From Parasitella parasitica NRRL 2501 (taxonomy: Eukaryota; Fungi; Mucoromycota): DNA of 64,000 nt. How positions within the stretch are numbered: position 1 is the first letter of the stretch; the number at the start of each line of letters is the position of its first letter. The notes beneath the pieces were generated by a model. That model did no database searches, was not told the origin of the DNA, and saw only the letters and a program-made list of their open reading frames with translations. This document shows positions 1 to 64,000 of this stretch, piece by piece. The stretch lies in assembly GCA_025201805.1 (NCBI GenBank), contig MU619369.1, forward strand, positions 4,672 through 68,671, written 5' to 3'. The position numbers and the translations under genes were made by a program.

Positions 1-92
1 ATACTTTAGTTATTCTGTTAAAGATATCCTTATCTAGAATGATGGGAAAAACTCATTGAATGACGAGCTGCCATAATTGATATCTTTGTCAT

Positions 93-730
93 TATTAGGG
101 GTATTCAAATAGCAAAATGATAAAATAATTAAAAATAATTTGAGCAATTTTATTGGGTAAGTTTTAATTATTTTTTTTATTTTTCGCTTTTTTTAAGAAG
201 ACCGTTTTGCTTCTTAAAATCTTCAATTAAATTAAAATAAAAACAAAATGTATGATTGGCCAGAACATCCGTATACATCTAATCACGAAAAGGTTGTTGT
301 CAAAACTAGGATCCTCGTCTGTCCTGCCCTTTCCATTCTGCTTCCATAAAACGTGGGCAGCAGGGTGTTGCTCAATCAGCAACTTGAGAATCCTTGCTGA
401 CATTTCCGGCACTGTCCTGTGCGTGGCATTGACAGAACCAAATTAGGCTACCACCATGCCAGCAATGATGCTGCCAGTGAGTTGCAACGCCTTGCCGTCA
501 GCATATCTCCACCAAGCCAACCAAACAACATGGTGGCACCATGTATGGTGAGGAATCGGATCAGTCTCCCGACGCTTTAAAGATTTACTCAATTTTGAAA
601 GCTCCTTCCTTATTTTTAAATTTTTAATTAAAATTATCGATTTTTTATTAAAATGGGGTATTCACTTGTATATCGAATCCATTGGCTGAAATATTTTAAT
701 TTTTTTTTTGCTATTTGAATACCCCTAATA
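93..730. mobile_element. Non-autonomous TIR DNA element (MITE-like or deleted transposon)
   Basis: Perfect 25-bp inverted repeat TATTAGGGGTATTCAAATAGCAAAA (93-117) / TTTTGCTATTTGAATACCCCTAATA (706-730). It includes outer TA dinucleotides (possible TSD). AT-rich subterminal arms surround a more GC-rich core with interrupted frames. Confidence 0.75.
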
Positions 731-1882
731 TATGCATTTCACTCATAAATGATTTGTTGAAGATATAAAGAGCAAAGTTTTGACCTTAGCCACTCGACAG
801 CAACTTATATTCAAGCAGTTTAACATGTGTATACTTTGATTTGAACTCTTTTAATTATTGTAAACTATGTTTTTGTTTTGTCATACATGTGCGCTTCGTC
901 ATTTATTTAGAGTTTTTTTAATGGGTAGTTCATTCACAATCTTTGTCTTTGAATAATTAACATTAAATTCTCTTTTCAACGCCTCGTTTCAAAAATTCAA
1001 GTTGGTTTCCCATGTTGATATGATATCCATGTTTTATATCGATCATCATTTCATGCGATACTAGATCATAAGTTACTACTCAATGGATATCAACTGTGTT
1101 TGTGTTCGGAAGAATGGAATAGCCAATATATCAGATAAGAAATGAGGGATGATTCTTAAGAAATCACGATACATGCTAGTCATTATATAATATAGCCGGA
1201 TACTTTGATCAAGGACCTCAATCCAAAAATGAGGCTAAATAGATAAATAGAATATTCTTTGGAGATTGATAATGATTGAGATGTGATAGTATAACTATAT
1301 AAAGAGGGCATCGATCTGAAATGATTGGAGTCCTCTAGTCTGAACTAAATAATAAATTTATACGTTATCTAGTTGACTTACCTTATTTTTTATTTTTTTT
1401 CCTGTGAATATCCTTTATATCAAGCATATTGCACATACCATGTGCAGGTATGCTATTTTAAATGTGTAGCAGCGTACAGCGCATTTCTACCGAGATTGCT
1501 GTGTGAATCTTTGATTTCTATTTAGGCACAACAATGGCCAAAGCGATACATGAACATATAAGCATATTCTAATAAAAATAAGAATTCCGTATATTAGCTA
1601 TATGCTAATCTTTCTTGAACGATTATGTGTACTCAAATATGTGCAGGGTAGCTTTTACTACTGCTCAAGAATCTGGATATTTGAGAAGGTATACGTAGCG
1701 CAAAGACAAACGTTCCAAGATAAACTAAAAAATGGACCATAAAATTCCTTTTGTGCCTGAATAGTGCGGAACGGATGTATGATTAACCTTTATTGAACGA
1801 ATAGAATCAAGATAAACCAACGAGATGGGGTTTTAGTTAAATTTTTTCTTCTTCCTTCTAGTTACTTATATTACATGTCCGT

Positions 1883-3361
1883 ATGTTTCTTCTTGGCAAG
1901 GGATGGCCAGTATTCTTGTTCATTTTGTTTCTTAAATCACTAGTCAGAGCCCAAGCTTCACCCGAAAACCCGTTTATATGGTAATCGCTAATTATGTTGA
2001 TTTAAATGGCTGAAAAAAAAAAAGTAATTGGTTTGAATATTAGGCAAATTTTAGCAGAATATAACTTGGCTGAATCAAACAAGACAAAAATATATTTACC
2101 AGAGACATCTTCAAAGATCTATAGTCAAGATTTCCAAACAGTATTTGAAAATAAAGACCGTTGGGGTTACAATGAGGTATAAATTGGACTTACTGCAAGG
2201 AACGATTGGTACTAATTGCTGTTTCTGTAAAAGCGTCTTGTAATTGATTTTGGCGATGGTTGTTCCCAAACGACTATAGACGATTTAGAAAAGTTAAATG
2301 GTAATTGGGCGACCAGCCCTTCCATGATGTCGCAACCATCTATTGCACTTCTTCAGCGGGGAGGGAGATGCTCTCCATGGTCTGAAAAGATCTCCACTGT
2401 ACAAAGCTTGTCATCTACATATGGTCTTAAAGTTTCTGGCATTGTCATCTACGATGACAATTATTATAATGATACAGTATTTATTCCAGAGCCCACTGAA
2501 GATGTATCATATCCAAAATGGACTTCGACATTGCCCGATTACCGCAATATCAGGCACATGACAGATAACAACATTGATGCTGGCTCTACGTTTGTTGCGG
2601 TTTATTTTGTGCCTCGAAATTATGTAGACTATCTCAATTCAACACTAATCCAAAAGACATTCAAAATGAATGGGACTCAACAAATGTACACACAACTCAC
2701 ATTCTCTTTGGGAGAAAATAATTTCCCATCATCAAGTGATCCTAGTGCATCGGCTTCTACAAATGACGACCAAGGTGACCAAGATAGCATGGACTCAGAA
2801 CGTGATAAAAGAAACTACATTATTTATTCGGTTACTGCAGCTGCAGTTGTGATTCTAGCGTATGTGGTCACTCGCTGGTGCAGAGCATTTGCTAGAAGTC
2901 GAGCATTGAGAGATATTGAAGCTTCTCCTCAAGGAAATCTACTAATGCAAGATAAAGTTGATGATGTGATACCATTTGAGCAACTACAGCATTTATGCCC
3001 GATTGAAAAACACAGTGATGCAACCATGCTGAACTCGACATGTGCTATTTGTTTGGAGGACTTTGAGGACGATTACTATATTCGTGTGTTGCCCTGTCAT
3101 CATGGCTATTGCACTGCCTGTATAGACGTATGGCTAACAAAGAAATCGAGTAAATGTCCTATTTGTAAGTACGATTGCAGAATAACCTTACAAGAGAAAG
3201 GTTTACTAGAATCCAGATCAGAGGAAAATTTGACAGTTACAAATGATTCGCCGTTGGTTGCAAACGCTACAGCCCAAGTGAATATTGCAATGGAAGCTGT
3301 TGCTTTGCCTCAGCATAGCGATGATCGAAGCAACCCTACTACAACCAACCACATTTACTAA
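1883..3361 (+). CDS. PA-domain transmembrane RING-H2 E3 ubiquitin ligase (RNF13/RMR-like), 3 exons
   Basis: Signal peptide MFLLGKGWPVFLFILFLKSLVRA from ATG 1883; introns at ~1981-2043 and ~2177-2233; PA-like IALLQRGGRCSPWSEK; TM YIIYSVTAAAVVILAYVV; RING-H2 CAICLEDF...LPCHHGYCTACIDVWL...CPIC. Confidence 0.85.
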
Positions 3362-3559
3362 TTATGTACATATATTAATTAACCTGTATTGTCTTACTTT
3401 CTACTTGTCTCGGAATTGATATCAAACCGAGCTTCTTTTTTTTTTTTTTTTGGTCTCATGTAATAAACATTTGTTATCATTTCTACTCCATCCATAGATC
3501 AACTCTTTTTTCTCTTTTATTTGTTTGATCTGCATAAATCTTAAAAACAAACATTAGAA

Positions 3560-5113
3560 ATGCCTAAAATCAGACCTGTTGTAACCTACTCATTAGCCGC
3601 AGTCATTGTTGTTTGGGTGATGCTTGGCGCTATCACATTGCCAAATGCTACTCGGTGGTTTAGAGGGTCAGGAAACTTCATAGTAGAAGGTATGGATTGC
3701 TGTAAATGCAATGTGCATGTATTAATATGTAAGAAAGACATTATTTTTTTTAATGTTAGTAAGCCAGTTACAATTGGCAATGCTGTTCCGGTCCAATATG
3801 CTCAAAAAGAATTCAGAAACAACATCTTTTTGGTTGACAATTCTCCAGAAATTTCCAAGGAAGGATTACAAGTATAGTGGGTAGCTTGAATGGTCTCTAT
3901 ATATCTAACGTCCAAGTATTGATAAAATAGGGGATCTTGTATAATAGAGGCGAAGCATGCGCTTTGCATTTTCCAAATGTCTCAACATTTATCACTGACA
4001 GCAATATTTCGAAAATCGCTTTAATAGAACAAAGTACTAACTGTTATTTGATTGATAAAATCGTGAATGCTGAAAGAGATGGGGCCATAGCTGCTATCAT
4101 ATTCGATAACGGAACATCTTCAAATCAGCAATCCATGGTAAATATATTCAATAATTAAAGTAACTGGAGAGTGTATGTTGATCCTCTTATTAGGGAGTGA
4201 TGCCAAAATCTGTAAAGATTCCTACATATTATGTGAGTCAGGATACTGGTATCTCAATGATAAATGATCTGGAAAATGCTGCCAAAGCCAAGCAGCAAGA
4301 AGGAGCAACTCAGTTCATGATTCGAGTCGATCTGATGCCTCCTAGTAAACCACCACTGGATCATTGGCAGTTTGCATTGATTATCATGGGTGCGATGCTC
4401 GTTGCCAGTGTTATTTCCATATGTAAGTAGCATCTGTTATGCCAATATTGTATTCAAATATTCTTCTTTTGCAAGCTGCTTTGCAATGCCACATGTGGCG
4501 CATAGCTAGAGAACGGCGCCAAGAAGAGAATGAGACACTAACGCTGGCAGAACAACAGCAGCTGACAGCCGATGAAAATTACTGGAGAAACATTATTGGA
4601 CAGCCACCCAGACTTATGCCACAACCACGAGCTAAAAAACAGCGTTTGGAACAAGCGCTTGTGGATCTATTGCCTACACGTGTATATAAAGACAAGGAGA
4701 TCGTTGGTGGCGAAGAAAAGGTGGATTGGAGAAAAAACACCTCAGTTAATTCATTAGAGACAGCATATGAGCCATCCAGCTGTGTTATCTGCTTGGATCC
4801 TTTTGAAAATGGTAATACCTTGCGGCGGTTGCCTTGTAACCATGAATATCATCGAGATTGTGTTGATGTTTGGCTTACAAAAAAATGCGGCTCATGTCCT
4901 CTTTGCTTGCATCACATCCAAATCCCAACAGTGCCTGATGAAATTCACGCGCAAGAACTAGCAGAAGACGATTACTATGACACTGGCGATATAGCTACAA
5001 CTTGGCAAAGTCTGACTAGAGATGAAGAGGTTTTGCTTCGACAGCATCCTTTTGCTTTCCATCCCACCCCATCATCAGCTGCATCATTTGGAAATCCTTA
5101 TCCTCCTGCTTGA
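3560..5113 (+). CDS. Second PA-TM-RING-H2 E3 ubiquitin ligase (tandem paralog), multi-exon
   Basis: Hydrophobic N-terminus; PA motif KIALIEQ..C...DKIVNAERDGAIAAIIFDN; TM FALIIMGAMLVASVISI; RING-H2 CVICLDPF...LPCNHEYHRDCVDVWL..CPLC. Confidence 0.85.
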
Positions 5114-5415
5114 ATACAGCCATAGTATAATTTTTCTGAACACTCTTTCTCCAAAGCAAAATGATTAAAGAAATTTGCGATTTGCAGAACAGGCTATTCT
5201 TTATATAAATGACTTGAGTTCTTATAATACTTGCAACATCCTTATAGTGATACTCGGAATGGACCTTTACGGACATGCAGTATTATACACAGTACCTTGT
5301 GAGCTGATCCTATTTAAACGCATTCATACTTGACGTATGATTCTCAGAACAAGTGTCAAGATTGGGGATTTCTGTCAACGAGAAAGGTTTATTTTTAAAT
5401 TGACGATCTATTCTT

Positions 5416-5898
5416 CTAATCTTCACTACCACCCAATGCAGGTAGTGCAGGTAGTGCAGGTAAAGTTGGAATACCGCCCAAGGTAAATCCTGTAAACGGA
5501 TCCAAAGCAGGCAATGGAGGAAGCGCTGGTAATTCTGGAAGGCCTGGAGCAGCTGGAGCAGCTGGAGCAGGAGGGACTGGCAAGGCAATAGGCAAGAATT
5601 GTGGAGCAGCTGGGACAGGAAGGCCAGGAAGTCCTGGAGGCGTTGGAAAAGCAATGCAAGAAAAATCGGGCGTGAGCGATGGAGGAGATGATTTGGCGGC
5701 GCAAGCGGGATCCATTGACCCAGGAGCACAATTTACTGGTGATGCTGGTGGTGCTGGTGCTGGTCCTGAGGCTGGGGCACCTGGGGCAGGTTGTGTTCCT
5801 GGAGGACATCTTTTCACCAACACTGGAGCTGCTGATGCTTGATGGAAGGTAGCTAAGATAGCCAGGCAGTATACAGATAAATAGATAGATACTTGCAT
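5416..5898 (-). CDS. Secreted Pro/Leu/Ala-rich preproprotein A (160 aa), intronless
   Basis: ATG at 5898; signal MQVSIYLSVYCLAILATFHQASA; pro-segment APVLVKR; four Cys in the mature part including C..DPAC; LPx repeats; ends LGGSED; TATAAAAA at 5954-5961. Confidence 0.85.
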   Translation of the reverse strand: MQVSIYLSVYCLAILATFHQASAAPVLVKRCPPGTQPAPGAPASGPAPAPPASPVNCAPGSMDPACAAKSSPPSLTPDFSCIAFPTPPGLPGLPVPAAPQFLPIALPVPPAPAAPAAPGLPELPALPPLPALDPFTGFTLGGIPTLPALPALPALGGSED

Positions 5899-6710
5899 TT
5901 TCTTGATATATTTAGTTGTAAAAAAAACAAAGATATTTGGTAATAAAAAGGTCTTTTTATATACAAAACATACAATATGTGTACAGTCTCTTATCGTCAG
6001 TGGGTGTAATGGAAATATTATACATTGCATTAACAGAAACAAATACAACTTTCTGACCAAAGAGCAATATTCAATGTACAATATTCTGTGCAGAACTAAC
6101 ACTTGTATACCAATTGTTGATGGAGAGGCGTTGTGACATAATAACCGCTCAGTTCATCGTAACGAAACTGAGGGCGATCATTTTTGTCTTTGACTTTCAC
6201 ATGCTGTTGATCTCTTATTTATTTTTATCATACTCTACAATTACTGGCTCGTGTCACTTTTGCTGGATTCTCTTGGCAGCAAAATAATACTATAGCACAA
6301 ATCTGTATATTCGTCTTGCATATTTGAAATGCAAGCTACACTAAAATAAATTGTCGATCCATACAAATACTGCAGCAGTAATCATTTAAGTCTCCTCATT
6401 TCTGCTCAAGGATGTAGTGATTTCTAAACCTACCAAACGCCGAGAAGTAGCGTATAGATACATTATATAGAGGGAAAAAAAGGTAATGGTCCCCTGTGTG
6501 ATTCTTATCTTTGGAATATTCTTTGTTCATTTAGGCGTACATGATACATAAACTAAAAAAAGGTTGCTCAAAGGCACTCCCTGAAGGTACGTTTTCACAG
6601 CGACAAACTGTTCCACATGGACGATAAATGTTGGTATTCTAAATTTATAGTTTTTATGTGGTTTTTGCATCATTTTATTAAACTTGTTTGTAAATTAAAA
6701 ATAATTATGT

Positions 6711-7112
6711 TTAGGCTTCGTCTTCGTCTTCTTCCTCTTCATCTTCTTCGTCCGTCTTTTTGGGCTTTGGAGCAGGAGCTGGAGCATATTGAGGTGGATA
6801 GGGCGAAGGTGGACCAGGAGCAGCGTAAACTGGAGCAGCAGGAGCAGCAGCGGCTCCAGGTAATGCTGGAACTGCTGGGACCTTAACAGCTGTTAATGAT
6901 GCCAATAATGGTGAAAGCACAGTGCTGGGATCAACATTTGGTAAAGTAGGAAGAGTTGCGGCTTGTCTTTTGTTGAAATCCATTCGACGTTTATTAGAAA
7001 TCACTGATCTTTTGCCACCGTTGGCTATCACAGTTTTACACAGAGCTTCTTGTACTAATGTGGTGTAGATGGCTACAACCACTAAGAAAGTAATAGTCTT
7101 CAAGCTCAACAT
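6711..7112 (-). CDS. Secreted Pro/Ala-rich preproprotein B (133 aa) with acidic tail
   Basis: Signal peptide; three dibasic sites (KR, KRR, KR); Pro/Ala body; tail DEEDEEEEDEDEA; TATA at ~7208-7215. Confidence 0.85.
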   Translation of the reverse strand: MLSLKTITFLVVVAIYTTLVQEALCKTVIANGGKRSVISNKRRMDFNKRQAATLPTLPNVDPSTVLSPLLASLTAVKVPAVPALPGAAAAPAAPVYAAPGPPSPYPPQYAPAPAPKPKKTDEEDEEEEDEDEA

Positions 7113-7800
7113 TATATATATGTTCTAGTAAATATGTGTATGTAATGTGTTAGTTAAGTATATGGAGATGAAAGGTAATGCAATCTTTAAAACGCAATGT
7201 GTGCTTATATTTATACTTAGAAATCCGTATTCAGCCAAACAAACGGGGTAGATCTCGAGCTAATGCTGCTTTCCTACTCCGTTGTCTGCAGTTTTCTTTA
7301 TTAAAACACTGCCAAGATTAGAGCAGCATGATGCATGAAGATCGTTTTTTTTTTTTTTTTTTTTTCATATGCTGATAACCCGTTTTTGAGTACCACATTC
7401 TTTTATTTCTCTTAGCATTAATATATGCATATCTGATGTTATCTTCGACACATCTCGTACACTTTGACGGTGACTACAGACAAAACGCAAGGAGTCCACC
7501 ATAAGTGCAAGTATTTGGGTGCCAAACCCATATGCGTAAGGAAACTGATTGATACGAAGTGGTCTAACACGGCAGTATCACCCAGCGTGGATGTTTTAAC
7601 AGAAATGACCGAGGTAAAGCACTTAACGATATTTCATATTCACATTTACCAAATGACATACATTATTGTATTATTTTTAAAATTTTTTATTTATTTATTT
7701 TGAGCATCTATATATAATTGGATAGTAATAGTAATAAAAAAATAAACTCTGTATTTTGATGATACAAATGAAATGAAGTTTTTAATATTGGCTAATGATC

Positions 7801-8286
7801 TTAATCTTTTTCACCACCACCACCTAACAGGCCAGCAACAGTGGTTGAAGCATCGGGGATGGTAGGAAGCACAGGAAGTTCTGGGAGTCCTGGAACACCT
7901 GGAAGTGCTGGCAATGTTGCAGGAAGGGCAGTTGAGAGGTCAGGAAGTACTGGTGCTGCTGGAACGGGCACACCTGGTAAACCAGGAAGAGGTACAGCAG
8001 GAGCGGCAGGTGGAGCTGGGAGAGGTGGAATTACGACTCCGGGAACTGCTGGAGCAGTGTATGGAGGAGGAGGGGGAGGAGGACATGCTGGATCTTGGGG
8101 ATTTGCTGGGTTGGGGCAAGTTTTTTGTCCAGGAGGAGGAGGAGGAGGGCCAGCAGCAGCATTTTGACGGCTTTGAAGCTTTCTTAAGATACGTTTATCT
8201 TTGATTTCTCCTTGAGCAGAGACTTGCAGCAAACATGCGAGGGTTGCAACGATGGCAAAAAGAGTGTATGTGAGAGCAGAGCGCAT
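7801..8286 (-). CDS. Secreted Pro-rich preproprotein C (161 aa)
   Basis: ATG at 8286; signal MRSALTYTLFAIVATLACLLQVSA; basic pro-region KDKRILRKLQSR; poly-Pro; C..DPAC; LPx repeats; ends LLGGGGEKD; TATA at 8366-8373. Confidence 0.85.
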   Translation of the reverse strand: MRSALTYTLFAIVATLACLLQVSAQGEIKDKRILRKLQSRQNAAAGPPPPPPGQKTCPNPANPQDPACPPPPPPPYTAPAVPGVVIPPLPAPPAAPAVPLPGLPGVPVPAAPVLPDLSTALPATLPALPGVPGLPELPVLPTIPDASTTVAGLLGGGGEKD

Positions 8287-9099
8287 CTTGTATCTTTGAA
8301 TTTGAAAGTAAGAAAGATGGAAAGAAAGGAAGAAAAAAAACAATAAACGAAAAGAAGGTTGAGGGTTTATATAAGATTACCAGGCGTTTTCATATGAGAG
8401 GTGCGTACGTCGTCATTTAACGCTAAATGCATGTCAAATTCTTTGTTCCCCCATTTTCAAAAGCATTGACTTGTTTCTCGGCCTTCTGGCTGTATTTCTC
8501 CTTTATATACCATACATATATTTACATCGAATGAAAAAAAAAGGGGTCGTGATGTTATGAGACGTAGTTCTGGGTCGTTTTCGTCTTGGAACACAAACGT
8601 TAATAGTCTCATTTTTCGAAACCAACATTATATCGATTCGAAAAAAACATTTATTCGCAAGTGCATATATCGTATGGATTAGCTTCTTGACTGTCAAGTA
8701 ACTCTGCCTTGCATGTCTATTTGTATGTAGCAAACAAGTAGCAGAAAGTTGTTGCAAGGAGCTGGATCCACTGCTTTGGTCATGAGCCCTTTTTTCGTCT
8801 ATATCTATAATATATCCAGGTATTTGTTTGCCACTGCGCATCATATCAACGGAGATCCTTACGGGATGGCTAGATAGAAATATATTTATATGTAAATCAA
8901 AAACACAAGGTAGATCATATTTGATAAGGGGGGTGTTTAGATTTTTATGCATCTCGCCCCTGAGATTATCGGCTGTGGATCATTTTGATGGTTTTGTATG
9001 GTGTCAATTGTATGCAGTAGGCTTAAAAACAAAATTTTCATCTTTATTTCAAAAACAAAAAAAGAAAATAACAAAAAATTGATGCTGCATAGACATACT

Positions 9100-9480
9100 T
9101 TAATCTTCATCTTCCTCATCATCTTCACCGCCGCTTGGTTTACCACCAAGATTCGGAAGAGCAGGCGCTTTGGGTAGTGTTGGCACAGCTGGGACTGGAG
9201 CAGTTGGAATTGCAGGTAACTGAGGAAGTGCCAGGATAGGGAGAGCTGGCAAACCTGGTATAGCTGGTAAACCTGATGGTGGTGGTGGTGGTGGTGGTGG
9301 GCCTCTTGGATCATAGCCACTGGCAAAATATTCCCGGTGATGTCTTCCCCTCTTGATTAGCTTTGATTTTGAAAGATGCATCTTTGTACGACTTGTGCCA
9401 GCTGCTGAAACATAATGCAGCGAGGAGAACAACAGTAGGCTAACAAGGGCCATCGTTGAAAATAAAGAAAGGATTTGCAT
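9100..9480 (-). CDS. Secreted Pro-rich preproprotein D (126 aa) with acidic tail
   Basis: ATG at 9480; signal peptide; pro-region AGTSRTKMHLSKSKLIKR; P8 run; LPA/IPG repeats; ends LGGKPSGGEDDEEDED; TATA at 9536-9543. Confidence 0.85.
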   Translation of the reverse strand: MQILSLFSTMALVSLLLFSSLHYVSAAGTSRTKMHLSKSKLIKRGRHHREYFASGYDPRGPPPPPPPPSGLPAIPGLPALPILALPQLPAIPTAPVPAVPTLPKAPALPNLGGKPSGGEDDEEDED

Positions 9481-10182
9481 GTTTGTACAAGTATTATTTG
9501 TTTGTAGATATCGAAAAAATAAACGAAAAGTTTCATTTTTATATACCTTGACAGAAATTGGTTTCTGGATTGTGGAATGAATAAATAGACTGTATATATT
9601 GATTGAAAAATTACTAATGAAATAATATAATACACCCTGTCCATGTATTTCATCTCCTTGGATACAATGGGTGCTCCTAATTTCTGTATGATCTTCTGTG
9701 TTTATCATTTTTTCATTATGACACAATTCTTGCTCAATATTCAGGGGATTGACACTATTGTATACATCATACAGAAATTTTTTATTTGATAAACATTAAT
9801 TATTATTAAATTCTTCTAGGCTTTTTTTTTTTTAATTTATAGCATAATATACAACTTTTGTTCCACGTGCTGCTTTTAAATCAAATATGGTCGGTTTTCG
9901 CCATACAGTATACCAAGATTAGGTTCTGTTATTTTTAATATGTATCCCTCGTCTGGCATTGTCTATTTATACACCCACCGACTCGAGATAGCACTTATTT
10001 AAACGCATATGTATGCATATTCACGGAAAAAGAGCAGTAATGAAGGGATATATAGAAAAGATCGACAATCAAGTGTAAGCCCATCATGAGATGGAAAATT
10101 AATTTATTGTTGTAATTTGGAAACATCATATACAAAAACTGCTTTTACAATGGATTTGGATTGCTATATACGCCTAACAGTT

Positions 10183-10401
10183 TTAGTCATCATCAGGAGG
10201 TTGCCCACCAAGCAAGTTTGGAGGAATAACACTAGCGAAAGCTGGGAGCTCGGGAAGAACAAAGCCTCGGGCAGCACCACCAATTTGAGATTCTTGCTGT
10301 CTGTCTGCTGAGTCTTCTCTTTTTGCGATAATCGATGCAGTAGGAGCTGCATAAAACAGTGGAAGAGCGCAAACAAAAAAAACGATTAAAAGCTTGATCA
10401 T
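10183..10401 (-). CDS. Small secreted preproprotein E (72 aa)
   Basis: Signal MIKLLIVFFVCALPLFYA; pro-segment APTASIIAKR; LPELPA; ends LLGGQPPDDD; TATA at ~10479-10485. Confidence 0.8.
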   Translation of the reverse strand: MIKLLIVFFVCALPLFYAAPTASIIAKREDSADRQQESQIGGAARGFVLPELPAFASVIPPNLLGGQPPDDD

Positions 10402-11383
10402 AATTACTTCTTTTTCTTGAGCAGATACTATATCCTTGAAAAATATATGTGAAAAAAGAATGTTTTGTACAAAGATGCTTTTATACTGTCTTTCGAATAG
10501 GGTTTTTCAGGAGAAAAAGAGAGAGTAAGATACACAATACATTTAGATATGCATGAATTTAGCTCTTCTCCCTAAAATACGAATGTATTTCTACATATGC
10601 TGAATTGAACAAGTTATGCTATGTACAGTAATGTTTTCTTTGTGATGAATACATTATAGCAAAACCTCGGTTGGTATTATTATGTGTTAGTAGGTTACTA
10701 ATATACATTTCATTGATTCTCACTGACATACATATTATGTGCAGGGTAAATAGAGTCTGTACTAGTCTTTTTGCATCCAAATGGTGTGCTTTGCAAACGC
10801 ACAGAAATTTTTTTCAGATAAAAGTCTATAGTTTGCATAGTTATTACCTAAAATAGCGATTATGCATATATCTTGAATACTTTCGATTATTATAGTCAAA
10901 ATTTACATTCTTGAGGTCAGATTTGACAAGGTGTGTGTGTTTTCAATCCAGCTCACCCCAAATGTAAATTAAATTAAGCCCGCGGGTGATTAAGAAGCCA
11001 CGGCATCTATTTAGTGAATAATAAAATAGCATTTTATTATGTGTAAGTGTTCACTTTCTTTCAAGACAGCCAAAAAATAATACTCCAAAGATGTAAATGT
11101 CGCAAAAAAAAAATGCGTTTGCAATCGGACAAAACAAATGGTAAATGCGTATTCAAAAGGTATTTTTATTTATGAACATACACTGCAATGAAATAGAATG
11201 TAGTGCTATTACATCCTCAAGCTGCAATTTCGTGGCGGTGTCAACGGAATGACTTGGTTTTTAAGTGCATCGATTTGTAGTTTATGTGGGAATTCAGCCA
11301 ACCAAAGGCTACTTTTTTGAATTAAAAACAAGCTTCGTGTCTCTTTTTCACTTTTCTTTTATTTTCCAAAACATAAAACAACA

Positions 11384-12829
<1,446 letters not shown>

Positions 12830-12976
12830 GTTGTAATAAAATGAATAGAGGTGTGTTGCCATGCTGTTACATGGAAATTTCATGCACACGTGATAAAATA
12901 AAATGCAGCTTGTAATCAACTTGATCTTTTCCTCTTTTTTTTTTCGTTTTTTCTCCATACAACTTCATCAACCAAG

Positions 12977-15900
12977 ATGTCCGAAAAACGTAGCATAAAG
13001 ACCAACAATGGCGACGAGAAGAGTAGTAGTGTACTTTCAAGACCGCCTCTGAAAAAGAGGTTCGTGTTAGGATCCGGTACAACATCGACCGTTAGAGATC
13101 CGCACCCACCAAAAAGACAGGCGTTTGCTAATGTAGGAAACACCCAGATTAATCCCCTATGATTTGATCCGTATTCATCAAACTACCATAGAAATTGCCT
13201 GATAATCTGTCAAAGAAAGAGCTGCTGGAACACATGTATTCAGTCAAAGTAAAACCACTGACCCCAAGTATTGACCGAAACTTAACCACGTATGAAATGT
13301 AGAATGCTTACATTCAAGAAAAGCAATACTTGGGCCAATTGAAAGATAATGCCGCTGAAGCAAATGCGCTATATGGCGCTATTAGGTTACAATTTACGAT
13401 GGTAAGGATATTTTATTTTCTGATCTGTTGAACAAATCGCGAGAAAATGCAGGAAACTTACCACTACTTTCATTGCCATAATCACTACTATGGCTGTTGA
13501 AGCTCCGCGATGAACTTGCTGCATTTCCTGCGATTGGCAACTTACCAGGTATTATATCATCAGCATGCAGTCTTGACAATGTTGACGTTTTAGTACAATC
13601 ACATAGGCGAGAGTGAAAATAGCAGCATAGCGAATCAATTGAAGCAGGTGTGCTTAAAAATCACTGAGAAAATCCAAAGTTGGAACGCACAAACGAATCA
13701 ATTGATGTCGGCCGAATTTCAAAGCGCAGGTAGATTGAGCAAAGTGAAGTTTGGCAATATTTTTCCAGGTTTTTTTTTTTAAAAAAAAAAAAAAAATGCA
13801 TGTAGATTTGGAGAAGCAAGGCCAGACCTTGTCAAACTATATTCGATTTGATATGGAGCAGCTTGTAGCTTCGGATCCTGGGACCACCGTCAATTCTCTC
13901 AGACAAGCAAACGAAACGAAATTGAGTCTCATAGCAAAGACCACGAGCGACATTAAATCTACTCTTGGCCACCTTGAGAAATCAAACGATTTACTTGAAA
14001 ATTGTGTACAGTCTATTGCTTCCATTGAAAAGCGTCAAGATCGACTGCAAAGCGATGTGGTCGCCTCTGCACTTGGCTCCCTATCGACATCCACACCTGT
14101 CGGCGACAAAGAAGTAGACATGACAGAACAACCAGATGAACTACCGCAACGCACTCAAATGGACAAGCTAATTGAATGTCAACAGCTATTGGCATCTCGT
14201 AACCAAGAACTGGCCCAAAATCAGCAGGACAGAGAAGAGCTACATTCTAGACTTGATGATCTTCTGGATAGATTAGCAAGACTAAGCAGCGATTACATCA
14301 AATATAATTCAATTTATGTCAATCATTTGCAATTTATGGATGAATTAGAGTGCAATCTGGCAGATTACTACGAGCAAAGGAGGATCCATTTACTGAAAGA
14401 AGAGGACATTTTCTCAAGAGAAAGGGAACAATTGGTTAACCAACAAAAGTCTGAAATGGCGTCAAGAGAGGCCATGTTCGCAAATGAAACAAAACGCTTA
14501 CAAGAAACCTTAACCCGGATTCGTCATAATCGTGATGAGCTGCAACACGTTTTCCAAAGACGCGTGATGGAAGAAAAGGAAGCGAGGGCGTACAATGACC
14601 AAATAATAAAGGTCGCCGACGAACAGCAGGTACGTGGAAAATATGCATATTTTGTGTTGCCATAGAGATTATATATACAGACGGTGGTTGTGACCAATGT
14701 GCTATTTTAGAGCCGCATGGTTGAATTGGAACAAGATGTATTACACAAGCGCCAAGCAATGGACACGGAGACATTACTGCCAGACGATTATCTAAACTAT
14801 CGTAAGTTGAAACTGCAGATAGAGTAAGTTTTAATTTACTGGCGAATGTGTCTTATCAGAGCGAAGCATATTATTTATTATTACTTGCAGGAAAACACAT
14901 GGCATCTTGCATGGTTTACGGCAGCACAAACAAGTAAATAATGCCCAGCGTGTTATGGATTCGCCACTCATGGACATATTAAATTTACTCATCCTACACA
15001 GACAGCAGCTAGAATTGCTGATTCTTTTTTACGAAAACGTTGGTGTGCTTGGTTTGGCATACAAAACAGGAGAAAACTTACACGCGCGGTTTATTTTTAG
15101 ACTGAATTGGACCTTTATGCCCAAATGGATTACGACGGCAGCGCCATTGAACGCCGAATACCCCTTATACAACGTCAGATCAATGATAAAAGAGCCCACC
15201 AACAAAAGCTGCAGGCAGAGATAAGCAAATTTGTATCCTCAAATGCAAAGCTGGCAGACAAAAAGCATGAAAATGACATACAGTACGCACAGCACCGACA
15301 TCAAACCCAATTGCATGAGAAATCCATCTCGCATTTAGATGAGAAAATAGCATCAATCGAAGCCGAAATCGTGAGTTTATGCTTTCTTTTGTTTCTGAAA
15401 ACCAAAACAAAAAAAAAAGCTCCAATGATTCATATATCGTGAATATAGATGGAAAAGGAGAAGGACCTTGGACAATTAGAGACCAATGTGGAACATTACA
15501 GATTGACATTTGATGATATTTCTCAGGAGAGCAATGAGCTACAATCGAATTATGAGAAATACGAATCGCATTTGAGCCAGCTGCTAGATATGGCAAAGGA
15601 AAAAAACAAGATTTTAGAGCAGGAAACGCTGCTCGTCCAGCAAGCCAAGAGCGAGCATGAAAAGTTTCTGAAAAGATGGAATTTGATCCAGCAAGGCGAA
15701 AATCCAGCGTCGCAAGAGTTAATTGATGAAGTGGAGGAGCTTCGGGTACGTTTTGATGGTTGCACATAGACGACGTCGCATTTACCAAAAGTCAACAGGC
15801 ACACTTTAAATGCAGTGCTTGCAAGACTCGCACCAGGGAATGTATTTTGACTAGCTGTATGCATACATTCTGCAATGAGTGTATAAGAATTCGATTGGAA

Positions 15901-15981
15901 ACCAGACAGCGAAGATGCCCCTCTTGCGCGATTACCTTTGGAGCCTCTGATGTCAAGGGTATTTGTTTGTATGGCAAATAA
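12977..15981 (+). CDS. BRE1: Bre1-like coiled-coil C3HC4 RING E3 ligase, multi-exon
   Basis: N-terminal PPLKKRF; long coiled coils; C-terminal RING CSACKTR...CMHTFCNECIRIRLETRQRRCPSC...FGASDV, typical of Bre1. Confidence 0.8.
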
Positions 15982-16175
15982 AATAATATGACCCCCTCCT
16001 TTTTTCATCTTAGACAAAACCAATGATGATGAAAACAAAAATTCCTTCTCGAGTGCCTGAACACCTCCTTAATAGTTTGTGTAATTTTATGCACTAAAAA
16101 CATATATAAATGGCCAAGTTCCTTTCTCGTTTTTTTAACTGCCCTTTTTCTGGATAATCATATTAAATTCTAAAA

Positions 16176-16424
16176 ATGAAATTATACGCTCTTATTTTGA
16201 CCATTCTTTCTATCCAAATTGCTCTTGTTTATGCCGCTGAACGCAAAGCTCAACTTTCTCGCCGCAATATTAAAAAATATCTCGCAGAAGAAACTACCAT
16301 CGAGGAACGTTCAATTGATCATGGTTTGTATCTGATAAAAAAGTCAGTGCGTGCATAGAAACTTACTCGTTGGTCTCTTTTAGACAAGCGTGGTTCCGAC
16401 AGATGCCCTTGGATACGTTGTTAA
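16176..16424 (+). CDS. Small secreted prepropeptide F (63 aa, 2 exons); predicted mature peptide GSDRCPWIRC
   Basis: Signal MKLYALILTILSIQIALVYA; pro-region AERKAQLSRR...; predicted 60-nt GT-AG intron at 16324-16383; exon 2 gives DKRGSDRCPWIRC*; TATATAAA at 16103-16110. The intron is inferred; the unspliced frame stops at 16358. Confidence 0.7.
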
Positions 16425-16749
16425 ATATTTGCCAGCACTACTATCAATGTCATTGACATATGTACTATTAGATCCATGTAAAATTCCTTGAGAAATAAAT
16501 GTCCCCTGAACGAGGGCTATCATGTAATAATAAAATACTTTGTAACATTAGCCCTATTTTAGAATGAGTCACTACGGGAGGATTCAGATCCAGGAGTGAA
16601 CACATTTATACAGACTAAATATTGGCTTTAAACCAGACAAGTAAAAAGGAGAAACTTGTAATATGTGTATATCTAGGCTATAATCCAGCATAATGGGGTT
16701 TTGTCTCTCTTTTTTTCCATCTCTTTTTCCATCCTATTTAACACATATT

Positions 16750-16968
16750 ATGAAATCGTCCGCATTATCACTTCTTGTGTTACTACTGTCATCGTCTGCC
16801 ACTACTGTTATTACTGCACTTCCAGCGCCAGAGCCACAGCAACAGCCAGCCATTATAGCCCCAATGGACATTGCAACGCCAGTGAAGCAAGATACTGACC
16901 AGATAAACAGAATTCTTCATGAAGGCACACTATTCCTGAGTTTCCCTGATAACGGTCCAGAGGAATAA
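16750..16968 (+). CDS. Small secreted protein G (72 aa)
   Basis: ATG at 16750; signal MKSSALSLLVLLLSSSATTVITA followed by LPAPEP; acidic end DNGPEE; no KR site. Confidence 0.7.
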   Translation: MKSSALSLLVLLLSSSATTVITALPAPEPQQQPAIIAPMDIATPVKQDTDQINRILHEGTLFLSFPDNGPEE

Positions 16969-17312
16969 ATTAATAATAAATCTACATTTTTCACATCGTC
17001 CATGTACATTGCTATATTTTACCACATTTATTAACGGGGTCAATTTTTTAATTTGTATAAATAAATGTACCTTGCAAATTGTCTTTGTGTATAAACATTC
17101 CTTCAGTATCAAGCATGGTCAGCGCCTTGAAGTTTTTTAGTGGCTAGGGGTTCATATTACTTTTCATCATACTAGACGTATGAAAAAAGGTTGCTAAATT
17201 ACTGCCACATACCAACTGATAGTACTATATAAACACTTACATTCATGCCCTTTCTTTTTTTTTTTGTTTTTCTGTCCAAGTATTCCATACACAAGCTCAT
17301 TCGTCCTTATCG

Positions 17313-17963
17313 ATGCGCATTTCATCTGTAATTTTGTCAATTAGCATAGCACTTGGTGTAGTTTACGCTGTTGAAAGTAATCACGAAAAACAAACACTGA
17401 TTTCTGATTATGGACTAAAGAAAAGATCGACACTGATAAAACGTGATTATGCTACGACGTTAAAATATCTGCGTGCTGCCATGGCCAGTTATCGAAAAGA
17501 TGCCGTGACTCCACCTTCTGCTGCATTCGTGCAGTTAGAACAGAGTTTGTCTCCTCAACCAGTCAAGGCAGCACAACCACCGCCAGAAGTAGTGGACCCT
17601 GTTTGGGCGGTAGAAACAGAACCCATGCCATCACCTTCTAAGCAGCAAGTTATATCATCACCAGCTACGCCTGAACTACAAGGTCCTCAGCATTTGGATG
17701 CACCTGAACCGTCTACGCCTGATTGGGAAGCCTCTTCTCCTTCCCCCGACTCGTCCTCTTCTTCAATCGATTCTGCTACACCCCCTGAACAGCCTGCGAA
17801 TGAGAAATCTGCCTCTCCAGAATTAGTCAATGAGAGAAAAGAAAAGAGCCTTCCTATCAACGCAGATATTGAAGAAGATGATACTTTTGATCCAGAAGAA
17901 GACCCAGATGATGTTGACGACCCTCCCATTGTGAACGGAGTAGCAGTAGATAGAGAAGAGTAG
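17313..17963 (+). CDS. Secreted Pro/Ser-rich preproprotein H (216 aa) with acidic tail
   Basis: Signal peptide; KKR and LIKR sites; Pro/Ser/Glu-rich body; D/E-rich C-terminus; TATATAAA at 17226-17233. Confidence 0.85.
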   Translation: MRISSVILSISIALGVVYAVESNHEKQTLISDYGLKKRSTLIKRDYATTLKYLRAAMASYRKDAVTPPSAAFVQLEQSLSPQPVKAAQPPPEVVDPVWAVETEPMPSPSKQQVISSPATPELQGPQHLDAPEPSTPDWEASSPSPDSSSSSIDSATPPEQPANEKSASPELVNERKEKSLPINADIEEDDTFDPEEDPDDVDDPPIVNGVAVDREE

Positions 17964-18852
17964 TTCGTTAGCCAATAAAATTGCATGCCATCATATCATA
18001 CTATTCGGCTGTTTGTCCTGCACATAATCAAATGAGTGTAGACACTAATGCTCTGACATACATGCTATCACATCATTCTCTCCTATAGTAATGCAGAGAA
18101 CTGTTGTCTCGTATATTTGGTGAGAAAGATTCACAGGTTACAGAAAAGAAGGGGTTTGTAGAGTGAGTGTGATGTGGCAAGGTAGCATTATGGTGTCTAA
18201 AATGCAAACACTAGCATAAAATGTTATCCTGCACGGTCAATCCAATATTCTTTGTTTGCCTCAAGTATAAAGAATATATGGCAGATTAGGTGGGTGTGTT
18301 TGTTTGTTTACCTCTTGGAACAATAAGACTTGTACATGTACACTATATAACTGCCTTTTGCGCCTTTTCGTTTTGGAGTATCAAGAGACACGGCAGACGT
18401 AGGCTTCGTTGGAAGGGGAAAGAGATGTCTTTGCTCCTATGTTTGATATTTGATAGTATCATGATGGTTACGGTGATATTTGCTGATACTTTTGCTGGAT
18501 GAAATGCGTGACAACCCACGCCTCCCCCCCCCCCCTTGACCCCCTTTCACTTTCATTGATCGATGTATGCTTGATGATTGCTTTTCACAGGCTATAAACT
18601 TCAAGAGACGTTTGGGTCGATATATATATATGGACAGGAAAAAACTTGTATCAGGAAAATGCTACGTAATATTTCTTTACATTGTGCCTTTAGCTTATTT
18701 ATACCTCCCCCGTATACATGGCGCCAATCCTGGTTAGCGGGAAGGGGGGGGGGCAAATGCAGCGATATTTTGAGGAGAGAGCCTTCGCCGAAAACATATA
18801 AAAAGAGGGACTTTTGAATGAATATTCAATAAACCAACATCTCTACAACAAA

Positions 18853-19290
18853 ATGACAAGAATCATCGTCTTATTGTTTGCCATGGCCATTATGGTCTCA
18901 TCATGTCTTGCTGCTGGCAGTATTCAGAGAAAGGCTCGCCTTTCAAGAAGAGAAGTTCCCGATGCAAAGACTGCAGTCAAATTGGCTCAATTTGGCGTGC
19001 ACAACATGCTGGGTATTGCAACAACGACTACAAATCAAGAGTTACATCTTTTCCAACCAAAGACACCACCAGCCACTGCTTCTGGAAATACCGGTGCTCC
19101 TGCTCTAGGTAATGCTGCCGCTACTCAAGACAAAACTGCTGCTGAAGGCGATGCTGCTGCTTCTACTGAAAGCAAAGCTACTACTTCTCCTGCCAAGGAC
19201 GGCGCTGCTGCTGATGTTGAGGATGGAACTGATGCTACCGCTGAAAGTGGCGATGTTCAAGACGAAGCTGGAGAAGACACTAGCTCATAA
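18853..19290 (+). CDS. Secreted Ala/Thr-rich preproprotein I (145 aa) with acidic tail
   Basis: ATG at 18853; signal MTRIIVLLFAMAIMVSSCLA; pro-region AGSIQRKARLSRR; acidic Ala/Thr/Asp/Glu C-terminal half; TATAAAAA at 18797-18804. Confidence 0.85.
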   Translation: MTRIIVLLFAMAIMVSSCLAAGSIQRKARLSRREVPDAKTAVKLAQFGVHNMLGIATTTTNQELHLFQPKTPPATASGNTGAPALGNAAATQDKTAAEGDAAASTESKATTSPAKDGAAADVEDGTDATAESGDVQDEAGEDTSS

Positions 19291-19586
19291 GTTTGAAAGA
19301 CACTCTAAAAGTCTGATTACATTTTGTTACTGAACATACATATACTCGAACAAATTAATTTTAATACTATAATAAAAACATTTTCACTTATAAATGTTTG
19401 CTGTCACCAGGTGGAATAACTGAGCATGCATGCAAAATTCATGATTGTCCAATTCAGTTCAACCACATATGGGCTTGCCTGGAATGACCTGATTTCCGGG
19501 TCGGTCCTACACATGTTCATTTTAATGGAAACAAGTGATGGTTCAATTTCCTCTCTTTTTTTCCTTTAAACCTCATACATAACATA

Positions 19587-20420
19587 ATGGACAAACTTCA
19601 AAAATACTTGAAACCGCATCAGATCGTAGCCCTGATACTTTACCCAAGCACGGTGTTTATAGCATTTATATATTCCACCATTGGACACCCACCAGATTCC
19701 TATTTCAGTAACAAGCGTAATATTTTCAATATGCTCTTTGTCAAAATTGGGTGGTTCTGGGTGACGCTGGTGTATTTTGCATATCTGTATCTAGTTGCGT
19801 CAAAGCGCTTACAGAATACGCAAGCGTTTGTAGGAGGTGCTTCACGCTATGCACTAGTGACGTTATACTGGTACATCATGACACAATGGCTGCTGGGGCC
19901 AAGCTTCATTGACAGAGTCTACGTATTGACGGGCGGTAAATGCACTTCCTTGCTTCAAGATACTAAATTGAATGCAGATTTGGCCATGGTAGTTCAGCAA
20001 CAAGTGTGTCGTAAGATGGGAGGTCAATGGACTGGCGGACACGATGTTTCTGGACATTGTGTTTTGCTGATTCACGCAAGTTTGTTTTTATGGGAGGAGT
20101 TAAGCTGGATGTTCTACAATGCAAAGCCATTTATTCAGATGAAGACACGCGAACGTGCCCAGTACTTTTCTGTGGTCAGCGTCTTGTTGCTTGCGTCATT
20201 GTGGTATTTGATGCTTTTCATGACCGGTGTATACTTTCATGGACACTTTGAGATCCTATCTGGCTCGATTTTTGGGATATTGGGCTGGGCATTATTAGTA
20301 CGTACAAATTACGCAAAAAATGTAAATTTCATATGTTTATTTTAATCAAATTTATAATAGTATCTTGGTGTATTCCCTAGGCTTCCAGAAATTGGTCTTG
20401 CGGCAGCAGCAATTCAATAG
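19587..20420 (+). CDS. SCS3: FIT-family acyl-CoA diphosphatase (Scs3/FITM2-like)
   Basis: YFSNKRNIFNMLFVKIGWFW; WLLGPSFIDRV; GGHDVSGHCVLLIHASLFLWEE; T.VYFH. One 3' intron, with final exon YLGVFPRLPEIGLAAAAIQ*. Confidence 0.9.
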
Positions 20421-20466
20421 ACATTTGTATAGTATAAATAAAACAAAACCTTTATAGATTTTGCTA

Positions 20467-23216
20467 CTACGTTTGTCTTTTCAGAAAATAGAGATATGCT
20501 TCTCCAATAGGTGGGTTCGGGGCAACGGCGACTTTGTTATCATTGAACAATATCCATTCGCCATCCTTGTAGACATGAGCTACGTAGTGACCGCAGTGAA
20601 CAGAAGTGCCCTTGTGAGATACAAAGGAATCCAGCTTGTAATTGAACGGAGGAGTAGAGTCTGACAATCAAAACAAAGCATGATTACAAATTCGCAGAAA
20701 AAGCAACAAGGTTCTACTTACCGCCGACAACTTCAGGCGAAGTGGCGTCGCTTGCAGCTTGTTCGTCCATTTCTCCATTGTCACCAGGATGACTAAACAG
20801 CCAATCCAGTGCTCTCTCTGTATCGTTATTCTATCAACCCATCCATATCAATTATCAGTCAACCATTTGTGAACCGTTACTCCCAATGCACACAACTTAC
20901 AGTCTCATGTAACGCCTTCTTTGCTTGCTGTGCTGTGAATCCCATTTCTTGCAATGTCGAAATTTGATCTTGAGTTGGCCCAGACGTACCTGTAGCAGCA
21001 GTATTATCGGATGAGGTGGGTAGAGGATCATCAATATCAGGATCCTCCATGTGCTCAAACATCCAGTTCATAGCAATGTCAGCGCCATTGTGACCAGTAT
21101 TCAACAGAGCTCTCTTGCAGCGGTTCTCAGAGAAGCCCATAGCTTTCAACTGGTCAATGTCATTCTGATTAAAAGATGGTCCTGAGCAAGTAGAGGGTTC
21201 AGCAATTTCTTCTGGCAATAACTCTTCTCCTGGCTGCTGACCCAGACCAAGGTATTTGTCAAGTTGTACTGATCCTCGAGGAAAGTTGATGGGAATATCT
21301 TTCAAACTGATAAATGTCACAAACCCCGTACGACATGTCAATACTTACTTAGTTTTTGAGGGACCCAATTGACGAAAGCAAAACGGCGAGGATTAATCAC
21401 CAAAATTTCAGGGAATGTACTAAATTTGACAGATCTACGTGTTGTATTATGATGAGACTTGCATGCAGCAAAGAATAATTAGTTTTTTTTTTTTACCTCT
21501 GAGCAATAGTTTTTTCGTTACAATTGGGACATTGGTATCCATCGACCGTCTCTTCTCTCACAAACACATCCAGGCATTCTGTGAAATCGACGGCTTCGTA
21601 CTCATTTTCAGTATTCTCCTTGAGACGAGCAGGCACTTCTACAGAGATGCAACTTGTCTTGTCCTTTTGATATCGAACCTTTTTACATTTCCCACATTGA
21701 AGGCGCTGTTCGGTGAAAAAATCGAACGCCTTTGTAGGATCGTACTTTGTGGTGTGTTCTCTTTGTTGAATTGTCTTGCACAAGAATTGGAAAAACTCAA
21801 ACGCATCTTGCTGGCGCATAGTGGAGAATTCCTGGTGGTTTTTACCGACAAGAGCCTTGAACATGCCCGGCGCAATGCCGTCTTGATATTGAACACCGTC
21901 ATCATTTGTCATGGGCTGAGAGTATCTTCCCGAGACCAGACCATCCGCTAGTTTGTGCAACTGGCAATGCCAGCAATTGGCAGGATCCGCAGTGCATGTC
22001 AGTGCATGATCGGATAGCTGTTGGTTGTATCTTGATTGAAACTGCTCCAGGTTGAACGCTGCCTGTAAAACGGATGCCATATAGCAACTGTTGCCTAAAT
22101 TCTTGAGTCCAGTATAACCAGCACCAAACTTGGGCTCCAACTGCTTTCCATCCTCGGTTGTCATGCTAAAGTCAAACTTCATGTTTTGCTCCAGTTGTAG
22201 TTCAATCATACTCTTCTCGGTCTTTTGCTGCTGAGCCACGTTGATACCCCAATTAGCTAGATGGGTAGCTAAATTATCGTCGACACGAGCATCATCACAG
22301 CTGTAGCAGTAGATATCCGCAGTACCTTCTGCTGTGATTGTTCCCAACTTCACATTGACGCCATGGCCTGTCTTTTCAAAATGTTCAATAGCGTGATTGT
22401 TGCCTCCAGAACCATCGTACTGTTTGCGACCACATCCCAAATTGCCGCAGACTAAACACAGCCATAAATTTTGATTCAGCTCGCAATCAGCGCAATGCGC
22501 TAGATCTTGGTTCTGCAATTGTTTGGGCTCTTCTTGGACCAAGCACAATGTATGTTCACAGGGGGTGATCACCTCTTCCCAAGCCTTTACCTCAGATTGC
22601 TTGGCAGATGACAGAGATTTCATCACCGCATCAACCATTGCATTCAACTAGATACAAGCCTCAAATTTAATTTTCTTGCGTGAGCTACCAACAAAAGACA
22701 TACCTTGGGCGTAGCCGCTTTGGATTCCTCAGTATTGCAAGCGTAACATCTGACACTAGTGGCAAACTCGTACGTAGGCTCTTCATTCTCCATTACAATA
22801 GCAATTTTGGTGATTTTTTGAGGTGGCGCGTCTTCGTCGCTCTATCAGGCGTTTAGTTTTCAAGTGGACTTTATGCATAAACATGCAAAACAACTTACTC
22901 GTTTGTTGGGATTGGTGACAGTAATGCGACGAATATTAACAGCTAATGGATGGCCTGTGAGCTGACTATGAGTCAGAGCGTGGTGTCTGTCTTTATCCAA
23001 ACAACCACCGTTGAAACATGTTAGACAGACATCAATGCCTTCAGGGCCATCCTATGATGTAGTGTTACGTAGTTTTATCAGAGATGGATGGCACATCAAT
23101 CCAACGTTCTGTTTTCCTACCTGATTATCAAAGCATTGGGTACATTCTTCTTTGTGTACTTGGATGAATTCTGAAGGTGGGTTTAGCGTAGCCTTGTTGA
23201 TATGAGAGCAAACCAT
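20467..23216 (-). CDS. UBP14: Ubiquitin C-terminal hydrolase 14 (USP5/isopeptidase T), multi-exon
   Basis: ZnF-UBP NLWLCLVCGNLGCGR; Cys box TGLKNLGNSCYMASVLQ; two UBA domains (MGFS, MGFT); His box SHKGTSVHCGHYVAH. Confidence 0.95.
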
Positions 23217-25778
23217 GATGAGACGAAAGAAAAGCAAAATGAGTTCTATCGCGTACATGAATGGCATTTTGTATTTGCATAGTCACGGAACATCATAATA
23301 AAAGGTTCAAGTGCTGTCATTTTGCATTTTCTGAAAAAAAAAAAAACGTAAATAAATGATAAAGGTCATGGCGATTGCGATAACATATATTAGGGTTTCT
23401 GGTAACAAACCTTTCATTTCTGATAAAAGCCAAGAAGTTTCTGAGACAACAGAAATGTTTCCCTGTAAATATTCTATCCATATTTAGAGAAAAAGTGTAA
23501 TTGCTTTGTTTCATACATAGTGAGAATACAAAGAAACGATGTTTTGAAATAAGCTAACCACATCATATCGTAAAGCCCAACGTAGTCTTTGAAAAAAGGT
23601 TATGGTTGTCTATTGACAAATGCTTGTGATTCTGGGTGTAAGTCTTTCTGTTGACTTTGGATCAAAAACTTTTAATTGGATTCAGGAACGGGGAACAAGG
23701 TTGAAGATAAATACATTTATGTCCTTGAGATTTAATCAATCTCTATACAAATACTTTTTTATGAATGGGTTAGGGCAGATTGTTTCCTTTTCTCTGGCTT
23801 TTTCTTACACCTTCAGTTGATCTGGCGTCTTCTAGTGTAGAGGGTCTTGTCAGACAAGTGCCAAACTGGGTCCTCTATATCCAGTTGTACAGTAAAACAG
23901 CTAATTAAACCTGTGCCATCTTTTCCATAATATTGGAATGGTTTAAAAATACCATATGTGTCTTTGCAAAGCCAGCGTAGATTTTAGGCACCTGATTTTT
24001 TTTTTTTTTTTTTTTTGTGTGCTATTATCAGAAAATAAACAAAAACAGTAAGAAAACAATGCTTAGCGATCTCAAACACAAAAAAAAGTAATGCAAAGTA
24101 ATGCATTAGACTATAAGGCACCTTTTGATTAAATATTTGCATAACTTAGAGCAAGTTTTTGTACTTTTCAAGTTGACATCAGACGAAGGTGGCGACTTTT
24201 CTGAGTATTTTTGGAAAAGTATTTTTCAAAATCGGAGCGTGAGATCGTCAGGCCAGATGAAGACATGCAAGTACTACCATTAGAAAGCCAAAAAGCACAC
24301 CATTTGAACAAACTTAATCACCATTGTTTTTCTCTTGAATTGAGTAAGCTGTGGCTTCTCAAAGCTAACGCGTTCTTCAAAAAAAACGCCATTTTTCTTT
24401 GATAGCGGAGACTAAAAGCATCCAAAAACAGGAAGAAAAACTTCTTTCAAAAACTCCATTTGGACAATTAGAAAACAAAATTACTTCTTTGAGGCAAGAT
24501 ATCATCTTCTGATACTATGCATACCACGGCTGTCAGTTTATGATAGTAGCTGTATATTTGGGCACGCTACACGATGGTGTTATTTTCATAATCCCCGTAT
24601 GTCTATGGAAGGAATCCTGCCGAAAAATCTGAAAAACAGATTAAGAGGGAAAAGTCGACATTTTGCTTAATCAGAGCGCATTTCCAGTCTTTCAGATCAA
24701 GGAATGGTCTTTTACGATCATTTTCTTCTAATATATAATATAGTAAAAAGTTGCATTTCTGAGGTCAAAATCGAGAATAATGCACAATCGATGATTTTGG
24801 ATGGGTGGATACAAGGGAAAAATCGAAAAAATCCGTGATTTTGCATCGAAAAAAAAATCATGCTCAAATTGCACCAAAATCATATATAATATAGTGTTTT
24901 ACCAATCGATACTATTTTTCGTGTTTTCAGGGCACTTTTGATTATGGAAATTAATCAAAAAATGGCTCACGAAGCTAACGTTTTTGCTTTTAAGCCGTAA
25001 AAATATCTTTCTGGAGGTGCTATCACGTCAATATCAACTCTAGTACATGACACAGCTTTATAAAGCAAGTATTTTGATGCCACAAGTATACGTTTCTTCA
25101 TAGTAATATGATCAAACAGGTGCGGCTCATCGAGTTGGAAGCAGAAGAGAATAATTAATGAAGACAATTTTTTGCTGTAATAACCCCTTATTTGTGAATA
25201 ATTCATATAAGTTACTAATTGTTAGTGACAGAGAAGCTCTATTACCATTGTTGCTTATAATAATGCTTAACGTCTGTTCAAAAGCTCCTTTTTTTTGTAA
25301 TTCTAACGCTAAATATGCAAAATAGAAAGTAAAATAGAGTATTACTAACAAAAGTTACGCTTCATAATCAGCTTCTGGTAAATTCCAGGTTCCAGGCACT
25401 GTACTGTAGAGTATCAAATTCTGAATAGGGGATAATTCGTTATACCAAACACATTTTTGTACACCAAACCGTCTCCAAAATATCTCACTATACCAATTAT
25501 CTAAAACGGATTTGCATTGCATGAAAAAGGAATTTGAGACAAGTTTGTATAGGCATTATGTTGAAATGCTACCACCAATTTGCTAGATAAAAAGCATTTT
25601 TTAAACTTCATCTCTACTTCATGCTGACCAATGCTATTTTTCTCAATCGCCCAATGTTCATAGAATCCTTTAAAATCGATAAATGTGAATCCAACAATGA
25701 CTAATTTTGGAATATCTACTGCAAAAAGCATCGTTTATTTATTATGAGCCTATCTTAATTTGTATCAAATGTTGATTT

Positions 25779-26317
25779 TTAATGTGATCTCTTCTTTTCC
25801 AAATACCAAATACTATGTGGTAAAAATCATTGAGTCAAAACCATGAAACAAAGCTCTCTTTTTTTTTTTTTTTCATAGCTTACCTGTTGGTAGCGAATGC
25901 TAATGGAGCAATAGGCTCATCCTGGATTAAAAAATCTCAGTACATTAATGCGTTTTATACGTAAAAGCAATGAATATTTACACTTTGTCCTCTAAGTGAT
26001 CCAGTCAAACGTCTATCACGTTCCATCATTTGCTTCTCCCAGGTATCAAGTCCAAATCTCGTAGGCTAAGTTTATCTAAATGTCAGTGATTTCTTTTTTT
26101 TCTTTTTTTTTTAAATGAGCTGTCAATTGTCTATTCTCTGACCTTTTTATCATTGGAAATGTATCTAGTAACGTTCAAGCCTGTTGCAGTGACGGCAAAC
26201 ATACCGGAAATAATGACAAAAGGAAGGAGTGATTCAAAAGGTACAGGCTATAAAAAGAGCACACAAATCATTAAAATTCGAGAATTAATATCTTGTATTG
26301 CGAAAGCATGCTACCAT
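25779..26317 (-). CDS. NDUFA1: Complex I accessory subunit NDUFA1 (MWFE-like), 5 short exons; absent from the ORF track
   Basis: Spliced by eye: M|PVPFESLLPFVIISGMFAVTATGLNVTRYISNDKK|PTRFGLDTWEKQMMERDRRLTGSLRGQS|DEPIAPLAFATNS|IWYLEKKRSH*. This matches the fungal MPVPFE...MMERDRRLTG pattern. Confidence 0.88.
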
Positions 26318-26530
26318 ATTTTATAATTTTGCTGGATAGAAAGAGATGGGGGTAGTTGTTATAGAGAGAAGATGAAGGGCGGGATATATAAAAAAAACAT
26401 ACCATTTAGGAGGCAAGGTTAGTTGCCAGTCTGTCTGATGACGTCTAGGTGGCGTCGTTTGATGTCTCTTCTGAGGCAAGATACTTTAATAACTACCCAA
26501 CTTGCTTGATGCATGATAAAATACCACAAA

Positions 26531-27406
26531 ATGCCATTGAATTTGCCAGTATTAACAAATCTCTCCAAGAAAACTATTGTACTTGCGTCAGCATCGCCAA
26601 GAAGACGAGAAATTTTGACAGACATGGTATGCAAAAAGACTAAATTATGGTCGCTAACCGTTAACAAAATTACCATTAGGGGGTCCATTTCTCGGTAGTA
26701 ACTACCTTGAAACCCGATGAAAATAACCCAAAATTATATAAAACTCGAGCAGATTATGTAGCCGATACTGCGCGTATGAAAGCAGAGGAAGTATTTGAGA
26801 GATGCCAGGTAAAGTATAGATCATTCAATATTGATGATGACTTTTAATCTCGTTTCCTCCTTTTGATAGCAAGATTCGCAGTTGCCTGTCGCAGATATTG
26901 TTATTGGTGCAGATACGGTAGTAGTAAAAGATGAACATGTCCTGGAAAAGCCCAGAGACAAAGATCATGCATTAGTGATGCTTCAACAGTTGAATGGACA
27001 AAGCCATTATGTCTTGACTGGCGTACAAATTATTTTCAAGTTGAACGATAAAGTCGAAAGGATTCAGTTTGTTGAAAAGACAGAAGTTCGCTTCAGTCAG
27101 ATTGATCCCGAGATAATACAGGCGTGTAAGCAAGTTCTTTTATCGTCTGTTACTTTTGATATTTAATTTCATAGAGTAGACATTGATTCAGGTGAGCCAT
27201 TTGATAAGGCAGGTGGATATGGTATTCAAGGCCAGGCATCATTATTTGTAGAATCCATCCATGGAGATTATTGGAATGTGGTGTGTAGATTTGAAAATGT
27301 TTCCTCTCATAGAAAACTAACAAAGGCTTTAAAATTTTGACAGGTTGGATTACCAAAGAATCATTTATTCCGGGAGTTGAGTAAATTGAGTTTACTCTTT
27401 CAATAA
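26531..27406 (+). CDS. Maf-family nucleoside triphosphate pyrophosphatase, multi-exon
   Basis: [14 protein letters not shown]; [14 protein letters not shown]; [14 protein letters not shown]; GDYWNVVGLP. Confidence 0.92.
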
Positions 27407-27484
27407 GCTCTTTTATGCTTTTGTGTAAGCAACTTTCCATCTCTCTAGGCAACTATTTATTTTTATTTTTTCGTGTCCTCCCCC

Positions 27485-27744
27485 NNNNNNNNNNNNNNNN
27501 NNNNNNNNNNNNNNNNNNNNNNNNNNNNNNNNNNNNNNNNNNNNNNNNNNNNNNNNNNNNNNNNNNNNNNNNNNNNNNNNNNNNNNNNNNNNNNNNNNNN
27601 NNNNNNNNNNNNNNNNNNNNNNNNNNNNNNNNNNNNNNNNNNNNNNNNNNNNNNNNNNNNNNNNNNNNNNNNNNNNNNNNNNNNNNNNNNNNNNNNNNNN
27701 NNNNNNNNNNNNNNNNNNNNNNNNNNNNNNNNNNNNNNNNNNNN
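27485..27744. other. Assembly gap (N run)
   Basis: About 260 N characters. Confidence 1.
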
Positions 27745-27767
27745 TTTTTGGTCAATAACTGGTAACC

Positions 27768-28736
27768 ATGGAGAACCATTTCCTAGTCTGTAGTAACGAC
27801 AGTGAGAATAATGCCTCGTTTGTAACCATGGGAGCAGCAAATCAATTGATACCACCCGAGGCACTATATAATAGCAATGGTGTTGTTGTAAGTTGATCAT
27901 ATAATGTAAATCACAAATTTAATAATTATTTCCAGACTGGAGATAATCAATATTATGGCCAGTATACACCTCATATCACAACAACTCCTGTAGTGAAGAG
28001 TCATCATCCAACTACTATTAATACGAGTATACCAATGTTTACGCCTCCTTCTCATAACAACAACACTGTATATCACCATCAACAGCAATCAAACTACACA
28101 CCTGTTGACATAGCTGCATCTCATATCATGAACATGGAGATTGACGACTATTTTGCGCCAAGCACTGCCATGGATAACAACCAAATATTTACCAATACTA
28201 TGCAAAATGTAGTCTACTCTCCTTCTTCAACATCAGTTACTACTAACAGCTCGTCTGTTATGATGATAGACACAATGTCCCCAACCTCACCTACACACAA
28301 TATGATGATGAGTCCAGAATACACGAGTCAAGTCATGGTATGTCATTTTACAAGTGCTTGAGCTTCTGAATTCTCGTTAACATAAAGTTATAAGGATGCT
28401 GCTTTCGTTTCGTCTTCTGGCTACCACCAACAACTTTTGCATAATGGAATGGACAACCATATCTTTACAAAAACCCCTATTGTGCCCACCGACCTTGGCA
28501 TGCATTCGAACTATGGTACACAAAATACTTTGCATTATAGAGGCAATACGGATGATTTGGTTTATCATCAGCAACAACAGCAGCAGTATGTAGACAGAAA
28601 GAATCGACGCCCGCTTCCCAGAAGACATACCGTATCTACACCTTATACGACCAGTATGAATAATACTATCAAAGGCAAAGAACCATTGATTGAAAATATC
28701 AACGTTAACTCGGTATTAGATCCTCTTTTTATCTCC

Positions 28737-28768
<32 letters not shown>

Positions 28769-28769
28769 T

Positions 28770-28822
<53 letters not shown>

Positions 28823-29980
28823 GCAGCCTGCTAAATCTCGCAAATCCTCATTAAAGGCTAAAAGGCATCGTTCTTTGGGCAAGTTGGATATCTATGGGTC
28901 TTCAACTACAACTCCCCCACCTATACCAGATATGGCTTCTCTTGATCCTCTCCCTGCTAAACTAGAGCTGTGGACTCATGCGCAGTTATTAGAAAGAGTT
29001 ATGGAACTCGAAAAAGAGAAGCAAGTAGCACAAACATCTATGATCAAACAAAAAGGTATATACAAAGAGAAAATTGGCTTGAAATTATTCTAAGCGTGTT
29101 ACACTAGATGAATGTGCTATTTCTGATGCTGCTGCCGTTACTTCTATAGCAATTGCTACACCCATGGTTCGTAAGCCCTCTGCTGCTACAAACAAAGTAA
29201 GGTCTACTCCACACACTGATACAGAGTTGGAGGAAGACGAAGAGGAGGAAGAAGAAACTCAAATCTGTAAATGGGATACTTGTAGCAAAGAATTAAGTTC
29301 TCTTGATGAGCTTATTAACCATGTCAAAACGGATCATATTGGCAGTGGAAAGGTATATAATATCGAAAAAAAAAAAAAAAATGGCAACTTGCAACTTCAC
29401 TCACACGCACACACCATCAATTTAGGCTAATTACTATTGTTTGTGGAAAGATTGTGCACGCAAACAGAAACCGTTTACAAAAAGACATAAAATGCATAAT
29501 CATCTTCGTACGCATACAGGAGAAAGGCCCTTTGTTTGTCAAGAACCAGGTGAGTAAATTATGTAGTGCAATTGTTTATCAAAACCTGATTTTTGATCAT
29601 CGATAGATTGTGGCAAGAGATTCTCTAGGCCTGATTCTTTAACAACACACGCCAAGATCCATTCAAATATTAGACCATACACTTGTACCTTCAATGATTG
29701 TGGCAAGGCCTATTATCACCTTCGATCATTACGCAAGCACGAAAGAAGCCACGCCACATCGACCACCACAGCAACACAAGACATGCCTAAATCATTGTCC
29801 TCCTCTTGTCCTCCTCCTGTCCCTGCTCCTGTTTCAATGTCGGCTGTGGCACACACTACAACTTTACATCCTGCTGATGATCTTTTGGTAGGACGAGACG
29901 ACCAGATATTCTCAGATTGGGGATTATCTGCTCAAGCGGCAGTTTTTGATGTCATGAACAGAGAGAATGTGAACATGTAA
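27768..29980 (+). CDS. Gli/Zic/PacC-type C2H2 zinc-finger transcription factor with polyQ
   Basis: Four fingers: CKWDTC..HVKTDHIG, CLWKDC..KPFTKRHKMHNHLRTHTGERPF, CGKRFSRPDSLTTH, CGKAYYHLRSLRKH. The start is uncertain (ATG 27768 or 27828, next to the gap). Confidence 0.85.
28737..28826 (+). repeat. CAG/CAA repeat encoding about 30 Gln
   Basis: Directly visible inside the zinc-finger gene exon. Confidence 0.95.
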
Positions 29981-30050
29981 ATTTAGATTTTTGTAAATTA
30001 CAGATATATACCAATTTTTGTTAAAATAAGTCTTGCAATATAAACACTTG

Positions 30051-30081
<31 letters not shown>

Positions 30082-30094
30082 TCTCTTTCTCTCT
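30051..30094. repeat. (CT)n microsatellite
   Basis: CTCTCT run downstream of the zinc-finger gene. Confidence 0.9.
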
Positions 30095-31008
30095 TTTTCC
30101 CCCTAAATCCTAAAACATGATATTTATGCGCAAAGTATATATTTATATATTGTATGTAAATAGAGAATTTGAAGAATTTATATGCAATTTGTATTTATAA
30201 AATGAATCTAATCTCTCCTTGCACAGTTTTCTCGTTTGAGAGAGAGTCTAAATATAAACTTTTATGTAGCCATAAAGATTTTCTTATTTCTCGCAATGCT
30301 CAGTCATCTTTTTAATACAAGCAGTATCTATATTATACAATCAAATCACGATATAGGGATCCGTTGATTGACGGAAGGCATGTACAAATGTGTATATAAA
30401 CGCAAAAGATATAAAAAAAAATGCAATTTTGCAATTAGGTTGCACCAGATACATTATTCTCGGGAAAGGGCCGATGCTAGTGTTTTTATTACAAATACTT
30501 GTATGTTTATATACTTCGCAGTCGTGTCAATACATTATCACAGGTTAATATGTGTGATTTCAAAAGGATGAACTATATAAGGTTTTTCCTTTGCTATAGA
30601 TTGGATTATTGTTATCCTTGTATTTTTAAATCACTGCTGGTAAACTGTTTTGTTGGATGGATTCGTTATACAGATTTCCCTAGTTTTGATTCAACCGATG
30701 AACAAACGAAAGGGTCGTGCTTCAAATTCAGATGTTTTATGTATGTGCCTTTGCAATTCTCAACCATATCATACTGATAATTAAGAGTAAAGAACACGCC
30801 CGCTTATCTTTTATTGAGTATCGCCTACTTCACAAGTAATTGGGGGCAAAATGAGCAACTAGGTGGTATTTTAGAAACTTCAAGGTATTTTAGTGCTAAA
30901 TAGACAATGAATAAAACATGTAGACGACGTAATTCTCCTTGAAGTATAGGACATTATAATTATTATTTCAGTGATCTTTATTTCCTGGACATGTATATAT
31001 AAATGAAT

Positions 31009-33335
31009 TTACAACGCTTGAGATACATTTTCAAAAAGAGCTTTAACAGCACCAGGGAGCTCTCTTTCGACAGAGGCAAGCGATCTTTGTAATGATTCCA
31101 CGGCTGCTAAACTCTTGGGGTTTTTGCAGTTTTTCTGGAGCTATATGAAAACGTGAGTTTAGTGTGTATTTCACTTTTCTTATTGAAACCTTACTTCGAT
31201 CAACAAGGGTGAAATTAACTCTAAAATTGGAGTATCGCTATATTGTCTTGACGAAGCCACAGTGTTGACACTTCGAGTAGAAGAGAATCTATTGGAAGTT
31301 GATGGCAAAACATTGGAGGCAATGTTCTGAATCATACTGCTTCGTTTATTTTGTTCAGCAAAACCTCCAAATTCTGCCTTGCGTACAGTATCGTGATCGT
31401 ATTCGGTCATGCTATTTCTGAAACTGGTTTTTTGTAACTGGTTCTATCATCGATATTAGAGTAGCTTTCTGGAAAGGGGCATAGTTCACTTACAGTTATT
31501 TCGTTTACCCGCGAAGAAGGTTGCTGGCTTTGCTGCTGAGGTTTTACTTGCATTCTGCTTGTAGTGCGTGGTAGTTGATTTTGGTTCTGCTGTTGGTAGC
31601 TTGTTTCGCTAGACAAACTGCTCACAGAATATTGACTGGGCGAGTGATTCATTTGCTGAAGCACTTTTTTTGGTGGCTCTTTGATTGTACCGAAATCCCA
31701 AGCATCATCATCGTCATTGTCGACACTGTGCAATATGCGTTACACCCTTTTGCGCTTATAAATCTGATGAAATCCTAAACTTACTCGTTTTCCTCTTCAG
31801 AAGAATTATCGTCATATCCATTAGTGCTACGCCATCTCTCGTGGCCTTCAATCAATTCTGTTAAATACGCAACTTTTTTACTGCTCTTGATGAATTTGTG
31901 CTTCAAAAGATCTTTTGCGGTGGGTCGCTAGTCGTTGGCTTGTAAGTGAGAATGCGTATAGATGACATGCAAAAAAAAACAGAAACTTACATTGGAAGGA
32001 CTTGTCTGTAAACACATGCTAACAAAATCGCGAAAAGCTTTACTGTGAGGAGGGCCAAGGGTCGGAGGGTCATTTTTGGGTATATGGAATAAAACTTTCA
32101 TAGGGTGCATGTTTGCATAAGGTGGCTCTCCTTTGGCGAGTTCGATTGCTGTGATGCCAAGGGACCAAATATCAGCTTTGTAATCGTAACCGGATTGTTT
32201 AATAACCTCTGGAGCCATCCAAAACTATCGGACGCAAGTTACTTACACGATTACAACATGATTCCCTAGTTGTGCACTTACTGGTGTTCCAACAAATGTG
32301 TTTTTCTTTGTCAGAGTAGCAGTGATCTACAACAGAATATACAAATTAACGATGTTTTGAAATTGCAATGTTTTCAGTTCAGTTACTTGTCCTGATACAC
32401 CGAAATCTGCCAGTTTGACTAAAAAGAATGGTCATGATTTAGCAACCTTCAGATATTGGATTTATATCTCTTTTTAAACCTTACCTTCACCATTGGAGCT
32501 TAACAAGATGTTGGCGGCTGTGAAAGACGGTGAGCTTCTTGGAAAAAAAAAACTCTCCACCCAAAAAAATGTTGCTGTTTACCTTTGATGTCTATTTTGA
32601 AGCTGCTACTTAGTAACTCTTCAATGTAAAATCTCTTTTGGTATCTCCTTACCTCTGTGTAATTTTCCTTCGTTATGAAGGTAATCTAAACCTTTCAGTA
32701 ATTCCTTGATAATGATTGCAATGTATTCTTCACGGATGATTCCCATTTTCATCTGGTCGATGAATCAGTGCATGCGTTTATTTGGTATGAAATTCATAAC
32801 TCACCAAATCACTACAAGAACCACCTGAACAGTATTCCATAATAATCCATAAGCCAGTTCCCTTAAGATATGATCCATGGTACCTGTAATTTAGGGAGAA
32901 TCAGATGGATTATTTTTAATAAAAAGGAGGTGAAAAGGTGCAATTACTTTGTTACGAAGGGCGAATCCAATTGAGAGAGGATAGCTATCTCTTGCTGAAT
33001 ATCATCGATTTCGTCTTCTGCGCTCTCAAGATCAATGATTTTGATGGCAACTGGCTTATTTGTACGTTTATCCAACCTATTTAGTGATCTCTCGCGTTAG
33101 CAACTTTTGCCTCGCGGAATATGCCTGAATTTACCCTTTGAAGACTTCACCAAAAGAGCCTTTGCCTGCGTCGAAATGGGTCAAATAACAATGAAAACAT
33201 GCAAAGCTTAAGAAGCTTACCAATGCGCTCTTGCTTTAAATAATATACCTCTGGATCGGTAGACTGATTTGCAGCACTCTAAATTCAAGGCTGTCAGAGA
33301 AAACTACACCTGATCTCATGCAAAAAATGTACCAT
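31009..33335 (-). CDS. Ste20-family GCK-III Ser/Thr kinase (STK24/25/MST-like), many exons
   Basis: [14 protein letters not shown]; [22 protein letters not shown]; HRDIKAANILL; [10 protein letters not shown]; [34 protein letters not shown]. Confidence 0.93.
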
Positions 33336-33532
33336 TTAATAATTTATACAGTTTCTGGTTGAAAGAAAACAAAAAAGAAAGAAAGAAAGAAAATCAAGGA
33401 GAAAAATCATTCAAATTATAGATATCGAGGGGAGCGGGAAAAGGGAATCATCCAAATTAGGATTTACAGTAAACAACACGTTTTTGAGATTGAAGCAAAA
33501 GGGCATGAATTTTATTGTTGTCAGTTTATGTT

Positions 33533-35149
33533 TTAAAACAACAAGCTCGCTGCTAAATCTGGATTGCCTCCAGCCATTTCTAACGCATTCAGCGCTTCCT
33601 GTCAATTTCAGATGGGTCAGCGATACATGTAGGTTTGAGTTGCAGAGACATGTTTACCTGACGACTAACTCCCATATCAGTGAGAACTTTAATGTCTTTT
33701 TCTGGATATGCTGCTGTTGTTTCTGCCGCTGCCGAGCTAGTCGAGGGTGGGGTGGATATCTGAGGCACAACTGTTCGTCCCTCTATGGCGGTTTCATCTT
33801 CATCACTGCCATGAATTTCTATTCTTCTCTGCTTTTCAGGAAGTTCATGTTCTGCCAAAAACGGGATGTCACAACTATCAAATGTTAAAGCATTCTTGCG
33901 AAGATCAATACAGGCACGATGCTTTTTTAACATATCGAGGCCGAAAAGCAGTTCAGACCCTTTCCCCTCGACAACAATGAATGAGCATGGCAAGAATAAA
34001 TTTTGTGATAGTCGCATTTGAGCACTATGAATACGGCCTAAAATTTTTGCTGTACCAACGCCTTTAGCTACCCCACTGAATCGTGTATCCAGTAACCGCA
34101 TCAAACCACATGATTCAGCCGTTTCGGGGCTGACTATAGTATGGCCTTGGGTTAACTTTTTTTTTGCTTATCTCCACTTTAGCAATATGTTACTCACTGA
34201 CTGTGCTTTGGGCACCTGAATCGACAAGAGCGACCAAATGCTTACCATTAATTTCGACATTGATATAAAGACGAGTTACCTTTGATTTTAAAGAAAAATA
34301 AAAAAAAAGATTACTACGCAGAAGATAAAGTTGTCATGGAAACAAATTACCCTAGCAAATGATTCAGGGTTATGCTCCATGGCAGCTTCTAGGTTGGCTG
34401 CAATATTTTCTTGTCGGATGGCATCTTCAATTCGTTTTTGAGCTTCGACATCAAATGGATCGTCATTGGTTGCAGCCTAATGTCGGTAGAAGTTAGTGTA
34501 TCTTACGGCAACCTATGCCTATCGATAAACTTGCAAGTTGTGCTTTCTGCACGCTTGCAGAATGCCTAGTTTGTTCAATCTGCTGGACCATGGTAGAGAA
34601 TTTTTCAGGGTCGTTTCTAGCAGCACGAGCCAATTCTGGATTCGTCTAATGAGGAGGAATCGTTTAGACAAACATAATATACTGCAACATCCAATTTGTC
34701 AACTTGCACTTTCTAACTGTTGTAAAAGACGAGGATCGTTTAATACATGTTGACGCATAAGCTCAAAATTAGAATTGCCTCCCCTATATTATCGGTAATC
34801 AGTTGACAAATCGAATCGCACAAGATTCATGTATGTGTGTATATCATTTTACGTTGTGCTGCCTTGTTGTTGTTGCTGTCGCATAGAAATAATCTCATTC
34901 TGGCCAACTCCATATTCTTCTAATGTCTTTTTAGGCTCGTTCAGCTCATGGCCGTTATAAGACAAGCGCAGCAATTGAGGTGAGATGCCAGACTGTATAC
35001 AGAAATTAGACATTAGCATAAAAAAGTAAAAGAGGTTCCCCTTTTTCCTCTACCTCTTCTCCCAACAGAGCCTTCAAGTCTTCGATAGCCATTTGGCTAT
35101 CAACATCGAGATTGTATATCTCTTCGCCATCTACAACGGTTACTAACAT
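33533..35149 (-). CDS. DDI1: DNA damage-inducible protein 1 (UBL, retroviral-like Asp protease, UBA)
   Basis: N-terminal UBL; DPFDVEAQKRIEDAIRQENI; ALVDSGAQST; LLDTRFSGVAKGVG; LFGLDMLKKH; UBA ending AASLLF*. Confidence 0.93.
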
Positions 35150-35633
35150 TTATTTAGAAAGAAAAGAATAAATAAGAGTAGTTGAGAAAGGAAGGCCCAC
35201 AAGACGCGATCGTTTATGAGACACAAATTCCCCGGAATTTCAAACATTACAGGAACTTCTGGATATTGCGCAACATTGGTGATATGTATTTTAAGCAATT
35301 ATCGATCAACTAGCAATAAACATAGTAGCCACATTTATAAATCAGTTCAATAAGGTTAAATTTTTAAGTTTATTTATTGAGATATCCAGTTGCTTTCACA
35401 TGTTGAGGTTTTGGATTGATTATATACGTTACATACAAGCCTCTCTTTTTCAGTGATCATCAATGCTAAATTAAATTTTGCATAAATTAACTCTTGAAAA
35501 ATCTTTTATTGAGCATTTCTGGCATAACATAGGCTTGAGGATGGGAATAAATGCCATGTTCTGCTACGAAACTTTATACAAGCAGTATCAGTTGATATAT
35601 TAAAGTTTATTAGTAATGTATGTGTGTGTATTA

Positions 35634-36269
35634 TTAAAAGGGGTCTAACATGAAATTATATACTTGTCCAGCAGATCGAGCAACTCTCTGTGCACAACGA
35701 GTGGAAGACGAAAATGTATACAAATTCGACAGCAAGTTAAAGATGCGGGTAGGCAACAAAGACGTGGCCCAGACGACATCAACGGGAATAAAGTCCTTGA
35801 GTGGTATTCTTACATTACGAGAAGAAGCAGTGTTTCTGTGTTTCTGCTTAAATAATTGTACAACATGTTTATGGCCAGCCTCTATTGCCAAACGTTCAGC
35901 GGTTTTCCCAACGCTATTTACAATTCTTAAATTGCTTGCATCAATCAACAATTTTACAATTTCAATTTTGCCAGACCAGCTTGCAAAATGAAGAGCTGTA
36001 AATCCATTTTTATCAACCTGATCCACGTTGCATTTGAGTTTGACGAGTGTTTTGACCAAACTGGTATAGCCGCAAAGTGTGGCCAGATGTAGTAGACTGT
36101 GCTGATTGACGTTGGTTAGCAACAGATGACTAGAGTTGCATGGAATGTATTCAATGGCCAGCAAACTGGCAATGACAGTCTGTTCTAGATGTGAAAGGAA
36201 CAGTTTTCGTGCATTGTCGTAAACTGCTGTTGCCGCCATTGTAGTCATTTTTTGCTGTTGCTGTTGTTG

Positions 36270-36308
<39 letters not shown>

Positions 36309-39007
36309 GTGGTGTGTAGGACCTTTTCCTTGGGAATTGTCGCCTTGAACAATACGCATGGCGATTTGTCTAGCGTCTTCCACTTTGCCCATTGTTTTGA
36401 GTCCGACTACTTGCAATGCTAGCTCCATAAGTGCACGATCGCTTTCGTCAAAGTAGGTGAACAATACGACATCTTGACCTTCCAGCATCAAGGGGTGTTC
36501 CTTGAAAGACACAACAACAGGACCTGCAGTAGCTGCAGGCGGCAAAATACACAAAAGCGTATTAGCACTCCAGCAATGAGTAGGGATAGCCGGATTTTCG
36601 CCAAATAAGCATGTCAGCCCTTCATAGAAATTACTGCCTAACACTGTCACTTCAGCGCCACCGTAAATAGGGCCTTCAGACGGAATTAATCGATGCAAAC
36701 GAGGCAAATTATTTTTGCCGCCTTCCAACGCATTTCGTTCGGATAGCTTAGCATAAAGGTTATTCTGATATTGATTCTGTTGTTGGTGTGTTGACTGCTG
36801 TGCTTGGGACATGCAATTACCGAAAACAGTGGCTCTTCTTCTGTTCATAGATGACTGCACGGGATTCTGTGTAAAGTGGCTCAACATTTGCTGCTGTTGT
36901 TGTAGATGCTGTTGCTGCTGGTGGTGGTGCTGTTCTGGGTTCATCAACGATAGAGACTGGTGTGTAATATGCGTCATATGAGACATTTGCGATTGAGAAT
37001 GTAGTGGTTGTTGATGCTGCTGAGGTAATAAATTGAGATCATTCGAGTTGAGAAAGTCAAACAGTTCGCTCTGTTGTTGCTGAGCTTGAGGTTGTTCATG
37101 ATGATGCTCATACTGGTGTTGGTGGTGCGATTGTTGCAGCTGAGATACAAAATGGTCTTGATTATCTTCTGCCAATGGATGCTGTTTGCTGTCATTTACA
37201 AACTGCTGATGATTCGACATACTCAAAGCGGTAGGGATGATGAGGGTGGATGAGGTGTTTATGGACGCAGGCGCATTAGTATTAGTATTATTATTACTAT
37301 TAGCCGTTGTCGTGGCCGTTGCTGCAGTAGATGTAGTCGGGCCATCAGTTTTTGAAGAGCGTTCAGGTATGTCATCTACTTGAGAGGATGGTGTAGCTGG
37401 CGTCGATGCAACAGGGCTAGAAACACCAGAATCAGTCTCAATCTCTGCCTTTCTTCTCGATGTTGATGGGGCATCGCTTTCAGTTGCAGAAGCGTCCATG
37501 TCTGCACGAGTTCTTTTTCTTGCGGCTGCTTGCTGCATTTTGGAGCTTTTGTGATCGTCTGTTATCATGATTGGAGGTGAACGGCCTGTAGCAATCACAT
37601 GGTCCAAATTGTCTTTCACAGTAAATACGATTCTTGAAAAAACATAGAAAAAAAAAATTGGGTTAATGGAGAACATGTAAAGGCAATTCATTGTCCGTCG
37701 CTTACCTAAAGCCTGCTTTTTCGCTATGATGGCGACAGTAGCATGTTACTCGTGTTGGCAATGTCGCTTCACCACTGTTGAATTCGACATACTCATTGCA
37801 ATTAAAGAGCAGTATTCTTTTTCTTTCCTCTGCCATAACGGTTTCATTGCTCAAATCAGGCAAATCGTTAGCAAACAAAGCAGCAAGTTTGGCCGCACCA
37901 CCCTCTTTATTTGCAGCACGAGCGACCTTATTGTCACGTTTTCTCTTTAGTCTTTTACGCTAAAAATTAAAAGAGTTGAGCCTTACAGGGCATAATGGTC
38001 TTGAAATTAGTCCACATACCTCTCGATGAACACAGCTTGTACACATGATGATTTCATTGTCTGGCTGGCCGTTGCAAACGACAGCAGCTTCCAAGGTCAA
38101 TACTTGGTTGTCCGTAAGGGATGCCTTTTCATCCGCCCCATACTTTTGGTTTTTGCGCTTCAATTTGTCTTTGGCCACAAGATGTTCAGGTAATTTGATG
38201 TGAGACCAATTGGTGGCTAATTCTCCAGTAGTATCCACTAGCTGGAGACAGATCTTGATTTGCGTTTCTACTCTGGACTTTGCGCCAGTATGGGGTAAGC
38301 CCAATACTCGAATATGCCATGGACTATCATTCCGGATGCTTTTTTTTTGTAAGGTTAGAGTTTTCACTCGCAAACATTTTCAGACTTACATTGGGGAAGA
38401 TGTCAAGTTTGCATCTGCTTCTTCTTCTATTTCTCCAGGGCCAAGTAAGCTTTGACTAAAAACATATTAATCGCTTGTGATGTTTGCTATCATGACTAAA
38501 TTTTACCCTGGAAGCGATGTTTGAGCTAAAAAGTCTTCAAAATTCAAGCAATTTCTGGCCAGGATAGGAATGGCATGTAATAAGGGATTTGTGAAAACCT
38601 TAATTTCCTCGTTAGAGATAGTATTGCTATGTGGATTGTGGAGAACCACTTACATGCAGCAAAGAAGAATGTCCTGCTTCTTTCGCTTTCTGCTTATCCT
38701 TCTTTGTACGCTCTGCCGGTTTGGCAAATCCTGGTTGCTCCTCTTGCTTTATCTTCATATTTTGCTCAAGAAGCTGATTAGGATCGATCCCCAGCTGACT
38801 ATTCGATGAGGAATCAAAGGATAAATGCTGATTGTTATATCCGGCCACTTGGCTCAGGAAAATGTCCATCGCTTGATCATTATTGTTAGTGTTATTGTTA
38901 TTGTTATTATTATTGTTATTAGGTAAAAGAGATAGGCTGTCATCGACTCTTTGCGAATGCGGTGGGGGTGATGGTTTTTTGTCGTTTGTTTCCAGTGGTG
39001 GAGACAT
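35634..39007 (-). CDS. Spt23/Mga2-like transcription factor (IPT/TIG plus ankyrin repeats)
   Basis: KSRVETQIKICLQL; TCYCRHHSEK; SPPIMITDDHKS; IPT RLIPSEGPIYGGAEVTVLGSNF; ankyrin LLHLA and GFTALHFASW. The 3' end is uncertain. Confidence 0.88.
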
Positions 39008-39172
39008 TGTGCGTTGTTGCTTAAAAAAGAGAAAAAGAAGAAGAAAAAAGAAAAGAAATAAAGAAAAAAAGAAAACGAATGATTCATCTCTCTTCGGTTA
39101 AAATATCACCACTGGCTTCCAACAGCCAGCCTTCGGTACGTCATGAGCAAATTTTTTTATTAGCACAAGAAA

Positions 39173-40357
39173 CTAATTGCTCTTAGCAAACTCGACTCTT
39201 AAAATGAGATTATCATAGCCACGGCCGTTGATATTCTGCTGAGCCTTCTCAGCTTGTTCACGCTCGTTGAAGGTAACAAAAGCGAACCCCTTACAGAGAT
39301 TGGTTTCACGATCACGAGCCAGAAAGACACGGGCGAGGCCGTTGAACCGGCCAAAGAGATCATATATATCGTTGTCAGTAACATCTTCAGACAAGTTTGT
39401 AACACGGAGAGTGGCAGAATCATCACGCTTTTGATCGCCACGCATAGACTCACCACTACCACCTTGCGCCTTACCACGAAGATGGGGAGGTGTATATTTG
39501 CTAGGTCCTGAACTACTGTCTGCTGCTTCTGATGCAGTCTCGGCTCCGTCGAGTTTAACAGCTTCGATTGTAGAAGCAATTTCGTCCAAAGGCTTCATAG
39601 TGTCCTTATAAGGACACTTACTTGTGAAATGCTCTCCTTTACAAATACGGCATGCAATATTCTTGGCCTTGAGTTGACCATTAAGCTTCTCCTTGGCTTC
39701 TTCTTCCGTAGCCGCTTCCACAGTCTAATTACCATTGAATATCATTAGCTAAACATGCTCACTAATGCATAACATGTATCTTTTCCATACCTTGCCGGTA
39801 CTTGATCCCAATTTCAAAGGAATATTTTCACCAATAGTGGTAGTAGAAAGATCAGGGCCGGCCTTGTTACCCTTCTCTTCTCCAAATTTAGCCCACTTTT
39901 TACGCAGTGCAACACTTTTATTGACATGTTCAGTTATGAGCTTTGCACGAAGTTTACGAGTAACCTAAGTAGATGAAATAATTCGCATTAATACCATCCG
40001 AGTTTATTTCGCTTAAATAATCCAACCTTGACTTTCTTGCCATCATCGTTGTCTCTATATTCAATAATAACCTTGTTGCCATCTTCGTCAGTGTACATTT
40101 GAGGTTGGAAAGAATCTAGTTTTTCAAGTTTTTTCGTTTTTTTTTTTTTTTTGAGCATTCGGTTATCGAGTGTTTGTCGCCATCTTTGGTTGTGATAGAT
40201 TACCTTCCTCGTCCTCATATTCATCAGCCCAGGAAGCCTTAGCTGGTGCACTACAAATGTTGATACAGAAATCGTTAATACAAGATTTCATGTCGTGTCA
40301 CTGTACAAGAAATGCTTTGTTTCAGAAATCAATAACATACGCAGTATCAACAGCCAT
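39173..40357 (-). CDS. TIF35: Translation initiation factor eIF3 subunit g
   Basis: SWADE; CRICKGEHFTSKCPYK zinc knuckle; RRM TLRVTNLSED...KGFAFVTF...GYDNLILRVEFAK. Confidence 0.96.
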
Positions 40358-40864
40358 TATATTATATTATTAGAGAGGTTAAAGAGATTGTAAACTCAAG
40401 TAGAGATTGAATTCAAAGTATCCTGTATCAATATTTTTTCTATTTCAATAAGCCACTTCGTTTTGAACGTTGGTCGAGTCACATTGGGGTTGAAGATCTG
40501 AACATTATCTCTAAATTTAAGGTTCATTTCAATGCTCTACCATAAGAAGTTGATGTCTGTTTGAAAAGCCAAAAGGTAGAATAGATTTCTCTACTTGTTT
40601 TTACCTTGGATGCTTGGCAAATCACATCTGATCTGGTCGCCTAGCAACTAAAGATAGAGTCGTCTTTGGTTGCTATGATGAGGAACTCCGCTTTTCTCAA
40701 ATGACGTTGCTTCGAGGAAGCAAACATATATGGAGCTTTGCCGCGCTTTAGGTTACTATTATTGCTTTTCTCCTTCTATTTTTATAAACAAACACAAACA
40801 GGCGGAAAATCCTCTAACAATACAGCGAAAAATATTTATAAGCACATATATCAGTATATAAAAA

Positions 40865-43104
40865 ATGTCAAGTACATCGCTATTCAAATGGATGGGTTTG
40901 GTAATTCGAATAGCCAATTTGAAGCCATGACAATAAACATCATATTCATGTCATATGCATTAGGGTCAGCAATCTGGAAATGGACATGGAGCAAAACCAG
41001 CTATTGATAACGATGCTGTTGATGAAGGAGAACGCTATTTCGGTCTAGAAAATGTAAGTTGCAATCTACTCTACAATTAGCCTTTCCGCTGATGGTCTTT
41101 CCTTTTTTTTTGTTGTTATTTTAGTTTGGTAATACATGGTAGGTACAATTGAATAAAGAAATACGTATAAGACCTAACAATTGAGAACAACAGTTATAGT
41201 AACTCGGTAGTTCAAGCTCTTTACTTTTGTAAACCATTTCGACAATGTGTATTGAATTTTCCACAAGTCAGCACAGCTCAACTTTTTACACCACAACCGA
41301 TACATCCTAATTCTCCTATGAGCAATGGACATTCGTATTTTCCAACGACAAGCTCGTCTACCACCTCTTCATCTCCTTCCTCGAATCCAAAAAGTGGGAC
41401 GAATACACCAAGTAAAGAGAATACTAATAAACGCTCGAGTAATACGACACCGGCTACCCAGCCAACTGTTATTGAGAAAGATCAAAATAATATGAATTTA
41501 GCTCCTGGTATGGAAGACACTCTTTTTTCCTCGCTAAAAGACTTATTTTGGAAAATATCACAAAATAAAAAGAAGAATGGAGTAATTGCACCTGTGAACT
41601 TTATCAACAAGGTCAAAAAAGAGAATGGTTGGTATTCTTAATACTTTTTGTATGCAGTGTGCTGATATTTATACACAGAGCTATTTCGATCAAGCATGCA
41701 TCAAGATGCTCATGAGTTTTTAAATTATACATTAAACACTATTGCCGAAGATGTCCAGAAATATCAACAAAAAATAGCAGATGAAAATGAGAGCAAGCAA
41801 GGAAGTACCAATAGTGATAGCCAAACCGACAGTACGGCAGGTACGATGTATTATCTTTGTGTACGGTATTGAAACCAACTCAACATTTGCGACAGGTACG
41901 GGACAAAACCCAAAGAACACATGGGTTCATCAATTATTCGAAGGTGTATTTTCGAATGAAACAAAATGCTTATCTTGTGAAACTGTAAGTTTGCTGCATC
42001 AAGTTTTGTCGAGATAACCAAACAACTATTAGGTCACTAGTAGAGATGAGTGTTTTATGGATTTATCGATAGATGTGGAAATGAATTCGTCTATTACATC
42101 TTGCCTAAGGCAATTCTCGGCAAGCGAAACATTATGCCATAAAAACAAATACTTCTGTGATGTTTGCTCCGGTCTTCAAGAAGCAGAAAAAAGGTAATAT
42201 CCTCATATGAATGCTGATGTTGTTGATTTTTAAAGAAATTTCGTCTAGAATGAAGATTAAGAAACTACCCAACATATTGGCACTTCATCTAAAGCGTTTC
42301 AAATATCAAGAGCAACTGCAAAAGTACATCAAATTAACTTATAGAGTGGTTTTTCCTTTTGAATTGAGATTATTCAACACAGTATGATTTAATGTATTGT
42401 ATTTTACTATAAAAGTACTAAACTAAAGTGATTAGAGTGACGATACCGAAGATGCCGATAGAATGTATGAGCTTTGGGGCATAGTAGTGCACATTGGAAG
42501 GTTTTTTTTTTTTTTTGAAATTCAAATCAAAGGCTCGACTTACTCATGTTTAATATAATAGTGGACCTCATCATGGACATTATGTTGCTATTATCAAAAG
42601 CAATGGCCAATGGATGCTTTTTGATGACGATGTAGTGACAGTAAGTACCTCTACTGTGAAATTTGAAAAGGACGATTTCAATTGAGACTATTCTAGCAAA
42701 TCCAAGAGGAGGATATTCAAAAGTACTTTAGCGATCTTCCGGGAAGTGGATCAGGATATGTCCTGTTTTATCAAGCAGTCGATTTGAATATGGATGCTAT
42801 TAATATAGGATTGGAAACAGCGAAAAAAATGGATGAAAGTAATAATAATCAAAGCAACGGCGGGCCATCAGCACTATCATTACAGCATCCCACTATTGCC
42901 ACTATTCCTGTAAATCCTTTGCGATCAGACAATAATAACGATAACCACTTTAATCTTAAATCACCTATACTGCAGAAAGAAGAGTGCAATGATATCCCTA
43001 CACCAGAATCGACTCCTCCGCCTGTATTCGCTCCTCAACCACAGCAGCCCGAAGAAAAGAAGACTAGATGGGGGTTAGGTCGTAAAAAGAGGGATAAAAA
43101 ATAA
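40865..43104 (+). CDS. Ubiquitin-specific protease of the USP12/USP46 (Ubp9/Ubp13/CreB) type
   Basis: [21 protein letters not shown]; HQDAHEFL; [16 protein letters not shown]; [26 protein letters not shown]; [12 protein letters not shown]. Confidence 0.92.
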
Positions 43105-43860
43105 AATAAAATTACGTTTATTTGTGGTATTACTAGCAATTTATATGGTTGATAATTACCCAAAATTCTTAAAATGAAAAGATCGTCTGTCATGTAAATC
43201 AAATGTTATGTCGCTTCCAACAAATTGTTCGACTTTGCTTACATTTCATATAAACGCATAAACGTTTTGATATACAGCGAAATAAGCTTCTTTTAAGCTT
43301 GACAAAAACATGCATGAATATCGCTATCTGAGCATAACTTACTCTCCACTGGGCGATGTGTCTATCAAAAGGTATGAGTAAAAATAGTTTTTATTTTCAT
43401 AATAATTCATCTTGAATACAAATATTTGGTTACAAATTCTGAAAACGTAACGAGAAGATTATCGCTAATGTATCAATTCCCCAACCGTACGTCAAATCCA
43501 AGTAAACTCACCCCAGAACAAAATCCAGGAACATATCTCAGTAGATCCCGTTCCATAATAAATTTTAATTTATCATGGCTTGCTTATGGACAATATAAAC
43601 AATAATCTATCGTCACATTCCCTAAATCACACCACACCTCACATCTACACTTTACCTTCCCATCAGTTCACTTGAATTCACTAGTAGTATATAATTAAAC
43701 AAGCATATTTTCCGTGTAATAAACAATTATTTCTTCACATTAATTCACAGCAGCAAATTGTTATATTTTTGAATAAAAGGTTTATGCGACGAAAAATTAT
43801 TACAGAAACGAAATGGCCATACATAGGATTGACCGCAGGACACTGTTTGTTGTACATTTT

Positions 43861-46800
43861 TTACTTGTCCTGAGATTTTACATCATCACCGTTCGTATTG
43901 TCATTCTTTTTCTCCCATTCCCCCTCTTCAATCAAGGTCTCCTCGTCTCCAACCGGCGCCAAGCGCTTTTTTGTAATGTTCTCCTCTTCAGTAGCAGCAG
44001 TGCCAGGAGCATGGTTTCTCTGAATAACCAAATCAGTCTCACCATTCTCTAGAGTTTCTACTGAGATCTTTGCAGTTTCTCCTGTGCGAACACCTCCATC
44101 GATCAATAGGCGAGCTAAAGGATTCAGCAATTTCTTTTGAATCAAGCGATTCAAGGGTCGAGCGCCGTACGCAGGATCATAACCACGTTCTCCTAACCAA
44201 TCTCTTGCCTTAATGTCAACGTCAATCTTAATACGGCGATCCGCTGTACGGCTCTCCACTTCCTTGATACGAACATCAACAATATCACGCAGAGCAGACT
44301 TTGAAAGTCGATTAAAGATTACCATTTCGTCAATGCGATTGACAAACTCGGGGGCGAAGCTGCGTCTAACAGCTTCCATAACGCTCTCCTTGGCACGAGC
44401 GCTGACAATGCCTTCTTGGTTCGTATCATGGACTAAGGCCTCAGCACCCAAGTTGGATGTCATGATAATGATTGTGTTACGGAAGTCGATCTTGCGGCCT
44501 TTAGTATCTGTCAAGACGCCATCATCAAGCACCTGTAATAAAATGTTGGATACGTCGTGATGTGCCTTTTCCATCTCATCAAGCAGAACAACAGCATATG
44601 GACGACGACGAACAGCTTCAGTCAATTCACCACCTTCTTCATGGCCGACATAACCTGGAGGGGAACCAATCAGGCGACTGACGCTGAACTTCTCCATATA
44701 TTCAGACATATCCACACGAACAATGGCGTTTTCTGTGTCAAACAAGAACTTTGCGATAGTCTTGCACAGCTCAGTCTTACCAACACCAGTGGGGCCTAGG
44801 AACAAGAACGAGGCGATGGGCTTGCTTGGATTTTGCAAGCCAGCACGACTCAAGCGAACAGCGTCAGCAACAGCGTGAATAGCTTCATCTTGACCTACGA
44901 CACGCTCTGTCATGACATCTTCCATGTGCAGCAGTTTCTCGCGCTCTCCCTTCATCAAGTTGCGTACTGGAATACCGGTCATTTGAGAAACTACACGAGC
45001 AATGTCGTTTGATGTTACTCTTTCGTGGATAAACGACTCGGTGTTCTCATCTTCGGCTTGATTTTCGGTGGGCAGTTTCTTTTCTAGGTTGGGAATGACA
45101 CCGTATCTCAATTCAGACGCACGCTGGAAGTTGCCAGCACGCTGGGCTTGCTCCAGATCAACACGAGCCTTTTCCAAATCTTCTTTCACCTTTTTGATTT
45201 CGTCCAGCTTCTGACGCTCGGTATTCCAAATCTCTGACAAACGCTTGCTTTCTTGTTGCTTGTCTTCGAGGTCCTGCTTCAATTTGTCACGACGTTCAAC
45301 AGACATGATATCGGTTTCTTTGCGCAAACTTTCTAGCTCGATTTGAAGCGTCATGATTTGACGGTCAAGGTTTTCCAGTGCTTCCGGCTTACTCTCTTGT
45401 TGCAGACGAAGCTTCGAACACGCCTCATCAATGAGGTCAATGGCCTTATCAGGAAGGAAGCGGTCTGCAATGTATCGATGAGAGTGAATAGCAGCAGCTA
45501 CAATGGCAGCATCAGAAATACGAACACCATGGTGCACTTCATAGCGCTCTTTAAGGCCACGTAAAATGGAGATTGTGTCTTGCACGGAGGGCTCTTCAAC
45601 CATAACTTGCTGGAAACGACGAGCCAAAGCAGGGTCTTGCATAATATACTTGCGATACTCATCAATTGTGGTAGCACCGACACATCGTAGTTGACCTCTA
45701 GCCAATGCAGGCTTTTTTTTTGTTTCAGCAAGTTGATAATTGTGTTTTTATACTGATAGTCCTTACCTTGAGCAAATTGCTTGCATCCATAGCGCCCTCT
45801 GATTTTCCCAATCCGAGCAATGTGTGAATTTCGTCCACAAACAGAATGATATTCCCTTCTGATTCAGACACCTCCTTCAAGACACCTTTAAGACGATCTT
45901 CAAATTCGCCGCTAGACAAATGTAAGTATACTGAGACTTGAAACATGACTTGGATTGACTAACCGATATTTTGCACCTGCGACAAGAGCCTAGCTTGAAA
46001 ATGTTAGTGGTTGCAATACATTTGCATGGATATATTTGACAGCTTACACCTAAATCCAAGGCAATTACTCGCTTCCCTTGGATTGATTCGGGTACTTCAT
46101 TCGCGACAATACGTTGAGCCAAACCCTATAAATTTGTTTTTTTTTTTTTTTTTCATGAGCGTTCTACCAAATCTCAATTCATGCAAATGGCTTTTACTTC
46201 AGCAATCGCGGTTTTACCGACACTAAATTTTTGTCATTCACAAACAAGGGTTAGATATTTGAATCATAATACACGCAATTCTTAAATCAACGTTTACCCT
46301 GCTTCACCAATCAATACTGGGTTATTCTTGGTACGTCGAGCCAATCTACATTACTCTGGCGTTAATGGCTTTCGCACAAAAACGTCGCAAAAACTTACAC
46401 TGTGATGGAAAATATAAGTATGCATCACCTTTATCAATTTTTCTACTACTATACCTTCCAAAGTTCGTCTAATCTCTTCATCCCGGCCGATGACAGGGTC
46501 TGTTTTGGTTAGGTTTTAGTAAATTATGTTATATAACAATCGTGATGGCATCTCTTCACAAGTCCGACATCGAAATATCCAGAACATTTGCCTTCATACA
46601 TACCCAGTTTTCCCTTCTCTGCCATTGCAGTGAGATCAATTCCCTAAAAAAAAGAATACCCCCATTAGAAAATACATCGTCATTCTGTTGAATAACAAAT
46701 AATTTTACGAATTGTTCTAGAGGTTTTTGCTGCTCCTGCTCTTGATTAGGATTCAATCTGAAGCCTTGTCCACCTTGCCCAGGTGTTCCTCCTGGCTTAA

Positions 46801-47034
46801 CGCATCAGAATACTTGTGCATGCATGTAATATATAGTCATCAACTACCATTATAAAATCGTTTGGCACCGTAATACGTGGCTAACATGGGCTGTCTCTTC
46901 AATGCAACAGCTATTAAGGAAGTCGCTTTGACAGTTCCCTCCAATGATTTGTTTGTCAAAATACGGCGTTCAATGTTTGCATGCAATTGACGTCGTGTTG
47001 CAACACTAAAATTTCTTTGTGAAAACCTCAACAT
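43861..47034 (-). CDS. HSP78: Mitochondrial ClpB-type disaggregase Hsp78
   Basis: Basic presequence [16 protein letters not shown]; no N-terminal Clp repeat domain; [13 protein letters not shown]; two AAA modules ([16 protein letters not shown]). Confidence 0.93.
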
Positions 47035-47254
47035 TGCTAATTTGGGAAGAAAAAAAATGCAAGAGAAAAGGATGAGATAAAAATTATCGGGAGCTTTTTT
47101 CGCATTTATATATGGTTTTGACAACAAGGCGGGGAAATCATGGCTCGGATGATATGCAGTAGACTGGCACCACTCTTGCTACCACGGTGACTAGATTAAA
47201 TTTTTGCTTGATTTTCAAGAGGGGAGGGCTGTTCCAATTTTCTCCAAAACAATC

Positions 47255-50032
47255 ATGTTTATACAAAGGACTTCCTTGTTGTTTTGTAAGCATATAAAAA
47301 CAACATCATATGGTTCCATATCGTGCGTCTATAAAAGATGGAACTCAAAAAGCTCTACTGAGGTAAGCATAGGCATTCAAGTTTGAAAGCTGGAGCATAA
47401 CGAATGTATCCTAGAAATTAAAAGGTGCCAATCCCAGCAAAGTGATCGATTTGACAGCATTTCCTGCAGAAAACATAAGAAACTTCAGCATCATTGCTCA
47501 TATAGGTAAAATGAAATACTAGTGTCTAGTTTGACATCATGCTTACTACGTTGAAACCGCAGATCATGGAAAAAGTACTTTGGCTGACAGGTAAAAAAAT
47601 TCTTCAAGGTCGGGTTGTGCAATAATTTTGAAGCTTGATGTATTTTGCGCTAGATTATTAGAGTTGACAAACACAATATCGGCAACAGGTTCGAATAAGC
47701 AAGTGCTGGATAAGCTGAAAGTCGAGCGAGAAAGAGGAATCACTGTAAAAGCTCAGGTAAGAAGGATCCAACCTTTCCTTGACAAAGATCCCACCCTTTC
47801 TTACCTGTTGCAACATGGTAGACAGTATCCATGTTTTATAGTCACAATGGCACAGAATACCTACTGAATCTAATTGACACGCCTGTATGTATGCACATTT
47901 CACTGATTAAGAGTCGTCAACTTATCCGTAGGATAGGGACATGTTGATTTTAGTTACGAAGTGTCAAGATCATTAGCTGCATGTCAAGGGACGCTGCTGT
48001 TGGTGGATGCTGCACAGGGCATCCAAGCACAAACAGTAGCAAACTTTTATTTGGCATTTGGAGAAGGATTAGAGATTATACCCGTCTTGAACAAGATTGA
48101 TTTGCCTGGTGCAGAACCCGAGCGAGTATTGAAGCAGATTGAAAGTGCTTTTGAGCTGAATACAGATGACATTCTGCAGATTTCTGCCAAATCAGGGATC
48201 AACATTGATAAAGTATTGCCGAGCGTTATTGAAAAAGTGCCGCCGCCAGCTGCGTCCATAGACAAGCCATTTCGAGCATTGCTGTTTGATTCGTGGTATG
48301 ATAAGTACGTTGGTGTAGTCTGTATGCTTGGAATGAAGGATGGTATGCTGCGAAAAGGCGACAAGGTTGTTTCTGCGCATTCTGACACTAAATACGAAAT
48401 CACTGAGATCGGCATCATGCACCCTGAGCAAGTACCCACAGGTTATTTGTAAGTGTGCCATCTGATCACCTGGTTTTCACTCACAAAAATATAGACATGC
48501 TGGTCAGGTTGGATATATTGTTTGTGGCATGAAAAGTGCGTCAGAGGCCCATATCGGTGATACCTTTCATCATTTGGGCCAAAAAGTAGAGATTTTACCA
48601 GGCTTTCAGCCTGCCCAATCCATGGTGTTTGCTGGCATCTTCCCTGTAGACACGAATGATTTCAGAAAATTGGATGAAAATATCAAGAAATTGACCTTAA
48701 ACGACGCCAGTGTCACGGTGCACAAAGAGACTAGCCATGCTCTTGGTCAAGGATGGCGATTAGGATTTCTGGGAACATTGCATATGGATGTGTTTAGACA
48801 GCGTCTGGAAAATGTAATTGCTTTCAGATGAGGTCAACATGTATGCTGACTAGACAGCTTTTTGATTTAGGAATACGATGCTAATATCATTGTGACACAA
48901 CCAACTGTGCCTTACAAAGGTACAATCCTGTCCTCAAATGGCAAGGAAATATACGCTCTCCATTAAACCTAGTTTTCGTTTTGTAGTCGTTTACCGAGAC
49001 GGCAGCTCGAAATTAGTAAGGAATCCAGCAGATTTTCCTGATCTCGAGGAGCGTTCATTCAAAGTGTCGAAATTGCAAGAACCTATGGTATTAGCAACCC
49101 TTATTTTCCCTGATGTAAGTTGCTATTGATAGCAACCAATTTTTAGTCTGACATGGGCGCGTAGGAATATATGGGTAAATTGATTGAATTATGCGGCGTA
49201 AGTAACAAGATAATTGGGCAATAGACGATAATTGACATTTACTGTGCAGTCTCGCAGAGGAGAGCAATTAGAATATGTGTATGTGGATGAAACACGTGTC
49301 ATGATGAAGTACAGAATTCCTCTTGCAGAAGTGGTGACAGACTTCTATGATGAACTCAAGAGCAGATCTTCTGGATACGCCTCCTTTGATTACGAAGACG
49401 GCGGATATGAAGATAGCGATTTAGTAAAGGTATCCTAATATCATCAAAAATATGTCAAATGTTGAATATTTACACCTCAAATGCTGGACAGATGAATGTT
49501 CTTTTGAATTCAAAGCCTGTCGATGCACTTTCTGTGATTTTGCATCGAAGCCAAGTTGACATTGTTGGCAGAGACTGGGTCAAGAGACTAAAAGGAGTCA
49601 TTCAGAGACAGCTGTTTGACGTTTCAATCCAAACTGCTTTAGGGACAAAGATCATTGCCAGAGAAACGTAAACGTTTGAATTATTGATGATCCTCACATG
49701 ATGCTAAACGTTTTTCTTTTCTTTTTACAGTGTATCCGCCATGCGTAAAAATGTCACGGCTAAATGCGTAAGCACATAAGATCAAAATGAAATGCTACAC
49801 TCACTTATAAAGCAATATATACAATATATAGTATGGTGGAGATGTCTCGCGAAAAATGAAGCTCCTGCAAAAGCAAAAGGAGGGCAAAAAAAGGATGAAA
49901 ATGATTGGTAATGATACATCGTACAACGGAAAGAGAAGGCTGTCATTTCTAATTTATCATCAACATTTAGGTAATGTAGAATTGCCTCAAAAAGCCTTTT
50001 ATGATTTCATGGATAAAAGTAAAAACTCTTGA
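47255..50032 (+). CDS. GUF1: Mitochondrial translation factor Guf1 (LepA/EF4)
   Basis: [20 protein letters not shown]; [11 protein letters not shown]; [15 protein letters not shown]; [11 protein letters not shown]; [31 protein letters not shown]. Confidence 0.96.
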
Positions 50033-50169
50033 AAGTTATAAGGTCTTGATGCCATTTTGTAAAAATAAATGACTTTGTAGATTTCTTCTTGCGCAGTTTG
50101 ACCGGATTTGAGCTTTTTGAACAGTTTTCCTTGCAGTCCAGTGGCATATTTTGTCCTTACGGCTTCAAA

Positions 50170-50710
50170 ACTATGGCATCTGTTTCTTCCCTTATTTCAT
50201 TTCTGTTGTAACTCGGGCGAAACTATTTTAGGACCATGGAAAGCAACTCCACCAGAGATTTCTAACTTGCTTAGTGGAAATAATGCTCTGTCGAAAGAGT
50301 TCAGAAAAAACATAAGGTTGTACAATAGTTCCTTAAGTTCCACTTCTTTGGGTGTTGATCTTGATCTCAACTTGGCCAACAAAAGAATTAGATCTTACAC
50401 TTTCCGTATTCAAAGAAGTGCTTATCATTTGATTGAATCTGCACTGCCTCAGAATGGATAGGAACCGAAATTTGCTCAGATCTATATTTTATGACGCTGC
50501 AGAGGAAATAAGTGATAAACATGCCGTAGCTTCACATCTTTCTAGCACAACTTTAGATTGCTTGCAACGTTTGATTCACAGGTTGAATCCTCACATACAA
50601 AATTTTAAGAGTATGATTGAAATCGCAGGCAGTCAAGCCAACTTCAAAGAATGGATAAGGCAATTTTGGTTCCCACCAAACTACGAGAGCGACTCAGATG
50701 ATGCCTAAAC
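50170..50710 (+). mobile_element. Degenerate Helitron Rep/helicase N-terminal fragment
   Basis: CCNSG..L...PP.I..LL.......FRKNIRLYNS.LS.TSLG; YTFRIQ...YHLI; (stop)EPKFAQIY.YD; LQRLIHRLNP.IQNFK. Contains an in-frame stop and a frameshift. Confidence 0.85.
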
Positions 50711-51379
50711 CTACATGAACTGAAGCACGACGTCTTTATTGCCTCAGTTCATTCCAAGGCCACATGTGCAAACTCATTATGAATCTACGACACATAATAA
50801 TAATAGTAATAACAATCAATTGATATTACTTATTACACCTAATGATATTGAAGATATTCAAGATTAATTATTCTATACGAAGCTTAAAGTTATACAATCT
50901 TTTTTTCTTTATTCAATGAAAAGGTCTCATGAATAATATTACAAACCTGACAAAGTAATTCGATACCATTAACCGCATCCATCATCTTCCTTGTTATCAC
51001 AAGCTTGTGTATATATACTCAAATTCAATTCGGTCAATAAAGCAAAGGTTACATTATATATGCATAGATATAGGCTAAACAGAATTCTTATTCAAAACAA
51101 GCATAATACTGTGTCATAAAAGTAGTAGTTTATTTGTATAAATATTAGCTGTTTGTCATAAATTAGGTAAATTATAGGGGATCAAGACATCAATTTTGAC
51201 ATCGGCGATTAGGAGAGAGTGACTGAGAAGGATTGATGTGAAAAAATCTATAGAAATATGAGCATAATAGTAAATTAAATTATCGTAACTATATAATAAT
51301 GTATAAAGTAATAGTAATAAGTTGTTGAAATGTTGAATAGGTTGAAAATTGGACCGAAATGATCCTATAATTCGTTCAT

Positions 51380-52189
51380 TTATGCTAACCCCTTCGGGGT
51401 CAAGCTAAGCTTAAGAGTGCTTCCACGGCGGCCAGTGATCAAATCCTCGAGCTCTTGTATTTTGCGTTGCTTCTCAACATCGTCTGTTTTGCTCTGAACG
51501 TTGTACGCCTTGATTTTGCTTGGCGTGGACCTGCTAGTACAGGGCTCCACAGATGCTACAGAAGGAGACCATGCGCCAACTTTACTGCTGCGAAGTCCTT
51601 TCAAGAGAAATTTACTGCCACTGCTGGCTTCTTTCTCGGCGTCCTTGTAAATGGTAGACGAGCAAGAGTGTCTTCGGCTACTCTTTTTCTTTTCAGAATT
51701 GCCTTTAACCACTCGAGGATCGCTTGCAACGGTGCGACGGGCCTCAGCATGGCGCATAGGGTTGTTGGTTGATCTAGTGTTTTGTTGTTGCTGCTGTGAT
51801 ACTTCCAGAGTATGCACGGGACGTTTAAGGTTTTGCTTTGAGCCATTAGCTATTAGATGACGACGAGGGGAGGGAGAGATTGAATTAACCTTGGCGGGCA
51901 TTTTCTTTGCAAATGGGCTCTTTTGTTGAGGAATCGGCGGAGGTGCAGATAACGGCTGATAAAGCTCATAAGGCATTTCATTTTGATTCTTCTCGTCACA
52001 AAAAGCGTGAAATGCTGTTCTCGTAGGAGAAACCAAAGAAAAAATGCTTGTTGAATGTTGAAGGATTGGCGGGGAAATCTCTAAATGTGCAGCTGATTTG
52101 CGACCCAAAGACGTTTGATTTGTGTCAATTTGTTGTCGAAATATGCTTTTGAACTTGATGGAACGTTTTTGCTCAATGCTTTCAAGCAT
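51380..52189 (-). CDS. Hypothetical protein (269 aa), intronless, Ser/Pro/Lys-rich and probably disordered
   Basis: Long open frame. EISPPILQHST and the C-terminal ELEDLITGRRGSTLKLSLTP look like conserved short motifs; no domain recognised. Confidence 0.7.
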   Translation of the reverse strand: MLESIEQKRSIKFKSIFRQQIDTNQTSLGRKSAAHLEISPPILQHSTSIFSLVSPTRTAFHAFCDEKNQNEMPYELYQPLSAPPPIPQQKSPFAKKMPAKVNSISPSPRRHLIANGSKQNLKRPVHTLEVSQQQQQNTRSTNNPMRHAEARRTVASDPRVVKGNSEKKKSSRRHSCSSTIYKDAEKEASSGSKFLLKGLRSSKVGAWSPSVASVEPCTSRSTPSKIKAYNVQSKTDDVEKQRKIQELEDLITGRRGSTLKLSLTPKGLA

Positions 52190-52225
52190 TTCGTTGTTTT
52201 TAAAAAAATTTATTAAAGGAGAGGG

Positions 52226-52265
<40 letters not shown>

Positions 52266-54555
52266 CAAACAAAAAGAATGAAAAAGAATTTTTTGTTTGA
52301 AAGCTGTCGTTTTTAAATACAACAGAATACAGCTGTGTGCCTGCAAGAGTAACGGATGACAACCTTCCGTTTTAGGGAGGGCTGTCTTTTCTACTAAATT
52401 CATGTCACACCAGCTCGGTGTTGTGCCATATTTATATACAAGACATATCTGAATGGTGCGATACAACATGGTATTGTATAACGATTCTGAGTTGCGTTTA
52501 TCAACACTAGCCGTCCGATGTCGCTTCGCTTAATTATAGAGTCGCACTACTGGTTCACAGAAGACAGATTCTAATATCGCTTAAAGATGAGTGTTTTAAT
52601 GATGAAAGAATCTGATTACTATCAACTTTCAGGTTATGAAACAACTGCCTCAAAACAATTTGCTGAGATTAAGCCCTTTTTCATTCCCTATATGCAATAA
52701 CCAGATGTTTTATAGGAAACCCCAATAAATCCGTCAGCTGCTAAAAAAAACTAAATGGCACTGTATACTTCGAGTAATTACTACTTGGGATAACGATATA
52801 ATTTCATTATTATATCAACTTAATAATATGACTATAATGTTCCTGAGTAAACTAGCATTTCATTCATCCGAAGAAAAACGACTTTAATTTCCTAAAGAGG
52901 ATTCATTGTATTCTATAACTCTTTTTGTCTGTCTCCGAATAAATGCCTGATCATTTGACAGCAATTGATTGTTGTCAAATTGAGATGATGGCCATGGGAA
53001 ACAGTAGCTTATTCTCATTCTTCTTTGGCAAAGGCAAATGATATACTTATTATCAATTTTACTTGAGAGTTACTCTTGGTTACAGCATATAGTTTTTGGT
53101 TCATAGTAAATGAAGAGAGGGAAAGAAGAGTAAAAAATTGACTAACAGCATTTTGAAATTGTTATAGGTTTACACGAAAAAGTAGACATGTCGTTGTCAT
53201 ATTTGAGCACAAAAAAGTGCGTGAAAATATGTAGATCTGCAATTCTTACATATTATCTGCCACTTTGGAAGCAACACTCCAACTATACGGTTGTATTGCA
53301 TCTAGAGTGGTTTGACGGCGGTTGAGTATACACAAAAGCCTTCTGTTTCTTATTTCAAACTTCCATTTCTGTGCCGTAATCTGGCGGGAAAATATACATG
53401 ATGTATTATCAAGTGCTTTAAGATTATTATGGAAATGTTGTTTGAATTATTGGGTACACTATTATTTTATATTCGTTGACTATAAACCCAAGGTGACCTC
53501 AGGAACGATCAGAATCGAACAGTTGAGTTTTACCTATTTGCCACATTTATAATTGACAACTGATCTTCAGTTTTCATTTAATATTTCTGCTGATCCTATT
53601 AAAAAGGAAAGATCCAAAACCAAGGCAACATGCTTTTGGAGGTTGCAGTATGCATAATCTCAGAAAACCACATTCTCGTATTTTGATTTGAGAAAGTGGT
53701 TTATTCAAACGTGGTACCAATTGAATAACTATTAACTCCAAACATTTGTTTTCTCTAACCTATGATACTTTCTTATTTCATTATTAATTATCTAAAAAGG
53801 TGAAGGAAAGTAGCTAGAAATGTAAATATGTAAAATATCGTGATTCATCGTAAAAAACTGTTTACACATCACGTCTTTATAGTAATGCAAACAATTCTAC
53901 CTTCCACTGATATATAGTTCTCACTTGTTGGTTGTCAGATTTACAATAATTTTTTTGAAACGAATAGCTCAAAACTGTGTACATCTGAAAGATTTACTCC
54001 AAAATCTTCTTTTGTCAAAAGTAATGCACTTGACCCACAATTCGTATGTGAGAACTTGGTTAAAAGAGGATGCCCCAAATAACATAGAACGGGCGTGATA
54101 TAATATTGCTTCCACATATTGGTAGATGACAAAATCAACTGTGCATGTCCATTGAAAAAGCATAAGATTATAGCTTATCACTTTATATTATATTTTTTCT
54201 GAGGATCAAACAACGGTTGAATGCAGATTATTTACTAATTGCAGTATAATTAAAAGTTGTCTGCAAAAGTCATGTAAATATGTTTATACTAGGTATAGCT
54301 GATTCTTACTATTGAAGCATAAGATACAATACTGTACACATGTCAACAGCAGCATTTATAACACAACCTTGTTGCTCGTAAACTAAATCCTGAATTTTTT
54401 ATTCCTCCATATCGTAAATACTATGTATTACCTAAAACAAATTCGACACCACACTTACACCAAACTGTACAGAGGAGTAGAGGTAATGTAGGCGAGTACT
54501 GCATAAAAGTCTGGTGGCACAGGGTTTCTCGAAATTATTCGTCCACTTGGTGAAG

Positions 54556-54748
54556 CAGTTACTGAAAAAAAATTCAAGTACTAGTCTAAGCGCAAACTTA
54601 ATGAAAAAATCGTGCACAAAAAGTAGCGAAGATCGAGCATTGTTTGAACAGGAAATTTATTTAATATAATTGAACACGCTTGAATTTTTTATCATTTTTC
54701 AGCTTGGATTGTCATTGCCTTCATGCTTGAATTTTTTTTCAGTAACTG
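54556..54748. repeat. 23-bp perfect inverted repeat (possible small MITE or TE terminus)
   Basis: CAGTTACTGAAAAAAAATTCAAG (54556-54578) versus CTTGAATTTTTTTTCAGTAACTG (54726-54748). Confidence 0.6.
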
Positions 54749-54829
54749 GTTGATTTTTTAATTTTTTATTGCTTGGAATTTTTTTCTCCAAGTGCACGAA
54801 TGATTTCGAGAAACCCTGTATATGGACTT

Positions 54830-55790
54830 TACACTCAAAATCACAGCTTTTTGCTGCTTACTCTGGGTAAAGACTTCATCTTTACGCGCAACACATCTGG
54901 GAGAAGAGAGGGCAGCTTTTGTGGATTCAGTAACCTATTTTGCTGCTTCGGATGTCTCTTGAATGGTATGCGATGGATGATAGTGTCATATTTCCCAGCG
55001 AAATCACCACAACATCACTGCTTTTTGCTGGTTACTCTGGATAGAAACACCACCCTTACACGAAATTGTAACAGTAAAGTTTGCTCTTCTGCTGCTTTCA
55101 AAAGAACTCGAAGGGGAATACCTACAAATCTTCACCGACAACACTACCACCGTTAAAGACGCTATGAGATCAGGCGGTACATCCTCAGTAGCCCTCCAAG
55201 ACCTCGCAATAGAGATCCAAGAGATCATCCTTCTGGACAACTTGCAGGTAAAGTTCCAACGCTTTGCGTTGTAATCTCACAGAAGACCAGGCATTATTCT
55301 TGGCAAACATTAATGATAAGAACTCATGTCGTTCAATTCTTCCCTCAACTGCTACCTCTTGATTAACCGCCCTGATGAAAGTCTCTGGAGTTGATACGAA
55401 TGTGTTCAAGGCCCACTCCTTAAGGTTTACTGCAAGCACAAAGGCAGTGCAAGGAGTGGTTGCCATCCAGACAATCAGAGAACATGGCAATTGGTCACAA
55501 TCTGCAAATACTTTCGAACAGTATTATGATAGACCATCCGAACAACACGCACGTGGATCATTAATTACAAAACAATTCTCTAATGATGCAGAGAACAGAG
55601 CCACATCGGAAGTCGGAGTGGAGGCAACCTCAATTGTGTTAGGAACGACACACAATGGTGCTGTTGTCGAAACGAAGACAGAGGATGTGGTGGGGTCCTG
55701 TTGCAAGAAATTATGGAAATTGCTATCTTTTAAATAAGTTTATCAGCTAATTTCTCTCCCTCATACCACCAATCCATCAAAAGAGTTGCG
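54830..55790 (+). mobile_element. Degenerate DIRS-type (tyrosine recombinase) retrotransposon remnant
   Basis: RNase H-like segment EIVTVKFALLL...LQIFTDNTTTVK..MRSGGTSSVALQDLAIEIQE, then a YR C-terminus GVDTNVFKAHSLR.TASTKAV....I..I..HGNWS..ANTFEQYYDRP. Stops and an internal deletion are present. Confidence 0.8.
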
Positions 55791-56093
55791 TGCTTGGTTT
55801 TAGTCATAAACAGGAGATAGTATTACAAGTTTTGTTAATTAATATATGGAAAATAAAACGTGGCTTGAAGGCCTGTAACTACATCCTCTGTCTTTGTTTT
55901 GGCAATAGTACCATTTTGTTAGATGCTTGGAAGACTAGAACGATGAGATCTGCGCATTTTTGCGCAATATTTTACATTTGGCTGGTGTTGTGTCACAATA
56001 AGCTTTTCTGGAGGAACCGAATTTCCAGTTTGTCATGTAAAAAGGTAACCTGGGAAAACCAGGCTCTCTTTATATTCTTTATCAGTAGAAAAT

Positions 56094-57497
56094 ATGTCGA
56101 CACCTGCTACCAAGGTTAATTTTAGAGAAAACAAAAACGAAGGAATAGTAGAACAGATACAAGATGTGGATTTCGCATTGAAGATGAGGAATGCAGTTGA
56201 TGTGCAGTTAATTGATACTAACCTCTACATGAGCAAAGAGTTGTGGCTGCCTTGGGGGGCAAGAGGAGCGTTTGGTGGGCAAGTAAGTTAATGTGTAAAA
56301 CGAACCATAACAACGGCATTTGATATATTTATAATATTCTAGGTTGTGGCTCAAGCATTGAGAGCTGCTTGGGATACCGTAGACGAAGACTTCTTTGTTC
56401 ATGTAAACCATACAATTTACTCTGGTCACTCAACACTAACATTTGGCTATGACCATAGTCCCTCCATGCTTATTTTATATTGGCTTGCAGTGTTGAGATA
56501 CCAGTGATTTACAGCATTCAGCGAATAAGAGAAGGAAAATCATATGCCACTCGTACTGTAACGGCAACGCAAAAGGGAAAAGCCATCTTTATCTGCAGTT
56601 GTAGTTTTGTTAAGGCTGATGATTCAGTTACATTAAGTCATCAAGTGAGTTGTGGATTTGGAAACAAATATGCGAGCTGACGATATACTAGACGCTTATG
56701 CCTCAAACGGTAGATCCGGAGACATTGACTTCGTAAGATTTTGTATATAGTCGCTTTTTTCACTTGAAAAGTGCCTAACATAACGATTTAGTGACATTGA
56801 AGTATTGAAAAACACTTTGGCTATCACTGAGAGTATTTCTGAGAATGTGAAAAAGACGACCCAAAAGAGATTAGAGGAGGTGTGTGTACCATCAAGTCTG
56901 ATAGCCCAATTTCATAATGACATCTTTAAACAGGACCTAGCCATTGACTCCCGTGCAGTTAAAACGCTATCACCGCAACAAGTGATTACAGGTAGAGTGG
57001 AACCCAGCCCTCACAGTGTAAGTTTCTTTTTCCAATATGCAACAAGCGTGTGGTTTACTAATGGCTGCACTTGTGAACAGCAACGTTGGTTTAAAACCAG
57101 AGGATCGCTGAACGATGATATGAAGCTTCATGCTTGCATCATTGCATATGCATCTGATAGTGGGTTTATTACCACTGCTGCCGCTGCTCATGGCCATCTT
57201 ATTAATTCAAGAGGCCTTGGTATGCTTGCCTCACTAGATCATAGTATATGGTTCCATTATCCAGCAGCCAGAGCAGATACATGGCTGTTGTATGACGTTC
57301 AAAGTCCTCAAGCTGACAACGGAAGAGCCATAGTTTTCGGCAAGATCTACAGCCAAAACGGTACTTTGGTAGCGACAACTGCACAAGAAGGTATTTTACG
57401 TATTTCTCAGCGTGAGCAAGAAAAAAGAAAGAAGGCTGCTGCTGCTGCTGATGCTGCTGCTGCTGCTGCTACAAACTTAACAAAGAGCAAACTCTAG
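56094..57497 (+). CDS. TES1: Peroxisomal acyl-CoA thioesterase II (Tes1/ACOT8)
   Basis: GARGAFGGQVVAQAL; HSLHAYFIL; IREGKSYATRTV; AYASD; ASLDHSIWFH; QEGILR; C-terminal PTS1 SKL. Confidence 0.92.
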
Positions 57498-57885
57498 ATT
57501 GAATGAATTGTCACTACATTTTGTTAGAATAAAGCGATTTATTTTTTACTGTCATACCTCGCAGATTTTATCGCAGCCATTGCCAAACCTCCAGCATGAC
57601 AGACTACAAACCAAATTGGCTGTGTGTCTGTCCCTATCACAGTTTTCAGTCATTTCGTTGAAATCCAACTAATTTAATCACAAACGGTACGTATGTTCAA
57701 GAGGAAAGATAAAGGGAAAGTTATGTATCGTATAAGTCAGTGTTCCTTGAGTCTGTGTGCACTCAAGCAGCAATCAGCTCGAAACCTGCCAATTTACCCC
57801 TGGATTTCTTGCTTTATTCAAAAATACAAGCAAAGGGCATCATCTGTTCTTTTAAAAAAATGAATATGAGGCCTCAAAAATTCAA

Positions 57886-59910
57886 CTAGTCCCTCATTTT
57901 CACGTTCTCGTCAATATCTTTCTGCTGCTCCTGGTGCTGGCTATCAGCTACTTCGTCATTTATGCCATCGGATTCGTCTTCGTCGTCGAACTCCTCAAAA
58001 GCGTCAATCACATCCAAGTTTGTATCGTCTTCCAGGTCGTTCGCCATACTCTTATTTACAGATGCCAGCTGCTCGATGTATTCATCTGCCACTTGTTGTA
58101 ACCGTTTGCTTGAGCCCTCATCGTGACCCATTGCATGAATAGCTTCTCTTGCTGGCTTTTCAAAATCGGTGATCATTGAGCTATTGAGATCATCTTCCTC
58201 GTCGCCTTCTTCGTCTATAGTACTCTCTCGTCCAGAGGCAATTTCCTTGGCTATATCATCAGCTAATCCTTCTTCAATATTTTGGGCAGGTGCAGCACTT
58301 CCAGTATCTACCAATTCACCATACTTTAGTTTCAGTTTTTTTCTGAGGCGTTCAAATACACATTTGTAAAAAAATCCTCCATATTTCTATTTTGTGAGTG
58401 AGCAAAAGTGAGCGCGAAAGAGAGAGTGTGTCTATGTGTGTGTCTGTGTGCGTATTGAGAGAAGAAACTTACGGTTGAATACTGCTTGATATAGTCTTGG
58501 TTGTGAGTAATAGGCGTAAAATCAGGATCAGTAAGGTCGCATATTTGATACATGCACGATGCGCCGGGTACGATTTTACCGTCGAAAACATGTTGATTGG
58601 GCATTTGTCTGCAGATATGGTTAATAGCTAGGGCATTGGCATATGACCTCAGCTTACCTGGGAACCTCAGATTTAGCTGTGCTACTAGCACGGGTTTTTC
58701 TATAGATGGCTCGTTTAGTCTGCCCCTCTTTGTAAATCCTTCTAATGTCAATTTGCTGATAGCTGATGTCTGATTAGCAGACAATATGGTTGGGTGATCT
58801 TAGGCGGCCTTACATGTAATATTTTGGGTTTGATTTAGGATTTATGCCATACTTGACCCAGCACTCTCGCCAAGGACCCGTTTGGAACGTATATGCTATA
58901 TGTACAAGTCCTTTGGTGATATATTTATGATATTTTGGGTCTAGGTTATTGCGAATCGCAAATCGTAACCAAATAGGGCGATCAACAAACAGATCAGCTA
59001 TTGCTTCAATTGCTTCCTTTTCGAGCTCTGTCGAAGGCCCCTTTACATTATGCCAAGATTTCGAAGGAATGTTCTCGTCATCGTACTTGATAGCTGTCAC
59101 TTCATGTCCATAGTATCTAGATCGGTTCAGCAGTTTGATTTTGTACTAATTTTTAACAACGAGTTAATGTGTATCTGCAATGGCAACGTGTCATTATAGT
59201 GCTTACCGATCCGTCAGGTTGTCTCACTCGTACTCGTAATACAGGTTGGTTTTGCTTGTAACCGTAGTTGAATGGTGCTTCGATGGGTGTAAATGTAGGA
59301 GGCGGAATATTGCGAAGGTTATCAAAATCATCATCGTCATCTGGCACCCTGTAATTTACAATTCTTTCCACTATTTATGACAGAATGAGCTGCATGTCCT
59401 ATGCGAATAATCAAAAATGCATTACCATCTCCCATATCCAATGCTTCCTTCAATTGACGAATTTTATCGTCTGCTGGTACAATGTACTGAAAATCGGCCA
59501 ATGCTGTAAATCATTATTAGCCATTTTTTCTGTCAAAAGAACTGGAATCTACGCTCACCTCTGAATCGTACAGTCTTTTCTACCGTCCCCAAGATTTGAA
59601 TTGTCCATGGCGCATCGCTATCATCTTGAACGATTTCTCCTGTTTTCTTGTTCTTCTTTACGCGCCTAGTTACCTTGGCCAGCAGCTTGCACGTATCTAA
59701 AAAGTCGCCATTGATGGGATGTGAGAAAATGTCTTTGGCCCTATATCTTAATTGCACTTGATCGTCGTTTGACAATGCTTCGCTCAGAATACTTTCTCCA
59801 CCCAGCGTCCTGATAGCACGGTCGGTTCTTTTCACAAAGCCTGGGTATTCGATACACAGAAATTTCTTTTTCTCGATGGGGATTAATGGACTTGGTTCAT
59901 GACCTGACAT
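57886..59910 (-). CDS. TFC1: TFIIIC subunit tau95 (Tfc1/Sfc1/GTF3C5)
   Basis: CIEYPGFVK..RAIRTLGG; FSHPING; RFRALADFQY; LF.DRPIW; AYTF..GPWR..WVKYG..P; acidic tail. Confidence 0.9.
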
Positions 59911-60089
59911 GTTGTGAAGTAACGCGGAAAGAAATGTTTGTGAGCAATTTTTTTCATCTTTACGGTCACTTGGTCATGCTTCCTAAAATTGCATCTGTGC
60001 AAGAACTGAAAGCCTAATTAGCGATTGTCTCTCTGAGTTGCAACCTACCAAGAGCTCCTTTTTCTCTTTCTATTTCTCATACCCAAGCC

Positions 60090-61252
60090 ATGCCGTCCAC
60101 TGAAGAACAAGTGCTTACGCTGGAAACAGCAACACTGATACCACCCAATGCTGCTGGACGAGCTGGCATATACACTGCAATTACACAAGATCCAGAGACA
60201 GGCATTTCATCTGTCGCAACTCAAAAAGAAAAAAGAGCTTGGTTTTGGACTAGCAATTCTTATGCATGGTCATTAACAACACTTGTGCTATTATTTCTGC
60301 TATTCACTGCTCTAGAATACGCTTTGATAAAGCTAAATTTACCAGCTATGAATTCGTAACGTTTGAATTATTTCCCTTTTCCCTTTTCTCTTTTTGACAA
60401 TATTAATGGCATAAATTTGTAGACATGATAGAGACGCTATTAAATTCCCAAGAAATCTGGACGATTTAAGGAAATTGAACGCTGTGCTATCCATCTACAT
60501 GGATAAACACTTTATTAATGTATATGTTACATTCGTCATAACATACATATAGTGAGTTTTTAGTAAATCATCCGGTTAATTGCTATTTGCATTTTTATTG
60601 AAAACTCTCAAAATTCAGTCTTCAAAGCTTTTCGATTCCTGGTTCCATGTGGTTGTCTATTCTCGGTGGCACATTGTTCGACTTTTGGCTCATATTATTT
60701 ACAGTATCTATGGTAAGTGTTCTCTTGTCAGCCCAATCAGCTAAATAATAATAATAATGCCTGTTATAAGTGTTCTGCTGTCGGTGCATCATTTGCCTAC
60801 ATCATTTCAAGAAGTCTTGCCTCTGTTGCCGTCATTAAACTCATGGGCGAAAGATTGAAAACGTGGAATGAACAAGTAAGCTGTCAATCTTATTATAGAT
60901 ATCAAGTGCCCATCTTCGTCTATTGTAGCTCGTGCAGCATAAGCAGCATATGATAAACTATATGATTGTCTTGAGGATATCGCCATTACCACCTAACTGG
61001 ACAGTTAACTTAGGATCGCCTCATCTAGGTGTACCTCTTGGCGCTTTCTTCTGGGGTACGTTTATAGGTGTTACCCCTCCTTCATTTATACATGTACAAG
61101 CTGGGGCTGCTTTGGATCGTTTGTCCTCGTCTGACAACCTAGAACTGTTAACTCCCATCAATGTGTTGTGTTTATTAGCCGTGGCTGTGGTTGCGTTAAT
61201 ACCTGTCTTTGTAAGAAGAAGATTTGAGAGTCCTCCTCCTATTTCCATTTAA
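60090..61252 (+). CDS. DedA/VTT-domain (SNARE-associated) membrane protein, TMEM41-like
   Basis: KFPRNLDDLREL; YIYLQSFSIPGSMWLSILGG.LF; LRISPLPPNW.VN..SP; FFWGTFIGV.PPSFIHV.AG. Confidence 0.9.
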
Positions 61253-62231
61253 AAATACCCCTTTCTTCATAATGTAACATATTCTCAGAGCATACCAGTA
61301 AACTTTTTTTTTCAAATTTGTAAGAATAAAAATAGTAACGAAGTATTTAGAAGAGGAAAGAGTGAAATAAGACGTTATGAGGGGAGAATAGCTTGCCTCG
61401 ATTAGAACTATAAAATTATTATGAACATCGCAGACAAGCCATACTTTCAGTTAAAAGAAAGTCAATATAATATGATATATAGGACATCTATATCCTGATC
61501 TTCAATTTGATCTTTTTCAAGAATGCTCACCACAGAAATGACACGCAAAAATGTGTTGAATGAATACATGCTCAGCACGAATAACCTTAGGATGGCATCT
61601 TCAGAGAGAAATTAAATAGGCTTTAATGACTCCTTGAAGAGCAACAAAAGCAAAGAATTGGAGATGCTAATCAGTCTTGAGATTTTAAGCAGATTCACGG
61701 ACAAGATGCTGGAGAAGGAGGTTACGGATCAAGAGCAGTAGACCTTTGGTTAGTTTGGTAACATTAGGCTTTTAACATGAATGCCAAGCGATACACAATG
61801 ACATAGTTATCGCTAGGGCTATTGATCCAGATAATGAGCAATATACCCTGTTTACAGGCTGTAAATCTAGAGCTATAAAGATGGCGCTGCTAGTCTGAAA
61901 TATGTCAGGTAGCATTACATATAAATATAATATTACCTTAAAATGTTACTGCCCAAGTTTCTTGAATTTCTGAAATTGTTTCAGAGTTTTTTGATACTAT
62001 GAGTGCATTTCAAGTAACTATAAATATTACTTGAATATAAAAAATATATATAGAGCTATAAGGTATTTCCTGAAGTCAGTTCTAATCAACTTCATGAACC
62101 TTGCAAGTAGACCGGCTCCAAAGCAATCCTTTAAACTCCTTGTAACTTATTTTGGAGTCACAACAGTTCAATTGCACTACTAATATCACGCAACTCGACA
62201 ATTTTTTCTTCTTTACAAATATTCAGCTTAA

Positions 62232-62842
62232 ATGGACCAAGAAGCACAAAAGAGGAAGGAACGTCTTGCTGCTATGCGAAAGAGAAAGCTGGGAAGCAAT
62301 GCCGAGACTGACCGCTTTACAGATGAAGTTGGAAAGTAAGAAGCGTGTAAAAAAAAAATCGATTTTTAACTAATTGCATTTGTTTGTATGAAATCAAAAG
62401 AACACTTAAATTTAGAAGTTACATACCTAGCGATGAGTTATTGAAAGAGCATGTTGATATTGCCACACCTAGCGATGTTGGGGATACATTAGAAACAGAA
62501 ACTAAAGATTTTACAAAAGAAACTCTGGCACAAGCTGCAGAAAAGCAAAAAGAAGAAGTGGTTAGTATAAAGAAACAATTATATATAAAAATACATTACC
62601 ATTAACCACTTATGACTATCAACAATAAGGATCTATTCAACCTGGCACCAAAGAAACCAAATTGGGATTTGAAAAGAGACGTCGAGAAAAAGTTGGAAAG
62701 ATTAGATCGTAAAACACAGCGTACCATTTATGAAATCATTCGCCAGCGATTACAAGGTGATAAAGACGCTACATTGGCAGAAAAAGTAGCCAATGCCGAA
62801 GCTGCCCAAAAGTTTGAATCCCAAAATCAACAAGACGAGTAA
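62232..62842 (+). CDS. cwf18: Splicing factor Cwf18/CCDC12
   Basis: RKERLAAMRKRK; LKFRSYIP; DLFNLAPKKPNWDLKRDVEKKLERL. Confidence 0.92.
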
Positions 62843-62917
62843 AGCAAGCAATTGTAAATAAAAATATATAATACACACGAGATTTATTACAAAATACTAT
62901 TACACGTATGAAGGATT

Positions 62918-63529
62918 TTAGTAATTAATACGAGCGAAATGTGGCCTTTGCAATCTAATTTCTGGAATATTACTATTGAACTTGGTGGAAACAACCATTG
63001 GGTTAAGGGTGGTTTTGATCTCATTTACGGAGATACCATGGTATATCAGTTCGTCTTTACCGTCATCATACACACTGTTTGGCAGCTTTGGTCTTGCTGT
63101 TGCACTTCTGGCCCAATTTGAGAGGCTAGTTGAGAATTGATCATTCCTCTTTTTTGACGATATTTTGTCGTATATAATAGATGCATTGCCGGAAAAAAAT
63201 GAATATATGCATTTACTATTCGACATCGATGATTTAATAGCTGCTGCGACTACATGCGACAACCTTTCCAATGTGATATCATTATTATCAGTAGATGAGC
63301 AATATAGTGAAGAGCTGTTGCTACTATCCGAGCAAGATGAATAACAAGTATGAGAAGCGCTACAGGTGTCAAAATCGGCCCCTTTAAATTCATTTTCAAA
63401 TATACTACATAGGGGAAGAGATGATGGTGACGAGTTTTTGATGATTTGCCAAAATTGCAAGCTAGTAGTGCGTGGTGGTGTCTCTAAATACGTATCCGGT
63501 TGTGTGTTCGATGTACGCATCAAAGCCAT
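62918..63529 (-). CDS. Hypothetical Ser-rich protein (~203 aa), intronless
   Basis: Open frame from ATG 63529 (MALMRTSNTQP...). The C-terminal LIYHGISVNEIKTTLNPMVV...LQRPHFARINY looks like a conserved motif; no domain recognised. Confidence 0.65.
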   Translation of the reverse strand: MALMRTSNTQPDTYLETPPRTTSLQFWQIIKNSSPSSLPLCSIFENEFKGADFDTCSASHTCYSSCSDSSNSSSLYCSSTDNNDITLERLSHVVAAAIKSSMSNSKCIYSFFSGNASIIYDKISSKKRNDQFSTSLSNWARSATARPKLPNSVYDDGKDELIYHGISVNEIKTTLNPMVVSTKFNSNIPEIRLQRPHFARINY

Positions 63530-64000
63530 ATCAATAGAATTGAAAAAAGAAAAGAAAAGAATAAAGATAAAAGGCAATAGCAAACACTAATCTGATAATT
63601 ATCTGATTTAGCTAAATATTAATGTAAGGAGGTGTTCCATTGATTACAAACTATTATAGTGTTGGAAATAATGAGTAACTATCAACATACGTCTCCCTAA
63701 TAACAATTCATGATTACTACCCGAATCAAGCGAGTTAGCCTAAGAATAACATCCACATACAATTGATCCAGTCAAATACATTCACTACAATGATTTGCAT
63801 TCTACTTTTAGATTCATCCAGCTCCCTCAAATTGATATAGACTACATATTTGCACAGTTAATAAAATGTACATTACAGATATATACTATATAAGATATAG
63901 GCTCGAGATGGCACCATTAGCATGATAACGGTATAGAATTATATTTGTATCTTGACATGAGCCTTTGACATTTACTAGATTTGGTATGTGCTACGAGCTT

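Follow-up and report, generated by a model that had tools for sequence, protein, structure and literature searches.

The 64-kb stretch of DNA analysed here (the window) harbors nine short open reading frames (g1-g9), all of which were found where a sequence-only reading had placed them (Table 1). Neighbouring genes in the window include a zinc-type ADH gene, a FIT/SCS3 gene and a RING-ended coiled-coil gene; the last is taken as BRE1 from its RING and the positions of its orthologs. NCBI annotation is present for g7-g9. The exact sequences of g1-g6 as read here are absent from the protein collection, and these six genes may be mis-modelled or unannotated in the source genome. The second exon of g6 is easily missed in gene models.

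Table 1. Genes of the two arrays and their conserved neighbours in the 64-kb window
Feature	Position	Strand	Product or remark
PA-RING gene, RING exon	4439..5113	+	conserved neighbour at the g1 end of g1-g5
g1	5416-5898	-	160 aa
g2	6711-7112	-	133 aa
g3	7801-8286	-	161 aa
g4	9100-9480	-	126 aa
g5	10183-10401	-	72 aa; short member
Zinc-type ADH and RING-ended gene taken as BRE1	11815..15981	+	conserved upstream neighbours of g6-g9
g6	16176-16323 and 16384-16424	+	62 aa, spliced
g7	16750-16968	+	72 aa
g8	17313-17963	+	216 aa
g9	18853-19290	+	145 aa

Conservation and expression of the reading frames

The nine reading frames are genes and not chance ORFs. Collinear orthologs of all nine, with gene order kept, occur in Parasitella parasitica, M. 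circinelloides and another Mucor. Each frame is uninterrupted and collinear in two other species or more and, with the exception of g7, in three or more. In these frames dN/dS is 0.04-0.28 for eight genes and 0.4-0.56 for g9; purifying selection acts on them. The g6 intron (16324-16383, GT..AG) is spliced in an RNA contig on the sense strand, and the introns of the BRE1 candidate are also spliced in RNA. RNA contigs with strand unresolved span 16648-18018 (the g7-g8 region) and 18839-19282 (g9), and the contig over g7-g8 bears two minus-strand introns, that is, antisense spliced RNA. From 5300-10500, 37% of the sampled words are present in the same RNA run, the word positions being unmapped. 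Sense-strand expression was seen only for g6.

It is most improbable that some or all of these ORFs are chance frames in AT-rich intergenic DNA, or part of non-coding transcripts. Short ORFs with a hydrophobic start are frequent in the window (~10%), the antisense RNA runs across the g7-g8 region, and g1-g6 as read lack an exact match in the protein collection, all of which would fit such an explanation. However, it is contradicted by the open, collinear frames with dN/dS well below 1, by the annotation of g7-g9 and of the Parasitella orthologs of g1-g5 as genes, and by the sense-strand splice of g6.

Organization of the two arrays

The genes remain clustered in relatives. Rather than the single system proposed earlier, g1-g5 and g6-g9 are two neighbouring arrays with different anchors, which do not lie side by side in M. 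plumbeus or M. hiemalis, where no g1-g5 genes were found near g6-g9. A PA-RING gene adjoins the g1 orthologs in L004, L005, L012, L016 and L017, the loci where context was seen. ADH lies upstream of g6-g9 in L011, L012, L014, L015 and L020, with an annotated BRE1 model between ADH and g6-g9 in L011, L012 and L020. In M. circinelloides the two groups are contiguous and all nine genes are on one strand, an arrangement that differs by one inversion. The outward layout stressed in the sequence-only reading is present, but the arrays point away from ADH3 and BRE1 because of this one inversion. No shared k-mer stood out upstream of the genes. Judged by sequence and gene order, the nine genes are two separate arrays of several unrelated families, and not one system.

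Leaders and predicted processing

All nine proteins pass a crude leader test (an uncharged hydrophobic 10-mer with small residues at -3/-1), as do ~10% of the other window ORFs of at least 60 aa. The leaders are 19-27 residues long, have canonical small-x-small sites (A-S-A, V-S-A, V-Y-A, C-L-A) and are kept in orthologs. KR or RR follows the leader in 8/9 proteins, in agreement with the pro-segments proposed for eight, and as many as 14 orthologs keep the site where it aligns. The remaining gene, g7, is without a dibasic site in the source genome; its distant L015 ortholog has RR and KR. The dibasic pair directly precedes a conserved mature N-terminus in g1 (KR-C-P-P-G-T), g4 (KR-G-R-H) and g5 (KR-E-D-S-A-D-R), and the same arrangement is seen in g8 (KR-D-Y-A-T-T-L) and g9 (RR-(D/E)-x-P). 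The kexin P-domain (PF01483) was detected above the curated cut-off at two loci of the genome. Predicted pro-pieces carry a net charge of +1 to +7 and mature parts of -1 to -24, a charge model that is weak for g3 because its mature part is nearly neutral. Acidic tails, previously described as acidic ends, are present in g1-g5 and g7-g9, but the last residues are A in g2 and SS in g9. Unlike the acidic tails of the other genes, the C-terminal residue of g6 is Cys.

The description of the products as secretory pre(pro)proteins is sustained by signal-peptide-like leaders and KR/RR sites conserved across species; the proteins look like candidate secretory precursors cut at paired basic residues. 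Each would enter the ER by a cleavable leader, and a Golgi kexin would then trim it at the conserved KR/RR, removing a net-cationic pro-piece and freeing a net-anionic product. It is very unlikely that the proteins are instead retained, with hydrophobic N-termini serving as uncleaved anchors or targeting signals and a site of action within the vacuole, a membrane or the secretory pathway. Sorting or retention could then be mediated by the near-invariant acidic C-termini of g8 and g7; the last 33 residues of g8 are almost invariant and end R-E-E, and g7 ends P-E-E. The canonical leader sites and the leader lengths speak for export, as does the finding of no second hydrophobic segment and no HDEL/KDEL in the nine proteins.

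The proline-triplet family of g1-g5

All nine genes had been regarded as a single diverged family. This is true of g1-g5, which are paralogs, but g6, g7, g8 and g9 are four separate families. In the core of g1-g5, Pro recurs with a period of three in P-small-bulky triplets; GG and then an acidic tail come after the core. The triplets are clear in g1-g4, where Pro spacing has its maximum at lag 3 (p 0.0005-0.017 vs shuffles); g5 is short. In the triplets, residues after Pro are small and those before it bulky (bulky 5% vs 48%), giving the repeat P-[AGT]-[LVI].

In g1, the leader and a short pro-piece ending in KR directly before Cys-Pro-Pro-Gly-Thr are accompanied by four Cys, the proline-triplet core and the end GG-S-E-D; dN/dS is 0.14 vs Parasitella, and more distant orthologs are P0004/L017 and P0020/L004. 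In g2 the leader precedes a cationic pro-piece in which NKRR and NKR sites are conserved; the core is rich in Ala and Pro, and the Asp/Glu tail is long (dN/dS 0.10-0.20). The leader of g3 is followed by a conserved DKR, polyproline, a conserved two-Cys loop, the proline-triplet core, a Gly run and an acidic end (dN/dS 0.16-0.22), and the protein is disordered in its Atlas model. Mean column identity across four species is 81% for g4. Its leader and cationic pro-piece, which closes with a conserved KR, are followed by a basic/aromatic N-terminus and polyproline; the proline-triplet core then leads into GG and an acidic tail that is invariant (dN/dS 0.15-0.19). After its leader and conserved KR, g5 has an L-P-x-L-P-like unit once or twice, then GG and acidic terminal residues (dN/dS 0.28 vs Parasitella).

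The mature part of g1-g5 would be a hydrophobic rod-like segment of Pro, a small residue and Leu/Val/Ile, with a Gly-Gly hinge and the Asp/Glu tail coming after the rod. A period of three for Pro would suit a polyproline-II helix bearing a single greasy stripe, and we infer this structure. By analogy, the most likely role of g1-g5 is that of wall- or surface-associated structural or surface-active coat proteins. The wall of these fungi is chitosan-rich and cationic. The acidic tail would hold this wall, and the rod would face outward or self-associate.

The four families of g6-g9

Exon 1 of g6 (49 codons and 1 nt) encodes the leader and a pro-piece with conserved L-S-R-R and E-(K/E)-R sites. 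Exon 2 encodes KR, a 10-residue C-terminal peptide ending in a Cys-Pro-Trp-Ile-Arg-Cys loop, and the stop. Six species share the motif C-P-[WY]-[IF]-x-C and the position of the intron. The spliced gene is predicted to encode a precursor with a short disulfide-loop peptide, Cys-Pro-Trp/Tyr-x-x-Cys, at its C-terminus. This peptide is the strongest candidate for a diffusible signal or for an antimicrobial product.

The g7 protein has a leader and a conserved C-terminal half ending P-D-N-G-P-E-E (dN/dS 0.04 vs M. circinelloides). In g8, the leader is followed by KKR and KR, with an invariant KR directly before a conserved helix, then by a variable Pro/Ser-rich middle and a near-invariant 33-residue acidic C-terminus. 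This single-copy gene has 29 homologs in Mucor and Parasitella (dN/dS 0.12-0.19), and its product is mostly disordered in prediction, with a helix at 46-62. Also single copy, g9 has a leader, a conserved R-L-S-R-R, a conserved unit of ~45 residues and a variable Ala/Thr/acidic tail; in Parasitella the whole unit is duplicated, with its own RR before each copy. The pre-pro parts of g4, g6 and g9 bear only a weak resemblance (hhalign probability 32-42%). From their sequences, g7, g8 and g9 each represent a further family of small acidic proteins, predicted to be disordered, with strongly conserved short motifs; the proteins probably bind a ligand or partner.

Discussion

The proteins had been said to contain no known domain, and a Pfam scan of the nine indeed gave no family at cut-off, DEC-1_N being a sub-threshold match; nor was there any Pfam, PDB or literature match for them. 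Several known identities were considered and rejected. Neither the nine proteins nor the source genome matched hydrophobins (PF01185/PF06766), a genome-wide negative that is weak because control genomes gave none either. Canonical hydrophobins are absent from surveyed Mucorales (bioRxiv 10.1101/2022.08.19.504535). Like hydrophobins, HsbA and hyphosphere proteins, the window proteins are small, predicted secreted and partly hydrophobic, and by analogy a surface role may be proposed. Unlike hydrophobins and HsbA, they have 0-4 Cys each, no eight-cysteine pattern and no Pfam hydrophobin or HsbA match, and are predicted to be disordered or polyproline-II rather than compactly folded. For PIR cell-wall proteins, which combine a Kex2 site with PIR repeats, the Pfam scan gave no family match even with E values as high as 1, and the acidic or Cys C-termini, with no hydrophobic tail, do not suit GPI-anchored wall proteins.

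The window genes resemble Kex2-processed precursors (Kex2-processed repeat proteins or KEPs, Ustilago Rep1, Candida Ece1/candidalysin) in that a signal-peptide-like leader is followed by KR/RR and the predicted extracellular products are small; in addition, the source genome has kexin, and the two units of Parasitella g9 each lie behind RR. A KEP identity was nevertheless rejected, since the window genes have one N-terminal pro-piece and no repeated peptide units split by KR/RR, Parasitella g9 alone being two-unit. Rep1, Ece1 and alpha-factor have no sequence similarity to them.

Gamma-zein contains (VHLPPP)n, an amphipathic polyproline-II repeat, and insect cuticle proteins contain AAP(A/V) repeats. 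Like these and plant extensins/PRPs, the window proteins are low-complexity, Pro-rich, periodic, polyproline-II-compatible and predicted secreted, and by analogy they may associate with a polysaccharide (chitin-type) matrix. They differ in their P-small-bulky repeat with few Ser/Thr and no Ser-Pro4, no Tyr cross-link motifs, a terminal Asp/Glu tail and no homology. A plant-type extensin/PRP identity was rejected for want of Ser-Pro(3-5) or PPVYK-type repeats and of an extensin Pfam match.

The explanation favored here, to which we give about an even chance, is that two neighbouring Mucoraceae-restricted arrays encode small, disordered, kexin-trimmed secretory proteins, with g1-g5 acting at the wall or surface and g6 yielding a loop peptide; we infer secretion, cleavage, wall binding and all physiological roles. 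Two other functions are conceivable for the products. That the cluster mainly makes autocrine, developmental or mating-related signalling peptides, with receptors bound by the loop of g6, the C-terminal ends of g7 and g8 and the unit of g9, and with the Pro-rich parts as carriers, is unlikely. Short motifs are very strongly conserved within otherwise variable proteins, kexin-type sites lie beside them, the duplicated Parasitella g9 unit resembles repeat precursors, and KEPs with unknown roles exist in early-diverging fungi (PMC6339444). However, the repeated units that define KEPs are missing from the window genes, conservation of g1-g4 covers the whole repeat core and not one motif, and the sexual pheromones of Mucoromycotina are apocarotenoids, not peptides (PMC6339444).

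It is likewise rather unlikely that the products serve as weapons or effectors (peptides active against microbes or competitors, or factors directed at other fungi or hosts) and not as parts of the fungus's own surface. Effector and antimicrobial loci typically consist of small, clustered, lineage-restricted genes for secreted products, as predicted here, and the g6 product has a short disulfide loop at its C-terminus. All nine genes are present in Parasitella parasitica, the closest relative found, which parasitizes other Mucorales. Ustilago maydis effector clusters are similar tandem arrays of small lineage-specific genes for predicted secreted proteins without known domains, but they turn over rapidly, whereas the window genes are under purifying selection, syntenic across genera and kept by saprotrophic Mucor. 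Their low dN/dS contrasts with the fast diversification common in effectors, and the net negative charge predicted for the products sets them apart from antimicrobial peptides, most of which are cationic.

A more specific form of the favored wall/surface explanation is doubtful at present. Mucoraceae, apparently without hydrophobins, may coat walls or aerial structures with a kexin-released (Pro-small-bulky)n polyproline-II rod, its anionic tail docking on chitosan, with a Cys-Pro-Trp-x-x-Cys peptide signal coming from the neighbouring array. If true, this would be an undescribed class of amphiphile, and a peptide signal in a lineage otherwise credited with apocarotenoid signals.

Mucorales include agents of mucormycosis and industrial fungi, and their small surface and secreted proteins are poorly known. 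The locus contributes five conserved, uncharacterised families (the proline-triplet proteins, a disulfide-loop precursor and three small acidic disordered proteins) and is compact enough for deletion in one piece. Were the proline-triplet proteins part of the surface or wall, this would partly explain how hydrophobic or protective surfaces are built. Should the g6 peptide prove bioactive, a group known for trisporoid pheromones would have a peptide signal as well.

Results

The window, low-GC fungal DNA from a 32.8 Mb assembly, contains all nine of the ORFs, g1-g9, that the sequence-only reading had named. In all nine, the N-terminus is an uncharged hydrophobic stretch with small residues at -3/-1 after it (for instance A-S-A, V-S-A, V-Y-A or C-L-A). 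This crude leader test is also passed by approximately 10% of the other window ORFs of at least 60 aa, so leaders alone are weak proof for ORFs of 60-72 aa. The remaining features described for the set hold on inspection: eight of nine genes have KR or RR after the leader (the exception is g7), the C-terminus is acidic in eight of nine (the exception is g6), and for g1-g9 no Pfam family reaches the cut-off and no PDB match was found. The long neighbouring gene is taken as BRE1 from its RING end and conserved position.

Small secreted-type genes of the two arrays and their neighbours, with dibasic sites between species and dN/dS (Nei-Gojobori, computed in the proposed reading frames)
Feature	Position	Strand	Type	Dibasic site	dN/dS
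RING gene	4439-5113		neighbour		
g1	5416-5898	minus	ORF	(K/R)R then C-P-P-G-T; distant L004 copy with extra Ala before Cys	0.14-0.22
g2	6711-7112	minus	ORF	N-K-R-R and (N/S)-K-R	0.09-0.20
g3	7801-8286	minus	ORF	D-K-R then I-L-R-K-L-Q	0.10-0.22
g4	9100-9480	minus	ORF	K-R then G-R-H	0.15-0.22
g5	10183-10401	minus	ORF	K-R then E-D-S-A-D-R	0.28 (with Parasitella)
Zinc alcohol dehydrogenase (ADH)			neighbour		
Long gene with terminal RING finger			neighbour		
g6	16176-16358	plus	unspliced ORF	L-S-R-R and E-(K/E)-R	
g7	16750-16968	plus	ORF		0.04
g8	17313-17963	plus	ORF	invariant K-R; D-Y-A-T-T-L next in 13/14 sequences	0.12-0.19
g9	18853-19290	plus	ORF	RR then (D/E)-x-P-D; KR in M. plumbeus; two most distant copies vary after RR	0.38-0.56
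FIT/SCS3 gene			neighbour		

g1-g9 are real genes. NCBI annotates g7, g8 and g9 as proteins with exactly the sequences read here; an exact-sequence look-up of g1-g6 as read found no match in the protein collection. A search with g8 returned 29 homologs, in organisms named by the sources as Parasitella parasitica (79% identity), Mucor circinelloides, M. lusitanicus, M. ambiguus, M. fragilis, M. velutinosus, M. bainieri, M. plumbeus and M. hiemalis, which puts the organism in Mucoraceae, near Parasitella. Ortholog DNA was taken from the surroundings of g8 homologs and of relatives that came out of an exhaustive search with a g1/g3/g4 profile; this search yielded three true relatives along with unrelated low-complexity proteins of the L-P-x-L-P type. 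Collinear orthologs were obtained for all nine genes, in two Parasitella loci (L011 and L016) and in M. circinelloides (L012), and g1-g5 have further orthologs in another Mucor (L005). The homologous-protein search gave no match with g3 as query and two Logan matches, one of them new, with the g4 profile; it was swamped by low-complexity words and never scored the annotated Parasitella and M. circinelloides orthologs, so its blanks are uninformative on distribution. Searched against this genome, the profile of g1, g3 and g4 as well as g8 and g9 match only themselves. Over 14000-19400, the DNA runs X3, X4 and X5, which come from other strains, show no listed difference from the window except a 1-nt deletion in a homopolymer at 18524 (X4 and X5), and this near-identity leaves no population signal.

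Small genes at the ADH-BRE1/g6-g9 locus are often mis-modelled. In the NCBI annotation of a Parasitella locus, ADH and BRE1 form a single fused model of 1063 aa (L011 4122-8425), and g6 and g7 are without annotation. In M. plumbeus, g6 and g7 are merged into a single 98-aa model (L020 8894-9680).

RNA from the public run X7 bears on both arrays. One contig over 14000-16506 has five GT..AG BRE1 introns removed and continues into g6, where a 60-nt GT..AG intron (16324-16383) is also removed, which proves sense transcription and splicing of g6. The spliced product, composed of exon 1 as aligned and exon 2 as translated in frame from the DNA, has 62 aa and ends in a 10-residue peptide after KR that contains a Cys-Pro-Trp-Ile-Arg-Cys loop. 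Between 15798 and 16506, where an adapter follows, the contig runs unbroken from the last BRE1 exon (stop 15981) into g6 (start 16176); this continuity could come from overlapping UTRs, from read-through or from an assembly merge of two abundant transcripts. A second contig (16648-18018) spans g7 and g8 and lacks introns at 17012-17070 and 17172-17240, whose ends read CT..AC on the plus strand and GT..AG on the minus strand. The plus-strand g7 and g8 are thus overlapped by a spliced transcript, antisense or non-coding. The longest ORF of this transcript (99 aa, running antisense to g8) does not stay open in every ortholog. A third contig, which gives no strand, covers g9 (18839-19282). For the minus-strand array, X7 holds 37% of the sampled words from 5300-10500, with positions unmapped, which is about the share of the five coding regions. 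Upstream of the nine genes, a k-mer screen returned only generic AT-rich or TATA-like words; no motif was both shared and conserved in relatives.

Between species, each family retains its dibasic site amid varying surroundings, and the site lies immediately ahead of a conserved block. The pro-pieces have a predicted net charge of +1 to +7 and the mature parts of -1 to -24, and the genome contains two loci with a P-domain of the kexin/furin type. From the sequences, we infer cleavage at the conserved dibasic sites. In the M. hiemalis g8 ortholog (L014 10001-10699), an extremely basic insertion of approximately 60 residues, rich in Lys, Arg, Asn and Ser, extends the pro-piece ahead of the invariant KR.

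The plus-strand genes differ in what is conserved. In g6, all six species examined share the intron position and the terminal C-P-(W/Y)-(I/F)-x-C, and the peptide after the last dibasic site would have approximately 9-20 residues. g7 has a conserved C-terminal half ending P-D-N-G-P-E-E. The C-terminus of g8 is a near-invariant acidic stretch of 33 residues ending R-E-E, and an AlphaFold model from 14 sequences places a helix directly after KR and is otherwise disordered (pLDDT 57). g9 keeps a unit of approximately 45 residues followed by freely varying sequence. In Parasitella g9 (L011 11607-12074) this whole unit is duplicated in tandem with R-R before each copy, a layout that would be expected if the unit after RR is the product.

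The sequence-only reading had treated the nine genes as one diverged family, a claim that fails: beyond the pre-pro part, g6, g7, g8 and g9 are without similarity to g1-g5 or to each other. g1, g3 and g4 are clear paralogs (40-50% identity when aligned; composition-corrected BLASTP values as low as 3e-8 against a tiny database), and g2 and g5 share their architecture and motifs more loosely. The common plan of g1-g5 is, from N- to C-terminus, a leader, a short net-cationic piece with a terminal conserved KR, a core, Gly-Gly and an Asp/Glu tail. A polyproline run often precedes the core, as does a Cys-bounded loop in g1 and g3. Within the core, proline recurs at every third residue, and for g1-g4 this spacing is significant against shuffles (p 0.0005-0.017). 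Pro is followed by a small residue (A, G or T), and a bulky residue occupies the position before the next Pro in 48% of triplets, versus 5% at the other position. We infer a polyproline-II helix for the g1-g4 core; with three residues per turn, such a helix would align Leu, Val and Ile in one stripe. The Atlas model of g3 is of low confidence, and nothing meaningful was found among Atlas structure neighbours. In the pre-pro part, the leader of both g6 and g9 is followed by K-A-(R/Q)-L-S-R-R, which resembles the R-L-(I/S)-K-R of g4. A common pre-pro origin of the three is possible, with profile-profile comparison of these parts giving a probability of only 42% and 32%.

Order of genes around the two arrays
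Genome	Order
Window and Parasitella	PA-RING, g1-g5 (minus), ADH, BRE1, g6-g9 (plus), FIT, UBP
M. circinelloides	FIT, ADH, BRE1, g6, g7, g8, g9, g5, g4, g3, g2, g1 all on one strand, then PA-RING
M. plumbeus	ADH, BRE1, g6-g9, F-box, FIT, UBP
M. hiemalis	different RING gene, DAO gene, ADH, g6, g8, g9-like gene, then unrelated genes
More distant JGI genome (L015)	ADH ... g6-like, g7, g8, g9

Gene orders across genomes indicate that g6-g9 are anchored to ADH-BRE1 and that the g1-type array lies beside PA-RING wherever its context is seen. The divergent orientation of the arrays around ADH and BRE1 is correct for the window but is not a general design, as the M. circinelloides locus (L012 4340-18445) differs from the window (5416-20345) by a single inversion of the ADH-BRE1-g6-g9 block, which explains the orientation. 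In M. plumbeus the right-hand junction is like that of the window (g9 ... FIT, UBP). No g1-g5 genes occur in M. plumbeus up to 2.9 kb upstream of ADH or up to 10 kb downstream of g8, and in M. hiemalis and L015 proline-triplet ORFs are absent up to 10 kb from g8. A metagenomic contig (L017) has g1-like genes beside PA-RING, and L004 has one there too; L004 comes from a clearly more distant species, whose RING exon has 49% identity to that of the window, versus 75-87% in Mucor and Parasitella. Upstream of the L004 copy, a gene (2-100) ends in a near-pure Asp/Glu run of 30 residues, like the g2 tail, which suggests that the g1-type array may also predate Mucor. Conserved clustering is thus upheld for each array, which stays together in relatives, but adjacency of g1-g5 and g6-g9 is limited to some lineages; by gene order, these are two arrays, not one.

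Discussion

The sequences of g1-g9 behave like those of kexin-processed secretory precursors, and no publication on them came up in a literature search. By the definition in PMC6339444, g1-g9 are not Kex2-processed repeat proteins, since the window genes are without repeated peptide units; a two-unit g9 precursor resembling that class is found only in Parasitella. Membership tests place g1-g9 in none of the hydrophobins, PIR proteins, GPI proteins or extensins. A hydrophobin gap in Mucorales finds support in a survey where three members of the order were without canonical hydrophobins (bioRxiv 10.1101/2022.08.19.504535); our own hydrophobin searches, also negative, support it weakly. HsbA proteins are given surface roles in M. 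lusitanicus in recent work (PMC13537970), so that other surface factors clearly exist.

The idea of wall docking is based on the presence of chitosan in the fungal wall. PMC12239770, which was checked for wall chitosan, does not mention it.

The earlier observation and the reality of the genes are confirmed, and the earlier interpretation is supported in part, though not in proposing a single family or system. The genes are most likely, as judged from sequence and gene order, two conserved arrays of Mucoraceae-restricted, disordered, putative secreted proteins with predicted kexin processing. The families are new here; the category to which they belong, clustered small secreted fungal proteins, is already familiar. 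By analogy, the proline-triplet proteins probably belong to the wall or surface, and g6, from its sequence, is probably a peptide precursor.

What the first reader, a model, noticed from the sequence alone, without database searches (positions are those of the whole stretch)
46346..46454. Apparent single-nucleotide exon in HSP78
Seen on the minus strand: an exon ends ...TTG GAA G|GTATAG (intron 46454-46400, 55 nt, ending CACAG). One base T follows at 46399, then GTAAGT (intron 46398-46346, 53 nt, ending TGTAG), then ATTGGCTCGACGT. Including the single T gives GAA GTA TTG GCT CGA CGT ACC AAG AAT AAC CCA = [11 protein letters not shown], the conserved ClpB motif. Skipping it frameshifts. The nearby alternative AGs give immediate stops. 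Both introns match the local size norm. One-nucleotide exons are very rare and are usually mis-modelled by gene predictors. Skipping could act as an on/off switch for the chaperone (inference).
Basis: seen in the sequence. Interest (0 to 1): 0.7.

Follow-up and report, generated by a model that had tools for sequence, protein, structure and literature searches.

The report
Ancient one-base exon in fungal HSP78
A single T lying between two ordinary introns is spliced into the messenger RNA of this mould's gene for the heat-shock chaperone HSP78; the same one-base layout stands in the DNA of distantly related root-symbiotic fungi, so it is likely over 400 million years old and likely explains why public gene models so often go wrong at this spot.

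Summary
Confirmed. Coordinates are exact. A spliced RNA contig (run X1, depth 251.8, no mismatches in the listed pieces) joins 46455 to 46345 with exactly one extra base, the T of 46399. This gives Val119 of an 842-residue Hsp78 in a Mucor-like fungus. No single intron yields that junction. Public protein models are broken at this codon in 41 of 60 Mucoromycotina and 13 of 13 Glomeromycotina records, but in 0 of 22 Mortierellomycotina. The exon is likely constitutive, spliced by intron definition and held by the reading frame. The on/off-switch idea has no support: no skipped form was listed, though contigs drop rare variants. One-base exons are published (plant APC11 and VPS55, Fusarium CYP621A, 13 Coprinopsis genes); seven searches found none for HSP78 or these fungi. 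New member of a known kind, notable for its age and for being a U rather than a G.

The parts
46399..46399 (-). One-nucleotide exon (T; exon 5), middle base of the Val119 codon G-T-A
   Evidence: RNA contig shows exactly one letter between the flanking exons; codon and phases
46400..46454 (-). Intron A (intron 4), 55 nt, phase 1, GTATAG...CACAG; putative branch site TACTTAT (inferred by eye)
   Evidence: donor scores above 13 of 20 and acceptor above 8 of 20 RNA-supported sites
46346..46398 (-). Intron B (intron 5), 53 nt, phase 2, GTAAGT...TGTAG; putative branch site CATTAAC (inferred by eye); cryptic CAG at 46356
   Evidence: donor scores above 19 of 20 local donors; acceptor scores below all 20 local acceptors but is the one used in the RNA contig
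46455..46499 (-). Exon 4 (45 nt), encodes (D)[14 protein letters not shown] plus the G of the Val codon
   Evidence: RNA contig positions 303-347
46298..46345 (-). Exon 6 (48 nt), A of the Val codon plus [15 protein letters not shown], leading into Walker A of NBD1
   Evidence: RNA contig positions 349-396
46848..47034 (-). Exon 1 coding part (ATG at 47034); basic N-terminus, likely a mitochondrial presequence
   Evidence: 12 R/K against 2 E in the first 62 residues; RNA contig starts at 47026
46709..46791 (-). Exon 2
   Evidence: RNA joints, model
46604..46643 (-). Exon 3
   Evidence: RNA joints, model
46198..46222 (-). Exon 7 (25 nt), completes Walker A
   Evidence: 5' joint; the 3' joint lies in a skipped poly-A repeat and rests on GT..AG and an open frame
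46048..46125 (-). Exon 8
45964..45989 (-). Exon 9 (26 nt)
   Evidence: RNA joints, model
45767..45911 (-). Exon 10
   Evidence: RNA joints, model
43861..45711 (-). Exon 11 coding part: AAA lid, middle domain, NBD2, stop codon
   Evidence: RNA contig; Pfam PF17871, PF07724, PF10431

Best explanation
The T at 46399 is a real one-nucleotide exon that is spliced into the HSP78 mRNA as the middle base of Val119; it is likely constitutive, likely removed from its two short introns by intron definition in two ordinary splicing steps, and likely inherited from the common ancestor of Mucoromycotina and Glomeromycotina. Shown: the junction in RNA, the open 842-codon frame only with the T, and the same DNA layout in three Glomeromycota contigs. 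Inferred: each 53-55-nt intron is recognised as a unit, so the exon never has to be recognised itself; either intron can go first, since each removal leaves a normal border for the other. The exon base is a U, which matches neither exon-side consensus (G; established knowledge). Removing intron A first also creates a tandem GT (GAA|GTGTAAGT). The invariant, U1-complementary donor GTAAGT likely compensates for both; the competing GTGTAA scores below all 20 local donors. Any slip (skip, retention, cryptic AG) gives an early stop before or at the first ATPase domain, so purifying selection on the frame keeps the arrangement. Origin (inferred, weaker): intron A was inserted at an AAG| site one base upstream of an older phase-2 intron B, a position also seen alone in an unplaced eukaryote (L004/L005). 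Mortierellomycotina likely lost one or both introns.
For: RNA contig with a one-letter bridge and no other differences. Full model of 2529 nt, 842 aa, with one stop, 93.5% identical without gaps to Mucor lusitanicus P0131. No single intron with any end dinucleotides gives Val at this codon at normal length. AG-T-GTAAGT at the same codon in L002, L003 and L007, with intron interiors otherwise poorly alignable; shuffle frequencies 0-0.0008 per locus. Tree: L002 sister to Paraglomus (SH-aLRT 98), L002 and L007 inside Glomeromycotina (97), window among Mucor relatives (99) (quick tree). In broken public models the first residue after E/Q is from a G-starting codon in 40 of 40 cases (a phase-1 donor), and the residue before L is S/R in 20 of 34 (a phase-2 AG read as coding). 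Among length-intact records the residue is V in 119, G in 10 and I in 1.
Against: RNA evidence is one run from one study, as contigs; no raw reads, no partly spliced intermediates, no DNA run of this strain. The Glomeromycota exons rest on DNA only. Other Mucorales were seen only through annotated proteins, and 19 of 60 are intact (most Rhizopus records among them), which may mean correct annotation or loss of an intron. Acceptor B scores weakly in my 20-intron matrix, and a cryptic CAG scores higher. The Mucoromycotina plus Glomeromycotina node is only 89 in an unfinished single-gene tree. Records share annotation pipelines and ancestry, so the counts are not independent.
Confidence: 0.93

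Rival explanations
1. The exon is real but also works as a regulated switch: skipping it or retaining a flanking intron under some condition (e.g. heat) makes stop-containing mRNA and turns Hsp78 down. This is compatible with the exon being real; it differs on function.
For: Skip gives a stop after 129 residues, retention of A after 144, of B after 119; skip also gives early stops in L002, L003 and L007. L002 and L007 keep this intron pair while lacking 7 of the window's other 8 intron positions over the covered span (continuous tblastn matches, positions), which could mean the pair is favoured. Plant VPS55 shows alternative inclusion of a 1-nt exon (PMC8831610, passages).
Against: Only the included form was listed among the 2 records laid and the 35 (joint tables partly cut). 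The donor is a perfect GTAAGT in 4 of 4 loci. The seven other introns may be Mucorales gains. The gene has ten introns, so general splicing inhibition needs no micro-exon (inference).
Confidence: 0.1
2. Assembly or strain artefact: the true gene has one 109-nt intron followed by T-A-TTG, and the window lost a T, or the RNA run carries a different allele.
For: No DNA run of this strain could be laid (one search listed only X1); a 104-nt intron exists in the same gene.
Against: The same phase-1 donor / phase-2 acceptor mismatch with a central AG-T-GTAAGT in three unrelated assemblies. 54 of 73 informative Mucoromycotina and Glomeromycotina models are broken at this codon. X1 shows no listed letter differences over 20 kb.
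Confidence: 0.02
3. The 109-nt stretch is a [D1,2]-type stwintron: intron A is an internal intron splitting an external donor G|T, and after its removal an external intron starting at that GT is excised.
For: The geometry G-[intron]-T matches the [D1,2] definition (PMC5587772, abstract and Introduction), and removing intron A does create GTGTAA.
Against: That path would remove the G and the T and shift the frame; the RNA contig keeps both. The created donor scores -2.3, below all 20 local donors, against 8.2 for GTAAGT.
Confidence: 0.02
4. One intron with non-canonical ends, or a non-templated U added by editing, supplies the base.
For: None found; formally the RNA shows only an extra letter.
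Against: No single-intron cut with any end dinucleotides gives Val at this codon at normal length. A templated T with canonical sites is conserved in 4 of 4 loci.
Confidence: 0.01

Closest known systems
One-nucleotide exon of Fusarium CYP621A P450 genes (Nelson and Syed 2026, PMC12940212; read parts 1 and 2 of 3: abstract, Introduction, Results, Discussion, Methods; supplements not seen)
   Same: Fungal spliceosomal 1-nt exon giving the middle base of a codon in a conserved motif; phase-1 donor meets phase-2 acceptor; transcript support; gene models wrong at the site.
   Different: There the base is G (which the authors argue is favoured) and the exon is reported within one genus, in a rarely expressed P450. 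Here it is U, in a core chaperone, shared by Mucorales and Glomeromycota.
Single-nucleotide exon of plant APC11 (Guo and Liu 2015, PMC4674806; read part 1 of 3: abstract, Results, start of Discussion) and plant VPS55 (Yu et al. 2022, PMC8831610; passages)
   Same: 1-nt exon needed for the frame of a housekeeping gene, missing from annotations, conserved over a comparable depth (mosses to flowering plants), lost in some lineages through intron loss; conserved GTRAGT donor downstream in VPS55.
   Different: Plants, other genes. APC11 was proven by mutating the base, which is not done here. VPS55 has alternative isoforms; none was seen here.
Coprinopsis cinerea 1-nt exons, 13 in 13 genes (PMC12230235; passages only, gene list and supplements not seen)
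   Same: Fungal 1-nt internal exons found from long-read annotation.
   Different: Basidiomycete; conservation not described in the passages seen; whether HSP78 is among the 13 could not be checked.
[D1,2] stwintrons (Fekete et al. 2017, PMC5587772; read part 1 of 4: abstract and Introduction)
   Same: Two consecutive U2 reactions by intron definition around a G|T; relevant to intron positions one base apart.
   Different: In a stwintron the G and T are intronic and removed; here both stay in the mRNA, and both introns have their own complete splice sites.
Hsp78 / ClpB / Hsp104 AAA+ disaggregases
   Same: Two AAA+ domains, AAA lid, ClpB D2-small domain; best solved relatives are Hsp104 and ClpB.
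   Different: No Clp N-terminal domain in the stand-in P0131, and a basic N-terminus, as expected for mitochondrial Hsp78; the protein itself is ordinary.

Membership tests
Spliceosomal single-nucleotide exon | One base flanked by AG upstream and GT downstream, between two complete introns | tested here: met
   CACAG-T-GTAAGT; introns of 55 and 53 nt, both GT..AG
Spliceosomal single-nucleotide exon | Mature transcript contains exactly that base between the flanking exons | tested here: met
   one letter at record position 348; one run, contigs only
Spliceosomal single-nucleotide exon | Needed for the open frame | tested here: met
   842 aa with it; stops after 119-152 residues for skip or retention
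Spliceosomal single-nucleotide exon | The mRNA base is templated by that genomic base (mutation, or single-intron intermediates) | not testable with these tools
   needs raw reads or a minigene; conservation in 4 of 4 loci supports it indirectly
Spliceosomal single-nucleotide exon | Conserved at the orthologous position | tested here: met
   L002, L003, L007; DNA of other Mucorales was not available
Regulated (alternative) micro-exon | Skipped or retained isoform whose share changes with condition | tested here: inconclusive
   none listed, but contigs drop rare variants and only one run exists
[D1,2] stwintron | Internal intron splits the external donor; G and T are absent from the mRNA | tested here: not met
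   both bases are kept
Hsp78 (mitochondrial ClpB) | Two AAA+ domains with Walker A motifs, AAA lid and D2-small domains | tested here: met
   (last exon directly, whole protein through stand-in P0131)
Hsp78 (mitochondrial ClpB) | Orthology to fungal Hsp78 and lack of the Clp N-terminal domain | tested here: met
   nearest named relatives are called hsp78; tree (no Hsp104 rows included); no PF02861 in P0131
Hsp78 (mitochondrial ClpB) | Mitochondrial import | not testable with these tools
   only composition: 12 basic against 2 acidic residues in the first 62

The most novel reading that the evidence does not exclude
This U exon is a rare genomic marker at least about 400 million years old. It arose once, by insertion of an intron one base upstream of an intron older than fungi, is kept across Mucorales, Umbelopsidales, Endogonales and Glomeromycota even where neighbouring introns are absent, and is missing from Mortierellomycotina. 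It would be the deepest-conserved fungal one-base exon in the papers searched, a character bearing on the contested branching of the three lineages, and a natural test of how a spliceosome handles an exon base that fits neither splice consensus.
Probability: 0.35. Interest if true: 0.6.

Novelty: new member of a known kind. Interest (0 to 1): 0.42.

Why it matters
Practical: Hsp78 models of most Mucorales and arbuscular mycorrhizal fungi in public databases are wrong at the entry to the first ATPase domain (54 of 73 informative records), including false Val-to-Gly changes, insertions and lost N-termini. Mechanistic: it is an RNA-supported one-base exon in an expressed housekeeping gene of a Mucor-like fungus, so splicing order and fidelity at the minimum exon size can be measured directly; the base is U, unlike the G argued to be favoured in Fusarium. 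Evolutionary: presence in both Mucoromycotina and Glomeromycotina puts it in their common ancestor (Glomeromycota fossil calibration 407 Mya in PMC11134847, passages). On that paper's tree (Glomeromycota sister to the other two lineages) Mortierellomycota must have lost it; on the alternative tree it is a shared derived trait. Intron loss is common, so one site cannot decide.

Tried and rejected
No whole genome is held for this window, so no genome-wide survey of 1-nt exons was possible. The run search listed one holder only, with RNA status a guess; its many GT..AG joints show that it is spliced RNA. No DNA run and no raw reads were offered, so skipping rates, intermediates and a read-level indel check were not done; the absence of a skipped contig is not evidence of absence. 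The viral-contig scan found 0. Of 7 metagenome hits, L001 and L006 are GC-rich, intronless, bacterial-type ClpB genes with an apparent frameshift error and were dropped. L004 and L005 are 99.3% identical and count as one organism. The scan pattern required the phase-2 acceptor, so genes without intron B could not be seen; it did not require the 1-nt exon. A homology search did not name the L004/L005 organism (best named hits 70%), and its place outside fungi in the tree is unsure. The careful tree search did not finish; L003 (too short) and L004 (duplicate) were left out. The other three YAGNGTRAGT matches in the window (14820, 18159, 57014) were read by eye only: none showed an obvious upstream branch and pyrimidine context, 14820 and 57014 look like ordinary exon ends, and none was checked against RNA. 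A second AG-N-GT in the gap would leave a 9-nt intron and was rejected. In one search, 119 of 134 proteins were classed; 15 single-exon ORFs lacking the region were left out, and 7 classed records also lacked it. Paper searches pairing Hsp78 with exon and Mucoromycota or with microexon, and '1-nt exon' with fungi, returned 0; microexon with Mucor or Rhizophagus returned no relevant title (listings only). Look-ups of earlier findings for this gene or place returned nothing.

Full report
Observation. I enumerated all GT/GC-AG and AT-AC single-intron solutions and all GT/GC-AG two-intron solutions between the conserved flanks. Several keep the frame open but delete or insert residues; only the 1-nt exon gives [11 protein letters not shown] at normal length. 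No single cut with any end dinucleotides puts Val at that codon at normal length.

Transcript evidence. The run search listed one holder, X1, kept as contigs, its RNA status a guess. Laid on 43700-47300, one 2632-nt contig (depth 251.8, 0 other letters in the 7 of its pieces shown) is spliced across the gene; eight joints are listed, all CT..AC on the plus strand, and one joint at a poly-A repeat was dropped by the tool. The joint 46345-46455 skips 109 bases, with exactly one letter between, A on plus and so T on the coding strand, at record position 348 between pieces 303-347 and 349-396. A second lay on 30001-50000 repeated it, listed no letter differences and showed many more spliced joints, so X1 is spliced RNA of the same or a near-identical strain. 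The model built on these joints has 11 exons, 2529 nt and 842 residues, and is 93.5% identical without gaps to Mucor lusitanicus P0131 over 819 positions. Skipping stops after 129 residues, retention of A after 144, of B after 119 and of both after 152. The T is the middle base of Val119, 13 residues before Walker A. Limits: one run, contigs only, so rare isoforms are invisible.

Gene identity. The last exon's best hits are Parasitella and Mucor proteins (95%), many named hsp78. Pfam gives AAA, AAA lid, AAA_2 and ClpB D2-small, without a Clp N-terminal domain in the stand-in P0131. The best solved relatives are Hsp104 and ClpB, with the motif aligned residue for residue in the one alignment shown. 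The N-terminus is basic, as in a mitochondrial presequence (inference).

Conservation in DNA. One scan of metagenome contigs for the phase-2 acceptor followed by the conserved codons gave 7 loci. Two are bacterial-type frameshift artefacts. L002, L003 and L007 each have a phase-1 donor after the Gln codon plus G, the phase-2 acceptor, and exactly one AG-N-GT between them, always AG-T-GTAAGT (introns 96/70, 93/73 and 77/62 nt). In alignment this 9-mer is the block that all four share with the window inside the gap, whose other parts align poorly. Shuffles give it at 0.0003 in the window and 0-0.0008 in the others. L002 is sister to Paraglomus (98) and L007 sits with Rhizophagus and Glomus (88) inside Glomeromycotina (97) in a quick 53-row tree; L003 is placed by similarity only (80.7% DNA identity to L007). 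L004/L005, one unplaced AT-rich eukaryote, has only a single phase-2 intron at the position of intron B.

Traces in public protein models. Of 134 proteins fetched by then, 119 were classed by the residues between IRRT(L/I)(E/Q) and L(A/S)RRTKNNP. Mucoromycotina (Calcarisporiella included): 66 records, 6 without the region, 19 intact, 41 broken (9 Gly for Val, 16 other insertions, 16 with one flank only). Glomeromycotina: 13 of 13 broken. Mortierellomycotina: 22 of 22 intact. Chytrid, blastoclad and zoopagomycote records: 10 intact, 1 broken, 1 without the region. Short-contig, transcript-like records: 6 of 6 intact. In broken models the residue after E/Q comes from a G-starting codon in 40 of 40, and the residue before L is Ser or Arg (AG-N) in 20 of 34, the pattern expected from a phase-1 donor and a phase-2 acceptor that cannot be joined. 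P0055 (Cunninghamella echinulata) reads as the frameshifted skip product. This is indirect evidence: records are not independent, and intact ones may have the exon correctly modelled or may have lost an intron. Of 89 further eukaryotic and bacterial homologues, 86 were intact by a looser pattern, and the other 3 differ by substitutions upstream.

Mechanism. Shown: inclusion in the main transcript, need for the frame, conserved layout. Inferred: splicing by intron definition, which PMC5587772 (Introduction) states for filamentous ascomycetes and which I extend to these short introns; the exon then needs no recognition of its own. Donor B outranks 19 of 20 local donors, while the tandem GT created by removing A first ranks below all 20. 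I infer that the perfect GTAAGT offsets the non-consensus U and the competing GT. Acceptor B scores low in this small matrix, and a cryptic CAG ten bases upstream scores higher, but the latter lies about six bases from the putative branch A and would give a stop; the contig uses TGTAG. Origin: most simply intron A was gained one base upstream of an older intron B. Support is a single unplaced organism, so parallel gain of B or loss of A there is not excluded. L002 and L007 lack 7 of the window's other 8 intron positions but keep this pair; this may be selective retention or Mucorales-specific gain of the others.

The switch hypothesis. Nothing here supports it, and the invariant strong donor argues for inclusion. 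It is not excluded, because no raw reads or stress conditions were available.

Comparison with the literature. One-base spliceosomal exons are published for Arabidopsis APC11 (PMC4674806, part 1 of 3), plant APC11 and VPS55 across land plants (PMC8831610, passages), Fusarium CYP621A (PMC12940212, parts 1-2 of 3) and 13 Coprinopsis genes (PMC12230235, passages). Seven searches of the held library showed no report for HSP78, Mucorales or Glomeromycota. Subscription journals are largely missing from it, and I read no supplements; the Coprinopsis gene list may bear on this. Unchecked notes of this scan describe similar conserved fungal exons in other genes, those shown all G, so the class seems to recur in fungi; I did not test them. 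For age and tree shape I used PMC11134847 (passages): Glomeromycota sister to the other two lineages, with a fossil calibration of 407 Mya.

Verdict. Real, RNA-supported and deeply conserved; a new member of a known kind. Interest 0.42.

Noticed in passing
window 32583-32591 (-): 9-nt micro-exon (introns of 61 and 65 nt, GT..AG) completing the HRDIKAAN catalytic loop of a protein kinase. The RNA lay showed extra letters at joint 32523-32653 but counted 3, apparently because part was aligned onto the acceptor.
   Followed up: partly
window 41125-41138 (+): 14-nt micro-exon completing the ENFGNTCY motif (Cys box, name recalled) of a ubiquitin-specific protease; RNA-supported.
   Followed up: partly
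window 34646-34707 (-): GC-AG intron (donor GCAAGT), RNA-supported, in a gene with a DDI1-like aspartic-protease stretch (name recalled).
   Followed up: no
window 34474-34533 (-): RNA joint skipping 58 nt with listed ends GC..TT on plus, not canonical as listed; may hide another tiny exon or be an alignment shift.
   Followed up: no
window 47034-47256: HSP78 (minus) is head to head with a LepA/GUF1-like GTPase gene (plus; name recalled from its motifs); the two transcript contigs start about 230 nt apart with a TATA-like TATATAAA near 47112, a likely bidirectional promoter of two mitochondrial genes.
   Followed up: no
P0044, P0047, P0053, P0056, P0060, P0063: Six public Mucorales Hsp78 models of 915-984 aa also carry Pfam PF01263, likely fusions with a neighbouring gene by annotation, hinting at conserved gene order.
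   Followed up: no
P0077: A record named Basidiobolus ranarum is 84% identical to the window protein, far closer than other Zoopagomycota (67-71%), on a 3.9-kb contig; likely Mucorales contamination.
   Followed up: no
window 55188-55734: Open frames with tyrosine-recombinase-like motifs (HSLR...T, G.WS; recalled), possibly a DIRS-type element remnant.
   Followed up: no
window 27485-27744: Assembly gap of 260 N.
   Followed up: no
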